IMG/VR virus record: IMGVR_UViG_3300027754_000008 | Coordinates: 1 to 53,922 of that record | Reading direction: 5' to 3' (one strand) | DNA: 53,922 nucleotides | From: a virus | Lineage: Duplodnaviria; Caudoviricetes | Shown: positions 1-53,922 of the stretch, in pieces | Layout: every line of letters starts with the position of its first letter | Numbering within the stretch: the first letter of the stretch is position 1 | The notes under the pieces: model-generated | What the model was told of the DNA's origin: nothing | Seen by the model: only the letters and a program-made list of their open reading frames with translations | Databases searched by the model: none | Program-made: the position numbers and the translations under genes

Positions 1-127
1 GCAAAACGTGAAAGAATCTCTGAAGGCTCTGGGGAGAAGATGCGTCGAGTGGGTAGCAAGGGTGCGCCAACGGCTAGTGACTTTAAAGAGTCAGCAAAAA
101 CCGCCAAATTAAAAGATGGTGGGGTTA
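1..127. repeat. 127-bp terminal direct repeat (copy at 53796-53922); indicates a circular or circularly permuted complete genome
   Basis: Bases 1-127 are identical to 53796-53922, and an ORF reads through the junction. Confidence 0.97.
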
Positions 128-363
128 GCCTTGCGGTAGGTCGTGGTGAAAAACTTTCGACAAAAGAAGGCGCAGGGCTTACGCAAAAAGGCAGAGACAA
201 ATACAATAGAGAGACAGGGTCAAACTTGAAGGCTCCACAGCCTCAAGGTGGCGCTCGTAAGGACTCATTTTGCGCTCGTATGAGCGGGGTGCAAGGGCCA
301 ATGAAAGACGAGAAGGGTAATCCCACTCGTAAAGCGGCGGCACTTGCACGTTGGAAGTGTTGA
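1..363 (+). CDS. 3' part of a 174-aa basic protein that starts at 53634 and crosses the junction; C-terminal DUF6321-like module
   Basis: Same frame as ATG 53634; GLTQKGRDKYNRETGSNLKAP...RKDSFCARM...RWKC. Confidence 0.75.
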   Translation, partial: AKRERISEGSGEKMRRVGSKGAPTASDFKESAKTAKLKDGGVSLAVGRGEKLSTKEGAGLTQKGRDKYNRETGSNLKAPQPQGGARKDSFCARMSGVQGPMKDEKGNPTRKAAALARWKC

Positions 364-364
364 T

Positions 365-1435
365 ATGGCGTACTCTGAAACCTACGGACAAACGGTCAAT
401 GTGCAGACATTGATTGACCACGGCGCTCGACGCTGTGGGAAGCTGGCTGAAGAGTTGACTTCTGAGCAAGTTCTCTCCGCTCGTCAATCGCTTGGGTTCT
501 TGCTTTCTAACCTTATCAATCGAGGCATCCAGTATTGGTGCATCAGCAAAGAGGTGATTGGACTTACCCCTAACAAGTATCAATACACCCTGCCTGACGG
601 GGCTGTAGACACGCTTAATGTGCTATATCGCACTTTAAATCGTCCAGTAGGGGCGTATACCTCCTCTGCTGGCGGAACTGTTGCAAATCTTTACGATGGG
701 GATGTTGACACTTACACCCAACAGGCTTCGGCAAACGGGAGTTTTACGGTCAATTACGGCATAACAAACCCCATCTATGCAGGCTCTATTGGGTTCTTGC
801 CCTACATCTCTGGTGGTGGGTCTGGAACGTGGAATATTACGCTCCAATACTCGACTGACGGGGTGACGTATTCCACCTTGCAAAACCTTGGGGCGGTTGC
901 GGTTAAGGACAACACATGGGTGTGGACGGATATAGACCCCGGTCAGTCCGTCGCCTACTACCGCATTCTTGCCTCCTCTGGGACTACGCTTGCTCTTCGT
1001 GAGTGGTACATCGGTAACAACAGCACCGAGGTGATGATGTCTCGCCTAAACCGTGACGACTACACTAACTTGCCTAACAAGAACTTTACTGCAAACCAGC
1101 CTTTTCAGTTTTGGTTTGATCGCACTATTCCAAACCCAACGATTTATCTTTGGCCTACCCCTAGCAACGCCTTTGTGCAGATGACGGTGTGGTACTCCAC
1201 CCAAGTCATGGATGTGGGCGCTTTGACTAACGAATTGCAGATTCCTCAGCGGTGGTACGAGGCGGTGGTGTTTATGCTGGCTCACCGTATGAGCCTTGAG
1301 TTGCCACAGGTTGCAATGGATCGTGTTGGCTATCTTGAAAAGATGGCTGAAAAATATCTGTTTGAAGCGGAGCAGGAAGAGCGCGACAAGTCGCCAATCT
1401 ACCTAGCCCCAAACATTAGCGTGTACACAGCATAA
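365..1435 (+). CDS. Tail adaptor / tail tubular-like protein with an inserted discoidin (F5/8C)-like beta-sandwich
   Basis: Helical N- and C-terminal parts with P..F..DR / YLWPTP / IPQRWYEA motifs typical of podovirus adaptors; insert LYDGDVDT...LQYSTDGVTY...YYRI. Confidence 0.6.
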   Translation: MAYSETYGQTVNVQTLIDHGARRCGKLAEELTSEQVLSARQSLGFLLSNLINRGIQYWCISKEVIGLTPNKYQYTLPDGAVDTLNVLYRTLNRPVGAYTSSAGGTVANLYDGDVDTYTQQASANGSFTVNYGITNPIYAGSIGFLPYISGGGSGTWNITLQYSTDGVTYSTLQNLGAVAVKDNTWVWTDIDPGQSVAYYRILASSGTTLALREWYIGNNSTEVMMSRLNRDDYTNLPNKNFTANQPFQFWFDRTIPNPTIYLWPTPSNAFVQMTVWYSTQVMDVGALTNELQIPQRWYEAVVFMLAHRMSLELPQVAMDRVGYLEKMAEKYLFEAEQEERDKSPIYLAPNISVYTA

Positions 1436-1797
1436 TGCCAGTTTTTCTTGACACTCGTGGGTTGACATCGGTTGCCATCGCGGTTTGCGATAGGTGCAAG
1501 ATGAAGGTGCCTTTTGTCACATTGGTGGCGGATGGGAACTCGCCGGGTCTCCGCGTCTGCGCTGAGCGTGGATGCAGGGATGTGCTTGATCCCTATCGAC
1601 TTCCCGCTAGAAAGACTGAGCGTATTAACCTCAGATTTCCACGCCCTGATGTCAGCATTGCCGCAGGTGACAACTTCTTGATGACAGGTGGAACAAGTCA
1701 ATTTCAAATTTCCACGGAGCAGAACACACAGACTCCCACAAGCACTGGAAATAAAGATACGATTGCTCCAAATCCTCCAGATAATACGAGTACATAA
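1435..1797 (+). CDS. Conserved phage morphogenesis protein with Cys4 zinc ribbon
   Basis: AVCDRC...GLRVCAERGC; start overlaps the upstream stop. Confidence 0.6.
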   Translation: MPVFLDTRGLTSVAIAVCDRCKMKVPFVTLVADGNSPGLRVCAERGCRDVLDPYRLPARKTERINLRFPRPDVSIAAGDNFLMTGGTSQFQISTEQNTQTPTSTGNKDTIAPNPPDNTST

Positions 1798-4248
1798 ATG
1801 TCTGCACAAGTCACCATACTCCAACTCCCAGCCGCTGGTGCCATTACAGGTACTGAGGCTGTTCCTATTGTCCAAAATGGCGTGACAGTCCAAACCACGA
1901 CTGCGGCGCTTGCTGGCTCACCTGTTCAAACCTATTCGTACCTAACGGTTACCCAAACTCCTCAGTTAGCCAACAGTCGATATGTTGGGGTGACCAATGG
2001 TTTGGTGATTACTGATGGCGGATCGCAAGGTCTCTTCAATATCAGCACTACAGGCGCTTTATTGTCTTTGGTGAACTCTGGTACTGGAATACAGGTAAAA
2101 ACGTCTTCTACAGCCATTACAGGGCGTTCTATAGCGGTTAGCGGCAATGGACTGTCAATTACCAATGGTTCTGGCGTATCTGGTGATCCAACCATTGCTT
2201 TGAGTGGTCAGGTGTTGAATTTTGCCAATGCCAGTTTCAACGGACTTGTAGCGCTTTCAACTGGTGGTGCTATTACTTCCGCGACCATCACAGGAACCGC
2301 AAGTCAAATTGACGTTGCAAACGGGACTGGGGTAAGTGGTAATCCAACGGTTTCGTTGGCTGACAACGCCGTGATGCCCGGCACCTCCGCTATGACAGTT
2401 GTCACTGGAACTACCGCCCAACAACCTTCTGGCTCTCAGGGACAGTTTAGGTTCAACAGTGACACGCAGACGTTTGACGGCTATTCCAGCGGCTTGTGGA
2501 GACAATTTTCGCTTTCTGGTGGCGTAACATCATTTAGCGCGGGGACTACAGGGTTTGCGCCATCAACCTCCACTTCTGGCGCTGTAACGCTGTCTGGCAC
2601 TTTAAATGTATTAAATGGTGGAACAGGGGCAACCACAGCATCTGGGGCGCGAACAAATTTAGGAGCGGCGGCTTCTGGTGCAAATACCGACATTACATCA
2701 ATAGCGCTGACCACAGGTACGATTTCAACGACCCCTTCAGGTTCAACCGACATAGCTAACAAGAATTATGTAGACACTGTAGCGCAGGGGCTAGACACCA
2801 AAGCCTCAGTAGTAGCTGGCACGACGGTGAACATTACTTTGAGTGGAACACAAACAATTGATGGCATAGTGTTAGTTTCTGGTGACCGTGTATTGGTAAA
2901 GAACCAGACAGCGCAAGCAGACAATGGGCTTTACCTTTGTGCGGCAGGTGCTTGGACAAGAACCACGGACATGAACACTTGGGCGCAAGTCCCCGGCGCG
3001 TACGTCTTCGTAGAAACTGGCTCTACCCTTGCTGACACAGGTTGGGTTTGCACATCCGATGCTGGCGGCACGATTGGTGTTACTGCCATCACATGGGCGC
3101 AGTTCTCAGGTGCTGGTTCTGGCGTAAGTTCAATCACCTTTGGCTCTACTGGGCTGACTCCAGCAACGGCAACTACGGGTGCGGTGACAGTAGCGGGAAC
3201 GCTGGTAGTTCTTAATGGTGGAACAGGCGCGACAACAGCCGCAGGTGCAAGAACGAACTTAGTCGCCGCCAAGTCAGGTACTAATAGCGATATTACAGAG
3301 TTGTACGCGCTGAATGGAACTTCTTACGGCGTTGCTTATCAAAACTTATCAAATCAATTGATAATGGGGTCAGCATTGACATTCAACGGTACGACGCTGA
3401 CATCTTCTGATGCCGCGTTTACCACGCTAACTGCCTCATCAACTACTACACTGTCTGGTTTGACAGCCTCAACTGCGTTGGCTCTCAATGCAAGCAAACA
3501 GATAGTAAGTGTTACAAATACAGGCTCTGGTAATAATGTTTTAGCCACCAGCCCAACACTGGTTACTCCGAATTTAGGAACACCTTCTGCGGCTGTTTTA
3601 ACAAGTGCCACTGGTCTCCCCCTAACGTCGGGCGTAACAGGTACGTTACCAATAGCTAACGGCGGTACTAATGGAACCGCAACACCAACCGCTAACGGAG
3701 TTGTGTACGGGACTGGGACGACGATTGCTTATACGGCGGCTGGAACCACTGGGCAAGTATTAACAGCTACAACTAGCGGCGCACCGACTTGGGGAAACCC
3801 CGCAACAAGTGGTACGGTCACATCAGTCAGTTTTACTGGCGGTATTATTACGGTTGCCACTGCTACAACGACTCCAGCGTTCACAGTTGCTGGGACAAGT
3901 GGTGGAATACCTTACTTTACAAGCACAAGCACTTGGGCGACATCTGCGCTGTTGGCGGCAAACGCTTTAATGATTGGTGGCGGTGCTGGAGTTGCTCCAA
4001 GCACTACGACTACTGGGACAGGCGTTGTAACGGCTCTAGGAGTCAACGTAGGCTCTGCTGGCGCTTTTGTGACGTTCAATGGCGCGTTAGGTACACCAAG
4101 CAGTGGAACGGTAACTAACCTAACAGGCACTGCATCGATTAACATTAACGGAACTGTTGGTGCTACAACACCTACGACGGGCGCATTTACTACTGTAGCC
4201 GCAACAACGGTAACCGCAACAACTGGCATCTTCGGAGGAACATTCTAA
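1798..4248 (+). CDS. Tail fibre protein 1 (Gly/Thr-rich)
   Basis: 816 aa; NGGTGATTA repeats; QGLDTKASV...LSGTQTIDG...GDRVLVKNQT fibre module; ends GGTF. Confidence 0.8.
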   Translation: MSAQVTILQLPAAGAITGTEAVPIVQNGVTVQTTTAALAGSPVQTYSYLTVTQTPQLANSRYVGVTNGLVITDGGSQGLFNISTTGALLSLVNSGTGIQVKTSSTAITGRSIAVSGNGLSITNGSGVSGDPTIALSGQVLNFANASFNGLVALSTGGAITSATITGTASQIDVANGTGVSGNPTVSLADNAVMPGTSAMTVVTGTTAQQPSGSQGQFRFNSDTQTFDGYSSGLWRQFSLSGGVTSFSAGTTGFAPSTSTSGAVTLSGTLNVLNGGTGATTASGARTNLGAAASGANTDITSIALTTGTISTTPSGSTDIANKNYVDTVAQGLDTKASVVAGTTVNITLSGTQTIDGIVLVSGDRVLVKNQTAQADNGLYLCAAGAWTRTTDMNTWAQVPGAYVFVETGSTLADTGWVCTSDAGGTIGVTAITWAQFSGAGSGVSSITFGSTGLTPATATTGAVTVAGTLVVLNGGTGATTAAGARTNLVAAKSGTNSDITELYALNGTSYGVAYQNLSNQLIMGSALTFNGTTLTSSDAAFTTLTASSTTTLSGLTASTALALNASKQIVSVTNTGSGNNVLATSPTLVTPNLGTPSAAVLTSATGLPLTSGVTGTLPIANGGTNGTATPTANGVVYGTGTTIAYTAAGTTGQVLTATTSGAPTWGNPATSGTVTSVSFTGGIITVATATTTPAFTVAGTSGGIPYFTSTSTWATSALLAANALMIGGGAGVAPSTTTTGTGVVTALGVNVGSAGAFVTFNGALGTPSSGTVTNLTGTASININGTVGATTPTTGAFTTVAATTVTATTGIFGGTF

Positions 4249-7160
4249 TGGCACAAGCAGGCTACACGCCCATATCTCTCTACTACAGCACCACTGCGGC
4301 GGCAACACCGTCTGCTGGAAATCTTGTTGCTGGCGAGTTGGCACTCAACACAGTTGATGAAAAGCTGTACTTCAAGAACAGCGCAGGTACGGTCAAGTTG
4401 TTGGCATCAAACGCCACCTCTGCTCCAGTGCTTTCGTTCTCAGCAGGTACAACAGGTTTCACGCCAAGCACAGCCACAAGTGGAGCAATCACGCTTGCTG
4501 GTACTCTTGCTACCACTAACGGCGGCACAGGGCTTACATCATTCACATCAGGCGGTGTGGTTTACGCATCTAGTTCTAGTGCATTGGCTACTGGCTCTGC
4601 GCTAGTCTTTGATGGGACTAACTTAGGGATTGGTTCAACTTCGCCTGTATCACCTTTAACAATAAATGGAAATGACCCTCTCATTACATTAAAAAATGCA
4701 GGGACTAATCGTTGGCAATTTGGTTTTGAAAATACATCATCAAACAGATTTGTTTTTTACGACAATACTGCCGCCGCCTATCGTTTAATCATTGATTCGT
4801 CAGGCAATCTAGGCTTGGGAGTTACTCCGAGTGCTTGGAGTGGATTTTCAGGAAAACCTTTACAACTTAGTTATGGTTCATTGTTTACAGACAGCCCATC
4901 TACTATTGGATTGGTAGGAAACGCATACTATAACGGTGGTTGGAAATATTACGGAACAGGTCTTGCCTCAATTTATCAACAGGCTACTGGGGCGCATTTT
5001 TGGTACACAGCCGCATCAGGCACAGCAGGAAACGCTGTCTCCTTTACCCAAGTATTTGGCATTAACGCAAGCGGCGCATTTGGCGTAGGTTCAACCCCAT
5101 CCTACGGCACAAGCGGTCAGGTGCTGACCTCTGGCGGTTCTGCGGCGGCTCCAACATGGACAACAGTTGCCGCTGGCTCTGCCGCTACGCCTACTGCATT
5201 GGGTACTGTGTATGCAAGTACAACATCCACTAGCACTGACATTGTGGCGTTTGGTTATCAAGCGGGTAATTCAAGCACAGGCTCATACAGTACGGCTATT
5301 GGTTATCAAACCATGCTTACAAATAGCGGGGCTTACAACACGGCAATTGGTTATCAGTCTTTGCAAAATCCTACTGGCGGTCGCAATGTGGCTATCGGTC
5401 GCACAGTTTTGCAAGTAAACACATCTGGCAACTTCAATGTCGGTATTGGCGGTGCAAACACTTTAGGTTCAAACACTACTGGCGCAAACAATGTTGCCGT
5501 TGGCGATTCAGCATTAGTTGGAAATACAACTGGCGGCTCTAATGTCGCAATAGGTGTATCAGCACTGCAAGCCAACACCACAACCTCTAGCAGTACCGCT
5601 ATAGGCTATCAAGCACTTTATTCAACTGTTGCTAATTCCAGTGGCTTAACAGCAATTGGATATCAAGCGGGTCTAAATTTGACTGCCGCAGATACATTTG
5701 GTGCTTCCATGTTTATTGGTTTTTGGGCAGGAAAAACTACATCAACTGGAACAGATAACCACTTTATTGGAACTCAATCAGGTCAGTTAAATACCTCTGG
5801 AAGTTTTAACACTGGTGTTGGTTTAGCGACTTTGCAACTCAATACAACAGGTAGTGGTAATTACGCTTCAGGGTATCAAGCGTTGCGCTCTAACACCACG
5901 GCATCTAGTAACACTGCGGTTGGTCGTGAAGCCCTTTATTCAAACACCACTGGGTCACCAAACCTAGCCATCGGTTATAGAGCGTTGTACAGCAATACGA
6001 CTGCTTCTTACAACATTGGAATCGGCTCTCAAGCGGGTTATACCCTCACCACTGGCGGTGGGTATGGCGGTCAAGATAATGTGTTTATTGGTGCTGACTC
6101 AGGCTATGCAAGCAATTCATCCGCATGGGGAAATATTGGAATTGGCGTTCAAACATTGCTAAACAATACATCAGGCGCAGGTAATGTTGCCATTGGTGGT
6201 CGCTTAACGCCTTATGGTGAAAATGCCCCGTTGCAAACGAACACAACGGGAAGTCACAACATAGCAATTGGTGGTTTCAGTGTTATGGCGAGTAACACAA
6301 CGGGTCAATATAATGTGGCTCTTTCCCCTAACGCTTTAAGAGGAAACACCACGGGCGAATACAACATTGCAATTGGAAGTCAGGCACTTAGAAATAATAC
6401 TACTAGTAGTGGCAGTGTAGCCATTGGTAATGGTGCATTATTAACTAACACAGCCGCTAATCAAATTGCTATTGGAAATTCCGCAGGATACTACAACACA
6501 ACGGGTGATAACAGTACATTTGTTGGTGCTAGTGCTGGCACATCTAACACAACAGGATCAGCAAATACTTTTATGGGTTACCTTGCTGGAAATGCTTGTA
6601 CAACGGGAAATAGAAACACTTGTGTGGGTTTCCGTGCTGGTCAATGGACAAACGGTATAACAACAGGAAGCACAAACACTTACATTGGTTCTTATGCGTA
6701 CCCTTCTGGCGTAGCGGTTACTAAAGAAGTTGTGATTGGCGAAGACAACATAGGCAAAGGCTCAAGCACCTTTTTTGCGGGAGGTGGTTCGGCTTACAAT
6801 TTTAACAACACCACTACTTGGTCTACCACTTCTGATCAACGCCTTAAAAAGAACATTGTTGATAACAATGATGGCTTAGACAAAATCAACGCAATTCGGG
6901 TTCGTAACTTTGAGTATCGTTTGCCCAACGAAGTAGATGCTGAACTTAAGCCTACAGATGCAATTCAAAAAACTGGCGTTCAATTAGGTGTTATTGCTCA
7001 AGAACTGCAAGTTGTTTTGCCTGAGTGCGTAAAGACAGAATCTACAGGTGTTATGTCTGTTGATACAGATAACCTAATCTGGTACGCAATTAACGCAATC
7101 AAAGAACTCAAAGCGCAAAATGATTCACTCAAGGCACGTTTGGATGCCGCTAATCTTTAA
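4248..7160 (+). CDS. Tail fibre protein 2 with C-terminal intramolecular chaperone (peptidase S74)
   Basis: N-terminal LVAGELALN..DEKLYFK anchor; many ~14-aa NTTGxxNxAxG repeats; SDQRLKKNI autocleavage motif, GVIAQE and a terminal coiled coil. Confidence 0.88.
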   Translation: MAQAGYTPISLYYSTTAAATPSAGNLVAGELALNTVDEKLYFKNSAGTVKLLASNATSAPVLSFSAGTTGFTPSTATSGAITLAGTLATTNGGTGLTSFTSGGVVYASSSSALATGSALVFDGTNLGIGSTSPVSPLTINGNDPLITLKNAGTNRWQFGFENTSSNRFVFYDNTAAAYRLIIDSSGNLGLGVTPSAWSGFSGKPLQLSYGSLFTDSPSTIGLVGNAYYNGGWKYYGTGLASIYQQATGAHFWYTAASGTAGNAVSFTQVFGINASGAFGVGSTPSYGTSGQVLTSGGSAAAPTWTTVAAGSAATPTALGTVYASTTSTSTDIVAFGYQAGNSSTGSYSTAIGYQTMLTNSGAYNTAIGYQSLQNPTGGRNVAIGRTVLQVNTSGNFNVGIGGANTLGSNTTGANNVAVGDSALVGNTTGGSNVAIGVSALQANTTTSSSTAIGYQALYSTVANSSGLTAIGYQAGLNLTAADTFGASMFIGFWAGKTTSTGTDNHFIGTQSGQLNTSGSFNTGVGLATLQLNTTGSGNYASGYQALRSNTTASSNTAVGREALYSNTTGSPNLAIGYRALYSNTTASYNIGIGSQAGYTLTTGGGYGGQDNVFIGADSGYASNSSAWGNIGIGVQTLLNNTSGAGNVAIGGRLTPYGENAPLQTNTTGSHNIAIGGFSVMASNTTGQYNVALSPNALRGNTTGEYNIAIGSQALRNNTTSSGSVAIGNGALLTNTAANQIAIGNSAGYYNTTGDNSTFVGASAGTSNTTGSANTFMGYLAGNACTTGNRNTCVGFRAGQWTNGITTGSTNTYIGSYAYPSGVAVTKEVVIGEDNIGKGSSTFFAGGGSAYNFNNTTTWSTTSDQRLKKNIVDNNDGLDKINAIRVRNFEYRLPNEVDAELKPTDAIQKTGVQLGVIAQELQVVLPECVKTESTGVMSVDTDNLIWYAINAIKELKAQNDSLKARLDAANL

Positions 7161-7175
7161 ACTGAAAGGTAAATT

Positions 7176-7391
7176 ATGATTGATGATACTCAAACCCCAG
7201 AGCAAATTGCCAAGCAATACAGCGCGGCTATGGACTCAGTAAATCTGATCAATGGAGGCAAGCCAGAAAGCATGACTGATGCTGAATGGGCAGACTGTTT
7301 AACTCGTAACAAAGAACATTTAAAGATCATGGTGGCTAAAGACTTCTGGACAACAGAAGACCTGACACCCCTACAGACTGCATCAGAATAA
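7176..7391 (+). CDS. Small protein downstream of fibre, possible fibre assembly factor
   Basis: 71-aa ORF with AAAGG RBS; function inferred from position. Confidence 0.6.
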   Translation: MIDDTQTPEQIAKQYSAAMDSVNLINGGKPESMTDAEWADCLTRNKEHLKIMVAKDFWTTEDLTPLQTASE

Positions 7392-7436
7392 CGGGAAGCC
7401 ACCACCCGATCTTGGTGGCACATTAAAGGAAATACT

Positions 7437-7673
7437 ATGGGCGAGAAAAAAACAACCCCCGTAACTATTGACGGTATCGAGTACAAGTTTGAAGACATGA
7501 GCCAGCAACAACAAATGTTGCTCAATCATGTTGCCGACTTGGATCGTAAATTGGACTCAGCACGATTCAATGTGGATCAGTTGCAAGTTGGCAGAGATGC
7601 CTTCTTTAGAATGCTGAAAGATGCATTAGAAGCCAAGCCTGAAGAGGCTGTGACTGACGTAACAGTGAACTAA
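7437..7673 (+). CDS. Small coiled-coil protein, possible fibre chaperone
   Basis: 78-aa ORF, AAAGGA RBS, TIDGIEY start followed by heptads. Confidence 0.65.
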   Translation: MGEKKTTPVTIDGIEYKFEDMSQQQQMLLNHVADLDRKLDSARFNVDQLQVGRDAFFRMLKDALEAKPEEAVTDVTVN

Positions 7674-7678
7674 AAAAG

Positions 7679-7700
7679 AGCCACCTTCGGGTGGCTTCTT
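7679..7700 (+). terminator. Hairpin terminator with UUCG loop
   Basis: AGCCACC-TTCG-GGTGGCT followed by TCTT, with an A-tract upstream. Confidence 0.65.
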
Positions 7701-7711
7701 CAAGGAATTTT

Positions 7712-7927
7712 ATGGCGGACGTACACGAATTAGCATCAGAAACGGACAAGCGATTGAGTGTCCATGAGGCTATCTGCGCCCAGCGTTATGAGAATATTCA
7801 GAATCGCTTTGACGATGGTTCTAAGCGCATGACAAAGATTGAGTACCTCTTGTATGGGGTGATCGTTTGTGTGCTGTTTGGCCCCGGCGTGGCTGGCGAA
7901 CTTATTAAAAAGGTGCTTGGACTATGA
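7712..7927 (+). CDS. Small membrane protein of the lysis region
   Basis: HEAICAQRY coiled coil plus C-terminal hydrophobic helix; AAGGA RBS before ATG 7712. Confidence 0.6.
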   Translation: MADVHELASETDKRLSVHEAICAQRYENIQNRFDDGSKRMTKIEYLLYGVIVCVLFGPGVAGELIKKVLGL

Positions 7928-8277
7928 GTGAAGAAAAGATACAGGCTATGGAAAGTAAAGGACAACTTATTGAGAAGATCACATTTGCTCTTCTGCCTCT
8001 TCTTTTCTCTTGCGTCGTCTATTTGATGAGCGCCTTGTCAAACTTGGCACATGAGGTGACTATTCTAAATAGCAAAATCAGTTTGGTGGTCACCTCAGAC
8101 AACAAGCAGGCATCTAACACTGGCGCTGAACTGGCGCGTGAAAAACTTCGCCAAGACCTTGAAAAAGAGATTCAACGCAACCGCGACCAGATTGCAGAGA
8201 ATCGAATGCACATTGCCATTTTGGAAGAAAAGGTTCCTGTGTCCAAATCAATTAAAACTGTAACTGGGAAAGACTGA
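7924..8277 (+). CDS. Membrane-anchored coiled-coil protein of the lysis region
   Basis: N-terminal TM helix followed by a coiled coil; ATGA coupling. Confidence 0.55.
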   Translation: MSEEKIQAMESKGQLIEKITFALLPLLFSCVVYLMSALSNLAHEVTILNSKISLVVTSDNKQASNTGAELAREKLRQDLEKEIQRNRDQIAENRMHIAILEEKVPVSKSIKTVTGKD

Positions 8278-8278
8278 C

Positions 8279-8797
8279 ATGATTCCAATTGTTGCATCCC
8301 TCCTTGGTACATTGGCTCAGAACGGTCTGGGTCTTTTGTCATCTGCAATTCAAGCCAAAGGCAAAGAAGTTGTTGAGAACGCTTTGGGCGTGAAGATTTC
8401 CGACAACCCATCTGATGCTGAAGTTGCCAAGTTGCGCCAACTGCAATACGACCACGAGGAGCGACTGCTTGAGTTAGGCATTGAGAAGGCTCGTATTGAG
8501 CAAGAAGAGTTGACGGCGCTACTGAAAGCACAAGCCAACCAAGAGGACAACGTCAGCAAGCGTTGGCAGGCTGATATGTCCTCCGACTCGTGGTTGTCGA
8601 AGAATGTGCGCCCCGGCACGCTGGTGTACCTCCTGACTGCCTATTTGATATTTGCCCTGCTTGACGGCTATGGGTACAAGATAAGTGAGTCCTACGTCAA
8701 CCTGCTGGGCCAGTGGGGGATGCTTGTGATGACGGCTTACTTCGGTGGACGTACCGTCGAGAAAGTCATGGAAATGCGCAGAAAGGACAAAGAATGA
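8279..8797 (+). CDS. Holin (3TM, GTA-type family)
   Basis: SDSWLSKNVRP and YFGGRTVEK motifs; TM helices; adjacent to endolysin. Confidence 0.8.
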   Translation: MIPIVASLLGTLAQNGLGLLSSAIQAKGKEVVENALGVKISDNPSDAEVAKLRQLQYDHEERLLELGIEKARIEQEELTALLKAQANQEDNVSKRWQADMSSDSWLSKNVRPGTLVYLLTAYLIFALLDGYGYKISESYVNLLGQWGMLVMTAYFGGRTVEKVMEMRRKDKE

Positions 8798-9135
8798 GCC
8801 TTAGTGACGAACAAGCCGCGTTCCTTCTGGATGCCTGCGCACTTATCAAATACGCCACAGAACAAGGTTTTAAAGTCACTGGCGGGGAATTAGCCCGTAC
8901 ACCTGAACAGCAAGCCATCTACGTCAAGACGGGACGCTCCAAGACCCTTAACTCTATCCACCTTAAACGCTGTGCCATCGACTTGAACTTCTTCAAGGAT
9001 GGGCAGATAATATGGGACAAGGGCATCCTTGCGCCGCTGGGTGCTTATTGGGAAACTTTGCACCCTAAAAACCGTTGGGGCGGTAACTTTAAATCATTGG
9101 TGGACTGTCCACATTTTGAACGAAACGTGGGGTAA
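8794..9135 (+). CDS. Endolysin, M15-family Zn peptidase
   Basis: R..EQQ, SIH...AIDL, WGGNF..LVDCPHFE; ATGA overlap with holin. Confidence 0.88.
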   Translation: MSLSDEQAAFLLDACALIKYATEQGFKVTGGELARTPEQQAIYVKTGRSKTLNSIHLKRCAIDLNFFKDGQIIWDKGILAPLGAYWETLHPKNRWGGNFKSLVDCPHFERNVG

Positions 9136-9137
9136 AT

Positions 9138-9773
9138 ATGGCAACCGCATCCGTAATGACCTACACATCGCTAGTTGAGAACATCCAGTCCTACTTGGAG
9201 AGAGATGACACGGCTACCGTCGATAAAATACCGCTTTTTATTATGTTGGCAGAGCAAATCATTGCCAGCCAGATCAAGTTTTTGGGTAACTTGACAGTCA
9301 ACACAAGCACCATGACCGCAAGTACGTCAATTATTGACAAGCCTGCAAGGTGGCACAAAACAGTTTCTATGAACATAACGGTAGATGATGAGCGTCAACC
9401 AGTCCTTTTGCGTAAGTACGAGTACCTGCGCGAGTATTGGCCTAACGCAAACTCTACGGGAACGCCTGAGTTTTACAGTGATTACGACTACACGCATTGG
9501 CTTGTAGCCCCAACACCTGATGCCGCTTACACGTTTGAAGTCTTGTACTACGAGCGCATTCAACCCTTGGATTCTTCCAATCAAACCAATTGGTTCACCA
9601 TCTACGCGCCCCAAGCGTTGCTTTATGGGTCTTTGTTGCAGGCTATGCCATTCCTCAAAAATGATGATCGAATGACTATGTGGAAGGCAAACTATGACCA
9701 AATCATGCAAACCTTAATGGCTGAGGACAAGTTGCGTATTGCTGATCGTCAAGCCGTAGTAATGGACAGTTAA
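9138..9773 (+). CDS. Second tail adaptor / tubular-like protein
   Basis: G.PEFY...VAPTPD..YTFEVLYY...NW....PQALLYGSL pattern. Confidence 0.65.
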   Translation: MATASVMTYTSLVENIQSYLERDDTATVDKIPLFIMLAEQIIASQIKFLGNLTVNTSTMTASTSIIDKPARWHKTVSMNITVDDERQPVLLRKYEYLREYWPNANSTGTPEFYSDYDYTHWLVAPTPDAAYTFEVLYYERIQPLDSSNQTNWFTIYAPQALLYGSLLQAMPFLKNDDRMTMWKANYDQIMQTLMAEDKLRIADRQAVVMDS

Positions 9774-9782
9774 GGATAAATT

Positions 9783-11012
9783 ATGAGTTACAACAGCCCC
9801 TTCACGGGTAACGTCATCCAACCAACGGATGTTTCATACCGCGCCATAACCATTACAAATACAACGCTCCAGTTGGAATGGCCTATCAACGGTACGACTA
9901 CTGATGATGCCGCCGCTCGTATTATGGAGGTAGCAACTACTGGGGTTTCAGAGTTGTGGATGCCTCCTGCTAATCAGTCTTCGGTAGGTAACGATGCGTT
10001 GATTCGTAACACTGGCGGTGAAGACTTTGATGTCATGGATTACGACGGTCAAAATGTTATTGTTACCGTGCTGGTAGGTGAGGCTCAATACATTTACATC
10101 ACTGACAATCCTGATGAGCAAGGCACATGGGGCATCATTGCCTATGGTATTGGTTCTTCTGGTCAAGATGCGGCAACCCTTGCAGGGTATGGTCTTTTGG
10201 CTATTGGTCAGACGTTGAATCAGAGCCAACCTGTTACGACGTTTTCTTCTAACTACACAGCGTTAGCTACTGATCGTTCTAGCACTTATGTGTGGACTGG
10301 TGGTGCAGGAACTTTGACTCTGACCCTTGCGTCAACATTGGCTGACAATTGGTTTATGTTCTTGCGCAACAGCGGAACAGGTGCTTTGACTGTTGCAGGT
10401 TCTGGTGGAAATACCATCAATGGTTCTACTTCCATCATTCTTCAGCCAACAGATTCCTGCATTATTGTGTGCAGTGGAACGACTTTTTACACCGTAGGTC
10501 TTGGTAAATCAACGCAGTTTGCGTTTACCCAATTATCTAAAGCTGTTTTGTCTGGAACCTACACCCTAACCGCTTCAGAGGCGTCTAACGTCATTCAGAA
10601 GTACACAGGTGCATTAACAGGAAACGTAACAATTGTGGTGCCTGCTACGGTTCAGGTGTACTACATCGTAAATGAAACAACAGGTGCTTACACCGTCACA
10701 ATCACAACGGGTGCTGGCGCTACGGCGGTTTTAACTACTGGTACCCAAGCCACACTAGTTTGCGACTCAGTCAATTTGTACAACGCAAACACCATCCTTG
10801 CAGGGTCGTCTTCAATCAGTTTGATTAACGGATCAGTTGGCGCACCGTCTTTAAATTTCGCATCGGAAACAACAACAGGTATCTACCGCGCCGCTTCGGG
10901 TGAATTTAATACGGCAATTCTTGGTGTTTTGAGATCAACAGTTTCTGCCTCTGGGCTTGCAATTGTTGGGACTGGAACCTTTAGTGGTGGTGTGCTTGGA
11001 GGCACATTTTGA
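9783..11012 (+). CDS. Virion structural protein (fibre or spike-like)
   Basis: 409 aa, beta-rich, GSVGAPSLNFASETTTGIY module, ends GGTF like fibre 1. Confidence 0.6.
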   Translation: MSYNSPFTGNVIQPTDVSYRAITITNTTLQLEWPINGTTTDDAAARIMEVATTGVSELWMPPANQSSVGNDALIRNTGGEDFDVMDYDGQNVIVTVLVGEAQYIYITDNPDEQGTWGIIAYGIGSSGQDAATLAGYGLLAIGQTLNQSQPVTTFSSNYTALATDRSSTYVWTGGAGTLTLTLASTLADNWFMFLRNSGTGALTVAGSGGNTINGSTSIILQPTDSCIIVCSGTTFYTVGLGKSTQFAFTQLSKAVLSGTYTLTASEASNVIQKYTGALTGNVTIVVPATVQVYYIVNETTGAYTVTITTGAGATAVLTTGTQATLVCDSVNLYNANTILAGSSSISLINGSVGAPSLNFASETTTGIYRAASGEFNTAILGVLRSTVSASGLAIVGTGTFSGGVLGGTF

Positions 11013-13255
11013 CCAAAAAAGTTTTTACATTAGATACCCAGCCCGGCGTTCAGCGGGACGGAACTGTATTCGATGCAAACTGTTACAACGACGGTCGATG
11101 GGTTCGTTTTCAACGAGGTCGTCCTCGTAAAATAGGTGGTTATAGGGCTATCGTTCAAAATGCACATGGGTACTCTCGCGGCATTTATGTCAACTCTGTT
11201 GACGGAAACAATCAGGTTTTTAATGGCTACGATGATGGTTTGGAAGTTGTCAACATTGATAACGACGGTATTGGGTCAGGGATAAACCAGTTCACGTTCA
11301 CAGGCCCACTCTTAACGCTTAACACGCTTGTTGGTGGTTCTGGTTATGTAAACGCCACCTACACGGCTGTTCCTTTAACTGGTGGATCAGGAACAGGTGC
11401 AAAGGCTACTGTTGTAGTTTCTGGCGGAGCCGTTACCTCTGTGACCATAACGACTATCGGTAATGATTACGTTGTTGGGAATACTTTGAGCGCGTCAAAC
11501 ACCAACCTTGGTGGTAGCGGTTCTGGGTTCTCAATTAAAGTTGCAACAATTACTACTTTTACAGCAAACGATTTAAACCTATGGCAATTTGATTCAAGTT
11601 TTGACTCGCAGGGTTCTGGCAATCAATTGTTGATAGCACACGCTGGACAAAACCTTGCGCAAATTGATTCAACTGCTTTATCACCAGTTCTTGCTGGTGA
11701 CATTTTTGGGCTTACGCTATCCCCCCTTGTAGACTCTTCTGGGACAGCCCCAACAGGCGACATCATTGAAGTTGCTGGTGGTGTGGTTGTACTGCACCCC
11801 TATGTTTTTGTTTATGGGGACAATGGGTTAATTAAAAATTGCGTTGCTGGTGACCCTTATGATTGGAACGGGCCTGACTCCAACGAGACCAATGTAGCCT
11901 CCACAAAAATTGTTAAGGGTCTTCCTGTGCGCGGTGGATCAAACGCACCGTCTGGTTTGTTTTGGTCGTTAGATTCTTTGATTCGCGTGTCCTACACCCC
12001 GACCACAATTACTGTTGGGGCAACATCTAGCACTTTTTATTGGCGCTATGACATCATTTCTAGCCAATCATCTATTCTTTCAAGTCAGTCTGTGATTGAG
12101 TATGACGGCATTTATTATTGGTGTGGGTCAGATAGGTTTTTGCTTTACAACGGTGTGGTTAAAGAAATTAAAAACACGTTCAACCAAAATTACTTTTTTG
12201 ACAACTTAAACTACGCACAACGTCAAAAAGTTTATGCCAACAAGGTTCCTCGTTTTGGAGAAATTTGGTGGTTTTTTCCATCTGGAGACTCTGAAGAGTG
12301 CAATGATGCGGTAATTTATAACGTGCGAGAAGACATTTGGTACGACGCTGGTGAGGCATTAGGTGCAAACAGGTCGGCTGGTTATTTCTCACAAGTTTTT
12401 CATTACCCAATAAATGCAGGTACAACTAAGACCACACAAGATTTGCTTTTTTCGGCGTCTATTGCAACAACCAATAGCAGTGCCAACATTACGATTGCCC
12501 CTAATAATTTGGTTGCTGTTGGGCAATTAGTTATTTCAACTAGTTTGCCTACTAACAGTTTAATAACTGCTATTGTTGCAACCGTGGCATCTCCCACGGC
12601 GGTGTCTGGCGTGTCTGGTGCAAGCACGATTGTGGTTAGCAGTGCCACAGGCATTCTGCGCAATCAAGCTGTAACTGGAACGGGTATCGGAGTTGGAGCG
12701 GTTGTCACGGTCATTGCTGGTACAACAATTACATTGTCTGTTGTCAATAGCGCAACTGTGTCTGGTGCGCTTTCTTTTGCTGGGTTGACTTTAACGCTAT
12801 CTTTGGCGGCTACAGCAACAATAATTGAGACTGCTACGTTTAACACTGTGGCTGGATTAGTTACGTTATGGCAACACGAAATAGGAACTGACGAAGTAGT
12901 GGCAAGCACTTCAAATGCCATTGAAAGTTACTTTGAAACATCGGACTTAGGTTGGGTGCAGGGCGGCCCGCCCCAGACCTCTCCAGTTGGAGATAATGTT
13001 TGGCTTCGTTTAGAGCGTGTTGAGCCTGACTTTATACAGACTGGCGAGATGACTTTTAGGGTGATTGGTCGATCCTTTGCGCAGTCTGAGGATGTTACAT
13101 CCGACCCTTATACATTTGATCCAGACACTGGCAAAATTGACATGAGAGAGCAACGACGCGAAATTCGATTGTTTTTCAAAAGCAATGTACAGGGCGGTAA
13201 CTACCAAATGGGTAAAGTTTTACTTAGCGCCACCGTTGGTGATGTGAGACCATAA
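11009..13255 (+). CDS. Tail nozzle / DNA stabilisation protein (P22 gp10 / T7 gp12-like role) with inserted Gly/Thr-rich domains
   Basis: 748 aa beta-rich; WVRFQRGRPRKIGGY and FGEIWWFFPS motifs; position just before the internal proteins. Confidence 0.6.
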   Translation: MTKKVFTLDTQPGVQRDGTVFDANCYNDGRWVRFQRGRPRKIGGYRAIVQNAHGYSRGIYVNSVDGNNQVFNGYDDGLEVVNIDNDGIGSGINQFTFTGPLLTLNTLVGGSGYVNATYTAVPLTGGSGTGAKATVVVSGGAVTSVTITTIGNDYVVGNTLSASNTNLGGSGSGFSIKVATITTFTANDLNLWQFDSSFDSQGSGNQLLIAHAGQNLAQIDSTALSPVLAGDIFGLTLSPLVDSSGTAPTGDIIEVAGGVVVLHPYVFVYGDNGLIKNCVAGDPYDWNGPDSNETNVASTKIVKGLPVRGGSNAPSGLFWSLDSLIRVSYTPTTITVGATSSTFYWRYDIISSQSSILSSQSVIEYDGIYYWCGSDRFLLYNGVVKEIKNTFNQNYFFDNLNYAQRQKVYANKVPRFGEIWWFFPSGDSEECNDAVIYNVREDIWYDAGEALGANRSAGYFSQVFHYPINAGTTKTTQDLLFSASIATTNSSANITIAPNNLVAVGQLVISTSLPTNSLITAIVATVASPTAVSGVSGASTIVVSSATGILRNQAVTGTGIGVGAVVTVIAGTTITLSVVNSATVSGALSFAGLTLTLSLAATATIIETATFNTVAGLVTLWQHEIGTDEVVASTSNAIESYFETSDLGWVQGGPPQTSPVGDNVWLRLERVEPDFIQTGEMTFRVIGRSFAQSEDVTSDPYTFDPDTGKIDMREQRREIRLFFKSNVQGGNYQMGKVLLSATVGDVRP

Positions 13256-13500
13256 TGCTTGCAGTTGTCTACGACCCTCGTTACCACACCTTTGACTCAT
13301 GGGCGTCAATCATGTGTGAGGCGTATGCTGGGCAACAGTTGTCAATTCCAAATGCACAAACCGATTGGAAGCAGTGGGCAACGGGTTTGAAGGCAATTGA
13401 TGTGTTTACAAATGAAGGCATACCTAGCCCTGACATCTACGATGATTGGCACGATTGGGCGGCGGCTCTAGTCGGTGCTGTTAACCAGAGGGTTAAATAA
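13255..13500 (+). CDS. Small Trp-rich tail-region protein
   Basis: 81-aa coupled ORF (WKQWA, WHDWA). Confidence 0.6.
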   Translation: MLAVVYDPRYHTFDSWASIMCEAYAGQQLSIPNAQTDWKQWATGLKAIDVFTNEGIPSPDIYDDWHDWAAALVGAVNQRVK

Positions 13501-13501
13501 T

Positions 13502-15916
13502 ATGCGAGGCGGATACGATTACGAAGAGTCCTATGAGGACACCGCACCTGAAGAGGTAGCGCCTACGGCCCTTGCAACGCCCTCTGACGACCAAATTCTT
13601 GCCTTTGTTCAAGCCAACATTGATAACCCTGCGTTGATTGCTGAGACAGCGGCGCAGTACGGTGTTTCTGTTGCTGACTTGTCCCGCGTTACTGGCTATG
13701 GAGAAGACGCTGTTGTTAGTTATTTTCAACAAGCTGATGTTGCCCCCCCTGCATATACGCCTCCACCTACTGGCGGTCTTAATGCTGTAGCTGAGACAAC
13801 TACTCCTCCACCACCTCCTCCAGAAAGAGTTGAAGAGCCGCCTCCACGTCCAGAGATTTACGAGCCTCCTCCAGACCCAGAGGAACCTATCTACGAGCCA
13901 CCTCGTCCACCAGAAAAGCCTGTCTACGAGCCTCCACGTCCGCCTGTGATTGTTGAGCGTCCAGAGCCGCCTCCACCTCCAGTGGATGTTAGACCCCCTC
14001 CACCTCCTCCTATAAGGGAGATTGAAGAACGTCCTCCAGAGAAGCCTGTGGTTGAGCCTCCTCGCCCTCCAAAAGAGATTGTGGAGCGTCCAGAGCCACC
14101 TCCACCACCACCTCCTGTGGAGATAAAGCCTCCTCCAATTGAGGAAAAACCTGTTGTGGAGCCACCTTCGACACCGCCACCTTCTGTTGAAAAACCTGTG
14201 GTTTTGCCAACAGTTACTGATTACCAAGGCAATCAGTATGACGGTGCTCAGTTATTAACGCTGGCTCAACAAATTGCACAAAACGCAGGCTCCATGACTG
14301 GCGGTGCATTTCAAACTAAAGGTCAGAATATTGGTTTTGCCGCCAGTGAAGCAAATACTCTATTAGGTAGGACAGCTACAGCATCCGAGCAGGTGCTCTT
14401 GGATATGGCGCGTCAACTGATTCAAACTGGCGTAACTGATTTGAGTCAGTTAAAAACCCAAGACATTACAAGTAGCGGTGTTAGTGTTCAAATTGACCCT
14501 GAGACAAATCAATACTACGCGCTTATTCCAAGTGGAGATGGCGAAACATCTACTCGCAAAGAATTAACTCCTGATCAAGTTGCCAAGATTAAAACCGAGG
14601 AAATTTATTTAGGTGGTGATAACGGCACACAAATCCAAAGAACAATTGATGACTTAGTTACAGGCAAAGGCTTGTTTGCTAATGGCAAGTTGTTGACACA
14701 ACAAGATGCTGTAGATAACCCTATTGCATACACGATTGGTGCTACCTACACAGGTGGTGGTGGTACTAGTTATGACTTGAAGTTTGATCCTAAGACTGGC
14801 AAGTCGGTAGTTTCTGCAAATGGTTTTACAACCAGTGACGCAGACTCAATCATGCCAATCATTATGGTTGCGTCAAACTTCTTGTTGCCCGGCGTTGGCT
14901 CCATGCTTGCCAGCACACTTGCTGAGGCTGGTATGAGTGAGATTGTGTCTCAGGTTGTTTCAAAGGCTGTCATCAATGGCGTGACAAGCGGCATCATGGC
15001 TGAAGCCTCTGGCGGACAATTTGGGGATGGATTTTTAAAGGGTGCCGTTACTGGTGCTATCTCTGCTGGTGTTGCTCCAATGATCTCTACGGCATTGCCG
15101 TCAGACCTTTCGCCTGCTATGTCCACTGCTTTAACCAAAGCAGGCACAGCGGCTATAACGGCTCTAGCAACTGGCAAAGATGTCGGTACTGCTGTTGGTA
15201 CTCAGTTGCTTAATTCTGTTGTTGGCACAGGTCTTTCATCTGTTACTGGTGAGATGGGACTTTCAACTGCTGATGCAAAATTGTTGAACTCTGTTTTAAC
15301 TCCAGTCATAACTCAATTGGTTACAAATGGCAATGTCAACGATGCAACCATAATGAATGCTGTGTTGTTGGCTGGCTCTACCGTGCTTGCTAATACGGGT
15401 TCTATTACTAATACTACGGATGTAACCACTGGTGACGACACTAGCGGTGGCGGATTAAACTTGCTTGCACGAGATGCGGCTAGTACGCTTGGGACTGGTT
15501 TGGCAACAGCATCAACAGTAAATGGATTAGTGAGTAAAGCAACATCTTTAACCCAACCAGTAACCAAAGTTAACAAGACTAAAGCCAGTTTGGTTGGCGC
15601 TCTGACAACAACAGGTAAGCCAACAACCAAGGTAGCGGCTGTAAAGCCTGCGGCGTTAAGTACACTTAATGCGGCTAAAACAACAAGTTCAGCAGTAAAA
15701 CCCGCCGCTCTTGGTGCATTGAATACAGCTAAGAAAACCCTGACTGCACAGCAAATTTCTCAATTGAAAGCAAACAAGCCAGCGGCACAAGTTAATGTGG
15801 CAAACTTGACACCAATTAAAAAAGCTACACCGCCGCAAAAAGTGGACGTTAAAACCTTGATACCTGTAAAAACGGCACAGTTGCCAGCAGGCTTGAATAC
15901 GAAGAAAATGGGGTAA
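13502..15916 (+). CDS. Putative internal virion (ejection) protein with Pro/Glu-rich tract and hydrophobic helical region
   Basis: Long ORF in the ejection-protein position; poly-Pro block; Gly/Ala-rich amphipathic helices; basic tail. Confidence 0.6.
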   Translation: MRGGYDYEESYEDTAPEEVAPTALATPSDDQILAFVQANIDNPALIAETAAQYGVSVADLSRVTGYGEDAVVSYFQQADVAPPAYTPPPTGGLNAVAETTTPPPPPPERVEEPPPRPEIYEPPPDPEEPIYEPPRPPEKPVYEPPRPPVIVERPEPPPPPVDVRPPPPPPIREIEERPPEKPVVEPPRPPKEIVERPEPPPPPPPVEIKPPPIEEKPVVEPPSTPPPSVEKPVVLPTVTDYQGNQYDGAQLLTLAQQIAQNAGSMTGGAFQTKGQNIGFAASEANTLLGRTATASEQVLLDMARQLIQTGVTDLSQLKTQDITSSGVSVQIDPETNQYYALIPSGDGETSTRKELTPDQVAKIKTEEIYLGGDNGTQIQRTIDDLVTGKGLFANGKLLTQQDAVDNPIAYTIGATYTGGGGTSYDLKFDPKTGKSVVSANGFTTSDADSIMPIIMVASNFLLPGVGSMLASTLAEAGMSEIVSQVVSKAVINGVTSGIMAEASGGQFGDGFLKGAVTGAISAGVAPMISTALPSDLSPAMSTALTKAGTAAITALATGKDVGTAVGTQLLNSVVGTGLSSVTGEMGLSTADAKLLNSVLTPVITQLVTNGNVNDATIMNAVLLAGSTVLANTGSITNTTDVTTGDDTSGGGLNLLARDAASTLGTGLATASTVNGLVSKATSLTQPVTKVNKTKASLVGALTTTGKPTTKVAAVKPAALSTLNAAKTTSSAVKPAALGALNTAKKTLTAQQISQLKANKPAAQVNVANLTPIKKATPPQKVDVKTLIPVKTAQLPAGLNTKKMG

Positions 15917-15919
15917 ATT

Positions 15920-18900
15920 ATGGCAAGAACAGTACGCAACCCTTTGGAATTAAGAACGCCCGTCCGAACAATTAGTTCGGTCATGCGTAATGCACCCCGT
16001 CAACAATTCAGACCTACTGAATTAGATTTTGGCGATGGTTTTGGTCGTTCGGATCGAGGTGACCGAGGCGGTCGCGGTGGCATGGGAGTTCGCGGTGATC
16101 GCGGCGGTCAAGATGATTTTGGCAATTTAACCTCTGTTACTCGCGCACCCCGTGAAACAATTGCTGGTGGTTCTCCTGTATCTGGAGGCGTAACAACCCC
16201 AACTTCTCGTGGAACAACTACAGGTGCTCCAGTAGCGCGTGTGCAAACAGGTGCAAGCAGAGCACCACAGGGTCTAGCTAAACCTGCTGTTACTTCGACA
16301 CTTAAGGCACCCACTTCTCAGGCTGGCGCTAAACCACCCGTGGCAAAACCTGTAACGGCTAAAGCAACCACACTCAAGCCAACAACAGCCAAAACGCCTG
16401 TTACTGCAAAGACTGCGGCTAAAGCACCAGTTACTGCTAAAACAGCGGCTAAGGCTCCTGCGGTGGCTAAACCCGCCGTTACGTCCAAGTTAACTACGCC
16501 TGCCAAAACACCTGTTGCCGCTAAGACAACAACTACAAAAGCTCCTATTGCGGCTAAGACTACTACGCCAGTTGCCAAAACTCCAGTTATAAAAACTCCA
16601 GCAGTTAGCCCAGTTAAACCAACAACGCCAACTACTAAGCCAACAAGCAGTTTGACTAGCGCATTAAAAACTGCGGCTATTGGTGCGGGTACAGCCGCGC
16701 TGGTTAACAAGTTAATTGGTAAGACTCCAACAACCACAACAACAAAACCAACAACAACAACAAAACCAACTGGAATTCCAACAACAACCACAACAAAGCC
16801 TACTGGGATTTCCACCACAACAAAACCTACGGGCATTCCAACATCGGTTTTAAAACCACCCGTTGCAAAGCCAACATCTACAGCGACTAAAGCGGCAACA
16901 GCCGCCGCCGCTACAAAAGCCGCGACTTCTACAAAAGCCACTGGTGCCACAGGCGCAACTGGTACTTTGACAGAAGAGCAGATTCAAGATGAGTTGGATA
17001 AAGCTAAAGCATTAGAAGAGGGCAATGTTGTCCCTGAAGGCGCTGTAACCAATGAAGATGGTTCTTACTCAGTTACTGAGGATGGCATGGTTACAACCTA
17101 TGACAAGGATGGAAACATCATTGGCATGGAGGCGGCTGAGGACACTACAACTGGCGTAGACACCACAACTGGTGCAGACACAACACTGACCACTGGTGCA
17201 GACACTTCTACCATGACAGACCTTGGTGAAGGTTACTTTGCTGATGCCGATGGAAACGTCTATGGCGCTGATGGCAACTTGATGTACACCGTCGGTGCAG
17301 ATGGTGAGTATGTTGATGCAAATGCTACTGGCGTTGATACAACTACTGCTGATGCAACAACTTGGACAGACCCTGACACTGGATTAACTTGGAATCAAGG
17401 TGCGGATGGTGAATGGTCTCAAGAGGGTATTAGCACTGAAGACGTAAACTCTTGGACTGACCCAGATACAGGGATGACTTGGAATTTAGGAGCCGATGGC
17501 GAGTGGTCTCAAGAGGGTTTAGGTTCTGCTGAGGAAGTCACTTCGTGGACTGATCCTGATACTGGTGAAACATGGAACCTCGGTGCTGATGGTGAATGGA
17601 ACCAAGAAGGTGGTGACGACACGTTGGTTGACGACACATTGGTTGATGATGGATCAGTTGACGACACATTAGTTGCTGACGATGAATACGTCGATGACGG
17701 TTCAGATTATGAAGAAGCCAAGGGCGGCTCAATTGTTAAAAAGTACAAACGTAATGCACGTCGCTTTGAAGATGGTGGCGAAGTTTATATGCCCGATGGA
17801 GCGGAAGACAACAACGACGGCACATTTACATTGGACAACACCGTTTATGACATGATGTCAGGTAATCCGCTGTACACAATGAATGTTGACGGCGAGATTA
17901 TGAGTGTTGAGCCGTCTGCCAATTCTGGTTATGAAGACAATGGGGATGGTACATATACCCTTGAGGGCATTACCTACGATATGCAGACGGATATGCCTCT
18001 GTACAAAGAAAATGCAGATGGCGGAGTTGATTTAGCCACCGACAACAATGATGGTACATATACGATTGGCAATCAGACCTACGATATGCAAACCAATGAA
18101 CCGCTGTACACAACAGACGCAGACGGAAACATCGCTGTTGGTGCAATTACATCTTCTGGTTCTGGAAACAAACCAAGTTTCTTAGCGCAACAATCAGATC
18201 GCGATGAGTCTGTTTCTGGTCGATATGATCAACCATACCAAAACCAAACTGGCATTTTGGATTCTTTGTTAAACGCCGTGCGCGATAACCCCGGTCTTGC
18301 TGGCGGTGCCGTAGGTGCTTTGATTGCATCTTTGATGGATCAGGCTGGTGGCAGTGATTCTGCTGGCACAAGACAACCTGTAGACATCTCTGAGTTGACT
18401 TCATTCAATCCTCGCACCACAGACTTTGGTGCAGGTATGGTTGGCGGTCGCACAGGTACTGGTAGCCCAATCGTTTCTTATGCTGACTACTCAGAAGGCG
18501 GCGGGGATGAAATCATTGATGATCGCTTGTATTCTGATCTTGGAATATCGGGGTACTTAAGAGAACCCGATATGAATAACTACAGGGATGAAGAGGGTAA
18601 CCTCACAGATCAGTCTGGAAACCTTGTTGATGAATACGGCTACTTGCTAGAAGACGGTGGCTATGAAGAAGAGCCACAAGAAGAATATATGGCTGAAGAT
18701 ATGGCTGAGGAAGAACCAGCAATGGCGGGTGGCGGTACAACGCACTACACGTTTGGTCGCGTGATGAACCCTGCTGAAAATCTTGGCTTGGGTCAAGGTA
18801 TGAAAAAGGGTGGTCTATCACAGGCGCACACTGTTCACAGCCATCAAACCAACCCAGTGGTAAATAATCGTGTGGACTTCCGTAAGGGTTCTGCTGTTAA

Positions 18901-19135
18901 CGGTGCAGGCGATGGTCAATCTGACGACATCCCAGCATGGTTAGCTGACGGTGAATACGTTATGGATGCCGAATTGGTTTCCATGTTAGGTAACGGTTCA
19001 AACAAAGCTGGTGCCAAAGTTCTTGATAAATTCCGAGAAGATATTCGCGCTCACAAAAGAAGCGCCCCGCTTGGTAAAATACCACCAAAGGCTAAATCAC
19101 CTTTGAACTATCTGAAGGAGTCTATGAATGGCTGA
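15920..19135 (+). CDS. Putative internal virion protein, low complexity, with C-terminal GxGDGxSDxIPAxLxDGEYV domain
   Basis: 1071 aa; basic N-half, acidic repeats, conserved C-terminal module. Confidence 0.65.
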   Translation: MARTVRNPLELRTPVRTISSVMRNAPRQQFRPTELDFGDGFGRSDRGDRGGRGGMGVRGDRGGQDDFGNLTSVTRAPRETIAGGSPVSGGVTTPTSRGTTTGAPVARVQTGASRAPQGLAKPAVTSTLKAPTSQAGAKPPVAKPVTAKATTLKPTTAKTPVTAKTAAKAPVTAKTAAKAPAVAKPAVTSKLTTPAKTPVAAKTTTTKAPIAAKTTTPVAKTPVIKTPAVSPVKPTTPTTKPTSSLTSALKTAAIGAGTAALVNKLIGKTPTTTTTKPTTTTKPTGIPTTTTTKPTGISTTTKPTGIPTSVLKPPVAKPTSTATKAATAAAATKAATSTKATGATGATGTLTEEQIQDELDKAKALEEGNVVPEGAVTNEDGSYSVTEDGMVTTYDKDGNIIGMEAAEDTTTGVDTTTGADTTLTTGADTSTMTDLGEGYFADADGNVYGADGNLMYTVGADGEYVDANATGVDTTTADATTWTDPDTGLTWNQGADGEWSQEGISTEDVNSWTDPDTGMTWNLGADGEWSQEGLGSAEEVTSWTDPDTGETWNLGADGEWNQEGGDDTLVDDTLVDDGSVDDTLVADDEYVDDGSDYEEAKGGSIVKKYKRNARRFEDGGEVYMPDGAEDNNDGTFTLDNTVYDMMSGNPLYTMNVDGEIMSVEPSANSGYEDNGDGTYTLEGITYDMQTDMPLYKENADGGVDLATDNNDGTYTIGNQTYDMQTNEPLYTTDADGNIAVGAITSSGSGNKPSFLAQQSDRDESVSGRYDQPYQNQTGILDSLLNAVRDNPGLAGGAVGALIASLMDQAGGSDSAGTRQPVDISELTSFNPRTTDFGAGMVGGRTGTGSPIVSYADYSEGGGDEIIDDRLYSDLGISGYLREPDMNNYRDEEGNLTDQSGNLVDEYGYLLEDGGYEEEPQEEYMAEDMAEEEPAMAGGGTTHYTFGRVMNPAENLGLGQGMKKGGLSQAHTVHSHQTNPVVNNRVDFRKGSAVNGAGDGQSDDIPAWLADGEYVMDAELVSMLGNGSNKAGAKVLDKFREDIRAHKRSAPLGKIPPKAKSPLNYLKESMNG

Positions 19136-20138
19136 TCTATTCCAAGGCGCGGCACTGCCTGACGTAACCACAACGACGCAGTCGCAAGATGTTGCACCAG
19201 AGTTTTACACTGACTACCTACAAGACATTGCCAACTTAGGTCAAAGCGCTGTCCAACAGGGCGGTGTGGCAGGCTTTAGCCCGTTGCAACAGCAAGCCCT
19301 CCAGATGGCTCCCAACATGGCTTTTGCTGGGACTGGCACATTAGGTCAAGCCAGCCAGATGTTGACGGGTGCAGGCGGTACAGCCGCTCCTGAGATTGTT
19401 GGCGGGTACATGAACCCCTATCAAGACTATGTAGTCGATGAGATGGGTCGCTTGACACAACGCAACGTACAAGAAAACGTGCTTCCAGCATTGGGTGCGG
19501 CGGCGGCTGGTACTGGTCAGTTTGGTTCACGTCGCCAACAGCAAGTCACTGGAAACACGCTTAGAGACATTCAGAACGATTTATTGGGCAGACAGTACCA
19601 AGCCCTCAGCGGTGGTTACGACAAGGCTACAACAGCCGCTCAAGCCGATCTACAGCGCCAATTGCAGGCTGGTCAAGGTCTTACCAGTTTAGGTCAAGAG
19701 CAGTTTCAAACAGGAACTGGTGGATTGACTGCGCTGTATAACATGGGTGCCAACGAGCAGAAGTTAGGTCAAGCCGCATTGGATTACCCAATGATTCAGG
19801 CTCAAAACTACGCTAAATTGCTGGCTGGTCAAAACATCCCCCAAGGGTCAATCAAACAAACCGTGGCACCCGGCGCTCAGGGGCAGTTTGGCATTAGCCC
19901 ATTGGCTCAAATTGGTTCTTTGGGTTCTATCTTGTATTCTTTGTATAACGGTGATCAAAATGCCGCCGCTACAACCGCAGTGCAAGCTGGTCAACCAGTT
20001 CCTGTTAAAAGGGCGGCAACTGGCGGTGCTGTAATGATGGCGGATGGTGGCGGTCTACAAGACGTTATGCCAAACAGCGCGGCATACCACGATGGTCAGG
20101 GTAATTATTACGACGAACACGGCTATTTGGTGGGGTAA
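19128..20138 (+). CDS. Putative DNA pilot / ejection protein
   Basis: Gln/Gly/Ala-rich; VAGFSPLQQQA, YMNPY and GQFGSRR motifs typical of podovirus pilot proteins. Confidence 0.65.
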   Translation: MADLFQGAALPDVTTTTQSQDVAPEFYTDYLQDIANLGQSAVQQGGVAGFSPLQQQALQMAPNMAFAGTGTLGQASQMLTGAGGTAAPEIVGGYMNPYQDYVVDEMGRLTQRNVQENVLPALGAAAAGTGQFGSRRQQQVTGNTLRDIQNDLLGRQYQALSGGYDKATTAAQADLQRQLQAGQGLTSLGQEQFQTGTGGLTALYNMGANEQKLGQAALDYPMIQAQNYAKLLAGQNIPQGSIKQTVAPGAQGQFGISPLAQIGSLGSILYSLYNGDQNAAATTAVQAGQPVPVKRAATGGAVMMADGGGLQDVMPNSAAYHDGQGNYYDEHGYLVG

Positions 20139-20141
20139 AGA

Positions 20142-21914
20142 ATGATTGCACAACAACCACAGGGCGGCTTGGGTCAAGTCTCCCAGCCTCCACAGGCTAA
20201 ACCCGCCGCTTTACCGCAGGGAAAACCTGCGCAAAAAACAGATCAATCTGCTGATGCAGATCGAATTGCCGCTGAACAAATAACATCTCAGGACGAGCCG
20301 TTTGATGTCAACAGAGAGATTACGAACCTGAACAAGGGTCGTATGCAGTTGGATGCGCAAATTCAAAAGATGCAGGAGTCTTTAACCAAGCGCCAGACAT
20401 TGCCGTATGACCCACGTTTTATGGCGCTAGGTATTGGTTTGGGTTCTCCTACAAAGACTGGTCAATTTACTGAGTCTCTTAGCCAAGGCATGGGAAAGTT
20501 CCATGAAGCTACACTGGGTGAGAACGAGCGCCAGCAAGCTACGGATACGCAAAACCTTGACCTCTTAATGAAGCAACAACAGTTGCGTCAGAAGTTGGCT
20601 GGTTCTGCAATGCTCCAAAACTTGGGTGGCCCACAACCAGCGCCCATGCCATCACAAGGCGGTGCTCCGCTGGGTGGATTAGCCGTGCCTGCTAATGGCG
20701 GTACTCCTGACCTGTCAGCTATTCGTGCTGGTGCTCCTCCAATGGGTGGAATGCCTACGAGTCGCCCCGGTCTTCCAACGACCGTCACAGGCTTTGCACC
20801 AATTGGTCGCAGAGAACTTGTTGCTGGTCAACAGATCGGCGATCCAGACACAGAGAAGTTTTTGTTCAATCTTCAAAAAGCGGAAGTCGAACAAAAGAAA
20901 GCGGCAGATGCTGGCTTTACTGAAGTTACGATTCCAACAACAGATAAAAAAATTAGGGTTCGCACTGAAGTTGCGGACAAGTTTGATATTGTTGCAAAGC
21001 AAGCCGCACAAACAGGGGACGAACAACTTCTCATTCGTTTTATGGTTGAGAACAATATGATTCCTGCTATTGGAAGAAAAGTAAACGCGCAGGGTCAAGT
21101 CGAGTACAACAAACCACAAACTGCACAAGAGGAAGCCGCAAGCAAAGTTGGGATGGAAGAAACCCAACGTGAACGTGCAAAGGCTTCTGAACTTGAGGCT
21201 GGTGCTGTTTTGCAAAGAGGTCGTAACGCTCAGTACATAGAATCATTGGCTACTGATGTTCTTAGTTTGACGGATACCAACAAGAGAGCATTTGAATTGA
21301 TGCAGAACGCATCAGTTCGCGATTCTTTGTTCCGTGCTATTGAGCAAGGTGCATCAGCATCGGTCGGCCCTGTCGCAGTGTCGTTTAATTTGCCTATTCG
21401 TATTGCATTGCAGGGAAACAAAGAGTATCAGTTGACCAAAGACGACATTACCGCTTTGCAGTTGTTCCAACAAAAGCAGTCTGCAATTACGGCAGAGATG
21501 CGCAAGATGGCAAGAAGCCCCGGCGAGGGCGCGACCGACAGAGCCGAAGGTCAGTTGTACGCCGCTATTGGTTTACTGCCAAGCGACTCAGCCAAGGCTC
21601 TGGCGCTCAAGTCTGAAGCAATGATTCAATACGCTCGTTATAACGCACGCGCCGCAGAGTTGTTGTCTAAATTCCAAGAAGAGAATCCAAACAAATCTTA
21701 TACATACTTCTACCATAACGACCCACAGTTCAAAGAACTTCAAAAGAACTATATCTCTACGCTCAATCAGATGCGTGATAAAAATGCGGACACTTTACGG
21801 ACATCGCCAAAGGTTCCTGCGGCGTCTGCCACACCTGCGGGACAGTCTGGTGGTGAGCGCAAACCACCAAAGGGTTGGAAGAAAATGCCAGACGGTTCTT
21901 TTGAGAAAGAATAA
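20142..21914 (+). CDS. Putative internal virion / ejection protein
   Basis: 590-aa helical protein; PTKTGQFTESL and GEGATDRAE; position. Confidence 0.6.
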   Translation: MIAQQPQGGLGQVSQPPQAKPAALPQGKPAQKTDQSADADRIAAEQITSQDEPFDVNREITNLNKGRMQLDAQIQKMQESLTKRQTLPYDPRFMALGIGLGSPTKTGQFTESLSQGMGKFHEATLGENERQQATDTQNLDLLMKQQQLRQKLAGSAMLQNLGGPQPAPMPSQGGAPLGGLAVPANGGTPDLSAIRAGAPPMGGMPTSRPGLPTTVTGFAPIGRRELVAGQQIGDPDTEKFLFNLQKAEVEQKKAADAGFTEVTIPTTDKKIRVRTEVADKFDIVAKQAAQTGDEQLLIRFMVENNMIPAIGRKVNAQGQVEYNKPQTAQEEAASKVGMEETQRERAKASELEAGAVLQRGRNAQYIESLATDVLSLTDTNKRAFELMQNASVRDSLFRAIEQGASASVGPVAVSFNLPIRIALQGNKEYQLTKDDITALQLFQQKQSAITAEMRKMARSPGEGATDRAEGQLYAAIGLLPSDSAKALALKSEAMIQYARYNARAAELLSKFQEENPNKSYTYFYHNDPQFKELQKNYISTLNQMRDKNADTLRTSPKVPAASATPAGQSGGERKPPKGWKKMPDGSFEKE

Positions 21915-21916
21915 CC

Positions 21917-23836
21917 ATGCCAACAGTTGCTGAGTTCAACAATAACCCCGGCAATATCAAGCCCCCACCCGGCATGACCTACAAGGGTCAAATCGGCATT
22001 GATGACCGAGGTTTTGCTATTTTTCAAAATGCCGCTGACGGTCGCAATGCGCTAATCCATGACATACAAGTCAAGCAAAAGAACGGGATTAACACCCCTC
22101 AATCTTTTATTGACAGGTACGCTCCAGCGGGCGCAGAAAATCCAGAAGAAGGTCGTGACAACTACAAAGTTGGAATGGCTGGACATCTTGGCTTAAAAAG
22201 CACAAAAGACCCTTTCCCAGAAGGTTCAGCAGAAAAGATTGCTGACTTTATTACGTCGTTTGAAAGCGGAAAGCAAGCAGGGCAAACGGAGCAACAAGCT
22301 AACCCTAACAACCCATTTGCAGGCGGTGTACCCCTTGCAGATAAAGCGCGTGAGGCTTCAACAACTGAAGGCACAACAAATACTACGCCAACGGCTCAAG
22401 ACTTTGTAAACCCAGCAGTGGTGGCGGGTGCTGGCGCTTTAGTTTCTGGGGTAGGTCAACTTGGTTCTCAGCCAGAGTATTTTGGCACCCCTCCCGATAT
22501 AAACGAAATTAAAGAGTCCGCAAGAAGCAAAATTACTGCTTTAGAAGAGTCTGGCAATAAAACAATTGCCGCTTTACAGGAAGCGGAAGATAAGGCTCTT
22601 AGACGGCATCAAATTGCGGCTGACCGTTTGCAAACGCGAATGACCAACCCTTCCCCAATTGCGGGAGGTCAAACACTTGCCGAACTTGAACAAGAATTTA
22701 AAATATCTCAATATGCTCTACAAAGCGCAGATAGAGAATTAAAAGCCCGTATAGCCGAGCAAAAGGCTAAGGTGTCACCCACCCCTGCGGCGACTACACA
22801 AAACGTCCTACAGACTGGTTCTATGGCTTCTGCGACCCCTCAGATCATTACTGACCTCAATGCTCCAGTGTCACGCACGGCAACTGAGCAGATGATGCAG
22901 GGAACCATTGACCCTGAAACTGGGACAACTGGCCGCCAACGTATGAATTTTAACGAGGTCTCATCGTTTCAAAAGTTGCAACGTGAAAATCAAGAAAAAG
23001 CACTTTTAGAAGCATCAAAATCTGGTGTAGTTCCTGATTCTGGACAACGCGCAAGGTTGGCTTTTGGTATGCCCGATGCAACTCCTTCGGGAATTATTGT
23101 TCAGCCAGAGGTTGCCGCGCCGCTTAAACAGCAGGCAGAACTTGAGCAACGCATGGTTGATGACAAAGCCGCGCAAGAGCGTTTAGCCCAGCAAAATGAA
23201 ATGGATCGCCTTAAAGAAGAGCGTGCATTGGCGGCACAACGTCAAAGCCAAGCGCAATCCGCTTTAACCAAAGCACAAAATGCCCAGACTACTGGTGTAT
23301 CACGCGCTCAGACTGCGGCAGAAACAGCAGAAGATCGTGCGCTTGCGGCGCGACAAGATTTGGAAAGCGGAAGACAAACCGCACAACAAAACCTTAATGA
23401 AAGTGGCGCTAAGGTAAGTGCTCAAGCAAAAGCCGATATAAAAGCGGCTAAGGCGGCACCCAGTGGCGTTGGTCGATATTTGGCAAACACTGGTGTTGCA
23501 GTTGGTAAGACAGGTCTTTTGAATCCTGTTGGTCGTACAACAATAGGTGGAATTGGTGGATTGCAGGCGGCTAGAGGTATCAATGAACTAGCCAATATGC
23601 CAATCGAAGAACTTATCAAACGCTACCAAGCTGGTGAGCGCAGTCCTGAGTTGCTTGCGGCTATCCAACAAGCGGCTGGTGCTACTGCTCAAACTGGTTT
23701 TGGTGCGGCGGCTACGGTGCCAGTGGTTGGCCCTAAAACCGCAAAGATTAAAGGTGCTGGCGCTCTTGGAACATTAGGAATGGGTCTTTATGAAGGCTAT
23801 AAAGCGTTCACCGAACCTAATAAAGTTACGCCATAA
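21917..23836 (+). CDS. Putative ejection protein with N-terminal NNPGNI (lysozyme-like virion) domain
   Basis: NNNPGNIK...GFAIF...GRNAL...FIDRYAP...EN; coiled coils; hydrophobic C-terminus. Confidence 0.65.
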   Translation: MPTVAEFNNNPGNIKPPPGMTYKGQIGIDDRGFAIFQNAADGRNALIHDIQVKQKNGINTPQSFIDRYAPAGAENPEEGRDNYKVGMAGHLGLKSTKDPFPEGSAEKIADFITSFESGKQAGQTEQQANPNNPFAGGVPLADKAREASTTEGTTNTTPTAQDFVNPAVVAGAGALVSGVGQLGSQPEYFGTPPDINEIKESARSKITALEESGNKTIAALQEAEDKALRRHQIAADRLQTRMTNPSPIAGGQTLAELEQEFKISQYALQSADRELKARIAEQKAKVSPTPAATTQNVLQTGSMASATPQIITDLNAPVSRTATEQMMQGTIDPETGTTGRQRMNFNEVSSFQKLQRENQEKALLEASKSGVVPDSGQRARLAFGMPDATPSGIIVQPEVAAPLKQQAELEQRMVDDKAAQERLAQQNEMDRLKEERALAAQRQSQAQSALTKAQNAQTTGVSRAQTAAETAEDRALAARQDLESGRQTAQQNLNESGAKVSAQAKADIKAAKAAPSGVGRYLANTGVAVGKTGLLNPVGRTTIGGIGGLQAARGINELANMPIEELIKRYQAGERSPELLAAIQQAAGATAQTGFGAAATVPVVGPKTAKIKGAGALGTLGMGLYEGYKAFTEPNKVTP

Positions 23837-23869
23837 TTGCCATTGAGGAGCAGTTGCCACTCTCCTTTT

Positions 23870-23896
23870 AGCCCCCCTAAAATGGGGGCTTTTTTT
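23870..23896 (+). terminator. Rho-independent terminator between convergent operons
   Basis: AGCCCCC-N7-GGGGGCT followed by a T-run. Confidence 0.8.
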
Positions 23897-24077
23897 ATGC
23901 TGAACCACCAGTGTTGTAGAGCAACAATTGGGTTTGAAAGAAACTCTCACGAGCCTCTTCAAACCCGTCGTCATAACCTTTTTCGTAAGCCTCTTGCAAG
24001 GCTTTTAGAATTTCGGTTTCTGATTGTGCAAAGCCTTCCCAACTTCTGGGTTCATCTCGCTTACGATCTGTACGCAT
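23895..24077 (-). CDS. Hypothetical protein
   Basis: 60-aa ORF (AYEKGYDDG) closing the leftward operon. Confidence 0.5.
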   Translation of the reverse strand: MRTDRKRDEPRSWEGFAQSETEILKALQEAYEKGYDDGFEEARESFFQTQLLLYNTGGSA

Positions 24078-24229
24078 CTTAGGTGCTCCCTCATTGCAAT
24101 CGTAGGCGTTACATACAATTCAATTTTATTGGCAAACTGAATAATGTCTAATTCCTCTGCATAGATTGCGTTTGGCAATTTATCGTCGCAGTAAAAATAA
24201 ACTTGTTTGATTTCTTCTTCACTTAACAT
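24005..24229 (-). CDS. Hypothetical protein
   Basis: 74-aa ORF with GAGG RBS. Confidence 0.6.
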   Translation of the reverse strand: MLSEEEIKQVYFYCDDKLPNAIYAEELDIIQFANKIELYVTPTIAMREHLRCVQIVSEMNPEVGKALHNQKPKF

Positions 24230-24236
24230 TGATACC

Positions 24237-25013
24237 TCATTGATGTTGATTTTTAAGTTGCCAGAAAGATAGCAGGTGCATAAACATATCGAACCCGCGA
24301 CTCAAGTCCTCGGCTGACCATTCTTTGACGACGACCAGCCCCTCTACGTTGCGGGACACAAACACATTCGCACACCGTGCATGGGGAATGCCTAAACCAA
24401 CTCGATATGCAGAGAGTTGCATAAGGTGTTCGTCATAGGCGTCGACCTTTGCGGGGTCGGTAAACTCTTTAGTTTTAATGTCAATGACGGCGTTAAGGGT
24501 GCCAGCGCAAAATAGATCGCACTTACCTCCAAAACCCGCCTCGTGTGCAAATGATCTTTCGGAAATCCAAACGGCTTCTCCAAAGTGCTCAGTGATTGCT
24601 TTGACACAGGCTGTAACACTCTCTTGGTGTCTTCCTGTAGGGGTATCTTCATAATGTCCTTGAATCGATGCATGGATAGCAGTTCCCGCATCCGCCGCAG
24701 AACGACCCTGTTCTTTGGAATCGTTGATGATTCGGTCGATGTATTCCTTTTCAGGCTCGTCTGGGCGGCGGGGAAGGGTTAGCGCGGCAAACAGAACTTG
24801 TTGTTGCATCCAAGCCAGCAAAGCGGGTTTAGCGGCGACATTGAGCACCGTCGTGACCGAGGGTACCAAGTTCATCTTGCGTGCGTCACGCAGGGTTGTA
24901 TTGCGTTGACCGCCCTTAGCGGCTTCAACGGTGTATTGTGGAGCACCCTCGCGGGTGTACCAATGGTTAGACTCACTAGCCCGTGGTGTTGATACTGTTA
25001 GCGTCATTGACAA
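24237..25013 (-). CDS. PD-(D/E)XK exonuclease (phage recombination type)
   Basis: PSVTTVL, GTAIH, E...GGKCD...IDIKT, QLSAY. Confidence 0.85.
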   Translation of the reverse strand: MSMTLTVSTPRASESNHWYTREGAPQYTVEAAKGGQRNTTLRDARKMNLVPSVTTVLNVAAKPALLAWMQQQVLFAALTLPRRPDEPEKEYIDRIINDSKEQGRSAADAGTAIHASIQGHYEDTPTGRHQESVTACVKAITEHFGEAVWISERSFAHEAGFGGKCDLFCAGTLNAVIDIKTKEFTDPAKVDAYDEHLMQLSAYRVGLGIPHARCANVFVSRNVEGLVVVKEWSAEDLSRGFDMFMHLLSFWQLKNQHQ

Positions 25014-25022
25014 TCTTCCGTT

Positions 25023-25667
25023 CTAAAAGGGAATGTCAGAATCTATGTCATCAAAACCAGAACTTGGTGCTTGCTTTGGTGTGGGCAGTATTTTCTTGTT
25101 CCACTCAGGAGTAGATTGAATCTTCTCTTTAATTTTGTTTCCAAAGGTCTCAAACAATGCCATGTCTGGATTCTCTAAATCAAAAATCTTCAACTCGTTA
25201 TGACCCTCTGGCAAACCAGCTTTTTTGATCTGTGAGGACACTGGGTTGATGCTAGAGATGTTGGTGTACTCGTTGCCGTCGTTACCCTGCTCTTTGACAA
25301 CAGACAACATAGCCCAAACACCCAATACATTTTTGAGTTGGAACCCTTTGAGTTCGTCGGCAGTAAATGCGCGTGAACGCCAGTTCTCAAGTTCTTGTCT
25401 AAGAATCGCATTCTCACCAAGGCTGGCGGTGAAGTTCTTGCTGATAGACATTGGCTCACCCTTGTCGGTCACAATTGAATTGCCATCAGCATCCTCGCTG
25501 TGAACCTCAAACTGCAACATAACTTTTGGCTGTTGCTTGGTCTGACCTTTCCAAGTGGTGGATTGCGTACCCATGTCGACAATACGATAGCACCGTGCTA
25601 GGTGCATACCAGACGGTACGGGTTTGAAGGTGGATGACCCACCAGATGCTTTCACTGTTAATCCCAT
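25023..25667 (-). CDS. Single-stranded DNA binding / replication protein
   Basis: PSGMHLARCYRIVDMGTQ OB-like N-terminus; acidic tip DDIDSDIPF. Confidence 0.75.
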   Translation of the reverse strand: MGLTVKASGGSSTFKPVPSGMHLARCYRIVDMGTQSTTWKGQTKQQPKVMLQFEVHSEDADGNSIVTDKGEPMSISKNFTASLGENAILRQELENWRSRAFTADELKGFQLKNVLGVWAMLSVVKEQGNDGNEYTNISSINPVSSQIKKAGLPEGHNELKIFDLENPDMALFETFGNKIKEKIQSTPEWNKKILPTPKQAPSSGFDDIDSDIPF

Positions 25668-25846
25668 TATTCGCTCCTTGAAATTGAAATGGTTTGTAGT
25701 TTCACTGTTTGCGTTTTAGGCACTCCGCATTCACTGCGGATGATGTCCCAATCAGCCCCTGTAGCAACACCCGCCTCAGCCCTTGTTAGGGCATCTTCGA
25801 GCATTTGCACTCTTTCAAGCATTGCTTGTTTGTATTCGCTGTTCAT
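25667..25846 (-). CDS. Hypothetical protein, first gene of the leftward operon
   Basis: MNSEYKQ...; coupled to the SSB gene. Confidence 0.55.
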   Translation of the reverse strand: MNSEYKQAMLERVQMLEDALTRAEAGVATGADWDIIRSECGVPKTQTVKLQTISISRSE

Positions 25847-25861
25847 ATTTGTTCGCTTTCG

Positions 25862-25965
25862 AGTTAAACACACCGCACTGTACCATGTTTAACTTGATCG
25901 TACAATACTACTTGCACAAATATTTTTTTGGTGTAAGATGACGTTAACTTAACAAAAGGAGTTAC
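25862..25965. promoter_or_regulatory. Divergent promoter region
   Basis: AT-rich gap between divergent operons; TTGCAC-N17-TAAGAT rightward; AAGGAG RBS. Confidence 0.6.
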
Positions 25966-26178
25966 ATGACATTAACCGAATACTTCAACGATAAACCAAG
26001 GGGTGCCAAGGTCGCGTTAGCCAAGACTCTAGGCATCAGCAAAACATGGCTATCACTCATCATCAGTGGGCGACACCTGCCTAGCCCTGAACTGGCTCGC
26101 GACATCGAAGCGAATACTGGCAGAAAAGTGAAGAGGGCTGATCTCAGACCCGACATATTTGGAAAGACAGCGAAATGA
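25966..26178 (+). CDS. Cro/YdaS-like HTH regulator
   Basis: LAKTLGISKTWLSLIISG...PS....IEANT...V.RADLRPD. Confidence 0.85.
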   Translation: MTLTEYFNDKPRGAKVALAKTLGISKTWLSLIISGRHLPSPELARDIEANTGRKVKRADLRPDIFGKTAK

Positions 26179-26990
26179 TTTGGTACAAATTCCACATTGG
26201 CGATTACATCTCACACACTATGCATTTAGACGATGCCGAGGACTTGGCGTATCGACGACTGTTGGATTGGTATTACATGAGCGAGAAACCTTTGCCATTG
26301 GACGTGGCATTGGTTGCTCGCCGCATTAGGTTGGACGAGGAAGTTATTGAACCTGTTTTAAAAGAGTTTTTTGTAAAGACTGAGGAAGGCTATCGCCACC
26401 TTCGTTGTGATGTGGAAATTACCAACTACAACATTCGCGCAGAAACCTCAAGAAGAGTTGGAAAACTGGGCGGGAAAAAGAAGCAGGCACCCTCCGAGGT
26501 AACCCACGAGGTACCCTATGAGGTACCCCAGCAGGGTTCGGATGAATCGTTAGGTATTACCGAACCCTCGAAGGTACCTCGAAGCCCCCCTAAACAGAAC
26601 AGAACAGATACAGAACAGAACATAACTTTAGATGCTAACGCATCTATGTCGGGAACTTCGTTCCCTCCTTGTCCCCACAAAGAGTTATTGAAACTCTATC
26701 AAAAACATTTGCCCCACCTAACGCAACCAAGGTTGTGGGAAGGCTCTAGGATGACCACCATGCGTTCAAGATGGGTTCAGGCTAGTAAACCATCAGAATA
26801 CTCGCCAAAGGGCTACAACAGCCTTGTAGACGGCTTGGCGTGGTGGGATTCGTTCTTTGGCTACATCGCTGGCGACACAAGCCTTGCAAAAGGTTTCGAG
26901 ACTAAAGGTAGGAATTGGCAACCAGACTTGGTTTGGATTATCAATCCAACTAACTTTGCAAAAATTATTGATGGGAAATATTCAAAATGA
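26175..26990 (+). CDS. Replication initiator, YdaU/DUF1376 family
   Basis: WYKFHIGDY..HT.HL...EDLAYRRLLDWYY N-terminus; W.PDL.WI...NFAKIIDGKY C-terminus; internal iterons. Confidence 0.85.
   Translation: MIWYKFHIGDYISHTMHLDDAEDLAYRRLLDWYYMSEKPLPLDVALVARRIRLDEEVIEPVLKEFFVKTEEGYRHLRCDVEITNYNIRAETSRRVGKLGGKKKQAPSEVTHEVPYEVPQQGSDESLGITEPSKVPRSPPKQNRTDTEQNITLDANASMSGTSFPPCPHKELLKLYQKHLPHLTQPRLWEGSRMTTMRSRWVQASKPSEYSPKGYNSLVDGLAWWDSFFGYIAGDTSLAKGFETKGRNWQPDLVWIINPTNFAKIIDGKYSK
26496..26581. repeat. Iteron-like repeats, probable replication origin
   Basis: GAGGTA(A)CCC at a 12-bp period (26496, 26508, 26520); inverted pair AGGGTTCGG / CCGAACCCT; further GGTACC. Confidence 0.7.
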
Positions 26991-27181
26991 CATTTGCTAA
27001 ACCAGACAAAAAGAGCGACGACTTTGATGATGACTCCAAAAGGTACTGCTCGTACCCCGGCTGTCAAAACCTTTGGTCGGTCAGGATAGACAGGCAGTTA
27101 TGCAGTCGCCATGCTTGGGGTGACAACCAACCCAAACGACCGATTCCCCAAAACTACTACGAAAAAGATACGGATTTTTGA
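26987..27181 (+). CDS. Small Cys/His zinc-binding protein
   Basis: CSYPGC...LCSRH; ATGA coupling. Confidence 0.6.
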   Translation: MTFAKPDKKSDDFDDDSKRYCSYPGCQNLWSVRIDRQLCSRHAWGDNQPKRPIPQNYYEKDTDF

Positions 27182-27286
27182 TGAACTTTTTTGATGCAAA
27201 GAAACTGCTGGATGAAGTGAAGGAGGGGATACAACACCCCCTTCACAAGATCACTCTGGCTTTACAACTAACTGGCGACTTAGACT

Positions 27287-27529
27287 TTGAATGAGAAGAA
27301 AGAAGGTGAAGGAGTCGATGAACATCGCCACCGTTGTCTCGTTCGATGGGTCATCGCAAAGCGCATCCAAGATCGTGCTGGTGCAATCGAGTGGCTTAAC
27401 GGTTACCGTGACCACAATGGGAAGAATCACAGAGGATGGAACGACATTCATCCCAACTCTCGACTTGAGGCGGATGTTAAGGATCAATGGAACAAAGGTA
27501 ACAGAGGAAATGAAGGCGAATGGAAATGA
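27287..27529 (+). CDS. Conserved hypothetical phage protein
   Basis: DEHRHRCLVR...QWNKGNRG. Confidence 0.6.
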   Translation: MNEKKEGEGVDEHRHRCLVRWVIAKRIQDRAGAIEWLNGYRDHNGKNHRGWNDIHPNSRLEADVKDQWNKGNRGNEGEWK

Positions 27530-27873
27530 TTGAAATCACACTACCTTGGCCTCCCTCGGTCAACACATACTGGCGTAACTTTGACGGTCGCATGATCATC
27601 AGCGCAAGAGGGCGCGAGTACCGTGAGACTGTTGGTGACCAGATGACATTGCAAAAGATGGTGAAGCATTTCAAGGGTCAACTCAAGGTTGAGATTGAAG
27701 CATTCAGACCAGACAAACGACGCAGGGATTTAGACAACCTGCTGAAAGCAACGCTAGACGGATTGGCTCACGCTGGCGTGTATGAGGATGATTCACAGAT
27801 TGTTGACTTGCACATCTACTGGGCAAAAGACATTGGTGGAATGTTAAAAATTAAAATTGAGGAACTACTATGA
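27520..27873 (+). CDS. rusA: RusA Holliday junction resolvase
   Basis: LPWPPSVN, PDKRRRDLDNLLK..LDGL, DDSQI. Confidence 0.93.
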   Translation: MEMIEITLPWPPSVNTYWRNFDGRMIISARGREYRETVGDQMTLQKMVKHFKGQLKVEIEAFRPDKRRRDLDNLLKATLDGLAHAGVYEDDSQIVDLHIYWAKDIGGMLKIKIEELL

Positions 27874-28154
27874 CCGCATATGCTTTTCGTTTTGTTAATG
27901 AAGCTGAAGAACCAACTGGTTACTACGGTTTTGCATTTGGTAAAAATAAATATGATTTGTTTTGGCAGATTGATGAACATGGCGATCCTTACAGCGTGCA
28001 AGTCAGAACCATAGACCGAGGCAGTGTTTGTTTTTTAATTGAAAACGATGAATTAACTAAACATGAAATTGAGGCTGACTACATTGAATTTGGAACTTGG
28101 AAGAGACCTAATTGGGATGCTCTTAAATTTTCTAAAACAGAGGCTAATGCATGA
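27870..28154 (+). CDS. Hypothetical protein
   Basis: 94-aa ATGA-coupled ORF. Confidence 0.6.
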   Translation: MTAYAFRFVNEAEEPTGYYGFAFGKNKYDLFWQIDEHGDPYSVQVRTIDRGSVCFLIENDELTKHEIEADYIEFGTWKRPNWDALKFSKTEANA

Positions 28155-28309
28155 AAGATGAACCAAAACTAATCGACATCTTTGCGATGTTGGCTTTACA
28201 CGCAATTTTGCGTAACGCTGATGAAGGTGTTTTTCCGCATGATATTGCGCGTGCATCGTATGACTTTGCAGAAGCAATGATGGAGGAAAGAGAGGAGCGT
28301 AATGCATGA
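28151..28309 (+). CDS. Small phage protein (not in the ORF track)
   Basis: MKDEPKLIDIFAMLAL...IARASYDFAEAMM; ATGA-coupled. Confidence 0.6.
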   Translation: MKDEPKLIDIFAMLALHAILRNADEGVFPHDIARASYDFAEAMMEEREERNA

Positions 28310-28414
28310 AATTTGGAACATCATGTTGTTGGTGTTTACATTGACTGGCGCACTGTGTTGGTTATGCATGGCGGTGCTGATATTTTTTATTTCATTAAGC
28401 GATAAAAGGAGCGA

Positions 28415-28750
28415 ATGATGAGCGAAGAGAGAGACCCACACAAAGCAGTTGATTACATCTTGAAACACGCCGCGCTGTTTGCAAAAGCGAAGGCAGAGCG
28501 CACCTACATCGAGCACTATCGTAAGAGTTTGAAGGGAATACTCATGAAGCGGTCAATGGAGACTGCAATCGGTGCGCAGGAACGCGAAGCCTACGCACAC
28601 TCAGAAATGATTGCACTGCTAGAAGGTTTAAAGGCGGCTACCGAAATTGAGGAGCGCCTCAAATGGGACATCACAGCGGCTACTTTACGCGTGGAAATAT
28701 GGCGAACAGAACAAGCGAATAACAGAGCAGAAGGGAAGGCAACATTATGA
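28415..28750 (+). CDS. Helical conserved phage protein
   Basis: 111 aa; QEREAYAH...WRTEQANNR; AAGGAG RBS. Confidence 0.65.
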   Translation: MMSEERDPHKAVDYILKHAALFAKAKAERTYIEHYRKSLKGILMKRSMETAIGAQEREAYAHSEMIALLEGLKAATEIEERLKWDITAATLRVEIWRTEQANNRAEGKATL

Positions 28751-28956
28751 GAACAGAAGAAGACGAAGCATTCGAGGAGTTAGAGCAAGCACTTGGATGG
28801 CGTAAGCGCCAGATTGTCCAGCGTCAACTTAGCGTTGAAGAAAACATGGCTCGCAACGAGGTACTTGAAGAGATAGCCACGGTGTTTGACAAGATGAAAT
28901 CCTCTGGCGATACAGCCGCATCCTTCGCGTCCTACGTCAGGGGGATGAAACAATGA
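28747..28956 (+). CDS. Hypothetical protein
   Basis: 69-aa coupled ORF. Confidence 0.55.
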   Translation: MRTEEDEAFEELEQALGWRKRQIVQRQLSVEENMARNEVLEEIATVFDKMKSSGDTAASFASYVRGMKQ

Positions 28957-29095
28957 CCGACAAACAAAAAACTTGTCAGGTGTGCCGCCTGCGACCAGCA
29001 GACAAGCAGGTGCAAACCAGCAAGGGCGCTCCGCAGTGGCGATGCCAGACCTGCCACGACTTGAAGAATCGTGCAGGATTTACAAAGGGGAAACA

Positions 29096-29248
29096 ATGAA
29101 AGACGACGACGACATTCAAGAATATGTTAGACCTTGGAAGGGGTTAACAGAGGATGAAGTATTTGCACTTAGCAACACAATGCCCTACGCAAATCGTTTT
29201 GAATTTGCCAAAGCCATTGAAGCCAAGCTGAAGGAGAAAAACACTTGA
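29096..29248 (+). CDS. Small protein with WxGLTxxE...AIEAKLKEKN module
   Basis: AAGGGG RBS before ATG 29096. Confidence 0.55.
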   Translation: MKDDDDIQEYVRPWKGLTEDEVFALSNTMPYANRFEFAKAIEAKLKEKNT

Positions 29249-29544
29249 CCACCCTCAAAGAAAAAAAACATATGAATGCGGTGGCTGAACTAGGTTGTGC
29301 CGTTTGTCGTCGCATGGGGTATGCAGGCACCCCAGCAGAACTACACCACCCAAGGCGTCTTGCAGGCGGCTGGGGACGTTCTAGCCACATGAGTGTCATA
29401 CCACTATGCCCAGAGCACCACAGAGGCTCTACGGGCTTGCATGGGCTTGGCACAAAGGGTTTCCCTAAGCACTGGGGCTACACAGAGGAAGACTTGCTCA
29501 AAGATACCCTTGAACTACTGGGTGTTGCAGAAGAACAACATTAG
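29245..29544 (+). CDS. Ref-like (recombination enhancement) HNH/Zn nuclease
   Basis: CAVC...ELHH...IPLCPEHHR...HG. Confidence 0.75.
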   Translation: MTTLKEKKHMNAVAELGCAVCRRMGYAGTPAELHHPRRLAGGWGRSSHMSVIPLCPEHHRGSTGLHGLGTKGFPKHWGYTEEDLLKDTLELLGVAEEQH

Positions 29545-29651
29545 GGTATGTCCTAATAAAATAATTGTTGACCATGTTTAATTTGGAGTTACACTTCATC
29601 CATCGACACAGCAATAACGCACAGTCGATACAGCGAATAGGAAACAGCGAA
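29541..29651 (+). promoter_or_regulatory. Early promoter-leader module 1
   Basis: TTAGGGTATGTCCTAA, AT tract, TTGACC-N16-TACACT, hairpin, ACAGCGAA x2, ATG. Confidence 0.7.
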
Positions 29652-29942
29652 ATGACTACTACCACAGCACTCAAGATCGTAGACCAACTCGGTTTGATCG
29701 AAGACCAAATTGCCGCTTTGCAAGAGCAGGCAGAAGACTTTAAGAACCAACTTAAAATTTTGGGCAAAGGTTCATACGCTGGCACTCTGTATGTGACCAC
29801 CATCAAGCACACTCCAGAAAAGAAAACAACAGCATGGTCTGCTGTTGCCAAAGAGTTGAACGCTCCCGCCGACCTGATTGCCAAGCACACCAAGGTCACT
29901 TACGACATCCTCTCAGCCACCACTGAGCAATTGTCAAACTAA
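29652..29942 (+). CDS. Hypothetical protein (coiled-coil N-terminus)
   Basis: Start immediately after the conserved leader. Confidence 0.65.
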   Translation: MTTTTALKIVDQLGLIEDQIAALQEQAEDFKNQLKILGKGSYAGTLYVTTIKHTPEKKTTAWSAVAKELNAPADLIAKHTKVTYDILSATTEQLSN

Positions 29943-29983
29943 ACCCAACGCCCCTTCGGGGGCATACAGCGAAGGAGAAAATC

Positions 29984-30166
29984 ATGGACAGTTTTACAGC
30001 GACGGGTTTGGCAGAGGGCTTCATTGAAGCTGAGAGCGAAGAGCAAGTGATCGAGGCGTGGCAACACCTTGTTGATACTGGGTTGGCTTGGAGGCTCCAA
30101 GGCTGGTTTGGACGCACCGCCCAGCATCTCATTAACGAAGGCGTGATCAGTGGAGGTGCAGTATGA
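29984..30166 (+). CDS. Conserved small phage protein
   Basis: WQHLVDTGLAWRLQGWFGRTA; AAGGAG RBS. Confidence 0.7.
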   Translation: MDSFTATGLAEGFIEAESEEQVIEAWQHLVDTGLAWRLQGWFGRTAQHLINEGVISGGAV

Positions 30167-30576
30167 GCGCGTTTCATGTTTCTGATGACCACATCAACAT
30201 CCTGCTGTCATGGGCGCGTAAGCACAACCCCATTGTGCGCGTAGATCACACCCGTTTTGACTTGACGCAATCTGAAGATTATTGGCGCGTGGGCGCGGTT
30301 TTGCGCGACGCAAACAACGCTAGTATGTATGCCCGTTACGGTGATAAGCCAGAAGACTATTTGCCCAAGACCGTATCAGTAGCGCATCTTGAGGCCATCG
30401 ACATTGTGTCTGGGTGCGACTGTTTTGACTATCAGGCTTGCGAGTACAGCGGCTGGGAAAGTTCTGGTGCAAAGAATGCTATTGACCAGATTCGCAATGC
30501 GGCTTCACGCAGTATTACTGGATATGGACGCCGCTGGCAGTTGTGCTTATCAGAAGTAGAGGAGGTCGCGGCATGA
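30163..30576 (+). CDS. Conserved hypothetical phage protein
   Basis: MSAF.V...HI, N.ASM.ARY, C.DYQACE. Confidence 0.7.
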   Translation: MSAFHVSDDHINILLSWARKHNPIVRVDHTRFDLTQSEDYWRVGAVLRDANNASMYARYGDKPEDYLPKTVSVAHLEAIDIVSGCDCFDYQACEYSGWESSGAKNAIDQIRNAASRSITGYGRRWQLCLSEVEEVAA

Positions 30577-30872
30577 CCATATCGTTTGAACAGCGTAAAA
30601 GGGACTTCTGGGACTGGCATAAGGCTAATCCAAGGGTATGGGACTACTTCGAGCGATTCTCGCTTGAGGTGGTCAACAAGGGCCACAAAAAGGTTAGCCA
30701 TTGGCTGATCATCAATCGCATACGGTGGGAGGTCTACCTTGAGACCACAGGGGAAGACTTCAAGATCAGCAACGACTACATCGCGTTTTATGCAAGGCTT
30801 TGGATTGCACGTCACCCAGAGCACAAAGACTTATTCACAATCAAGAGAATGATAGGGGAACCAAATGAGTGA
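30573..30872 (+). CDS. Conserved hypothetical phage protein
   Basis: NP.VW..F, IRWE, FKISNDYIAFYAR; GGAGG RBS. Confidence 0.7.
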   Translation: MTISFEQRKRDFWDWHKANPRVWDYFERFSLEVVNKGHKKVSHWLIINRIRWEVYLETTGEDFKISNDYIAFYARLWIARHPEHKDLFTIKRMIGEPNE

Positions 30873-31026
30873 AACAGTAATGAGCGAATACATCAAAGGT
30901 TTTGACCACGGGTGCGACTACATTGTTGCGGAGATTGAGAAATACATTAAGACCGTCAACAGCCATGACGCATTGGTGTTAGTTGACTTGGTCAAGCGAC
31001 TTAAGATGGAAGACAAACCAAAATGA
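30865..31026 (+). CDS. Small hypothetical protein (not in the ORF track)
   Basis: 53-aa ORF whose stop overlaps the MTase start (ATGA). Confidence 0.5.
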   Translation: MSETVMSEYIKGFDHGCDYIVAEIEKYIKTVNSHDALVLVDLVKRLKMEDKPK

Positions 31027-32063
31027 AATTCATTGAACTGTTTGCAGGCATAGGTGGGTTTCGCCTCGGGTTAGAGAAGGCGGGTCACGAGTGTGTGTGG
31101 GCTAATGAATTTACACCAAGGGCGGCAAGCATTTATGAACACAACTTTAAACACAAACCAGACGGACGAGACATCAGAAGAATTCATGTTGATGATGTCC
31201 CCAGCGCAGATTTACTCGTTGGAGGATTTCCATGCGCAACTTTCAGCGTTGCTGGTAGAAGAACAGGGTTTGGGACAGAAGATACACGAGGTACTCTCTT
31301 TTTTGAAATCTGCCGAATCCTATCTGGTAAGCGAATCCCATATCTATTCCTTGAGAATGTTAAGGGACTCCTCAATCACGACGGAGGAAGAACCTTTGGA
31401 GTTATCGTCGCAAGTCTGGATGAACTGGGGTATGACGTGCAATGGGAGTGTCTTAACAGCAAGAATTTCGGAGTCCCACAGAATCGGGAACGAGTCTTTA
31501 TTGTCGGAAATCTTAGAGGACACCCCAGACCAAAAGTATTTCCTGTCGGAAGAAGTTATGCAGAAGATAGCGTTCAACACCGAGGTGAACAAGATCAAGA
31601 ACCGAGGGTTCGGAGCGAAGGTGGTCTCACTATCGGAACACTCTGTCACAGACTTTACAAGGGAGACACTAACAACTTCTACCTTGCTGGACAAATACGA
31701 GGACAAGCTGAACAACTTGAGAACACTACAGCAGGAGGAGGTAGTACCACCGAATCAGATGAGTCTGTTCGAGCAGTCCTAACACCAGCAAAAGAAAAGA
31801 AGCGCCAGCGTGGTCGACGCATGAAAGAACATAACGAACCAGCATTCACTCTCACTGCGCAGGACAGGCATGGGTTGATGGTGGGTTCTAGGTTGCGCAG
31901 ATTCACACCGTTGGAATGTGAGAGGCTCCAGTCGCTACCTGATAACTGGACGCGCTGGTATGCAGATGGTTCAGAGGTTCCAGACACGCAACGATATGAG
32001 CGGTGTGGTCGTGCTGTTACTGTCAACGTGATATACGAAATTGCAAAGAGGTTACCAGCATGA
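31023..32063 (+). CDS. C5 cytosine DNA methyltransferase-family enzyme, predicted carboxymethyltransferase
   Basis: ELFAGIGG (I), GGFPC (IV), ENV (VI), QNRERVF (VIII), TPLECERLQ (IX); motif X is GRAV instead of GNAV/GNSV. Confidence 0.92.
   Translation: MKFIELFAGIGGFRLGLEKAGHECVWANEFTPRAASIYEHNFKHKPDGRDIRRIHVDDVPSADLLVGGFPCATFSVAGRRTGFGTEDTRGTLFFEICRILSGKRIPYLFLENVKGLLNHDGGRTFGVIVASLDELGYDVQWECLNSKNFGVPQNRERVFIVGNLRGHPRPKVFPVGRSYAEDSVQHRGEQDQEPRVRSEGGLTIGTLCHRLYKGDTNNFYLAGQIRGQAEQLENTTAGGGSTTESDESVRAVLTPAKEKKRQRGRRMKEHNEPAFTLTAQDRHGLMVGSRLRRFTPLECERLQSLPDNWTRWYADGSEVPDTQRYERCGRAVTVNVIYEIAKRLPA
31093..31782 (+). CDS. Nested alternative-frame ORF, putative second (beta-like) subunit of the transferase; start uncertain
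   Basis: 229 open codons inside the MTase; WMNWGM..NG....ES and LSEILEDTPDQKYFLS. Confidence 0.55.
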   Translation: MCGLMNLHQGRQAFMNTTLNTNQTDETSEEFMLMMSPAQIYSLEDFHAQLSALLVEEQGLGQKIHEVLSFLKSAESYLVSESHIYSLRMLRDSSITTEEEPLELSSQVWMNWGMTCNGSVLTARISESHRIGNESLLSEILEDTPDQKYFLSEEVMQKIAFNTEVNKIKNRGFGAKVVSLSEHSVTDFTRETLTTSTLLDKYEDKLNNLRTLQQEEVVPPNQMSLFEQS

Positions 32064-32875
32064 TTGACATCAAAAAGGTTTTGCTTCAAAGCGCAGGTAC
32101 ATCAAAGAATGACGCCGCTGTTTTGCTCAGTGCAGGGGTAGACTCATCCAGCGTTCTATTCGCGTTGCTAGAGGCTGGTAAGCGCGTTACAGCGTATTCG
32201 TTTTGCTTGGACGACAGAACGTCAACCGACGTGAAGTATGCGCAGATCACAGCAAAAGAATTTGGTGTACCGTTTGTGCAGATACCGTTACCGACAAGCA
32301 TTGATGTGCTCAGAGAAGACCTAGTTGACTTGGTGCGGTTCGGTGCAAAGAAGAAGACAGACTTTGAGTGTGGTTGGCCAATGCTCTACGCATACAAAGC
32401 AATCACTGAACGCGAGATATTTTCTGGCATGGGTGCAGACGGTCACTTCTGCATCAGCAAAAAAGGAATGATGCACTACAAAAACAGAATCGATGAATTT
32501 AGAAGCACGCTGTTTTTAAATCCATCATACGGTCAAGAGCACATTCATAGAAACCTTAGCAGGGTTTACAAAAAGTGCTGGGTGGCACCGTACATGACGC
32601 AAGAGATGATCGACGAGTTAAAAGGTACAACATGGGATGAGGTCAATCGTCCGCATCAGAAGCAACCAATACTTGATGCGTTCCCTGAGCAGTTCAAACG
32701 CATAAAAATTTTTAAGCACACCAACTTTCAAAAGGGTGACTCAGGTATCTCTGAGCATTTTGAAAAACTACTACATACTGACTTGAATGTTGGGAAGCAT
32801 AAGTCGGTCGTTGGAATCTACAACTACTTAGTCAAAAACTTATCGAAAGAAAATGATGAACTCTTGGACATTTGA
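32060..32875 (+). CDS. Asparagine-synthetase-like ATP-dependent amide ligase with no glutaminase domain
   Basis: PP-loop LLSAGVDSS, SGMGADGHF, K..FQ.G; ATGA-coupled to the MTase. Confidence 0.82.
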   Translation: MIDIKKVLLQSAGTSKNDAAVLLSAGVDSSSVLFALLEAGKRVTAYSFCLDDRTSTDVKYAQITAKEFGVPFVQIPLPTSIDVLREDLVDLVRFGAKKKTDFECGWPMLYAYKAITEREIFSGMGADGHFCISKKGMMHYKNRIDEFRSTLFLNPSYGQEHIHRNLSRVYKKCWVAPYMTQEMIDELKGTTWDEVNRPHQKQPILDAFPEQFKRIKIFKHTNFQKGDSGISEHFEKLLHTDLNVGKHKSVVGIYNYLVKNLSKENDELLDI

Positions 32876-33515
32876 TACACCAGAAATTGCAAACACATTC
32901 GACGCTCATGTGCGCGAACAACTACCGTGGTACGACATGGTCACCGATGCGGTGGTGTACATCGCTCGAAATTATTTGCCAGAGTATGGGGTGGTAGTTG
33001 ACATTGGTGCGTCAACAGGCAACATGATTGACAAACTTATGCCTTTGGCAAATGAACGCATAGCAGATATTGTTGCCATTGAAAAAAGCATTCCCATGTG
33101 CGCAATTCTTAAAAAGAAATACAACAAAAAAAGCGATTGTGTTGTTGTGGAAAACTCAGACGTAACCAGAGGAGACTTACCTAAAGCTGATGTGTATATT
33201 TTGTTTTTGACAATGATGTTCATTCCAATAGAAAAACGCAAAGCCTTAATCGACTCTATGAGAGCGAATTGCAAGCAGGGTGGGGTGATAGTAGTGGTGG
33301 ACAAGGTTTGTGATCATGGCGGGTACTTTGCGACTGTCCTGAAGCGCCTTACCATGCACTTCAAACTACAGCAGGGTGCCAAGCCAGAAGATGTGCTGAC
33401 CAAAGAGATGAGTTTGGCAGGGGTGCAGATACCCATCGACCCAGCCATTCTGGGGACGGACGCCAAACAATTTTTCCGCATGGGTGAGTTTGCAGGCTGG
33501 GTTATTGAGTGTTAG
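32853..33515 (+). CDS. cmoA: CmoA-like carboxy-S-adenosylmethionine synthase
   Basis: WTFD...ANTFDAHVREQLPWY, VDIGASTG, FLTMMFI...R, GGVIVVVDK; these resemble CmoA WTFD..VA..F..M..RS.PGY / DLGCS.G / FTLQF / GG.LV..EK. Confidence 0.75.
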   Translation: MMNSWTFDTPEIANTFDAHVREQLPWYDMVTDAVVYIARNYLPEYGVVVDIGASTGNMIDKLMPLANERIADIVAIEKSIPMCAILKKKYNKKSDCVVVENSDVTRGDLPKADVYILFLTMMFIPIEKRKALIDSMRANCKQGGVIVVVDKVCDHGGYFATVLKRLTMHFKLQQGAKPEDVLTKEMSLAGVQIPIDPAILGTDAKQFFRMGEFAGWVIEC

Positions 33516-33629
33516 GGAAAGTACCTAGAAAATAATTTAAAAAGTTATTGCACTCGTTTAATTTGGTGTTATACTAACTTCACTGACACAGCAAATCCGC
33601 ATAGTCAGCAAACAGTGAAGGAAAGCGAA
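33512..33629 (+). promoter_or_regulatory. Early promoter-leader module 2
   Basis: TTAGGGAAAGTACCTAG, TTGCAC-N16-TATACT with TGn, hairpin CTGAC/GTCAG, ACAGTGAA..AGCGAA-ATG. Confidence 0.75.
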
Positions 33630-33905
33630 ATGAAAGTTGGAAAATCTTATTGGAGTATTTCAGTTAGCCAAGACAAAGTCTGGAAAGAAGTGGCTTTAAC
33701 CGAACCCCAAAACAACACTCGATCAAATGTAATGAGCAAATGCAAATTGATCAGGGCAGATATTAAATTGCAATTGAATGGCAAAACTGAATACGCTACA
33801 GAAATTGAAGCACGCAAAGCATACAAAAAGTTGGATCAAGAGACTGCTAAATATGTAGACGTTAACGAAAACTTCCCAGTCAATTTAGGTCTTGGCTGGT
33901 GTTAA
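33630..33905 (+). CDS. Hypothetical protein
   Basis: ATG directly after the conserved leader. Confidence 0.6.
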   Translation: MKVGKSYWSISVSQDKVWKEVALTEPQNNTRSNVMSKCKLIRADIKLQLNGKTEYATEIEARKAYKKLDQETAKYVDVNENFPVNLGLGWC

Positions 33906-33910
33906 AACAA

Positions 33911-33930
33911 ACGGGGGCTTCGGCCCCTGT
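33911..33930 (+). terminator. UUCG hairpin, possible terminator
   Basis: ACGGGGGC-TTCG-GCCCCTGT. Confidence 0.6.
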
Positions 33931-33931
33931 T

Positions 33932-34026
33932 AAAAATATTTTAAAAAAGTCTTGTAAAGTTTAATTTAGTGTTATACTAACCCCACTGCAACATCGCAGT
34001 AACAGCGAAACAAACGAAAGCGAATC
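33932..34026 (+). promoter_or_regulatory. Early promoter-leader module 3
   Basis: GTTTAATTTAGTGTTATACT (extended -10), hairpin ACTGC/GCAGT, ACAGCGAA..AGCGAA. Confidence 0.7.
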
Positions 34027-34809
34027 ATGGAAAAAGCAAACTTCTCCCAACTCTTAAACGATGCCATCAACCAGCCGGGCATCCTGAGCAAGTGCTACAG
34101 CACCTTTCACGGCTACAGCCTTGGTAACCAACTCTTGGCATACAGCCAGTGCGTCGCACGCGACATTCCGCTTGGCCCTATCGCCACATTCAAAAAGTGG
34201 AAAGACCTTGGTCGCTCTGTGAGCAAAGGTCAAAAGGCTATTGCCTTGGTAATGCCCGTCACTGTCAGCAAAAAAGATGCGGCTGGCGAAAAGACTGGCG
34301 AGGTGTTCTCACTGTTCACCCTGAAAAACAATTGGTTTGTGCTCGGTCAGACTGAGGGCGACGATTACGCCGCTGAGGTGGTGATCCCAACATGGGACAA
34401 GGTCAAGGCTTTGGAAACCCTCAGCATCACAGAGGTGCCATTTAGCCACACTGATGGCAACTGCCAAGGCTACGCTTACGCGACCAGCATTGCCGTTAAC
34501 CCAGTGGCTGTATTGCCCCACAAAACCCGCTTCCATGAGATCGCTCACGTCGTGCTCGGTCACACAAAGGAAGGTCAACTGTCAGACAGCGAAGCAACGC
34601 CCCGTGACGTGCGCGAAGTCGAGGCTGAGGGTGTTGCCTACATCCTGTGCTCTTTGCTCGGTTTAGAGGGCTTACATGAGTCTCGTGGCTATATCCAGAA
34701 CTGGTTGAAGGGTGCAGAGGTTACTGATAAGACAGCCCAGCGCATTTTCAGCGCCGCCAACAAGATTTTGGAGGCTGGACAGGATAAGGGTAAGTCCTTA
34801 GAAAAATAA
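34027..34809 (+). CDS. ardC: ArdC-like antirestriction protein (ssDNA-binding domain plus zincin metallopeptidase)
   Basis: YSLGNQLL, ATFKKWKDLGRSVSKGQKA, HEIAH, EVEAE, GYIQNW. Confidence 0.85.
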   Translation: MEKANFSQLLNDAINQPGILSKCYSTFHGYSLGNQLLAYSQCVARDIPLGPIATFKKWKDLGRSVSKGQKAIALVMPVTVSKKDAAGEKTGEVFSLFTLKNNWFVLGQTEGDDYAAEVVIPTWDKVKALETLSITEVPFSHTDGNCQGYAYATSIAVNPVAVLPHKTRFHEIAHVVLGHTKEGQLSDSEATPRDVREVEAEGVAYILCSLLGLEGLHESRGYIQNWLKGAEVTDKTAQRIFSAANKILEAGQDKGKSLEK

Positions 34810-34905
34810 TTAGCAGAGGGGGTTGACGCCCCCTTTGTTTAATGTACAATTACACACATACACCGAACGGTTCAGTGTAAAACAGCGAAATGAAAGTGAA
34901 TCCAA
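34785..34905 (+). promoter_or_regulatory. Early promoter-leader module 4 (-35 box in a hairpin loop)
   Basis: TAAGGGTAAGTCCTTA; GAGGGGG-TTGACG-CCCCCTT; TACAAT; ACAGCGAA. Confidence 0.75.
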
Positions 34906-35721
34906 ATGACACATCCTTTTGAAAAAGCAGGCTTAGGCAAGGCTCCCTTCTCATGCACAGGCGTGAGCGAGAATGTTTGGGACAACGGCGACGGCACCAC
35001 TAAGGGCGGCGGTGTCTGCGACTATTGCGGTACAGGCATTCGCTGGGAGTTTTGGATCAAGGGTTCAATCGCTGGTGCCAAGCAGTTCAAGGTCGGTTGC
35101 GATTGCGTCGCCAAGACTGGTTGGGGCATTGATCGCTTTTTGGAAGTCCGCGCTGAGCACACACGCGCACGTCGTCAGGCTGGTGCCACAAAGCGCCGTG
35201 AGTCACGTCAGGCACGCATTGAGGCAGAACGCGCTCAGAGAGCCGCCGAGCGCCTTGAGGCTACCCAAGCATGGCGCGACGCTAACAGCGCCTTGGTAGC
35301 CCGTTTAGATGCCTACACGGGTGCCAATGAGTTCCTGCACAGTGCCAAACAAAACATTGCCCAGTGGGGCAACCTGTCCGCTCGTCAAGTGGAAGCCGTA
35401 GAGTCCTGCTTCGCGGTGATCGACCGCCAAGAGTTTGCTCGTGCTAACAGCCAGCACATCGGTGCTGTGGGTGACAAGGTCACTCTGATAATCACTGTGG
35501 AGCACATCATTGTTTTGCACTCTGAGTTCTATGGCAACAACTACATCACCATCGCTCGTGACGAGCAGGGTAACGCCATCACCTACAAGGGTAAGACCAG
35601 CATCGGTGTTAAGGGTGAGACCAACACAATCAAAGCCAGCGTGAAAGAGCACACCGTCTACAACGGCGTAAAACAAACCGTTATCCAGCGCCCAAAAGTG
35701 CTGGAAGCGGCATTAGGGTAA
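34906..35721 (+). CDS. Zn-finger plus coiled coil plus probable C-terminal OB-fold protein
   Basis: CDYCG...VGCDC; SQHIGAVGDK...KASVKEH..YNGVKQT.IQRP. Confidence 0.65.
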   Translation: MTHPFEKAGLGKAPFSCTGVSENVWDNGDGTTKGGGVCDYCGTGIRWEFWIKGSIAGAKQFKVGCDCVAKTGWGIDRFLEVRAEHTRARRQAGATKRRESRQARIEAERAQRAAERLEATQAWRDANSALVARLDAYTGANEFLHSAKQNIAQWGNLSARQVEAVESCFAVIDRQEFARANSQHIGAVGDKVTLIITVEHIIVLHSEFYGNNYITIARDEQGNAITYKGKTSIGVKGETNTIKASVKEHTVYNGVKQTVIQRPKVLEAALG

Positions 35722-35829
35722 GTCCTAATAAAATAATTTAATCGAAGGGGTTGACAGCCCTTTCGTTTAACATACAATTACACCTAAGCACCGAATATCT
35801 CGATGCTACAACAGCGAAGGAACAGTGAA
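35713..35829 (+). promoter_or_regulatory. Early promoter-leader module 5 (-35 box at a hairpin apex)
   Basis: TTAGGGTAAGTCCTAA; CGAAGGGG-TTGACA-GCCCTTTCG; TACAAT; ACAGCGAA..ACAGTGAA-ATG. Confidence 0.75.
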
Positions 35830-36102
35830 ATGACAAACGCAACACAATACTCTTGGAAATACTTGGTCTGCTCAATTGCAGTAACAGACCTTGCAGACCT
35901 TGAAAGCAATGGCGCTATCCCTAGCGATTGGAAGTTTGCAATTAAAAACGGCAACACCTTGTACGACGAGGTTGGATCGTCATGGCGCGAGAGGTCAGAC
36001 AATACGGTTTATGTGTGCCACAAAGATGCACCAGAGTCTAAATATCGTTGGTTGCACCCCGACACAATTGTGCAAATTTATAAAGTTTCAACACACGGTT
36101 GA
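35830..36102 (+). CDS. Hypothetical protein
   Basis: ATG after the conserved leader. Confidence 0.6.
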   Translation: MTNATQYSWKYLVCSIAVTDLADLESNGAIPSDWKFAIKNGNTLYDEVGSSWRERSDNTVYVCHKDAPESKYRWLHPDTIVQIYKVSTHG

Positions 36103-36160
36103 CACCTCTCCAATTGTTTATGCTACAATTAAACCATCAACAGCGAAAAGGAAAAGCGAA
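36099..36160 (+). promoter_or_regulatory. Early promoter-leader module 6 (short form)
   Basis: TTGACA...TGcTACAAT, ACAGCGAA..AGCGAA-ATG. Confidence 0.65.
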
Positions 36161-36424
36161 ATGAAAACTACAGACTTCCAACACAACTTCGACAACGTCG
36201 TATCTTTTGACGACGGCGATACCGTAGAGACCGTAACAGTGGCTTACGACTACCTCCCAGAGGTGGACGGTTATGCCGAGGTCTTTGACCTGTTTGTCTT
36301 TGATGCCACTGGTGCCGACATCACCTATGACATCCCACAGGCAGAGTACCAGCGCCTGCTGGAAGAGACCAAGATTGACCACCAGCGCTTGGTGGCTGAG
36401 TCCAACGAATATGTGGGAGATTGA
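36161..36424 (+). CDS. Small acidic protein
   Basis: 87 aa, Asp/Glu-rich; start after the leader. Confidence 0.6.
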   Translation: MKTTDFQHNFDNVVSFDDGDTVETVTVAYDYLPEVDGYAEVFDLFVFDATGADITYDIPQAEYQRLLEETKIDHQRLVAESNEYVGD

Positions 36425-37018
36425 TATGAACAACGAAATTCAAGTTTCAAGCAACATCAACGTGTCTTGCTTTGGTCGTGGTCAGTGGATCATCTTTGCC
36501 AGCACCGAGCACGAGGACGGTCGCTACCTCGGTTTCACTCGTGGCTTTGGTTCCAAAGAGAACACTCTCAAAGTCGCTCGTGAGTGGGCTAAGTTATCCG
36601 TCGCTCAATTGCGCGACATCTGTAACGCATAAGGGGATGGACATGAAAAATACAGCATGGAAAAAAGACTACCTGATCGTGATCCACAACGACTACGACA
36701 ACACATGGCGCGGGGTGACTAAACCTTGCACCTTCTTGCAAGCGATACGGTTCGCGAGAGCCAAGGGCTGGAGGCTTGACGGCGATACTGTTCGCCTTGT
36801 GACCCTCTCAGAGTGGGCAACATTGCCAATATCAATTCAATTGGGAGCCGAAGTATGACTGAAGACAAGCCACACTTCATTGTCCACAAGGACACTGATC
36901 GAATCATTGGCACCTATGCCACCTATGCACAAGCCTACGCCGCATACGAGAAACTTGGTACAGGCAACGACGGCATGACTGATCACGCCATTGGTTTAGT
37001 TCTTGAAAAGGGGACAGC

Positions 37019-37288
37019 ATGACTACAGAAGAAAATTTGACAGAGAGCGATTGGGTGGAACTTACAAGGGGTGACATCCTATCGTGGGAGATGCCAGCCG
37101 TTTCATCTGTGGTTGAGTTTGTGTGGTTTGTCGAGCGCAAGATCAGGGAGAGAAACGAACCCCTGCTACAGCGCACATGGACTGGTCTAACCAATGACGA
37201 GTTGACAGACCTTTTCTACAACGAAAACCTTGGTCAAATGAGTGCTGTTGGTCAAGCGGTTGAACTACTGAAGGAGAGAAACACATGA
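37019..37288 (+). CDS. Protein with two WxxLTxxE...KERN modules
   Basis: WVELTRGD...KIRERN and WTGLTNDE...LLKERN. Confidence 0.55.
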   Translation: MTTEENLTESDWVELTRGDILSWEMPAVSSVVEFVWFVERKIRERNEPLLQRTWTGLTNDELTDLFYNENLGQMSAVGQAVELLKERNT

Positions 37289-37666
37289 ACAACATGGGAA
37301 GCCTAATGGATCAGGTGCAGGCAGAACTGCTAAAGCAGTGGGAAGCCACCACCGCAGACCAACGCGCAGAGGAGGAGCGCTTGCGCAAAATCCAGCGTGA
37401 CTGGGAAGCCCAGCACACAGCGTTTGAAACCGAGCAGGAGGATGACGATGAACAAACAGGAGATTGACGACATGATGAAAGACCTACCTAGCCAACAGCT
37501 ACCCGACGAGACCTTGATTCAAAAGATCACAATCGCTATAATGTTCATAGTGATTTTGTTCTTGATGGTGTGGGCGCCAGACTTCATTTTGACCGAGGAA
37601 GAGTGCCTACAACAAAGCCCTCGTGCTATCACCATTGGATTGTGTAGCGAACCGAAAGCGAAGTAG

Positions 37667-37722
37667 ACCGAACCCTCGAAGGGTACCTAACAGGGTACCT
37701 TGAGGGTACCTACTAGGTTACC
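37667..37722. repeat. Second cluster of origin-like GGTACC repeats upstream of the packaging genes
   Basis: ACCGAACCCTCGAAGG shared with 26559-26574; AGGGTACCT x3 plus AGGTTACC. Confidence 0.75.
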
Positions 37723-37897
37723 AACAAGGGTGGCGTTATGAGAACTTGTAAATGCGGCGGGTTAGTCAGCGAGTACGAGGTAAAGGCTGGAACCAAGTGG
37801 AAATGCCATGCTTGTGGACGCATGGAAGTGTTCAGTAGCGAAAACCCAAAAGGTTTGCTAAACTCTGGGGAACCAAATCAACAGGGGAATACGGGTC

Positions 37898-38482
37898 ATG
37901 CCAGAAACCGTCAAGAAGGGGTCTAAAAGCCCCGCCAAGCCTTCAAAAGCCAAGACTGAGGTGAAGGGTGCTATGACGCCTGCAAAGCCCGCTAAAGCCT
38001 CAAAACCAACACCAAGAAGAGTATTCGACCAAAAGGTAGCAGACCTCATATGCATGATGCTCAGTGAGGGGATGAGTCTACGCCAGATACTGAAGGCGGA
38101 TACGACTGGAGCGTTACCTGCGCAGTCGACGGTTTACGAGTGGTTGCTTCGCCACCCTGCCTTCGCGGAGCAATACGCACGCGCACGGGAGGAACAAGCC
38201 GATACCAATGCCGATGAAATCCTAGAGATTGCCGACGAGATGCCCCCTGAGTACACCGATGAGAAGGGTCGCACCAGTTTGGACTTGACCTACATCCAGT
38301 GGCAGAAGAATCGCATAGAGGCGCGTAAGTGGACAGCCGCCAAGCTGAGACCAAAGAAGTATGGCGACCGTATGGCTGTAGAGGGTGTAGAGGGTGGAGC
38401 ACCTATTGCCACTGAGGACGCATCTGCTGACAAGTTCCTTGAGATCATTCGCAACATGGAAATGAGCAAGCGTGCTGGTTGA
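37898..38482 (+). CDS. terS: Terminase small subunit
   Basis: IC..LSEG.SLRQI...P..STVYEWL...F..QYARARE...RIEARKW...KL.PKKYGD (Sf6-like). Confidence 0.9.
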   Translation: MPETVKKGSKSPAKPSKAKTEVKGAMTPAKPAKASKPTPRRVFDQKVADLICMMLSEGMSLRQILKADTTGALPAQSTVYEWLLRHPAFAEQYARAREEQADTNADEILEIADEMPPEYTDEKGRTSLDLTYIQWQKNRIEARKWTAAKLRPKKYGDRMAVEGVEGGAPIATEDASADKFLEIIRNMEMSKRAG

Positions 38483-39878
38483 AATACTAGAAGACCCAGA
38501 GGTTAAGGCGGAGTTCAACGCCTACCCTTTGCACGACCGTATTGCAAAGATTGCACACTCCGAATGGGTAAAGAGCGCACACAAGTACCAGATACCTCCG
38601 CCGCTTAAGATCGACTACACCGTGTGGATGATGCTGGCAGGGCGTGGAGCAGGCAAGACGCGCTCCGCCGCTGAAGCGCTGTGGTGGTGGTGCTGGCTGG
38701 TACCTAACAGCCGTGGGCTGGTGTTGGCTCCTACGAGTTCTGACGTAAAATTCACCTGCTTTGAAGGGCAATCAGGCTTGCTCTCGGTGATCCCCAAAGA
38801 GTTGATCGTTGACTACAACAAACAAGACCACCAAATCAAGTTGGTCAACGGTTCAAGCATTCGCGGTATCAGTGCAGACTCATACGAGCGCTTGCGCGGC
38901 CCTCAGTTCCACTTCGCATGGTGCGACGAGTTAGCCGCCTTCCAATACATTCAAGAGGCGTGGGACATGATGATGTTCGGTCTACGCCTTGGTGACCAAC
39001 CACGGGTGATTGTGACCACCACGCCTAAGCCTAAAGACCTGATACTCGATCTGATAGGCAGGGAGGGTGACGACGTGATCATCGACCGCGCCAGCACCTA
39101 TGAGAACAAGGCTAACCTCGCAGAGAGTTTCAGCAAGCAGTTAGAGACCTACCGTGGTTCAAAACTTTATGATCAGGAAGTGCTCGGATTAGTGGTCGAC
39201 CTCGAAGACGGTAAGGTGGTCACAAGGGATATGTTCCAGATGTATCCCGCTGGGAAACCATTCCCTAAGTTTGAGTACATCCTACAGTCCTATGATTGTG
39301 CGTACACGGACAAGTCCTACAACGACCCAACAGCGTTCACGACATGGGGTGTGTTCAAGCCGATGGACGGGCCAATGTCCGTGATGTTGATCGACTGCTG
39401 GGCAGAGCACCTCACCTTTCCTAAGCTGAAGGATCGCGCTATGGATGAGTGGCGAGTCTCTTACGGTGAGGGTAAGGATGCCAAGCGCCCCGACCTAATC
39501 CTAGTCGAAGAGAAGGCGGCGGGTCTGTCTCTCATTCAGGAACTACAGAAAGCGCATTTGATTGTCAGGGGGTATAACCCCGGTCGTGCCGACAAGATGC
39601 AACGCCTCCAAATCACCGCCGCTATCTTTGCCACCAAGAGGGTATGGCTCCCTGAGTCTGAGGTGCATAAGGGTTACGTCAAAGACTGGGTGGAGGGGTT
39701 CCTGTCTCAGATATGCGCATTCCCTGACAGCACGCACGACGACTACGTCGACTCAGCAACTCAGGCTATGAGGTGGCTGAAGGATGGTGGTTGGCTCGAC
39801 ATCGATCCTGAGCCACTGTATGATGACGACGACTACTTTGATGCCCAACCTGCGCGGGTCAACCCATATGCTGTCTAA
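38472..39878 (+). CDS. terL: Terminase large subunit
   Basis: Walker A AGRGAGKT, Walker B AWCDE, VTTTP, nuclease YDCA...HDDYVDS. Confidence 0.95.
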   Translation: MLVEILEDPEVKAEFNAYPLHDRIAKIAHSEWVKSAHKYQIPPPLKIDYTVWMMLAGRGAGKTRSAAEALWWWCWLVPNSRGLVLAPTSSDVKFTCFEGQSGLLSVIPKELIVDYNKQDHQIKLVNGSSIRGISADSYERLRGPQFHFAWCDELAAFQYIQEAWDMMMFGLRLGDQPRVIVTTTPKPKDLILDLIGREGDDVIIDRASTYENKANLAESFSKQLETYRGSKLYDQEVLGLVVDLEDGKVVTRDMFQMYPAGKPFPKFEYILQSYDCAYTDKSYNDPTAFTTWGVFKPMDGPMSVMLIDCWAEHLTFPKLKDRAMDEWRVSYGEGKDAKRPDLILVEEKAAGLSLIQELQKAHLIVRGYNPGRADKMQRLQITAAIFATKRVWLPESEVHKGYVKDWVEGFLSQICAFPDSTHDDYVDSATQAMRWLKDGGWLDIDPEPLYDDDDYFDAQPARVNPYAV

Positions 39879-39880
39879 CC

Positions 39881-42800
39881 ATGCCTGACATTTCTAAACT
39901 TGCTAAAGGTCTGACTGCCATCGCAAAAGGCGCGAAGGAGGAAATCCCATTTTCTCGTGGTGTAAAGACGCTATCAAGGGCTGAGAGCGACGAGAACCTT
40001 CGCAAGATGCTGGAGTCAAGCAAGATCAAGGAAAGACTGTTTCACGCAACGCCAGAGGACATCAAGTTCTTTAAGCCCGGCGGACTTAATCCCAAAATGA
40101 GTGGTGAAGCAATTTGGTTATCACCTGATCCAGCCAAAACACCAGCCGCACATAACATCGGTTACTACGACAATCCTCGGCAAGGTGTGAACATCATGCC
40201 TGTTCATGTGCAAGCAAAGAATCCCATGATTTTGGATGACGTGGATATGCTCAAGTGGGCGCAACAGGTATATGGCGAAGGTAGCAGAGAGTTTCCACAG
40301 TTAATGCCAAAGAAATGGCGTGAAGAAGTTATGAAAGATTACGACAGCATTGTGTTGGCTGATCCGTATAAACGCGGTGATCCGCACGAGGTCATCATGT
40401 TTGAACCTGAAAAGATTAAGTCAGCCACTGGCAACCGTGGAACGTACAACACCGACACGGCAGACATTACAAAGCGCAAAGGCGGTGCTATCCGTAAGGC
40501 TCGTGGCGGTCTTGCTCGAATGGCTGGCGGTGGTCAACCATCCAAAGTATTGAGTGGCAACATCATGGCTGGTGCTAGTTGGAACAGTATCAATCCAACA
40601 CTGGCGGACAGGCTAACTGAAGCTACTGGGATGCCAACGTATAACGCCGCTGTTGGCGCTACGACAAGCGCAGATACCTACAAGCAGTTGATAGATTTCA
40701 TTGAGGCTGGTGGTTCATTTGAAGAGGGCGCTAACGTATTTTTGCAGGCAGGTGGCGCTGACTTTTTAAAAGGTGTGTCGAGAAAAGATACTGAAGAAAA
40801 CCTAGACAAAATTCTTACTGAACTTGAAAAGAGAGGCGTCAATGTTGTCTTGACTGGATCACCAGATGCGTCGTCTTACGAACAGGTTATCTCAAACAAC
40901 TTTAATCCTGCATCAGACCAAATTTATAACAATGTTGTTGCCAAGCATTCCAATGTGGTGTTGGTTGATTCAATGGGTGAAATACTGCAAGACAAATCGT
41001 TATTGTCAGATTCAATACACCCCAACGAGCAGGGCTGGGAGGTCTATAACGACTCTGTGCTTGGTGCTCTCAGTCAGCTAAAAAAGCGTGAAGAGCAAGA
41101 AGTCCAAAAAGAAGAGCCTGTAGACATTCCTCAAGAGATTGAGAAGATTACGCAGACAAGCACCCCAGAAGAGCGTTACACAAAAAACACTGAGGCTGAG
41201 CAACCTGTAGACATCCCTGAAGAGATTGAGCGCATCACCAACAATTCTCAAGAGCAGTACACACCAGATTTTCAGTCTGAATACGCATTAGAAAATATTC
41301 CTCAGATCAATACAGAGATGCCTGTGCAAACGCCCCAGACAGGCTACCAAGCGCCGCAAACCTATATGCCTATACAAGAGGTGCAGGAAGCCGAATCAGT
41401 GCCGTATGAGCCTCAAGAGATTGCGTCAAATCCAGAGCAACAGCCAAGAGCCGTTGAAACAAGGAGCGGCCCAGACTACAGCCGCGCATATGGTGCGTTA
41501 GGTGGTGAAGAAGTTGTAAACAACCTGTACAAACAATTCTTAGGGATGGGGTTGGATGAAGACACCATTGGCTCAGTCTTTTCCAAATACTATTCACCCG
41601 ATGCACAAGAGGCTAAGAAGGGTGGCGCTATCCGTATGCAAGTCGGTGGTCTGGGTACCGTTGCCAAACTTGCCGCCGCTGAAAAGGTAGCCCCAGCCGC
41701 TAAGGTTGCTAGAGGGTTCACCCCAAGGTTGCTTGAGTCGACTACCAGCAAGATGTTAGATGACATTTTGGCAAACAATCCTAAGTTGACACCAGAGGCG
41801 GCATTTAAAAAAGCAAAGGAACAAGCGGAGCGTAAGTTGACGTGGGAGAGGGAAACAAAGCCCGATCTAGTTAAGCAGTACGGCCCGTTAGCCCGAGCCT
41901 CTTACGAAAAGACAAAAGTCAACAAGATGCAGAACACCGACGAGGCTGTTCAAAAACGTATCCAAAAAGCTAACGAGTTCCTTGATCAACCAACCGAACC
42001 GTGGACACCACCTAAGCCAGAGTTGCAGGCATTTGATCGTTCATCGATCAAAGACGCAATCGAGGGGTTTCCAAGCATAGAGCAGACGGCATTTCCCCGT
42101 GACATCCCAACCCGCGCCAGCACTTCTCATGTTGAGGGTTTGTACACCGATCCAGTCAATCGTGAGTTAATTAAGAAACAAATTACTCGTGGTTTACCGT
42201 TGGGTGGTGAGACCTTTTACGGTTCGCTGTACCCCATTAAACAGGCGGTGCTTGAAGCTGGTATGCCAGCAGAGAAGTTTGACAAGTGGGTTCATTCATT
42301 AGCGCCAGCATCCGCAAGAAACTCTATCATCAACGAAACCGCTGTTGGTCAGTTTTTGCGAGACATGAACGCTCGTGGTATTCCATTGACTGAGGAAAAT
42401 GTTGCCATTGAAATGGCTAAGTACAAGCAGAAGTTTGGCGTAGCGCTACCCCTTATGCCTGTGCATCGTGAAGGCGTGGCTAGTGTTTTAGAGGGCGGAC
42501 AAGACTTGCGTGAGATGAGCAAAGCAAACATTCCGACTAACTACAAGATTCCTACCTACGGCGCTCAAAAAACAGGCGACTTTGGCAAGTCCGTAGTGCT
42601 TGACGTGCATGAGGCGGCGGGGCAAACACAGGGTAGTCGCTACCATCCTTACTTCAAAGAGCAAGGTGGGTTTGGTAACACTGAGTACAACGCTGGTGAG
42701 CAGGGAATGATGGGGATTGCTGAGGAGTTGGGGATACCCGGCGGCATGGCGCAGGCTGGTCGTTGGTTTGGTGGTGGCGAGTTGACTGGTCTCAAGTCAC

Positions 42801-44503
42801 CGCGAGGCGACGCGCTTGACATCCTTGAGCGTCAGGTAGCTTACACCCTCAAGCAACAAGGCAAACAACCTAACCCTACAATGATTCGCAATGAGATTCT
42901 CAACCAGATTAAAACAGGAGAAGGTCAACTTTTACCTTGGTACAAGAGTGAAGGTATTCCAGATGTGCGTCAAACTGGATTACAACGCAAAGACGGTGGA
43001 TCGGTTGAGGCTCCTCCTTTTCACGACTTCGACCAGATTATGAAACGCAAAGACGGAGGCACCGTGAACACAACATTTGAGCAACGCCTGAAGAGCGCAA
43101 TAGAGAAACACATGGCTGGTGGCGGTGAGGTGCATATGGAAGAGGGCGGATCATACCCACCCAAAAAAGATGTACCTGAGATGAGTCCTCAAAAGTATTT
43201 AGAACTGCTTGCACTGCAACCTAAGTTAGGTTTGCAATCAGAAAAACAAATCAAAGCATTTTTAGAAGAGCAGTACAAAAAAGAAAAAGAAGAAGGCTTT
43301 GGAACCCCTCAAGCACGCATGGATAGGGCTATCAAAACAGTAACACCGTTTATTGGTGCTGGCGCTGACATCGGAAATTTTGCGGCTAACATTCCCCACT
43401 ACTTGACTGAGGGTGTTTCCGCCGTTGGTAACTACGCCATGAGCAAAGTCCCATCAATGAGCAAGCCAGCATCAGTGCTTGACACCGAAGGTAAGGGTGA
43501 TCGAGTGGCTAAGTACCCACTTGAATCACTCCCAGAAGTTGAACCGTTCTATGGCAGTGCGGCAATGCAACGTGATGCAAAAAACGCTGGGTTAATGGGT
43601 GACTCTGAATCGCCAGTGTATGACACTGCTATGGCGTTTCTAGCCCCCTATGGTGCGGCTAAGGCACCCAAGGCAATTAAAGGCGGTTTAAATGCAACAA
43701 GAAGTGGTTTAGAAAATACAGCCGCCGCAGTGCGCAATCCATTTCAATCAGCCACGCTTACGATGGAGCAAGTAGCCCCAGACTTAGGTCAATTAGGCGG
43801 TGATAAATTTAAAGAATTGCTTACACGCAGATTAACTATGAACGAAGGTGCGCCTGTAAGCATGAGCATTATGGGTGGTCGCAAAACAGACAAGACACTT
43901 GGACAAGGTTTGTATGAAAACAAGGCTGGCGACTTTGAAACAAACCCTATGGTAGGTGTCAATATTCCACGCGCTGGTAACTTATCAACTAACAAAAAAT
44001 TGCTTGCAGACATTGGTACAGCGGGGCAAGAGTTAGGTCAGGAGATGGTTGCCGCGCATAAATTTACACCGTTGTTATTTGGCAACGCAAAAGATGCAAC
44101 CGCTATGATGGTTCGCGGTGCTGACGGTGCGCCTTTAACTCAAAAGCAAATCATAGAATTAGCGGGTGAGTTGCCCAATATGATTGCCTCGCACAGCCCT
44201 AAAGCTGGCGGTATGTTTGTAGCCCCATTTAAAGGTGATGCTTTAGATTATGCAAAGGTGCAAGAAGCGGCATCAAAAATACTTGGTAAAAACGCTCAAA
44301 TTAAATTTGGTAAAGCAGACCCCGATAAAGACATTATGTATCGTGGCGATTATAAAGATATGGGTGCAAGAGCGCCTTCAGCCGAGTCCATAGCAATGCG
44401 AGACCGCTTGAAGAAGGCGGAGGCGCGGATTGTTCGACCGCCTTCCAAATCACAGCCCGTGTCAAATACTCAGCCTCCTTCTCTAACCAGTACGCTTCGT
44501 TAA
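39881..44503 (+). CDS. Large polyvalent protein: ART-like domain, SGNH hydrolase, glycosylase-like DxH domain, unknown C-terminal region
   Basis: FHAT / WLSP / MPVHV..KNP / YDSI / EVIMF..EKIKS; GASW..NAAVG..DSIHP; VLDVH...AQAGRW. Confidence 0.75.
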   Translation: MPDISKLAKGLTAIAKGAKEEIPFSRGVKTLSRAESDENLRKMLESSKIKERLFHATPEDIKFFKPGGLNPKMSGEAIWLSPDPAKTPAAHNIGYYDNPRQGVNIMPVHVQAKNPMILDDVDMLKWAQQVYGEGSREFPQLMPKKWREEVMKDYDSIVLADPYKRGDPHEVIMFEPEKIKSATGNRGTYNTDTADITKRKGGAIRKARGGLARMAGGGQPSKVLSGNIMAGASWNSINPTLADRLTEATGMPTYNAAVGATTSADTYKQLIDFIEAGGSFEEGANVFLQAGGADFLKGVSRKDTEENLDKILTELEKRGVNVVLTGSPDASSYEQVISNNFNPASDQIYNNVVAKHSNVVLVDSMGEILQDKSLLSDSIHPNEQGWEVYNDSVLGALSQLKKREEQEVQKEEPVDIPQEIEKITQTSTPEERYTKNTEAEQPVDIPEEIERITNNSQEQYTPDFQSEYALENIPQINTEMPVQTPQTGYQAPQTYMPIQEVQEAESVPYEPQEIASNPEQQPRAVETRSGPDYSRAYGALGGEEVVNNLYKQFLGMGLDEDTIGSVFSKYYSPDAQEAKKGGAIRMQVGGLGTVAKLAAAEKVAPAAKVARGFTPRLLESTTSKMLDDILANNPKLTPEAAFKKAKEQAERKLTWERETKPDLVKQYGPLARASYEKTKVNKMQNTDEAVQKRIQKANEFLDQPTEPWTPPKPELQAFDRSSIKDAIEGFPSIEQTAFPRDIPTRASTSHVEGLYTDPVNRELIKKQITRGLPLGGETFYGSLYPIKQAVLEAGMPAEKFDKWVHSLAPASARNSIINETAVGQFLRDMNARGIPLTEENVAIEMAKYKQKFGVALPLMPVHREGVASVLEGGQDLREMSKANIPTNYKIPTYGAQKTGDFGKSVVLDVHEAAGQTQGSRYHPYFKEQGGFGNTEYNAGEQGMMGIAEELGIPGGMAQAGRWFGGGELTGLKSPRGDALDILERQVAYTLKQQGKQPNPTMIRNEILNQIKTGEGQLLPWYKSEGIPDVRQTGLQRKDGGSVEAPPFHDFDQIMKRKDGGTVNTTFEQRLKSAIEKHMAGGGEVHMEEGGSYPPKKDVPEMSPQKYLELLALQPKLGLQSEKQIKAFLEEQYKKEKEEGFGTPQARMDRAIKTVTPFIGAGADIGNFAANIPHYLTEGVSAVGNYAMSKVPSMSKPASVLDTEGKGDRVAKYPLESLPEVEPFYGSAAMQRDAKNAGLMGDSESPVYDTAMAFLAPYGAAKAPKAIKGGLNATRSGLENTAAAVRNPFQSATLTMEQVAPDLGQLGGDKFKELLTRRLTMNEGAPVSMSIMGGRKTDKTLGQGLYENKAGDFETNPMVGVNIPRAGNLSTNKKLLADIGTAGQELGQEMVAAHKFTPLLFGNAKDATAMMVRGADGAPLTQKQIIELAGELPNMIASHSPKAGGMFVAPFKGDALDYAKVQEAASKILGKNAQIKFGKADPDKDIMYRGDYKDMGARAPSAESIAMRDRLKKAEARIVRPPSKSQPVSNTQPPSLTSTLR

Positions 44504-44657
44504 GTACCTTGATATGACTCAAAGCATCTTCCCTGTCGTCGTATTCCTCGCTGAAAAAAGCACACCCTTTAGCTTTACGGTCGATGACGCGCCAGCCAGT
44601 GCCAGTAGGAAAAGCAGAGTACGGGTACTTTTGACGAAGATCGTGTGGTATGTGCAT
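44334..44657 (-). CDS. Putative leaderless antisense gene
   Basis: 107-aa ORF filling the intergenic gap; TTGCCA-N18-TAAACT with TGn, ending 6 nt before the ATG. Confidence 0.45.
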   Translation of the reverse strand: MHIPHDLRQKYPYSAFPTGTGWRVIDRKAKGCAFFSEEYDDREDALSHIKVLNEAYWLEKEAEYLTRAVIWKAVEQSAPPPSSSGLALLWTRLKALLHPYLYNRHDT

Positions 44658-44686
44658 GAAACAAGTTTAACACAGGAATAAACAAA

Positions 44687-47164
44687 ATGGCAAAACAAAT
44701 GCCCATCGACCAAGAATTTGATCGTTTTATTGACGGACTCAAAAACAACAAAGACGGTAGTGCTGACGTAGAGGTAGAGGACGACATCAGCGACGTTGAA
44801 GAACTAGAGGACGGTTCCGCCATTGTGCGTATGGGTGAAGACAAAGAGTCACCAGAAGACCCTGAGTTCTACGAAAACCTTGCCGAAGAGGTTATGAATC
44901 TGTACGACCTTGATAAGGTTGGGATGCGTTACCTTGACCTGATTGAGAAGGACAAGGAAGCACGCGAACAGCGCGACAAGCAGTATGAAGAGGGACTCAA
45001 GCGGACGGGTTTAGGCAACGATTCGCCGGGCGGTGCTCAGTTCATGGGTGCCAGCAAGGTCGTGCACCCCGTGATGGCTGAGGCGTGCGTAGACTTTGCC
45101 GCTCGTGCTATCAAGGAGTTGTTCCCGCCAGACGGGCCTGTCCGCACAAAGATTATGGGCGAGGCTACTGAGGAAAAGACAGAACGCGCAGAACGCAAAC
45201 GTGATTGGACTAATTGGCAGTTGACTGAGCAGATTCAAGAGTACCGCGACGAGCAGGAGCAGTTGCTGACCCAGCTACCGTTAGGTGGTTCCCAGTACAT
45301 GAAGCTGTGGTACGACGAGCAGAAGAAGCGCCCCTGCGCTGAGTTTGTTCCTATTGACAACGTAATGCTACCGTATGCCGCTGTGAACTTCTACACCGCC
45401 CAGCGCGTGACTGAGATGCAAGACATCACAGGGATGGAGTTTAAAAGGCGTATTGATTCAGGACTGTACCGCGATATTGACTTTGTTCGCGCTACGTCAG
45501 AACCTGAGCAAACAGCTTCAGAGAAGGCTAACGACAAGATTGAGGGTAGGTCTTACGGTGACAACGAAGACGGTCTGCGCAAGGTTTACCACATCTACAC
45601 ATTCCTTGAGGTCGAGGACGACCCAATTACCAAGGGCGAGTTGGCTCCCTACATCCTAATGATTGATGAACTTGAGAGCAAAGTTTTAGGGTTGTACCGT
45701 AATTGGGAAGAGGGCGATGAAACAATGACCAAGTTGGATTGGCTCATTGAGTTTAAATTCATCCCTTGGCGCGGTGCATACGCTATTGGGCTACCCCAAC
45801 TCATCGGAGGTCTCACAGCCGCCTTGACGGGTTCTCTACGCGCCTTGTTGGACACTGCGCACATCAACAACTCGGCGACGATGCTGAAGTTAAAAGGTGC
45901 AAAGGTTTCTGGGCAATCACAGAACATTGAAGTGACTCAGGTGACGGAAATTGAGGCAGGGCCGGGCGTCAACGACATCCGCCAAATCGCTATGCCCATG
46001 CCGTTCAATGCACCCTCTCCCGTTCTATTCCAATTGCTTGGTTGGTTAACAACAGCCGCCAAAGGCGTGGTCACCACCGCTGAGGAAAAGATTGGTGATG
46101 TAACAGCTAACACCCCAGTGGGAACTACGCAGGCTTTGATCGAGCAAGGTGCGGCGGTGTTTTCCGCTATTCACGCACGTTTGCATGAGAGCCAGCGCAG
46201 AGTGTTGGGTGTGCTTGGTCGCATCAACCGCTGGTACTTGGACGATATGCGCAGGGGTGACGACGTTGCTGAGTTACCTATCAGCCGTGAAGACTTTGCA
46301 AAGAACAGCGACATTGTTCCAGTATCTGATCCGCACATCTTTTCTGAGACACAGCGCATGGCACAGATGCAAGCGGTGCTTCAAATGTCGGCGGCAAACC
46401 CGGGGATGTTTGACCAAAAAGCCGTGTTGAGCCGAATGCTCAAGCAGTTGAAGGTGCCTGACATTCAAGAGTTGTTACCTAACGCTACCAAACCGATGGA
46501 GCACAACGCCGCTGATGAGAACGCCGCAATGTCTTTAGGCAAGTCTTCGTTTGCATATCCTAGCCAAGATCACTTAGCGCACATTCAAGTCCACCTAACT
46601 TTTGGCCTTGATCCAATGCTGGGTTCCAACAACTTGATTGCACCAAAGTTTATCCCGCAGGCGTTGGAGCACATCAAGCAACACATGATGCTGTGGTACA
46701 CAAGCCAAATGAGTGCTTATGTGACTGCTGGTACTGACCTCAAGCTAGGCCCTTACGAGGACAGCAAACTTGCACCAGAGATTGACAAAGCTATGGCTAT
46801 TGCGTCTGATCACGTCAAGTTGGATACCGCTGAGGTTTTCAAAGGCGTGCTACCAGCGCTTCAGCAGTTAGGTCAGGTCATGCAACAGTTCAAACCACCA
46901 GCACCTCCTATGGAAGGCGAAGCACAAGCTGTTTTGCAGGCTTCTATGGCAGAGACACAACGACGCGCCGCACGCGACCAAGCAGATATGGCGCAGAAGG
47001 CAAAAGAATTGCAAGCGAAGATCGCTATGAACGCCGAAGACAACCTAACGAAAGAACGGATGATGACGGCAGACCTCACGGTCGAGGAGATCAAACTGCA
47101 AAGGGAGCAGGAAGAGACAGCACTCAAACTGCAAAATGTTACACAACGCAACTTAGGAGATTGA
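44687..47164 (+). CDS. Portal protein
   Basis: 825 aa; HPVMAEACVDFAA...FPP.GPVRTKI, LPLGGS..KLWYD, PVGTT.ALIEQG; lies between terminase and scaffold. Confidence 0.9.
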   Translation: MAKQMPIDQEFDRFIDGLKNNKDGSADVEVEDDISDVEELEDGSAIVRMGEDKESPEDPEFYENLAEEVMNLYDLDKVGMRYLDLIEKDKEAREQRDKQYEEGLKRTGLGNDSPGGAQFMGASKVVHPVMAEACVDFAARAIKELFPPDGPVRTKIMGEATEEKTERAERKRDWTNWQLTEQIQEYRDEQEQLLTQLPLGGSQYMKLWYDEQKKRPCAEFVPIDNVMLPYAAVNFYTAQRVTEMQDITGMEFKRRIDSGLYRDIDFVRATSEPEQTASEKANDKIEGRSYGDNEDGLRKVYHIYTFLEVEDDPITKGELAPYILMIDELESKVLGLYRNWEEGDETMTKLDWLIEFKFIPWRGAYAIGLPQLIGGLTAALTGSLRALLDTAHINNSATMLKLKGAKVSGQSQNIEVTQVTEIEAGPGVNDIRQIAMPMPFNAPSPVLFQLLGWLTTAAKGVVTTAEEKIGDVTANTPVGTTQALIEQGAAVFSAIHARLHESQRRVLGVLGRINRWYLDDMRRGDDVAELPISREDFAKNSDIVPVSDPHIFSETQRMAQMQAVLQMSAANPGMFDQKAVLSRMLKQLKVPDIQELLPNATKPMEHNAADENAAMSLGKSSFAYPSQDHLAHIQVHLTFGLDPMLGSNNLIAPKFIPQALEHIKQHMMLWYTSQMSAYVTAGTDLKLGPYEDSKLAPEIDKAMAIASDHVKLDTAEVFKGVLPALQQLGQVMQQFKPPAPPMEGEAQAVLQASMAETQRRAARDQADMAQKAKELQAKIAMNAEDNLTKERMMTADLTVEEIKLQREQEETALKLQNVTQRNLGD

Positions 47165-47165
47165 A

Positions 47166-47345
47166 ATGGCTACTACTGACAAAGAGCAACAAGACGAGAC
47201 TGTCAAACAACACACCCGCATGGCGGCTGGTGCTTGGGTTACAGGCGACACATTAAAAGAGAAGGGTACAGCGACACTACCAAAAGCTAACAGCGACCAC
47301 GGGAATTTCTCCCAAAACAAGGGCGTGGACAAGAGCAACGCATGA
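47166..47345 (+). CDS. Small head-region protein (not in the ORF track)
   Basis: 59 aa MATTDKEQ...; AGGAG RBS; ATGA-coupled to the next gene. Confidence 0.6.
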   Translation: MATTDKEQQDETVKQHTRMAAGAWVTGDTLKEKGTATLPKANSDHGNFSQNKGVDKSNA

Positions 47346-47530
47346 GGTACATATCCGACTTTATCGGTGCTGTAGAAGCGCGTAAAGCTGAGATTGCTAA
47401 GTCGGTTATTGCGGGAAACTGCATCAACTACGAGGCATATCAAAGGCTAGTCGGTACCAATGCGGGTCTTGAAGAAGCCCTTGACATCCTAAACAACCTT
47501 TTAAAGGAAGAAGAAGACGATGACAGATAG
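47342..47530 (+). CDS. Small helical head-region protein
   Basis: YQRLVG...GL pattern; usual position before GroES. Confidence 0.65.
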   Translation: MRYISDFIGAVEARKAEIAKSVIAGNCINYEAYQRLVGTNAGLEEALDILNNLLKEEEDDDR

Positions 47531-47942
47531 CACGGTAGCGGGTAATGCCGCTGATTTAGAGGACGCGTTTCCTCTTGTAGACCCCGGAGCACTGCCCCTT
47601 GGCGCACGAGTATTAGTTCAACTGCGAATCGCCAAGAAACGAATGACAGAATCGGGGATTATTTTGCCTGAAGAGACCCGCGACACCGAGAGGGCGCAAA
47701 ACCCAGTCGGTAAAGTGGTGGCTATCGGCCCGTTAGCGTTCAAGAAGCGCGACACAATGGAGGCATGGCCTGAAGGCTCGTGGTGCGGTGTGGGTGATTA
47801 CCTTCGCGTACCCAAATGGACTGGCGACCGTTGGTTTGTTCCGCACAATAACGAGGAAAACGTCGAGTTTATGGTGCTGAATGACCACGAAGTGATCGCC
47901 AAAATCACTGGTAACCCCCTTGAAGTGAAGGCATTCGTATGA
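47520..47942 (+). CDS. groES: GroES-like co-chaperonin
   Basis: PLGARVLV, TESGIILP, GKVVAIGP, VGD, LND.EVIA. Confidence 0.88.
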   Translation: MTDSTVAGNAADLEDAFPLVDPGALPLGARVLVQLRIAKKRMTESGIILPEETRDTERAQNPVGKVVAIGPLAFKKRDTMEAWPEGSWCGVGDYLRVPKWTGDRWFVPHNNEENVEFMVLNDHEVIAKITGNPLEVKAFV

Positions 47943-48937
47943 GTACCGAACAACAAAACGCTGAAAAGCAAGAAGTCATCACAATTCAAGAGGAAGTTGA
48001 TGGTTCAGCAACGATTGAGTTGCCTGATAGCATCCCATCCCCTGATGAACAGGCAGATTCAAGTCAAGAAGACTCTGATGAAGCTGATGAACGAGCCAGA
48101 CGCGCTGAATTAGCCGCTGGTGGTGAGGTAGACGCCGATGCGGAGGCTCTTAGAGAGCAGAAACGTCAAAAAAGACGCTCACGCAAGGAGTACCACCGCA
48201 ACGTCGAGCAAGAGAAGAACGTCAAAATCCAACATTTGGAGCGCGTTAATCAAGAAATGCTCGAACGCATGGCGGTTTTGGAGAAGAAGTCGCATGGAAG
48301 TGAGTTAGCACGCCTTAATAAGGCGATTGAAGACCAACACAATCGCATTTTGTTTGCAAAACAGAAGATTTCAGAGGCAACAGCCACTGGAAACGGTGAT
48401 TTGCTCACTAATGCGCAGGAAATGTGGTTTGAAGCACGACGCAATGCTGAGGCTCTTGAAAACATCAAGAAAAAAGCCACTGCACCACGTCGCCAACGCA
48501 CTATTCAAGCACCTGATCCAGCCGTGCAGAACTTTGCAAATCAATGGATGTCAAACAATGAATGGTATGACCCTAAAGGGCGAGACTCCGACTCAAAGAT
48601 CGCTTTAACGATTGATGCGGCGCTTGCTGAGGAAGGTTACACCCCCCAAACTTCAGAATTTTGGGAAGAACTTGACAACCGCTTGCAAAAGTACCTACCT
48701 CACCGTTATACTAATAACACGAACGAGAAAACAACACAACGGAGACCCCGTAATGTAGTGACGAGTTCGGGACGCGAAGCGGCGTCGAGTAGTGGTGGTA
48801 GAAATACTTTTACTCTAAACCCAGATCAGGTCAGAGCCATGAAAGATGCAGGTATGTGGGACGATCCCGACAAGAGAGCGCGAATGGTCGCGAGGTATGC
48901 TAAAGAAGCACGTCAAAACAACGGATATAGGAGTTGA
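47939..48937 (+). CDS. Capsid scaffolding protein
   Basis: Acidic N-terminus, long coiled coil, W...N.WY; position before the capsid genes. Confidence 0.75.
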   Translation: MSTEQQNAEKQEVITIQEEVDGSATIELPDSIPSPDEQADSSQEDSDEADERARRAELAAGGEVDADAEALREQKRQKRRSRKEYHRNVEQEKNVKIQHLERVNQEMLERMAVLEKKSHGSELARLNKAIEDQHNRILFAKQKISEATATGNGDLLTNAQEMWFEARRNAEALENIKKKATAPRRQRTIQAPDPAVQNFANQWMSNNEWYDPKGRDSDSKIALTIDAALAEEGYTPQTSEFWEELDNRLQKYLPHRYTNNTNEKTTQRRPRNVVTSSGREAASSSGGRNTFTLNPDQVRAMKDAGMWDDPDKRARMVARYAKEARQNNGYRS

Positions 48938-48939
48938 AA

Positions 48940-49479
48940 ATGGATTCTCGTTTAAAGAAAAATTTGTCTGCTGGTGGACGCGAAAGTCGCGCGAGTCTTG
49001 ACCAAAGTCGAGAGGCACCCGAAGACCAGTTCGTATCATCTGATGAGCGTCGCAAGATGTGGAAAGATGAGTGGACACAAAGCGCGTTGCCCAATGTCCC
49101 TGAAGTTAAGGGATGGCATCATTGCTGGTTATCGTCAACCAATGCGTATGACAGCATTGACAAGAGGATCAGATTAGGTTATGTACCCGTGAAAGCGGAC
49201 GAGATGACTGGGTTTGATAACTATCGAGTCAAGTCTGGAGAACAAACTGGTTATATCGCGTGTAATGAGATGATCTTGTACAAAATTCCAATGGACTTGT
49301 ATCAAGATGTTATGGCTCATTTTCACCACGAAGCACCGCTTGAGGAAGCGAACAAGATTCGACTGCAAGCAGAGCAACAAGTGGGACGTGATAGTCGAGG
49401 TAGACCCTTGGGACAGATTGAAGGCGATGGTATGGACAACATTGATAAACCGATACCTGCTCCGCATTTCGCTGGGTAG
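48940..49479 (+). CDS. Conserved head-module protein
   Basis: LP..P...GW...W, GYVPV, ILYKIP. Confidence 0.65.
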   Translation: MDSRLKKNLSAGGRESRASLDQSREAPEDQFVSSDERRKMWKDEWTQSALPNVPEVKGWHHCWLSSTNAYDSIDKRIRLGYVPVKADEMTGFDNYRVKSGEQTGYIACNEMILYKIPMDLYQDVMAHFHHEAPLEEANKIRLQAEQQVGRDSRGRPLGQIEGDGMDNIDKPIPAPHFAG

Positions 49480-49508
49480 GAATGTTTTAACAAACAAGGA
49501 GTAAGACT

Positions 49509-50081
49509 ATGTCTTCAACATCTGCTCCGTTCGGTATGCGCCCATCGTTCCATCCTTCTGGTTTGGATCGCGCTGTCGCATTACCCAACGGTATCGCCTC
49601 TGCCTACGGAACTGGCATTTTAAAAGGTCAACCCGTAGCACTTAACACCAGCGGTAACATCATTGCCGCTACTGCTGGTAGCGCCTACCAAGGTGCTTTT
49701 GCTGGTCACGAGTACACCGACCTAACTGGTCGTCGTCTTGTCAGCAACCAATGGATTGCAAGCACTGCATACCAAACTGGTTCTGAAGTAACCTACTACT
49801 ACTCTGACCCGAACATCGTTTACGACATTCAGGCTAATGGTAGTTTGGCTCAGACCTCCATTGGAGATCAAGCAGACTTTGCAAGCATTACCGCTGGTTC
49901 TACAACCACTGGTTTGTCGCAATGCATGATTTCCACCTCGTTGGCAGGTTCTAGTGCTGTTGGTGATATGCGTATCATCGGACTCACGCCTGCTGTTGAC
50001 AACGCTTGGGGCGATGCTTACACAGTAGTGCAAGTACAAGTCTCTCGTAGTCAATTTGTTGCAACCATTAACGCCATCTAA
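49509..50081 (+). CDS. Capsid decoration / minor head protein
   Basis: APFGMRP, DPNIVYDIQ; immediately upstream of the MCP; AAGGAG RBS. Confidence 0.7.
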   Translation: MSSTSAPFGMRPSFHPSGLDRAVALPNGIASAYGTGILKGQPVALNTSGNIIAATAGSAYQGAFAGHEYTDLTGRRLVSNQWIASTAYQTGSEVTYYYSDPNIVYDIQANGSLAQTSIGDQADFASITAGSTTTGLSQCMISTSLAGSSAVGDMRIIGLTPAVDNAWGDAYTVVQVQVSRSQFVATINAI

Positions 50082-50092
50082 GGAGTCCAATC

Positions 50093-51007
50093 ATGGCCGC
50101 ACCAATGCGCAGTACGGACTTTAGAAGTATTGTTGAACCTATCCTCAACGAATGCTTCGATGGAGTCTATGACCAACGTACCGATGAATGGTCACGGGTT
50201 TTCCGTGAGCAAGAAGGTATTCCTCGTAACTACCACGAAGAACCAGTCCTTTATGGATTTGGTGCCGCACCTCAACTTCCTGATGGAACACCTGTGTCCT
50301 ATCAGCAAGGTGGTGTTCTCTTCTTGCAACGCTATGTCTACAACGTGTATGGCTTAGCCTTCGCGCTGACAAAAGTGTTGGTTGAAGATGGCGACCATAT
50401 CCGCATCGGTCAGGTTTATGCACGTCACTTGGCACAGTCTTTGATTGAAACCAAAGAAACTTTGTCAGCAAACGTGTTGAACCGTGCGTTTAACTCGAGC
50501 TACCCCGGCGGGGATGGCGTGTCTCTGAGCAATTCAGCGCACCCCATTGTGAATGGCACATTCAGCAACTTGCTGACTACTGCCGCTAACTTGTCGCAGA
50601 CTTCTCTTGAGCAAATGTTGATCCAAATCCGTCAAGCGGTGGACAACAATGGCAAGAAGATTCGTTTGGTTCCACGTCAACTGATTGTGGCCCCCGGCAA
50701 CGTCTTCCAAGCTGAAGTTTTGTTGAAGTCTGTCCTGCGCTCAGGTACTGGCAACAACGACATCAACCCTGTTAAGTCTATCGGTCTTTTGGACGAAGGC
50801 GCGGCAGTGTTGTCACGTTTGACCAGTGCTACAGCATTCTGGGTACAGACTGATGCTCCTGAAGGCATGAAGTTGCTGATGCGTCGCAAACTCGAAAAGA
50901 CTATGGAAGGTGATTTCGAGACCGACTCTATGCGCTACAAAGCTACAGAGCGTTACCAAGTGGGCTTCACTGATCCACGCGCCGTGTACGGCACGCCCGG
51001 CGTCTAA
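50093..51007 (+). CDS. Major capsid protein (HK97 fold, Mu gpT-like)
   Basis: 304 aa; GFGAAP..P.G, GGDGVSL...HP, P.QLIV.P, KATERY..G..DPR..YG. Confidence 0.9.
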   Translation: MAAPMRSTDFRSIVEPILNECFDGVYDQRTDEWSRVFREQEGIPRNYHEEPVLYGFGAAPQLPDGTPVSYQQGGVLFLQRYVYNVYGLAFALTKVLVEDGDHIRIGQVYARHLAQSLIETKETLSANVLNRAFNSSYPGGDGVSLSNSAHPIVNGTFSNLLTTAANLSQTSLEQMLIQIRQAVDNNGKKIRLVPRQLIVAPGNVFQAEVLLKSVLRSGTGNNDINPVKSIGLLDEGAAVLSRLTSATAFWVQTDAPEGMKLLMRRKLEKTMEGDFETDSMRYKATERYQVGFTDPRAVYGTPGV

Positions 51008-51020
51008 CCCACGCCACGAG

Positions 51021-51052
51021 GGGGTTGGGATAACACCTAACCCCTTTTTTTT
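51021..51052 (+). terminator. Rho-independent terminator after the MCP
   Basis: GGGGTTGGG-N6-CCTAACCCC followed by T8. Confidence 0.85.
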
Positions 51053-51084
51053 AATGTTTGGTCAAACTTTTCAAGGAGCAGACC

Positions 51085-52062
51085 ATGCCCCAGTTTTCAG
51101 ATGATCTTTTTCTAGGCTCCGCCATTACCTATCAAGGTTCGGATGCTTATCCTGCTGTTGCGACCTTTACTGGTTCAATTTCTACCACTACATTAACTGT
51201 TACCGCAATGCTTTCTGGTGACAATATTACTGTTGGTATGTTTATTGACAGTTCAACGTCACTCACCAATGGCACCTACATTACCGCTTTTGGTACAGGT
51301 ACAGGCGGTACAGGTACTTACACGGTCAGTGCTTCACAAACTGTAGCAAGCGCCACCATCATTGGTTCTGGTAATGCTTTGTTGCAAAACCCATCCCCAA
51401 TGAGCGTAGGTGTTGGCCCCTTGGGTCGACTCTATATTTGGGACGCTGTACCACAAGCAAAACTAACAACCAACATTGTTGCCGCCGCCATCACAACTGC
51501 TACCACGCTCACGCTTGCCGCAGGTGCTGGTGTTACATCAACAACCATAACTGGTGGTGGTACAGGTCTGCAACTTGACTGCCCTCGTGCTGTGTCTACA
51601 ACCACAGGTGCTGGTTCTCCAACTTCTGTCAACATTACGGTTTCTGGTTACGACTACTACGGTCAAGCCATGAGCGAGGTAATTGCAACAGGAACAGTGG
51701 CATCAACAACCGTCAATGGTAAAAAAGCCTTCTACCAGATTGCCAGTGTTACCGCTTCAGGCGGTAGCGTGGTAACTGTTGCGGTAGGTACAACCGACAT
51801 CTTAGGTGCGCCACTGCGCATCACTGATCGAGGTTACGTCACCCGCGCTGGCTGGGACAATACCTTGGCTGAAGATGCTGGCACCATGACTGTTGCCGCT
51901 ACCGCTACAGCAACTACCACAACTGGAGATGTGCGCGGAACGTACACCCCTTCCTCGGCGGCAGATGGTATCAAGCGCCTTGTGATGGGAATAGCCCTGC
52001 CAGCGATTGCGGCAGGCCCGAATGCAACTCGTGTTGGCGCGTTTGGCGTCACACAAGCATAA
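51085..52062 (+). CDS. Virion structural protein (head fibre or decoration-like)
   Basis: Thr/Gly-rich; G.DYYGQ.MSE, GKKAF, GDVRGT; AAGGAG RBS. Confidence 0.65.
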
Positions 52063-52072
52063 GGAGAGCAAC

Positions 52073-53167
52073 ATGGGACAATTTAAACCAATGGTCAAAA
52101 TGATGACCACAGAACCCTCAGTAGAGTTAAAACTCGCTAAGGGTGGCTCAGTCAAGATGAAAAAAGGCGGTAGCACTACCAAAGCCAAGAAGATGGCTAT
52201 GGGTGGTGGCGCTATGGACATGATGTCAGGAACACCCGCTTTGGTGGGTCGTCCTGCTGTGAATGCTCCAGTGCGCACGCCGGGCAAGCCCTCCATGATG
52301 GCTCGTCGCAAGGCAATGATGGCAAAGCCTGCAATGCCTATGGGTAACCCCTCTATGCCTGCGCCAATGAAAAAAGGTGGCAAAGCTGAAGGCGGCGACA
52401 CTGCTCAAGACAAAGCTATGATCAAGAAAGCCTTTAAACAGCACGATATGCAAGAGCATAAAGGCGGCAAAGGCACTAACTTGAAGCTGAAAAAGGGTGG
52501 CAAGATGGCTACTGGCGGTGTAACGGACGGTCAAGGTGGTTACAAAACTGGTGGTGTTGTCCTTGGTAATGGCGGCGGTTACAAAACTGGCGGAGTTGCT
52601 TTAGGTAACGCGGGTGGCTACAAAATGGGGGGCAAATCCTCAAAAAAAGCCTACGCGACGGGGGGAACTGTTGATTCAGGCAAACCCGTCGCAATGCCCC
52701 AAGGTAACAAGAAACCAAGCGCACCTGTAAGCATTGATCGTTTTTCTGGCACCTTTAAAAAGGGCGGCAAAGTAATGATGAATGGTGGTGGTACAACTTC
52801 TGGTCAAGGTGCGATTACTGATAGTGAGCGCAAGACTGTTCAGGACTTGTCCAAAGGTGCTTACGATAAAACTGGAAAGTACAACCGTGAACTTGAGGAT
52901 GCAATGAATCCTTTTAGTATGGTGAAAGAACTTGCTGGCAAGGCGCGTGATGCGTTTCTTGATAGGAAGCCTGCCCAGATAATTGATATGACAGGAAAAA
53001 AACCTGAAGATTTTCTTGACAGGAAGCCTGATAGGTCAATAGACATGAAGGGTAAAAAACCTGAAGATTTTCTTCAAAAATTGCGTGGACAGGGCGCTGT
53101 TACAGAAACCGAAAGGTCTGTGACAGTGTCCCCAGTAGGAAAAAGACGCGGCGGACGCGCTTGTTGA
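52073..53167 (+). CDS. Basic low-complexity protein with about 14 xxxGG motifs; possible internal head protein
   Basis: MKKGG, MATGG, YKTGG, YATGG, FKKGG and others; AAGGAG RBS. Confidence 0.7.
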   Translation: MGQFKPMVKMMTTEPSVELKLAKGGSVKMKKGGSTTKAKKMAMGGGAMDMMSGTPALVGRPAVNAPVRTPGKPSMMARRKAMMAKPAMPMGNPSMPAPMKKGGKAEGGDTAQDKAMIKKAFKQHDMQEHKGGKGTNLKLKKGGKMATGGVTDGQGGYKTGGVVLGNGGGYKTGGVALGNAGGYKMGGKSSKKAYATGGTVDSGKPVAMPQGNKKPSAPVSIDRFSGTFKKGGKVMMNGGGTTSGQGAITDSERKTVQDLSKGAYDKTGKYNRELEDAMNPFSMVKELAGKARDAFLDRKPAQIIDMTGKKPEDFLDRKPDRSIDMKGKKPEDFLQKLRGQGAVTETERSVTVSPVGKRRGGRAC

Positions 53168-53172
53168 AAACG

Positions 53173-53197
53173 AGTGGGGGCTTCGGCCCCCGCTTTT
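53173..53197 (+). terminator. Rho-independent terminator with UUCG loop
   Basis: AGTGGGGGC-TTCG-GCCCCCGCT followed by TTT. Confidence 0.8.
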
Positions 53198-53211
53198 AAT
53201 TGGAGAAATGA

Positions 53212-53631
53212 ATGACTATTACGGCTACATCCCAAACATTATTTGATGGCGAAAGAATCGCCATTATGAAGTTTTACGCATCAATGAGTACGACTGAAAA
53301 TGAGTCTGCTGTTGCAAAAGTAACTCCTTCGGCGCTTTTACCATCAAATGCAGGTGGTGCTTGTGATGCTGTGACCATTTTAAAATGCACAGCAATGACG
53401 CATGGTTTAGAAGTCCAAATGAATTGGAAAGCAAATACACCAGTTGTTATTGAAATTATTCCACCCAATACAAATTACACCCAAGATTATTCAAATTTTG
53501 GCGGTTTGTGGAACAACGCAAGTACAGGTAAAGACGGCGTAATTACTTTTACAACTTTAGATGGTACTGCTGGAGATGCGTACACGGTCATTCTTGAAAT
53601 GCAAAAACATTACGTTAATCCTTTGGGTTAA
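53212..53631 (+). CDS. Conserved virion-module protein
   Basis: D.S.FGGL.N....G..G.I.FTT...DAYTVILEM.K. Confidence 0.65.
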   Translation: MTITATSQTLFDGERIAIMKFYASMSTTENESAVAKVTPSALLPSNAGGACDAVTILKCTAMTHGLEVQMNWKANTPVVIEIIPPNTNYTQDYSNFGGLWNNASTGKDGVITFTTLDGTAGDAYTVILEMQKHYVNPLG

Positions 53632-53633
53632 TC

Positions 53634-53922
53634 ATGCCAAGCAAATCATCTTTCCAACACAATTTGATGGAAGCGGTCGCACATAACCCTGCGTTCGCCA
53701 AGAAGGTTGGTATTCCTCAAAAGGTCGGCAAAGATTTTGCTAAAGCTGATGAGGGAAAGAAACTTAAAGGAGGCGGCTTGTATGAAAATATCAATGCAAA
53801 ACGTGAAAGAATCTCTGAAGGCTCTGGGGAGAAGATGCGTCGAGTGGGTAGCAAGGGTGCGCCAACGGCTAGTGACTTTAAAGAGTCAGCAAAAACCGCC
53901 AAATTAAAAGATGGTGGGGTTA
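53634..53922 (+). CDS. 5' part of the junction-spanning 174-aa protein
   Basis: MPSKSSFQHNLMEAVAHNPAFAKKVGIPQ...LKGGG-LYENINAKRERI...LKDGG; continues to 363. Confidence 0.75.
   Translation, partial: MPSKSSFQHNLMEAVAHNPAFAKKVGIPQKVGKDFAKADEGKKLKGGGLYENINAKRERISEGSGEKMRRVGSKGAPTASDFKESAKTAKLKDGGV

Follow-up and report, generated by a model that had tools for sequence, protein, structure and literature searches.

A predicted CmoA/CmoX/CmoY-type DNA hypermodification cassette in a complete virus genome, with a candidate second transferase chain encoded in an overlapping frame

Organization of the locus

The window analysed here is a complete virus genome of 53,922 bases with direct terminal repeats. 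It contains three translationally coupled ORFs on the same strand, at 31023–33515, designated X, Y and A in order of transcription. These genes and the putative signals on either side of them are as follows.

29568–29595, + strand: promoter-like site TTGACC-16-TACACT, agreeing with the consensus at 9 of 12 positions and lying within a repeated hairpin-plus-promoter element
31023–32063, + strand: X, 346 aa; predicted CmoX-like DNA cytosine-C5 carboxymethyltransferase, alpha chain
32060–32875, + strand: Y, 271 aa from ATG; predicted CmoY-like ATP-dependent PP-loop amide ligase
32853–33515, + strand: A, 220 aa; predicted CmoA-like carboxy-SAM synthase
33510–33537, + strand: hairpin element copy of family D2 (four copies); the same element precedes other promoter-like sites

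Immediately upstream is a 53-aa ORF whose TGA stop shares an ATGA with the start codon of X. The X/Y junction is likewise a 4-base ATGA overlap, while Y and A overlap by 23 bases. As listed, the Y ORF begins with a GTG at 32003, ahead of its ATG start. An AT-rich spacer of approximately 100 bases lies 3' of A. Copies of the hairpin/promoter repeat families D2–D4 are located at 29539, 33510, 34783 and 35711. We infer that the promoter-like site is probably the start of the transcription unit ending with X, Y and A, and that the hairpin at 33510–33537 is probably its end; a promoter scan of the genome gave no enrichment over shuffled sequences (6 found, 8.1 expected).

A preliminary description of this DNA had recognized three overlapping, coupled genes encoding a C5-methyltransferase (C5-MTase) fold, a PP-loop protein and a CmoA-like protein, with neither cmoB nor a tRNA present. 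The ORFs, their junctions and the family matches given below confirm the first point. The second is borne out by searches of the complete genome, which found no tRNA gene and no match to the CmoB family PF08003.

A CmoA-like gene lies downstream of X in 79 of 80 IMG/VR relatives of X, and in the one exception the contig stops 32 bases past X. Because the gene is in this place in 79 of the 80 loci, the X–A arrangement is not due to chance. The ligase is also present in 12 of the relatives; the other 68 are without it in the DNA examined. Gene sets of this kind are also found in cultured phages, namely S-B43 and Staphylococcus phage vB-SscS-F1 (both A-Y-X), PaBG (X-A-?-Y) and TurkishDelight (X, an AsnB-like gene, A). 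The co-occurrence in other genomes that had been proposed as a check is therefore found for X with A and, in a minority of relatives and in cultured phages, for all three genes. The CmoA/CmoX/CmoY system of S-B43, which includes a solved CmoX structure (8YF3), has been described (Yang et al., Nat Commun 2025, PMC12783734), and its proteins are referred to below as SpCmoA, SpCmoX and SpCmoY.

The carboxy-SAM synthase homologue

The best NCBIfam match of A is CmoA, TIGR00740 (3e-17), at 63.1 bits, which is below the curated cut-off of 193.3; A also matches phrog_4752 (9.9e-46). SpCmoA is experimentally active and likewise falls under the TIGR00740 cut-off, with 115.6 bits, so this cut-off excludes true phage enzymes. 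Although A and SpCmoA are only 21% identical, hhalign comparison of the two families gave a probability of 99.5% (E 2.9e-23). The A-family profile matches solved CmoA proteins at 4.8e-31 (4GEK, E. coli CmoA), 6.9e-31 (1IM8, H. influenzae YecO) and 6.9e-29 (4IWN), with the next family at 1.4e-12. A is thus a profile-level homologue of the bacterial CmoA that acts with CmoB in formation of tRNA cmo5U, but it differs in having no CmoB partner and no tRNA in this genome; the predicted acceptor enzyme here is a DNA C5-MTase. A test of A based on Arg199 of E. coli CmoA, which we take to be a catalytic residue, was dropped, since the aligned position is Glu in A and in the active SpCmoA alike; a literature search gave no text that names this Arg.

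The putative amide ligase

Y has an asparagine-synthetase-type PP-loop ATP-pyrophosphatase core, with the PP-loop SAGVDS at residues 24–29 (32129–32146). It matches PF00733 Asn_synthase (2.9e-11), QueC (4.9e-6) and phrog_26038 (1.3e-57), and a search with the Y-family profile recovers QueC, asparagine synthetase and beta-lactam synthetase at approximately 1e-6. A single-sequence search of the PDB with Y gave no match at E 0.01. Identity with other, uncharacterized ligases is 32–40%, a distance comparable to that from SpCmoY.

The only enzyme of the family described as assayed is SpCmoY, a glycine ligase (PMC12783734). Y is a full-length homologue of it, both proteins having 271 aa, with 37% identity over 250 of the 271 residues (E 3e-44). 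The catalytic core is conserved, and 57 of the 169 columns that are invariant in the SpCmoY family are also invariant, and identical, in the Y family. In addition, Y lies between X and A, and its ends overlap both of these genes. These points argue against a different adduct, but the alternative has a substantial, if lesser, probability. In this case Y might form a primary amide using free ammonia, or join another amine or amino acid; 5-carboxymethylcytosine (5cxmC) might be the end point of the pathway, or the substrate of Y might be something other than 5cxmC in DNA. Y is without a glutaminase domain and is no closer to SpCmoY (37%) than to the ligases of PaBG, Erwinia, Yersinia and Staphylococcus phages (34–40%). 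The S-B43 report itself describes ligase clusters with 'distinct active site residues' and unidentified amines (PMC12783734). Furthermore, 68 of the 80 relatives of X are without a ligase, and bare 5cxmC may therefore be a viable end product in this clade. Amidation with glycine or another small amino acid is nevertheless the reading of Y that we favour.

A nested +1-frame gene within X

The X gene contains a second, overlapping frame with the following features.

31135–31782, + strand: nested gene in the +1 frame of X, 215 aa from a conserved ATG; the frame is open from a GTG at 31093
31756–31770, + strand: QMSLF, towards the C-terminal end of the nested product, resembling a sliding-clamp-binding motif

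The likeness of QMSLF is to what we take to be the clamp-binding consensus. Of 63 distinct nested translations, 59 carry Qxx[LMF]F within 30 residues of the C-terminal end, whereas none of 62 X proteins does. All 77 relatives of at least 50% identity have the frame open at the same place, over 174–251 codons. Its length exceeds what permutation of synonymous codons would give in all 22 of the diverse relatives to which the test was applied (P ≤ 0.036) and in both of two Streptococcus phage genes, whereas control genes from other C5-MTase lineages gave a long-frame excess in 1 of 13. Relative codon entropy in X is 0.29–0.58 over codons 31–205, as against 0.77–0.87 elsewhere. The nested protein matches phrog_16143 (1.4e-35) and has 128 gene-called homologues; the matching ORF of Streptococcus phage MM1 is annotated 'C5 methyltransferase beta subunit'. 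A model of the complex of X and the nested protein scored 0.64, compared with 0.00 for the best control. This gene is probably a beta chain of the transferase. A segment of the nested protein, 'ILE..KYFLS', is found in-frame after motif VIII in 2 of 150 relatives.

It is also conceivable, though improbable, that the nested frame is untranslated, and that codon-pair effects, or an element at the RNA or DNA level, account for its openness and the synonymous constraint. Modelled on its own with AlphaFold2, the nested protein gives a poor structure (mean pLDDT 52.9, pTM 0.37), it has no Pfam family match and no Atlas match above 0.78, and the phrog_16143 match and the gene calls could reflect mis-called frames. 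Such an explanation would have to account for the open frame at one place in every relative, the permutation excess and its rarity among the controls, the drop in codon entropy, the conserved ATG and the terminal QxxLF. There is, moreover, a proven precedent for translation in M.EcoHK31I, the beta polypeptide of which is encoded inside the alpha gene (PMC2836561).

The resemblance to M.EcoHK31I, in which a second polypeptide lies wholly within the methyltransferase gene in another frame, is one of architecture as described in that report. The alpha chain of M.EcoHK31I is said to lack motif IX, which is supplied by beta, activity requiring both chains (PMC2836561), whereas X aligns with M.HhaI residues 263–316, covering motifs IX–X. 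M.EcoHK31I methylates YGGCCR with SAM (PMC2836561); GGCC is avoided in the present genome. A literature search on overlapping-frame methyltransferase beta subunits returned nothing relevant among the matches listed, and a search on MM1 orf14 found nothing. A beta chain encoded by the nested gene remains our preferred interpretation of this frame.

The transferase and its cofactor pocket

X has a C5-MTase fold in which motif IV carries the catalytic Pro-Cys and in which ENV and QxRxR are also present. It matches PF00145 (2.1e-81, 322 of 324 profile positions covered) and TIGR00675 (3.3e-85). Its motifs read GFPC-A (IV), ENV within LENVKG (VI), QNRER (VIII) and CG-R-AV (X), and GFPC, LENVKG and QNRER are present in relatives also. 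Two sites bear on the choice of cofactor.

31233–31238, + strand: codons for Cys71 (catalytic) and Ala72, the latter aligned with M.HhaI Gln82
32010–32012, + strand: codon for Arg330, which aligns with M.HhaI Asn304 and SpCmoX Arg350; predicted to bind the carboxylate of carboxy-SAM (Cx-SAM)

Gln82 and Asn304 of M.HhaI form part of the pocket wall surrounding the group that is transferred (PMC3526304). SpCmoX Arg350 is reported to contact the carboxymethyl group of Cx-SAM, and the R350N variant accepts neither cofactor (PMC12783734). Among 150 representatives clustered at 50%, the residue pair at these positions is Gln/Asn in 129 and Ala/Arg in seven, with no mixed pairs. Both GFPCATFS and CGR are conserved in 79 of the 80 IMG/VR relatives of X. 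X is much nearer to M.HhaI (1.1e-49, 172 bits) than to the solved CmoX 8YF3 (2.7e-14, 56 bits), and in a phmmer comparison with M.HhaI, X residues 1–161 and 283–342 alone align. No match was found for the target recognition domain (TRD) of X, and the k-mer statistics of the genome are at most a hint of its target.

It is very improbable that X is an ordinary SAM-dependent 5mC methyltransferase, with the CmoA-like gene serving host tRNA cmo5U or SAM depletion: X does retain every catalytic motif of the 5mC enzymes and lies on the M.HhaI side, and A scores under the curated CmoA cut-off, but both residues of the pocket in contact with the transferred group are replaced and co-vary without exception, a CmoA gene follows X in all relatives but one, the phage has neither cmoB nor a tRNA, and in M.HhaI Q82A alone cuts methyl transfer approximately 16-fold (PMC3526304).

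The positions at which X is naturally replaced, the motif IV Gln and the motif X Asn, are also those altered in engineered C5-MTases such as M.HhaI Q82A/Y254S/N304A (Lukinavicius et al., 2012, PMC3526304) and M.MpeI N374K, an engineered Lys variant cited in PMC12783734. X differs from these in having Arg in motif X, rather than Ala or Lys, and in being paired with a dedicated Cx-SAM synthase. In these sources, experimental backing for replacement of the Asn by a basic residue in an enzyme without SPPC comes solely from the Lys variant of M.MpeI. Gln-to-Ala plus Asn-to-Arg, affecting the same two positions that engineers changed for larger groups, may provide a simple sequence rule for cofactor choice and, for tool building, a template close to M.HhaI.

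Proposed pathway

To the observed gene identities, diagnostic residues, coupling and co-occurrence a pathway may be added, the chemistry of which is taken from the experiments on S-B43 and from work on engineered methyltransferases. The cassette is most probably a CmoA/CmoX/CmoY-type post-replicative DNA hypermodification system in which X probably has two chains. A would convert SAM and prephenate to carboxy-SAM. X would flip out the target cytosine, Cys71 attacking C6, and would transfer the carboxymethyl group of carboxy-SAM to C5, giving 5-carboxymethylcytosine; Arg330 is predicted to hold the carboxylate of the cofactor and Ala72 to open the pocket. In this step X would probably work together with the second chain, encoded in the +1 frame. 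Y would then use ATP to adenylate the new carboxylate and join it to an amine, for which glycine or another small amino acid is the likeliest candidate, and the resulting amide-linked cytosine adduct would hide the DNA from host nucleases. The preliminary description had proposed that Cx-SAM is used to make 5-carboxymethylcytosine, which the ligase amidates; this is supported, in that each step matches the published S-B43 pathway and Arg330 is present. It had also suspected, correctly, that the general logic was not new (PMC12783734).

In the k-mer statistics of the genome, strong avoidance is seen for GGCC, CCGG and AGCT and for the majority of palindromic hexamers. Since such palindromes are avoided, the modification does not appear to have made the phage indifferent to restriction sites.

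More tentatively, the beta chain may complete the DNA-binding lobe and its QxxLF may dock on the host sliding clamp, coupling carboxymethylation and amidation to the replication fork. The same proposal, which we consider possible but doubtful as a whole, holds that beta also serves ordinary 5mC enzymes, as in the Streptococcus phages, and that Gln-to-Ala plus Asn-to-Arg alone converts such an enzyme to the use of carboxy-SAM. If true, this would parallel, in a virus of bacteria, the maintenance methylation that is tethered to PCNA. That the enzyme seems to possess an overprinted chain whose tail resembles a clamp-binding peptide offers a testable idea of how post-replicative modification keeps pace with replication.

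Comparison with the S-B43 system

The S-B43 system has the same three enzyme families in one overlapping cluster, again with no cmoB. Both transferases have the motif X Arg at the position of the Cx-SAM carboxylate, and in neither is the catalytic Cys followed by Gln. The genes run X-Y-A here and A-Y-X in S-B43; X has GFPC in place of SPPC and shares 26% identity with SpCmoX. The nested +1-frame gene is absent from the S-B43 gene, and SpCmoX is reported as a monomer by SEC (PMC12783734). The ParB-domain gene of S-B43 is lacking here, ParB_N having no match in the complete genome. The S-B43 target is GC (PMC12783734); in the present genome, it is the GC-containing GGCC and AGCT that are strongly avoided.

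The pathway having been published in December 2025, the cassette is not the discovery of a principle. In a literature search on 5-carboxymethylcytosine and carboxymethyltransferases, natural phage systems were found in that one study only. The study defined 5,615 candidates by SPPC plus R350 (PMC12783734). The SPPC motif is read in the S-B43, Mcat8 and TurkishDelight enzymes but is absent from X, which has GFPC, as do 79 of its 80 relatives. This suggests that natural carboxymethyltransferases are not confined to SPPC enzymes but include an HhaI-like GFPC-Ala/Arg lineage. Because this lineage is tied to CmoA, counts of such systems made with an SPPC filter are probably too low. The ligase behaves as an optional insert in the X lineage, which fits 5cxmC as a handle that may be left bare or decorated.

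Relationship of the GFPC and SPPC lineages

X is nearer to M.HhaI than to 8YF3, and SpCmoX scores better against HaeIII (80 bits) than against HhaI. This was the initial ground for considering an independent origin of the Arg in the GFPC-Ala/Arg and SPPC lineages; trees gave this no backing, and no convergence is claimed. In a 57-row tree, sampling every second one of the eligible Gln/Asn representatives (42 of 83), all Gln/Asn rows fell on one side of a branch with 100% support. In a 44-row tree, with 21 Gln/Asn rows and eight added phage enzymes, the lineages were split weakly (68). A single clade of all non-Asn enzymes was not rejected by the AU test, the tree held to it being 6.4 log-likelihood units better (p-AU 0.58). 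One representative, P0107, has an X-like N-terminal half and a SpCmoX-like C-terminal end, a mosaic that suggests exchange between the GFPC and SPPC lineages.

Relationship to the S-B43 pathway

Natural DNA carboxymethylation has been described in Synechococcus phage S-B43 (Yang et al., Nat Commun 2025; PMC12783734). In that phage, CmoA produces carboxy-SAM (Cx-SAM), CmoX, a monomeric C5-methyltransferase (C5-MTase) homologue, forms 5-carboxymethylcytosine (5cxmC) at GC sites, and CmoY ligates glycine to 5cxmC in an ATP-dependent reaction (PMC12783734). Because the S-B43 proteins carry out these steps, the pathway proposed in the preliminary description, leading from Cx-SAM through carboxymethylation of DNA cytosine to amidation, is right in its logic and already known; its caveat that a similar cyanophage CmoA/CmoX/CmoY pathway exists is borne out by the same publication (PMC12783734). 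The carboxymethylation/amidation reading of the cassette is supported. Systems of this kind are known, and the window carries a variant whose transferase is built differently, probably from two chains, and whose ligase is optional. The gene order also differs, being A-Y-X in the fetched S-B43 sequence and X-Y-A in the window.

Cassette and genomic context

The window is a complete virus genome of 53,922 bases with direct terminal repeats. The ORF listing and the overlapping junctions confirm three coupled genes, together with the following features.

31023-32063, + strand: X, CmoX-like C5-MTase homologue, 346 aa
32060 (ATG) to 32875, + strand: Y, CmoY-like PP-loop amide ligase, 271 aa
32853-33515, + strand: A, CmoA-like Cx-SAM synthase, 220 aa
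31093-31782, +1 frame within X: conserved nested ORF that avoids stops, coincides with reduced synonymous variation in X and ends in a C-terminal region with a QxxLF motif
29568-29595: promoter-like site, TTGACC-16-TACACT
29539, 33510, 34783 and 35711, also 33556/33959: repeated element (TTAGGG..CCTAA-type hairpin, AT-rich stretch and TTGAC-16-TACA(A/C)T promoter-like site)
34027-34809: ArdC-like anti-restriction gene (ArdcN, 6.9e-10; weak M78/zincin peptidase matches)

A 53-aa ORF precedes X, its TGA overlapping the X start ATG. X and Y overlap in ATGA and Y and A by 23 bases, and an AT-rich spacer lies 3' of A. Copies of the hairpin-plus-promoter-like element divide the 29.5-36 kb region into short gene units. 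From the placement of these elements and of the site at 29568-29595, X, Y and A look like the final genes of a transcription unit of about 3.9 kb; in a promoter scan of the genome, such sites were not enriched relative to shuffles.

Neighbours of the cassette include a DUF1376 protein, a RecA-dependent nuclease homologue, both terminase subunits (small and large) and a portal gene; another neighbour matches PD-(D/E)XK nucleases weakly (E 2.8e-4, short of the Pfam cut-off). The ArdC-like gene follows the cassette at a distance of 0.5 kb, inside its own promoter-like unit. Between terminase and portal, a 1540-aa protein (39881-44503) has almost no family match (only phrog_21376, 4.3e-7). The reported absence of cmoB and of tRNA genes holds across the complete genome, which also lacks a ParB_N domain.

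The transferase and its cofactor pocket

X belongs to the C5-MTase family (PF00145, 2.1e-81; TIGR00675, 3.3e-85). Among solved structures, it matches M.HhaI (1.1e-49) and M.HaeIII (7.4e-36) far better than CmoX (8YF3; 2.7e-14). Pairwise alignment with the assayed S-B43 protein, SpCmoX, gives 26% identity and places Arg330 of X opposite Arg350. In CmoX, Arg350 stands in place of HhaI Asn304 and touches the carboxymethyl group, and the R350N variant accepts neither cofactor (PMC12783734). All 5,615 enzymes retained in the survey of the same study carry 'SPPC' together with R350 (PMC12783734).

Alignment of X with HhaI likewise puts Arg330 on Asn304 (motif X), and it also puts Ala72 on Gln82 (motif IV). 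According to Lukinavicius et al. (2012; PMC3526304), Gln82, Tyr254 and Asn304 of HhaI crowd the transferred group; methyl transfer drops about 16-fold in the Q82A variant, and N304A gives the largest gain for transfer of extended groups. Among the best 80 of the 120 relatives that an IMG/VR scan with X returned, GFPCATFS is present in 79, the other having no N-terminus, and CGR is present in 79, the aligned piece of the other ending before the motif. A census of the two pocket positions covered the best 150 representatives, at 50% clustering, out of 62,595 hits.

Residues at the motif IV/motif X positions in the 150 representatives
Gln/Asn: 129
Ala/Arg: 7
Arg at motif X, N-terminus missing: 2
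Ala at motif IV, C-terminus missing: 1
Ala/Asn: 0
Gln/Arg: 0
Other or not aligned: 11

The putative Cx-SAM synthase and ligase

CmoA (TIGR00740) is the top NCBIfam family for A (3e-17), at 63.1 bits, far below the curated 193.3. The assayed SpCmoA also falls short, at 115.6 bits, and the cut-off therefore excludes true phage enzymes. Pairwise identity of A to SpCmoA is 21% (E 2e-15). With a profile of 19 A-family members, the three CmoA entries of known structure scored 4.8e-31, 6.9e-31 and 6.9e-29 and the family ranked after them 1.4e-12, and hhalign aligned the A family with 12 SpCmoA-family sequences at 99.5% probability over 206 columns.

Y matches Asn_synthase (2.9e-11), QueC (4.9e-6) and phrog_26038 (1.3e-57) in profile searches. 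It is 37% identical to SpCmoY over 250 residues (E 3e-44), and both proteins are 271 aa long. The PP-loop is present, and of 169 columns that do not vary within the SpCmoY family, Y shares 57. Only distant solved relatives were found at profile level (QueC, asparagine synthetase and beta-lactam synthetase, about 1e-6), and several phage ligases of unknown substrate lie at roughly equal distance from Y. The best guess for the amine is glycine or another small amino acid.

A CmoA-like match lies downstream of X in 79/80 of the IMG/VR relatives, the exception ending 32 bases past X; a Y lies between X and A in 12/80. Five further ligase queries revealed no other ligase in the available sequence of the remaining 68. 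The ligase is optional in the lineage of the window.

A probable gene nested within X

The +1 frame of X is open for 235 codons. Each of the 77 relatives that match over nearly the full length has the frame open at the same place, for 174-251 codons. The +2 frame reaches only 19-117. When codons were redrawn with the X protein fixed, 235 codons were reached in 0/2000 draws with genome usage and 1/2000 with the gene's own usage. The length of the nested frame exceeded permutations in 22/22 diverse relatives picked from the 77 (P at most 0.036). Among 13 control C5-MTase genes of other lineages only that of FpV9 did so (P 0.012); S-B43 did not. Two Streptococcus phage Gln/Asn enzymes (MM1 and Javan83) have a nested frame of 161 codons that exceeds permutations as well (P 0.001 and 0/1000), and the MM1 ORF is annotated as 'C5 methyltransferase beta subunit'.

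For the conserved residues of X (78 sequences), the relative entropy of synonymous codons was 0.77 over codons 1-30, 0.58 over 31-100, 0.43 over 101-165, 0.29 over 166-205 and 0.81-0.87 over 206-346. The predicted nested product matches phrog_16143 (1.4e-35), has 128 gene-called homologues and a conserved start, and Qxx[LMF]F occurs within the last 30 residues of 59 of 63 distinct versions.

Modelled alone, the nested product folds poorly (pLDDT 52.9). The model of its complex with X scored 0.64 (best of three controls, 0.00), a mark reached by 58/80 solved complexes and 2/110 mismatched pairs, although these counts are rough since alignments were custom. Between runs at least 34% of contacts agreed, and partner pLDDT was at least 43. 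The modelling supports binding of the nested product by X but does not show it. In M.EcoHK31I, the beta chain is encoded within alpha in another frame, and activity needs both chains (PMC2836561).

Restriction-site avoidance and target sequence

Extreme avoidance of palindromic restriction sites extends over the whole window. Observed/expected ratios are 0.21 for GGCC, 0.26 for CCGG and 0.27 for AGCT; those for GCGC and TCGA are 0.93 and 0.97. Hexamers occurring at most once comprise 40/64 palindromic and 182/4032 (4.5%) non-palindromic ones, and the spared palindromes are GCGC, TCGA, TGCGCA and AGCGCT. Because palindromic sites are depleted, the phage combines site avoidance with an ArdC-like gene and a predicted base modification. 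Since GGCC and AGCT are avoided, X is unlikely to share the GC-dinucleotide specificity of S-B43. The HhaI site, GCGC, is not avoided in the genome and may therefore serve as a first guess, though a weak candidate, for the target.

Other CmoA-linked transferases

Transferases with SPPC and Arg are linked to CmoA in the cultured phages S-B43, Mcat8 and TurkishDelight, and a CmoA-linked one with PPCK and Arg occurs in PaBG. The CmoA-adjacent C5-MTases of two Staphylococcus phages, SPbeta-like (comparison locus L084:4681-5679) and vB-SscS-F1 (L085:5491-6498), have SPCQ and Gly-Gly; here Gln is kept behind the catalytic Cys, and Gly-Gly stands near the C-terminus where Gly-Asn is expected. This type may be a third way of accommodating Cx-SAM. 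Bacteroides, Bacillus, Cellulophaga and Flavobacterium phages (loci L171-L174) have SPPC-Ser methyltransferases in which Met replaces the Asn of motif X, with no CmoA gene within 2.5 kb.

Similarity scores suggested two origins of the Arg-type enzymes, but an AU test did not reject a tree that unites all non-Asn enzymes in one clade (p 0.58). One of the clustered representatives, P0107, resembles the window lineage in its N-terminal half and the S-B43 lineage at its C-terminal end, and is apparently a chimera between these two Arg-type groups.

What the first reader, a model, noticed from the sequence alone, without database searches (positions are those of the whole stretch)
32001..32021. Motif X Asn-to-Arg (GRAV, Arg330) marks altered cofactor specificity
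Seen: codon 32010-32012 (CGT) gives CGRAVTV where C5-MTases have GN[AS]V. Established: an engineered Asn-to-Lys change in M.MpeI (N374K), which I recall lies in motif X, lets the enzyme use carboxy-SAM and form 5cxmC. Inference: a natural counterpart in which Arg binds the Cx-SAM carboxylate. This supports the pathway call independently of gene neighbourhood. Motif IV also reads FPCAT rather than the usual PCQ.
Basis: partly seen in the sequence, partly recalled or inferred. Interest (0 to 1): 0.8.

Follow-up and report, generated by a model that had tools for sequence, protein, structure and literature searches.

The report
Phage DNA carboxymethyltransferase, second enzyme lineage
This phage gene looks like a DNA cytosine methyltransferase whose cofactor pocket has been rebuilt to transfer a carboxymethyl group, a chemistry proven in another phage in 2025, but here it arose separately in a different branch of the enzyme family.

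Summary
Codon 32010-32012 (CGT) is Arg330 of a 346-aa C5-cytosine methyltransferase homologue (31023-32063). It sits where M.HhaI has Asn304, and motif IV reads FPCAT.

Yang et al. (Nat Commun 2025, PMC12783734) showed that phage S-B43 CmoX uses carboxy-SAM, with Arg350 at this position contacting the carboxymethyl group.

New relative to that paper:
- The window enzyme lacks the SPPC motif used in the paper's census.
- It is nearer to M.HhaI than to CmoX, and it forms its own clade inside ordinary Gln/Asn enzymes. An AU test rejects one clade for all Arg-type enzymes (p 0.0006).
- The Gln-to-Ala and Asn-to-Arg changes go together in every readable relative.
- A cmoA homologue lies just downstream in 79 of 80 related viral loci, against 0 of 107 Asn-type control loci.

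Aside: the gene carries a conserved nested +1-frame ORF, probably a second enzyme chain.

This scan has noted both the Arg lineage (e1-3292634) and the nested ORF (e1-2569289 and others) before, on other DNA. No chemistry was measured.

The parts
31023..32063 (+). C5-cytosine transferase homologue (346 aa), read as a CmoX-like DNA cytosine-5 carboxymethyltransferase
   Evidence: PF00145 at E 2e-81 over residues 1-344. TIGR00675 at 286.6 bits, above its cut-off. M.HhaI at 172 bits and 8YF3 at 56 bits.
32010..32012 (+). CGT codon for Arg330 in motif X, at the position of HhaI Asn304 and SpCmoX Arg350
   Evidence: C-G-R was read in 79 of 80 related loci; the 80th was not covered.
31227..31241 (+). 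Motif IV, F-P-C-A-T: catalytic Cys71 followed by Ala72 where HhaI has Gln82
   Evidence: FPCAT was read in 80 of 80 related loci. Q82A in M.HhaI lowers methylation about 16-fold (PMC3526304 passages).
31093..31782 (+). Nested +1-frame ORF (229 codons), probably a second chain of the enzyme. Its conserved part (31501-31548) encodes L-L-S-E-I-L-E-D-T-P-D-Q-K-Y-F-L.
   Evidence: Open for 235 codons against a shuffled mean of 97; 1 of 1000 shuffles reach it. The wobble position switches to the +1 frame after motif VIII. +1 stops are depleted, 45 observed against 178 expected. Predicted complex score 0.76 against a best control of 0.01.
32060..32875 (+). CmoY-like ATP-dependent amide ligase (271 aa, Asn-synthase PP-loop domain, no glutaminase domain). 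Its ATG overlaps the transferase stop codon.
   Evidence: PF00733 at E 2e-11. 37% identity to S-B43 CmoY over 250 aa, E 3e-44, and the same length. phrog_26038 at E 3e-57.
32853..33515 (+). CmoA-like carboxy-SAM synthase (220 aa). It overlaps the 3' end of the ligase gene by 23 bases.
   Evidence: Best NCBIfam hit is TIGR00740 at 63.1 bits, below the cut-off. E. coli CmoA 4GEK at E 1e-8. Cofactor-contact residues are conserved and the K-E signature is shared with the assayed SpCmoA.

Best explanation
Gene 31023-32063 encodes a DNA cytosine-C5 transferase that uses carboxy-SAM instead of SAM and writes 5-carboxymethylcytosine on the phage genome. The catalytic machinery is that of a normal C5-methyltransferase: Cys71 attacks C6, and the ENV and QxRxR motifs are present. 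Two residues that flank the transferred group are changed together. The motif IV Gln becomes Ala72, which makes room and, by analogy with HhaI Q82A, disfavours methyl transfer. The motif X Asn becomes Arg330, which pairs with the cofactor's carboxylate. The last gene of the cassette (CmoA-like) makes carboxy-SAM from SAM and prephenate. The middle gene (CmoY-like ligase) then adenylates the new carboxyl group and joins it to an amine, most likely glycine or another amino acid. Shown here: the sequence features, their coupling, the gene linkage and the phylogeny. Inferred: cofactor use, DNA as the substrate, the final product and the target sequence. This enzyme is not a close relative of the published CmoX. 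The same pocket solution arose separately on an HhaI-like scaffold.
For: 1. R330 aligns with HhaI N304 and with the Arg of SpCmoX. L003:5502-6617 is identical to PDB 8YF3 chain A over 372 of 372 residues.
2. The paper's named Cx-SAM contacts F25, E47, F48, D69, C98 and R350 correspond to the invariant alignment columns F7, E29, F30, D50, C71 and R330.
3. Coupling of the two changes: 120 of 120 near homologues have G-R (117 with PCAT, 2 with PCGT, 1 with PCQD). Among 150 representatives, every readable PCAT goes with G-R (6) and every readable PCQ goes without it (125 G-N, 4 with another residue pair).
4. Linkage: a cmoA homologue lies downstream in 79 of 80 Arg-type viral loci, and the 80th contig ends 32 bases after the gene. 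A CmoA profile finds 77 of 80; two further copies are cut by contig ends. Asn-type control loci give 0 of 107 by tblastn and 0 of 107 by profile.
5. CmoY is 37% identical to the assayed SpCmoY. The CmoA-like protein keeps the cofactor contacts and shares the Lys-Glu pair with the assayed SpCmoA.
6. In M.HhaI, Gln82 and Asn304 lie next to the transferable group, and Q82A cuts methylation.
7. Separate origin: the window lineage is one clade (SH-aLRT 100) inside Gln/Asn enzymes. The AU test rejects one clade for all 17 Arg-type rows (lnL difference 144.5, p 0.0006).
Against: No chemistry was measured for this lineage.
- The CmoA-like protein scores 63.1 bits against a TIGR00740 cut-off of 193.3 and is only 21% identical to SpCmoA.
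- At the position of E. coli CmoA Arg199, which salt-bridges the carboxylate (PMC3663124), it has Glu. The assayed SpCmoA shows the same.
- The SPPC motif used to define the published CmoX set is absent.
- Only 12 of 80 relatives carry the ligase, so the end product differs within the lineage.
- Flanks were limited to 5 kb, so cmoA further away in control genomes would have been missed.
- The tree used a hand-picked subset: 12 of the Arg-type proteins, 30 of 127 G-N representatives and 12 named phage enzymes. It also used a quick search.
Confidence: 0.8

Rival explanations
1. It is an ordinary SAM-dependent 5-methylcytosine methyltransferase. Arg330 and Ala72 are tolerated or serve DNA binding, and the neighbouring CmoA-like gene does something unrelated, for example draining host SAM.
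For: All catalytic motifs of a C5-methyltransferase are intact. Wild-type M.MedI, with Asn, shows only weak carboxymethylation, so the pocket is somewhat permissive in both directions. The paper itself raises SAM depletion by CmoA as an open question.
Against: The two pocket changes are coupled in every readable relative. They track cmoA at 79 of 80 loci against 0 of 107. SpCmoX with the same Arg accepts only Cx-SAM. HhaI Q82A loses methylation rate.
Confidence: 0.07
2. The transferase moves a different group, because the divergent CmoA-like enzyme makes a SAM derivative other than carboxy-SAM.
For: The CmoA-like protein is far below the curated family cut-off. It lacks the Arg199 equivalent.
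Against: The assayed SpCmoA is also below the cut-off, at 115.6 bits, and has the same Lys-Glu pair. An Arg in the transferase pocket and a carboxylate-activating ligase next door both fit a carboxyl group.
Confidence: 0.06
3. The enzyme modifies RNA, for example tRNA as Dnmt2 does, or is a catalytically silent regulator, rather than modifying phage DNA.
For: Dnmt2-type tRNA enzymes share the fold (58.9 bits to 1G55). CmoA's cellular role is in tRNA modification.
Against: The protein is much nearer to DNA enzymes (M.HhaI 172 bits, M.HaeIII 127 bits). It sits in a phage early region next to an ArdC-like anti-restriction gene. The published homologous system acts on DNA.
Confidence: 0.03

Closest known systems
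CmoX of Synechococcus phage S-B43 (PDB 8YF3) with CmoA and CmoY (Yang et al., Nat Commun 2025, PMC12783734)
   Same: It has the C5-methyltransferase fold and Arg at the HhaI Asn304 position. The motif IV Gln is replaced by a small residue (Ser there, Ala here). The cofactor-contact residues are conserved. It is linked to a cmoA gene and to a 271-aa ligase without a glutaminase domain.
   Different: Identity is only about 32%. Motif IV reads GFPC, not SPPC, so it falls outside the paper's stated census filter. Gene order is X-Y-A rather than A-Y-X. It does not form one clade with SpCmoX. It carries a nested +1 ORF that SpCmoX lacks. The target sequence is unknown, whereas SpCmoX targets GC.
Engineered M.MpeI N374K and M.MedI N377K carboxymethyltransferases
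   Same: A basic residue replaces the motif X Asn and pairs with the carboxylate of carboxy-SAM (PMC12015181 passages; PMC12783734 Discussion).
   Different: Those carry Lys and keep the motif IV Gln context. They were made in the laboratory, still methylate with SAM and act on CG sites. The window enzyme is natural, has Arg plus Ala, and comes with its own cofactor synthase.
M.HhaI and its steric-engineering variants Q82A/N304A
   Same: M.HhaI is the nearest solved relative: 172 bits, and the N-terminal 161 residues align without large gaps. The two natural changes fall on the two conserved positions, one in motif IV and one in motif X, that were mutated to admit larger transferable groups.
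   Different: HhaI is a SAM enzyme with Gln82 and Asn304. The engineered variants carry Ala at both sites rather than Ala plus Arg. The region between motifs VIII and IX does not align.
M.EcoHK31I alpha/beta, a two-polypeptide C5-methyltransferase
   Same: A second polypeptide is encoded wholly inside the main gene in another reading frame, and its N-terminal part is dispensable (PMC2836561 and PMC3404938 passages).
   Different: There the small chain is said to carry motif IX. Here motif IX is in frame 0, and the nested frame carries the segment that follows motif VIII. Whether both chains are needed here is untested. The original 1995 paper was not held.
E. coli CmoA (PDB 4GEK, 4IWN) and H. 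influenzae YecO (1IM8)
   Same: These are the best structural and family matches of the third gene. The equivalents of Tyr39, Gly64, Ser66 and Phe137 are invariant in 62 of 62 phage homologues, and Glu164 is replaced by Asp.
   Different: The protein is shorter, at 220 aa. Arg199 is replaced by Glu, with an invariant Lys just before it. No CmoB partner is present; the product is passed to a DNA enzyme.

Membership tests
CmoX (DNA cytosine C5-carboxymethyltransferase, Yang et al. 2025) | C5-methyltransferase fold with the catalytic Cys of motif IV | tested here: met
   PF00145 at E 2e-81. Cys71 aligns with SpCmoX Cys98.
CmoX (DNA cytosine C5-carboxymethyltransferase, Yang et al. 2025) | Arg at the position of SpCmoX Arg350 and HhaI Asn304 | tested here: met
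   R330.
CmoX (DNA cytosine C5-carboxymethyltransferase, Yang et al. 2025) | SPPC motif (S95 P96 P97 C98), the filter used for the paper's 5,615-sequence census | tested here: not met
   The window has G-F-P-C. The filter wording is quoted.
CmoX (DNA cytosine C5-carboxymethyltransferase, Yang et al. 2025) | Common descent with SpCmoX, that is, one clade of Arg-type enzymes | tested here: not met
   The AU test rejects it: lnL difference 144.5, p 0.0006, on 55 rows. The window enzyme scores 172 bits to HhaI against 56 bits to 8YF3.
CmoX (DNA cytosine C5-carboxymethyltransferase, Yang et al. 2025) | cmoA gene in the neighbourhood | tested here: met
   It lies 0.8 kb downstream in the window, and is present in 79 of 80 related loci.
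CmoX (DNA cytosine C5-carboxymethyltransferase, Yang et al. 2025) | Cx-SAM-dependent formation of 5-carboxymethylcytosine in DNA | not testable with these tools
   This needs an enzyme assay or LC-MS of DNA.
CmoA (carboxy-SAM synthase) | Score above the curated cut-off of TIGR00740 | tested here: not met
   63.1 bits against a cut-off of 193.3. The biochemically assayed SpCmoA also fails, at 115.6 bits, so the cut-off does not decide the question for phage enzymes.
CmoA (carboxy-SAM synthase) | Arg199 salt bridge to the cofactor carboxylate (E. coli numbering) | tested here: not met
   Glu is aligned there in the window and in 58 of 62 phage homologues, including the assayed SpCmoA. The preceding Lys is invariant in 62 of 62.
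CmoA (carboxy-SAM synthase) | Other cofactor contacts (Tyr39, Asp62, Gly64, Ser66, Asp117, Phe137, Glu164 or Asp) | tested here: met
   with residue roles taken from PMC3663124 passages.
CmoY (5cxmC amide ligase) | Asn-synthase PP-loop domain without a glutaminase domain, similar to SpCmoY | tested here: met
   PF00733 at E 2e-11. 37% identity, E 3e-44, 271 aa in both.
CmoY (5cxmC amide ligase) | Residues that bind the glycine carboxylate | not testable with these tools
M.EcoHK31I-type two-chain C5-methyltransferase | A second ORF wholly nested in another frame and under selection of its own | tested here: met
M.EcoHK31I-type two-chain C5-methyltransferase | The small chain carries motif IX | tested here: not met
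   Motif IX (R-R-F-T-P-L-E-C-E-R-L-Q) is in frame 0. The nested frame carries the segment that follows motif VIII.
M.EcoHK31I-type two-chain C5-methyltransferase | Both chains are required for activity | not testable with these tools
   There is only a structure-model pass: 0.76 against a best control of 0.01.

The most novel reading that the evidence does not exclude
Natural DNA carboxymethyltransferases evolved at least twice. Besides the published SPPC-type CmoX, an abundant freshwater-phage lineage converted an HhaI-like enzyme by the paired change Gln-to-Ala (motif IV) and Asn-to-Arg (motif X). This second lineage works as a two-chain enzyme whose small chain is read from a nested +1 frame. 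A recoded synthetic gene would therefore be inactive, and the published census undercounts such systems.
Probability: 0.5. Interest if true: 0.65.

Novelty: new variant of a known kind. Interest (0 to 1): 0.42.

Why it matters
The principle, an Arg in motif X that selects carboxy-SAM, is already proven, so the finding mainly confirms a correct annotation of a phage DNA hypermodification cassette.

What it adds:
- **A second route to the same pocket.** This gives a natural minimal recipe, two residues on a well-studied HhaI-like scaffold, for turning methyltransferases into carboxymethyltransferases. Such enzymes are of direct use for sequencing methods such as DM-seq and CMD-seq.
- **A wider search criterion.** Searches that filter on SPPC miss a whole lineage. 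A motif-independent signature (a small residue after the catalytic Cys, plus Arg in motif X, plus cmoA nearby) would find more.
- **A practical warning.** The nested +1 ORF means the gene should be expressed from native, not codon-optimised, DNA.

Tried and rejected
- **Megablast against phage records.** The cassette found nothing. The best protein match to any deposited phage methyltransferase is 44.7%, so no named close relative exists in that collection.
I used the search for related loci on viral contigs to get control neighbourhoods instead.
- **Query P0136.** This distant Arg-type representative brought back only Asn-type viral loci, so those were counted as controls.
- **Searching viral contigs with SpCmoX.** All returned loci were at least 86% identical, so no Asn-type neighbours of SpCmoX could be obtained that way. 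I took ten named phage enzymes from the phage collection instead.
- **One frameshifted polypeptide.** I considered frame 0 shifting to +1 after motif VIII and rejected it as the leading reading. The conserved frame-0 strand F-I-V-G and the conserved +1 segment S-L-S-D-I-L-E are written in the same nucleotides, so one chain cannot hold both. In addition, +1 stops are depleted for 100 codons upstream.
- **Start codon of the nested ORF.** No single conserved start was found. In the window only weak Shine-Dalgarno-like sequence precedes GTG 31093 or ATG 31105.
- **Pfam on the +1 product.** No hit.
- **Lee et al. 1995 (PMC306636)** is not held. M.EcoHK31I is cited from passages in two later papers.
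- **Not done.** I ran no separate single-chain structure prediction or fold search of the transferase, and did not use sequencing runs. Target sequence specificity could not be inferred, because the region between motifs VIII and IX does not align to any solved enzyme.
- **Print search.** Searches for natural DNA carboxymethyltransferases found only PMC12783734. Searches on nested ORFs in C5-methyltransferases found only M.EcoHK31I and M.AquI.
Full report
**The object**

The window is a complete viral record of 53,922 bases. It has a 127-base terminal repeat and 48.1% G+C. Its large terminase is nearest to an uncultured freshwater phage (56%) and to Caulobacter phages (43%). The host is unknown.

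The finding lies in ORF 31023-32063 (+), which encodes 346 aa. This ORF matches the C5-cytosine DNA methylase family over its whole length (PF00145, E 2e-81; TIGR00675, 286.6 bits).

Bases 32001-32021 encode R-C-G-R-A-V-T, and the CGT at 32010-32012 is Arg330.

**What the position is**

HMMER aligns R330 with Asn304 of M.HhaI, G-R-A-V over G-N-S-V. A figure legend in PMC3526304 places HhaI Gln82 and Asn304 in motifs IV and X. The text of that paper says both lie close to the transferable group. It reports that Q82A lowers methylation about 16-fold and that N304A opens room for larger groups (passages).

The decisive literature is PMC12783734 (Results and Discussion read). It reports the following for Synechococcus phage S-B43:
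- The phage encodes CmoA (a carboxy-SAM synthase), CmoX (a C5-methyltransferase homologue that makes 5-carboxymethylcytosine) and CmoY (an ATP-dependent ligase that adds glycine).
- In the 1.9 Å structure 8YF3, HhaI Asn304 is replaced by Arg350, which contacts the carboxymethyl group.
- The wild type uses only Cx-SAM, and R350N is inactive with both cofactors.
- The authors note the parallel with engineered M.MpeI N374K.

I fetched the S-B43 locus. Its methyltransferase is identical to 8YF3 chain A (372 of 372 residues). In a three-way alignment, R330 falls on that Arg. The paper's other named contacts (F25, E47, F48, D69, C98) fall on invariant columns F7, E29, F30, D50 and C71. SpCmoX also lacks the motif IV Gln, reading S-P-P-C-S.

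**The neighbours**

- The next gene (32060-32875) starts at an ATG that overlaps the transferase stop codon. It has an Asn-synthase PP-loop domain without a glutaminase domain. It is 37% identical to SpCmoY over 250 residues (E 3e-44) and both proteins are 271 aa.
- The third gene (32853-33515) has CmoA as its best family and best structural match (TIGR00740, E 3e-17; 4GEK, E 1e-8). At 63.1 bits it is far below the curated cut-off of 193.3.
- The assayed SpCmoA also fails that cut-off, at 115.6 bits.
- E. coli CmoA Arg199, which salt-bridges the cofactor carboxylate (PMC3663124 passages), aligns with Glu in the window protein.
- The same Glu is seen in SpCmoA and in 58 of 62 distinct phage homologues.
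- The Lys just before it is invariant in 62 of 62, and the other cofactor contacts are kept.

The search for related loci returned 80 viral loci whose enzyme is 50-99% identical to the window's.

| Check | Arg-type loci (n = 80) | Asn-type control loci (n = 107) |
|---|---|---|
| Motif IV | F-P-C-A-T in 80 | PCQ in 106, one reads Y-Q |
| Motif X | C-G-R in 79, one not covered | Asn in 99, 8 not covered |
| cmoA by tblastn | 79 | 0 |
| cmoA by profile built from 62 sequences | 77 | 0 |
| Ligase homologue | 12 | 0 |

Sources.

- The one Arg-type locus without cmoA sits on a contig that ends 32 bases after the gene.
- Two of the cmoA copies missed by the profile are cut by contig ends.
- The controls came from two Asn-type nearest representatives and one distant query.

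Flanks were at most 5 kb, so distant cmoA genes in control genomes were not excluded.

**Coupling of the two changes**

Of the 120 nearest clustered homologues, 120 have G-R. Of these, 117 have PCAT, 2 have PCGT and 1 has PCQD.

Of the 150 nearest 50%-identity representatives:
- 127 have G-N; 125 of these have PCQ and 2 have PCP.
- 8 have G-R; 6 of these have PCAT and 2 have motif IV not covered.
- 2 have PCAT with motif X not covered.
- 6 have other residues.
- 7 are not covered.

No sequence combines PCQ with G-R or PCAT with G-N.

**A separate lineage**

- The window enzyme scores 172 bits to M.HhaI, 127 to M.HaeIII, 115 to a Dcm-like enzyme and 56 to 8YF3.
- SpCmoX scores 80 bits to M.HaeIII and 52 to M.HhaI.
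- The paper's census of 5,615 candidates required the SPPC motif as well as the Arg. The window's G-F-P-C fails that filter.

Named phage enzymes near SpCmoX all read SPPC:
- Mcat8, TurkishDelight and PaBG have G-R and an adjacent cmoA.
- LoVEphage, tooticki6-1, BMBtp14 and phi18:3 have G-M.
- Melnitz-2 has G-L.
- The G-M and G-L enzymes show no cmoA in the stretch fetched.

I built a tree of 55 rows, chosen by hand:
- the window enzyme;
- 12 Arg-type relatives;
- 30 of the 127 G-N representatives;
- 12 named phage enzymes.

The search was quick IQ-TREE with LG+C20. The tree puts the window lineage in one clade (SH-aLRT 100) inside the GFPCQ/G-N group (90). That group is apart from the SPPC group (99). 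Forcing all 17 Arg-type rows into one clade costs 144.5 log-likelihood units, and the AU test gives p 0.0006. I named the grouping before building the tree. The same two pocket positions were therefore changed independently.

**Mechanism**

I read the cassette as follows:
1. The CmoA-like enzyme makes carboxy-SAM.
2. The transferase writes 5-carboxymethylcytosine, with Arg330 holding the carboxylate and Ala72 giving room.
3. The ligase converts the carboxymethyl group to an amide.

The amine is probably glycine or another amino acid, given the likeness to SpCmoY. The residues that would decide this are described only in a supplement I could not open. The target sequence is unknown. Nothing here measures chemistry.

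**Aside: a nested reading frame**

The +1 frame of the transferase gene is open for 235 codons (31093-31782).
- Eight other window genes of similar length reach only 41-99 codons.
- Synonymous-codon shuffles of the gene average 97 codons, and 1 of 1000 reach 235.
- The excess is significant (p 0.05 or less, 100 shuffles each) in 62 of 62 distinct Arg-type genes and in 70 of 77 distinct Asn-type viral genes.

Counts of +1 stops over 66 dereplicated genes:

| Region | Observed | Expected |
|---|---|---|
| 100 codons before motif VIII | 45 | 178 |
| Codons +5 to +35 after motif VIII | 27 | 65 |
| From +110 to the gene end | 408 | 409 |

In 66 segments less than 80% identical, the most variable codon position is frame-0 position 3 up to codon +5 after the Gln of QxRxR. 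From +7 to +24 it is mostly frame-0 position 1, which is the wobble position of the +1 frame. The +1 consensus there is S-L-S-D-I-L-E-x-x-x-D-Q-K-Y-F-L-S, with L in 61 of 66, Y in 55 and L in 59. The frame-0 residues over the same bases are less conserved.

Several observations serve as checks:
- Some genes lack the open +1 frame. One of them (L093) carries a similar segment in frame 0, and two others (L188, L190) may.
- SpCmoX and ten other named phage enzymes show no excess. The one exception is high in G+C and is equally open in the +2 frame.

A structure model of the frame-0 protein with the first 80 residues of the conserved +1 segment supports binding:
- The score was 0.76 and the best of 3 controls was 0.01.
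- That mark was reached by 58 of 80 solved complexes and by 2 of 110 mismatched pairs.
- The three runs agree in at least 75% of contacts, and the partner's pLDDT is at least 68.
- My own alignments were used, so the calibration counts hold only roughly.
- The K-Y-F-L strand is placed against motif IX residues 291-295.

Single-chain C5-methyltransferase structures are solved, so this pass may reflect memory of that fold. It shows likeness, not binding.

The nearest precedent is M.EcoHK31I, whose beta chain is encoded entirely in another frame of the alpha gene (passages). There, however, the beta chain is said to carry motif IX.

This scan has reported the same nested gene on other DNA several times. 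It has also reported the Arg lineage. My analysis was made independently before I read those notes, and it agrees with them.

**Verdict**

The added value is threefold: a second, independently evolved enzyme lineage that the published census filter excludes, the strict pairing of the two pocket changes, and the probable two-chain build.

Noticed in passing
window 31093-31782 (+), and the same place in loci L004-L190: The +1 frame of the transferase gene is kept open, and after motif VIII it is the frame under selection. It encodes a conserved S-L-S-D-I-L-E...K-Y-F-L-S segment. This holds for Asn-type relatives too, so it is a property of this whole viral HhaI-like family. It is probably a second enzyme chain, as in M.EcoHK31I.
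   Followed up: partly
L283:4980-6679 (Staphylococcus phage SPbeta-like, KT429160.1): A cmoA gene sits directly upstream of a C5-methyltransferase homologue annotated hhaIM. That homologue keeps P-C-Q in motif IV and appears to have Gly, not Arg or Asn, at the motif X position (V-G-G-V-I-N). It may be a third pocket solution, or an unrelated use of carboxy-SAM.
   Followed up: no
L276, L277, L278, L279, L274 (Bacteroides LoVEphage, Flavobacterium tooticki6-1, Bacillus BMBtp14, Cellulophaga phi18:3, Melnitz-2): SPPC-type phage C5-methyltransferases near SpCmoX lack both the motif IV Gln and the motif X Asn (G-M-S-V-P-P or G-L-M-V), and no cmoA lies in the fetched stretch. Their cofactor is an open question.
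   Followed up: no
loci L004-L083: Only 12 of 80 relatives of the window's transferase carry the ligase between the transferase gene and cmoA. Most of the lineage may therefore stop at 5-carboxymethylcytosine or use a ligase encoded elsewhere. TurkishDelight (L275) has a ligase with a glutamine amidotransferase domain instead.
   Followed up: partly
window 34027-34809 (+): A 260-aa protein with an ArdC N-terminal domain (E 7e-10) and weak zincin/IrrE-like metallopeptidase matches lies 0.5 kb downstream of cmoA. This fits an anti-restriction neighbourhood.
   Followed up: no
window 32853-33515 and 62 homologues: Phage CmoA homologues, including the assayed S-B43 enzyme, have an invariant Lys followed by Glu where E. 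coli CmoA has Lys198-Arg199. The carboxylate-binding residue may have moved by one position.
   Followed up: partly
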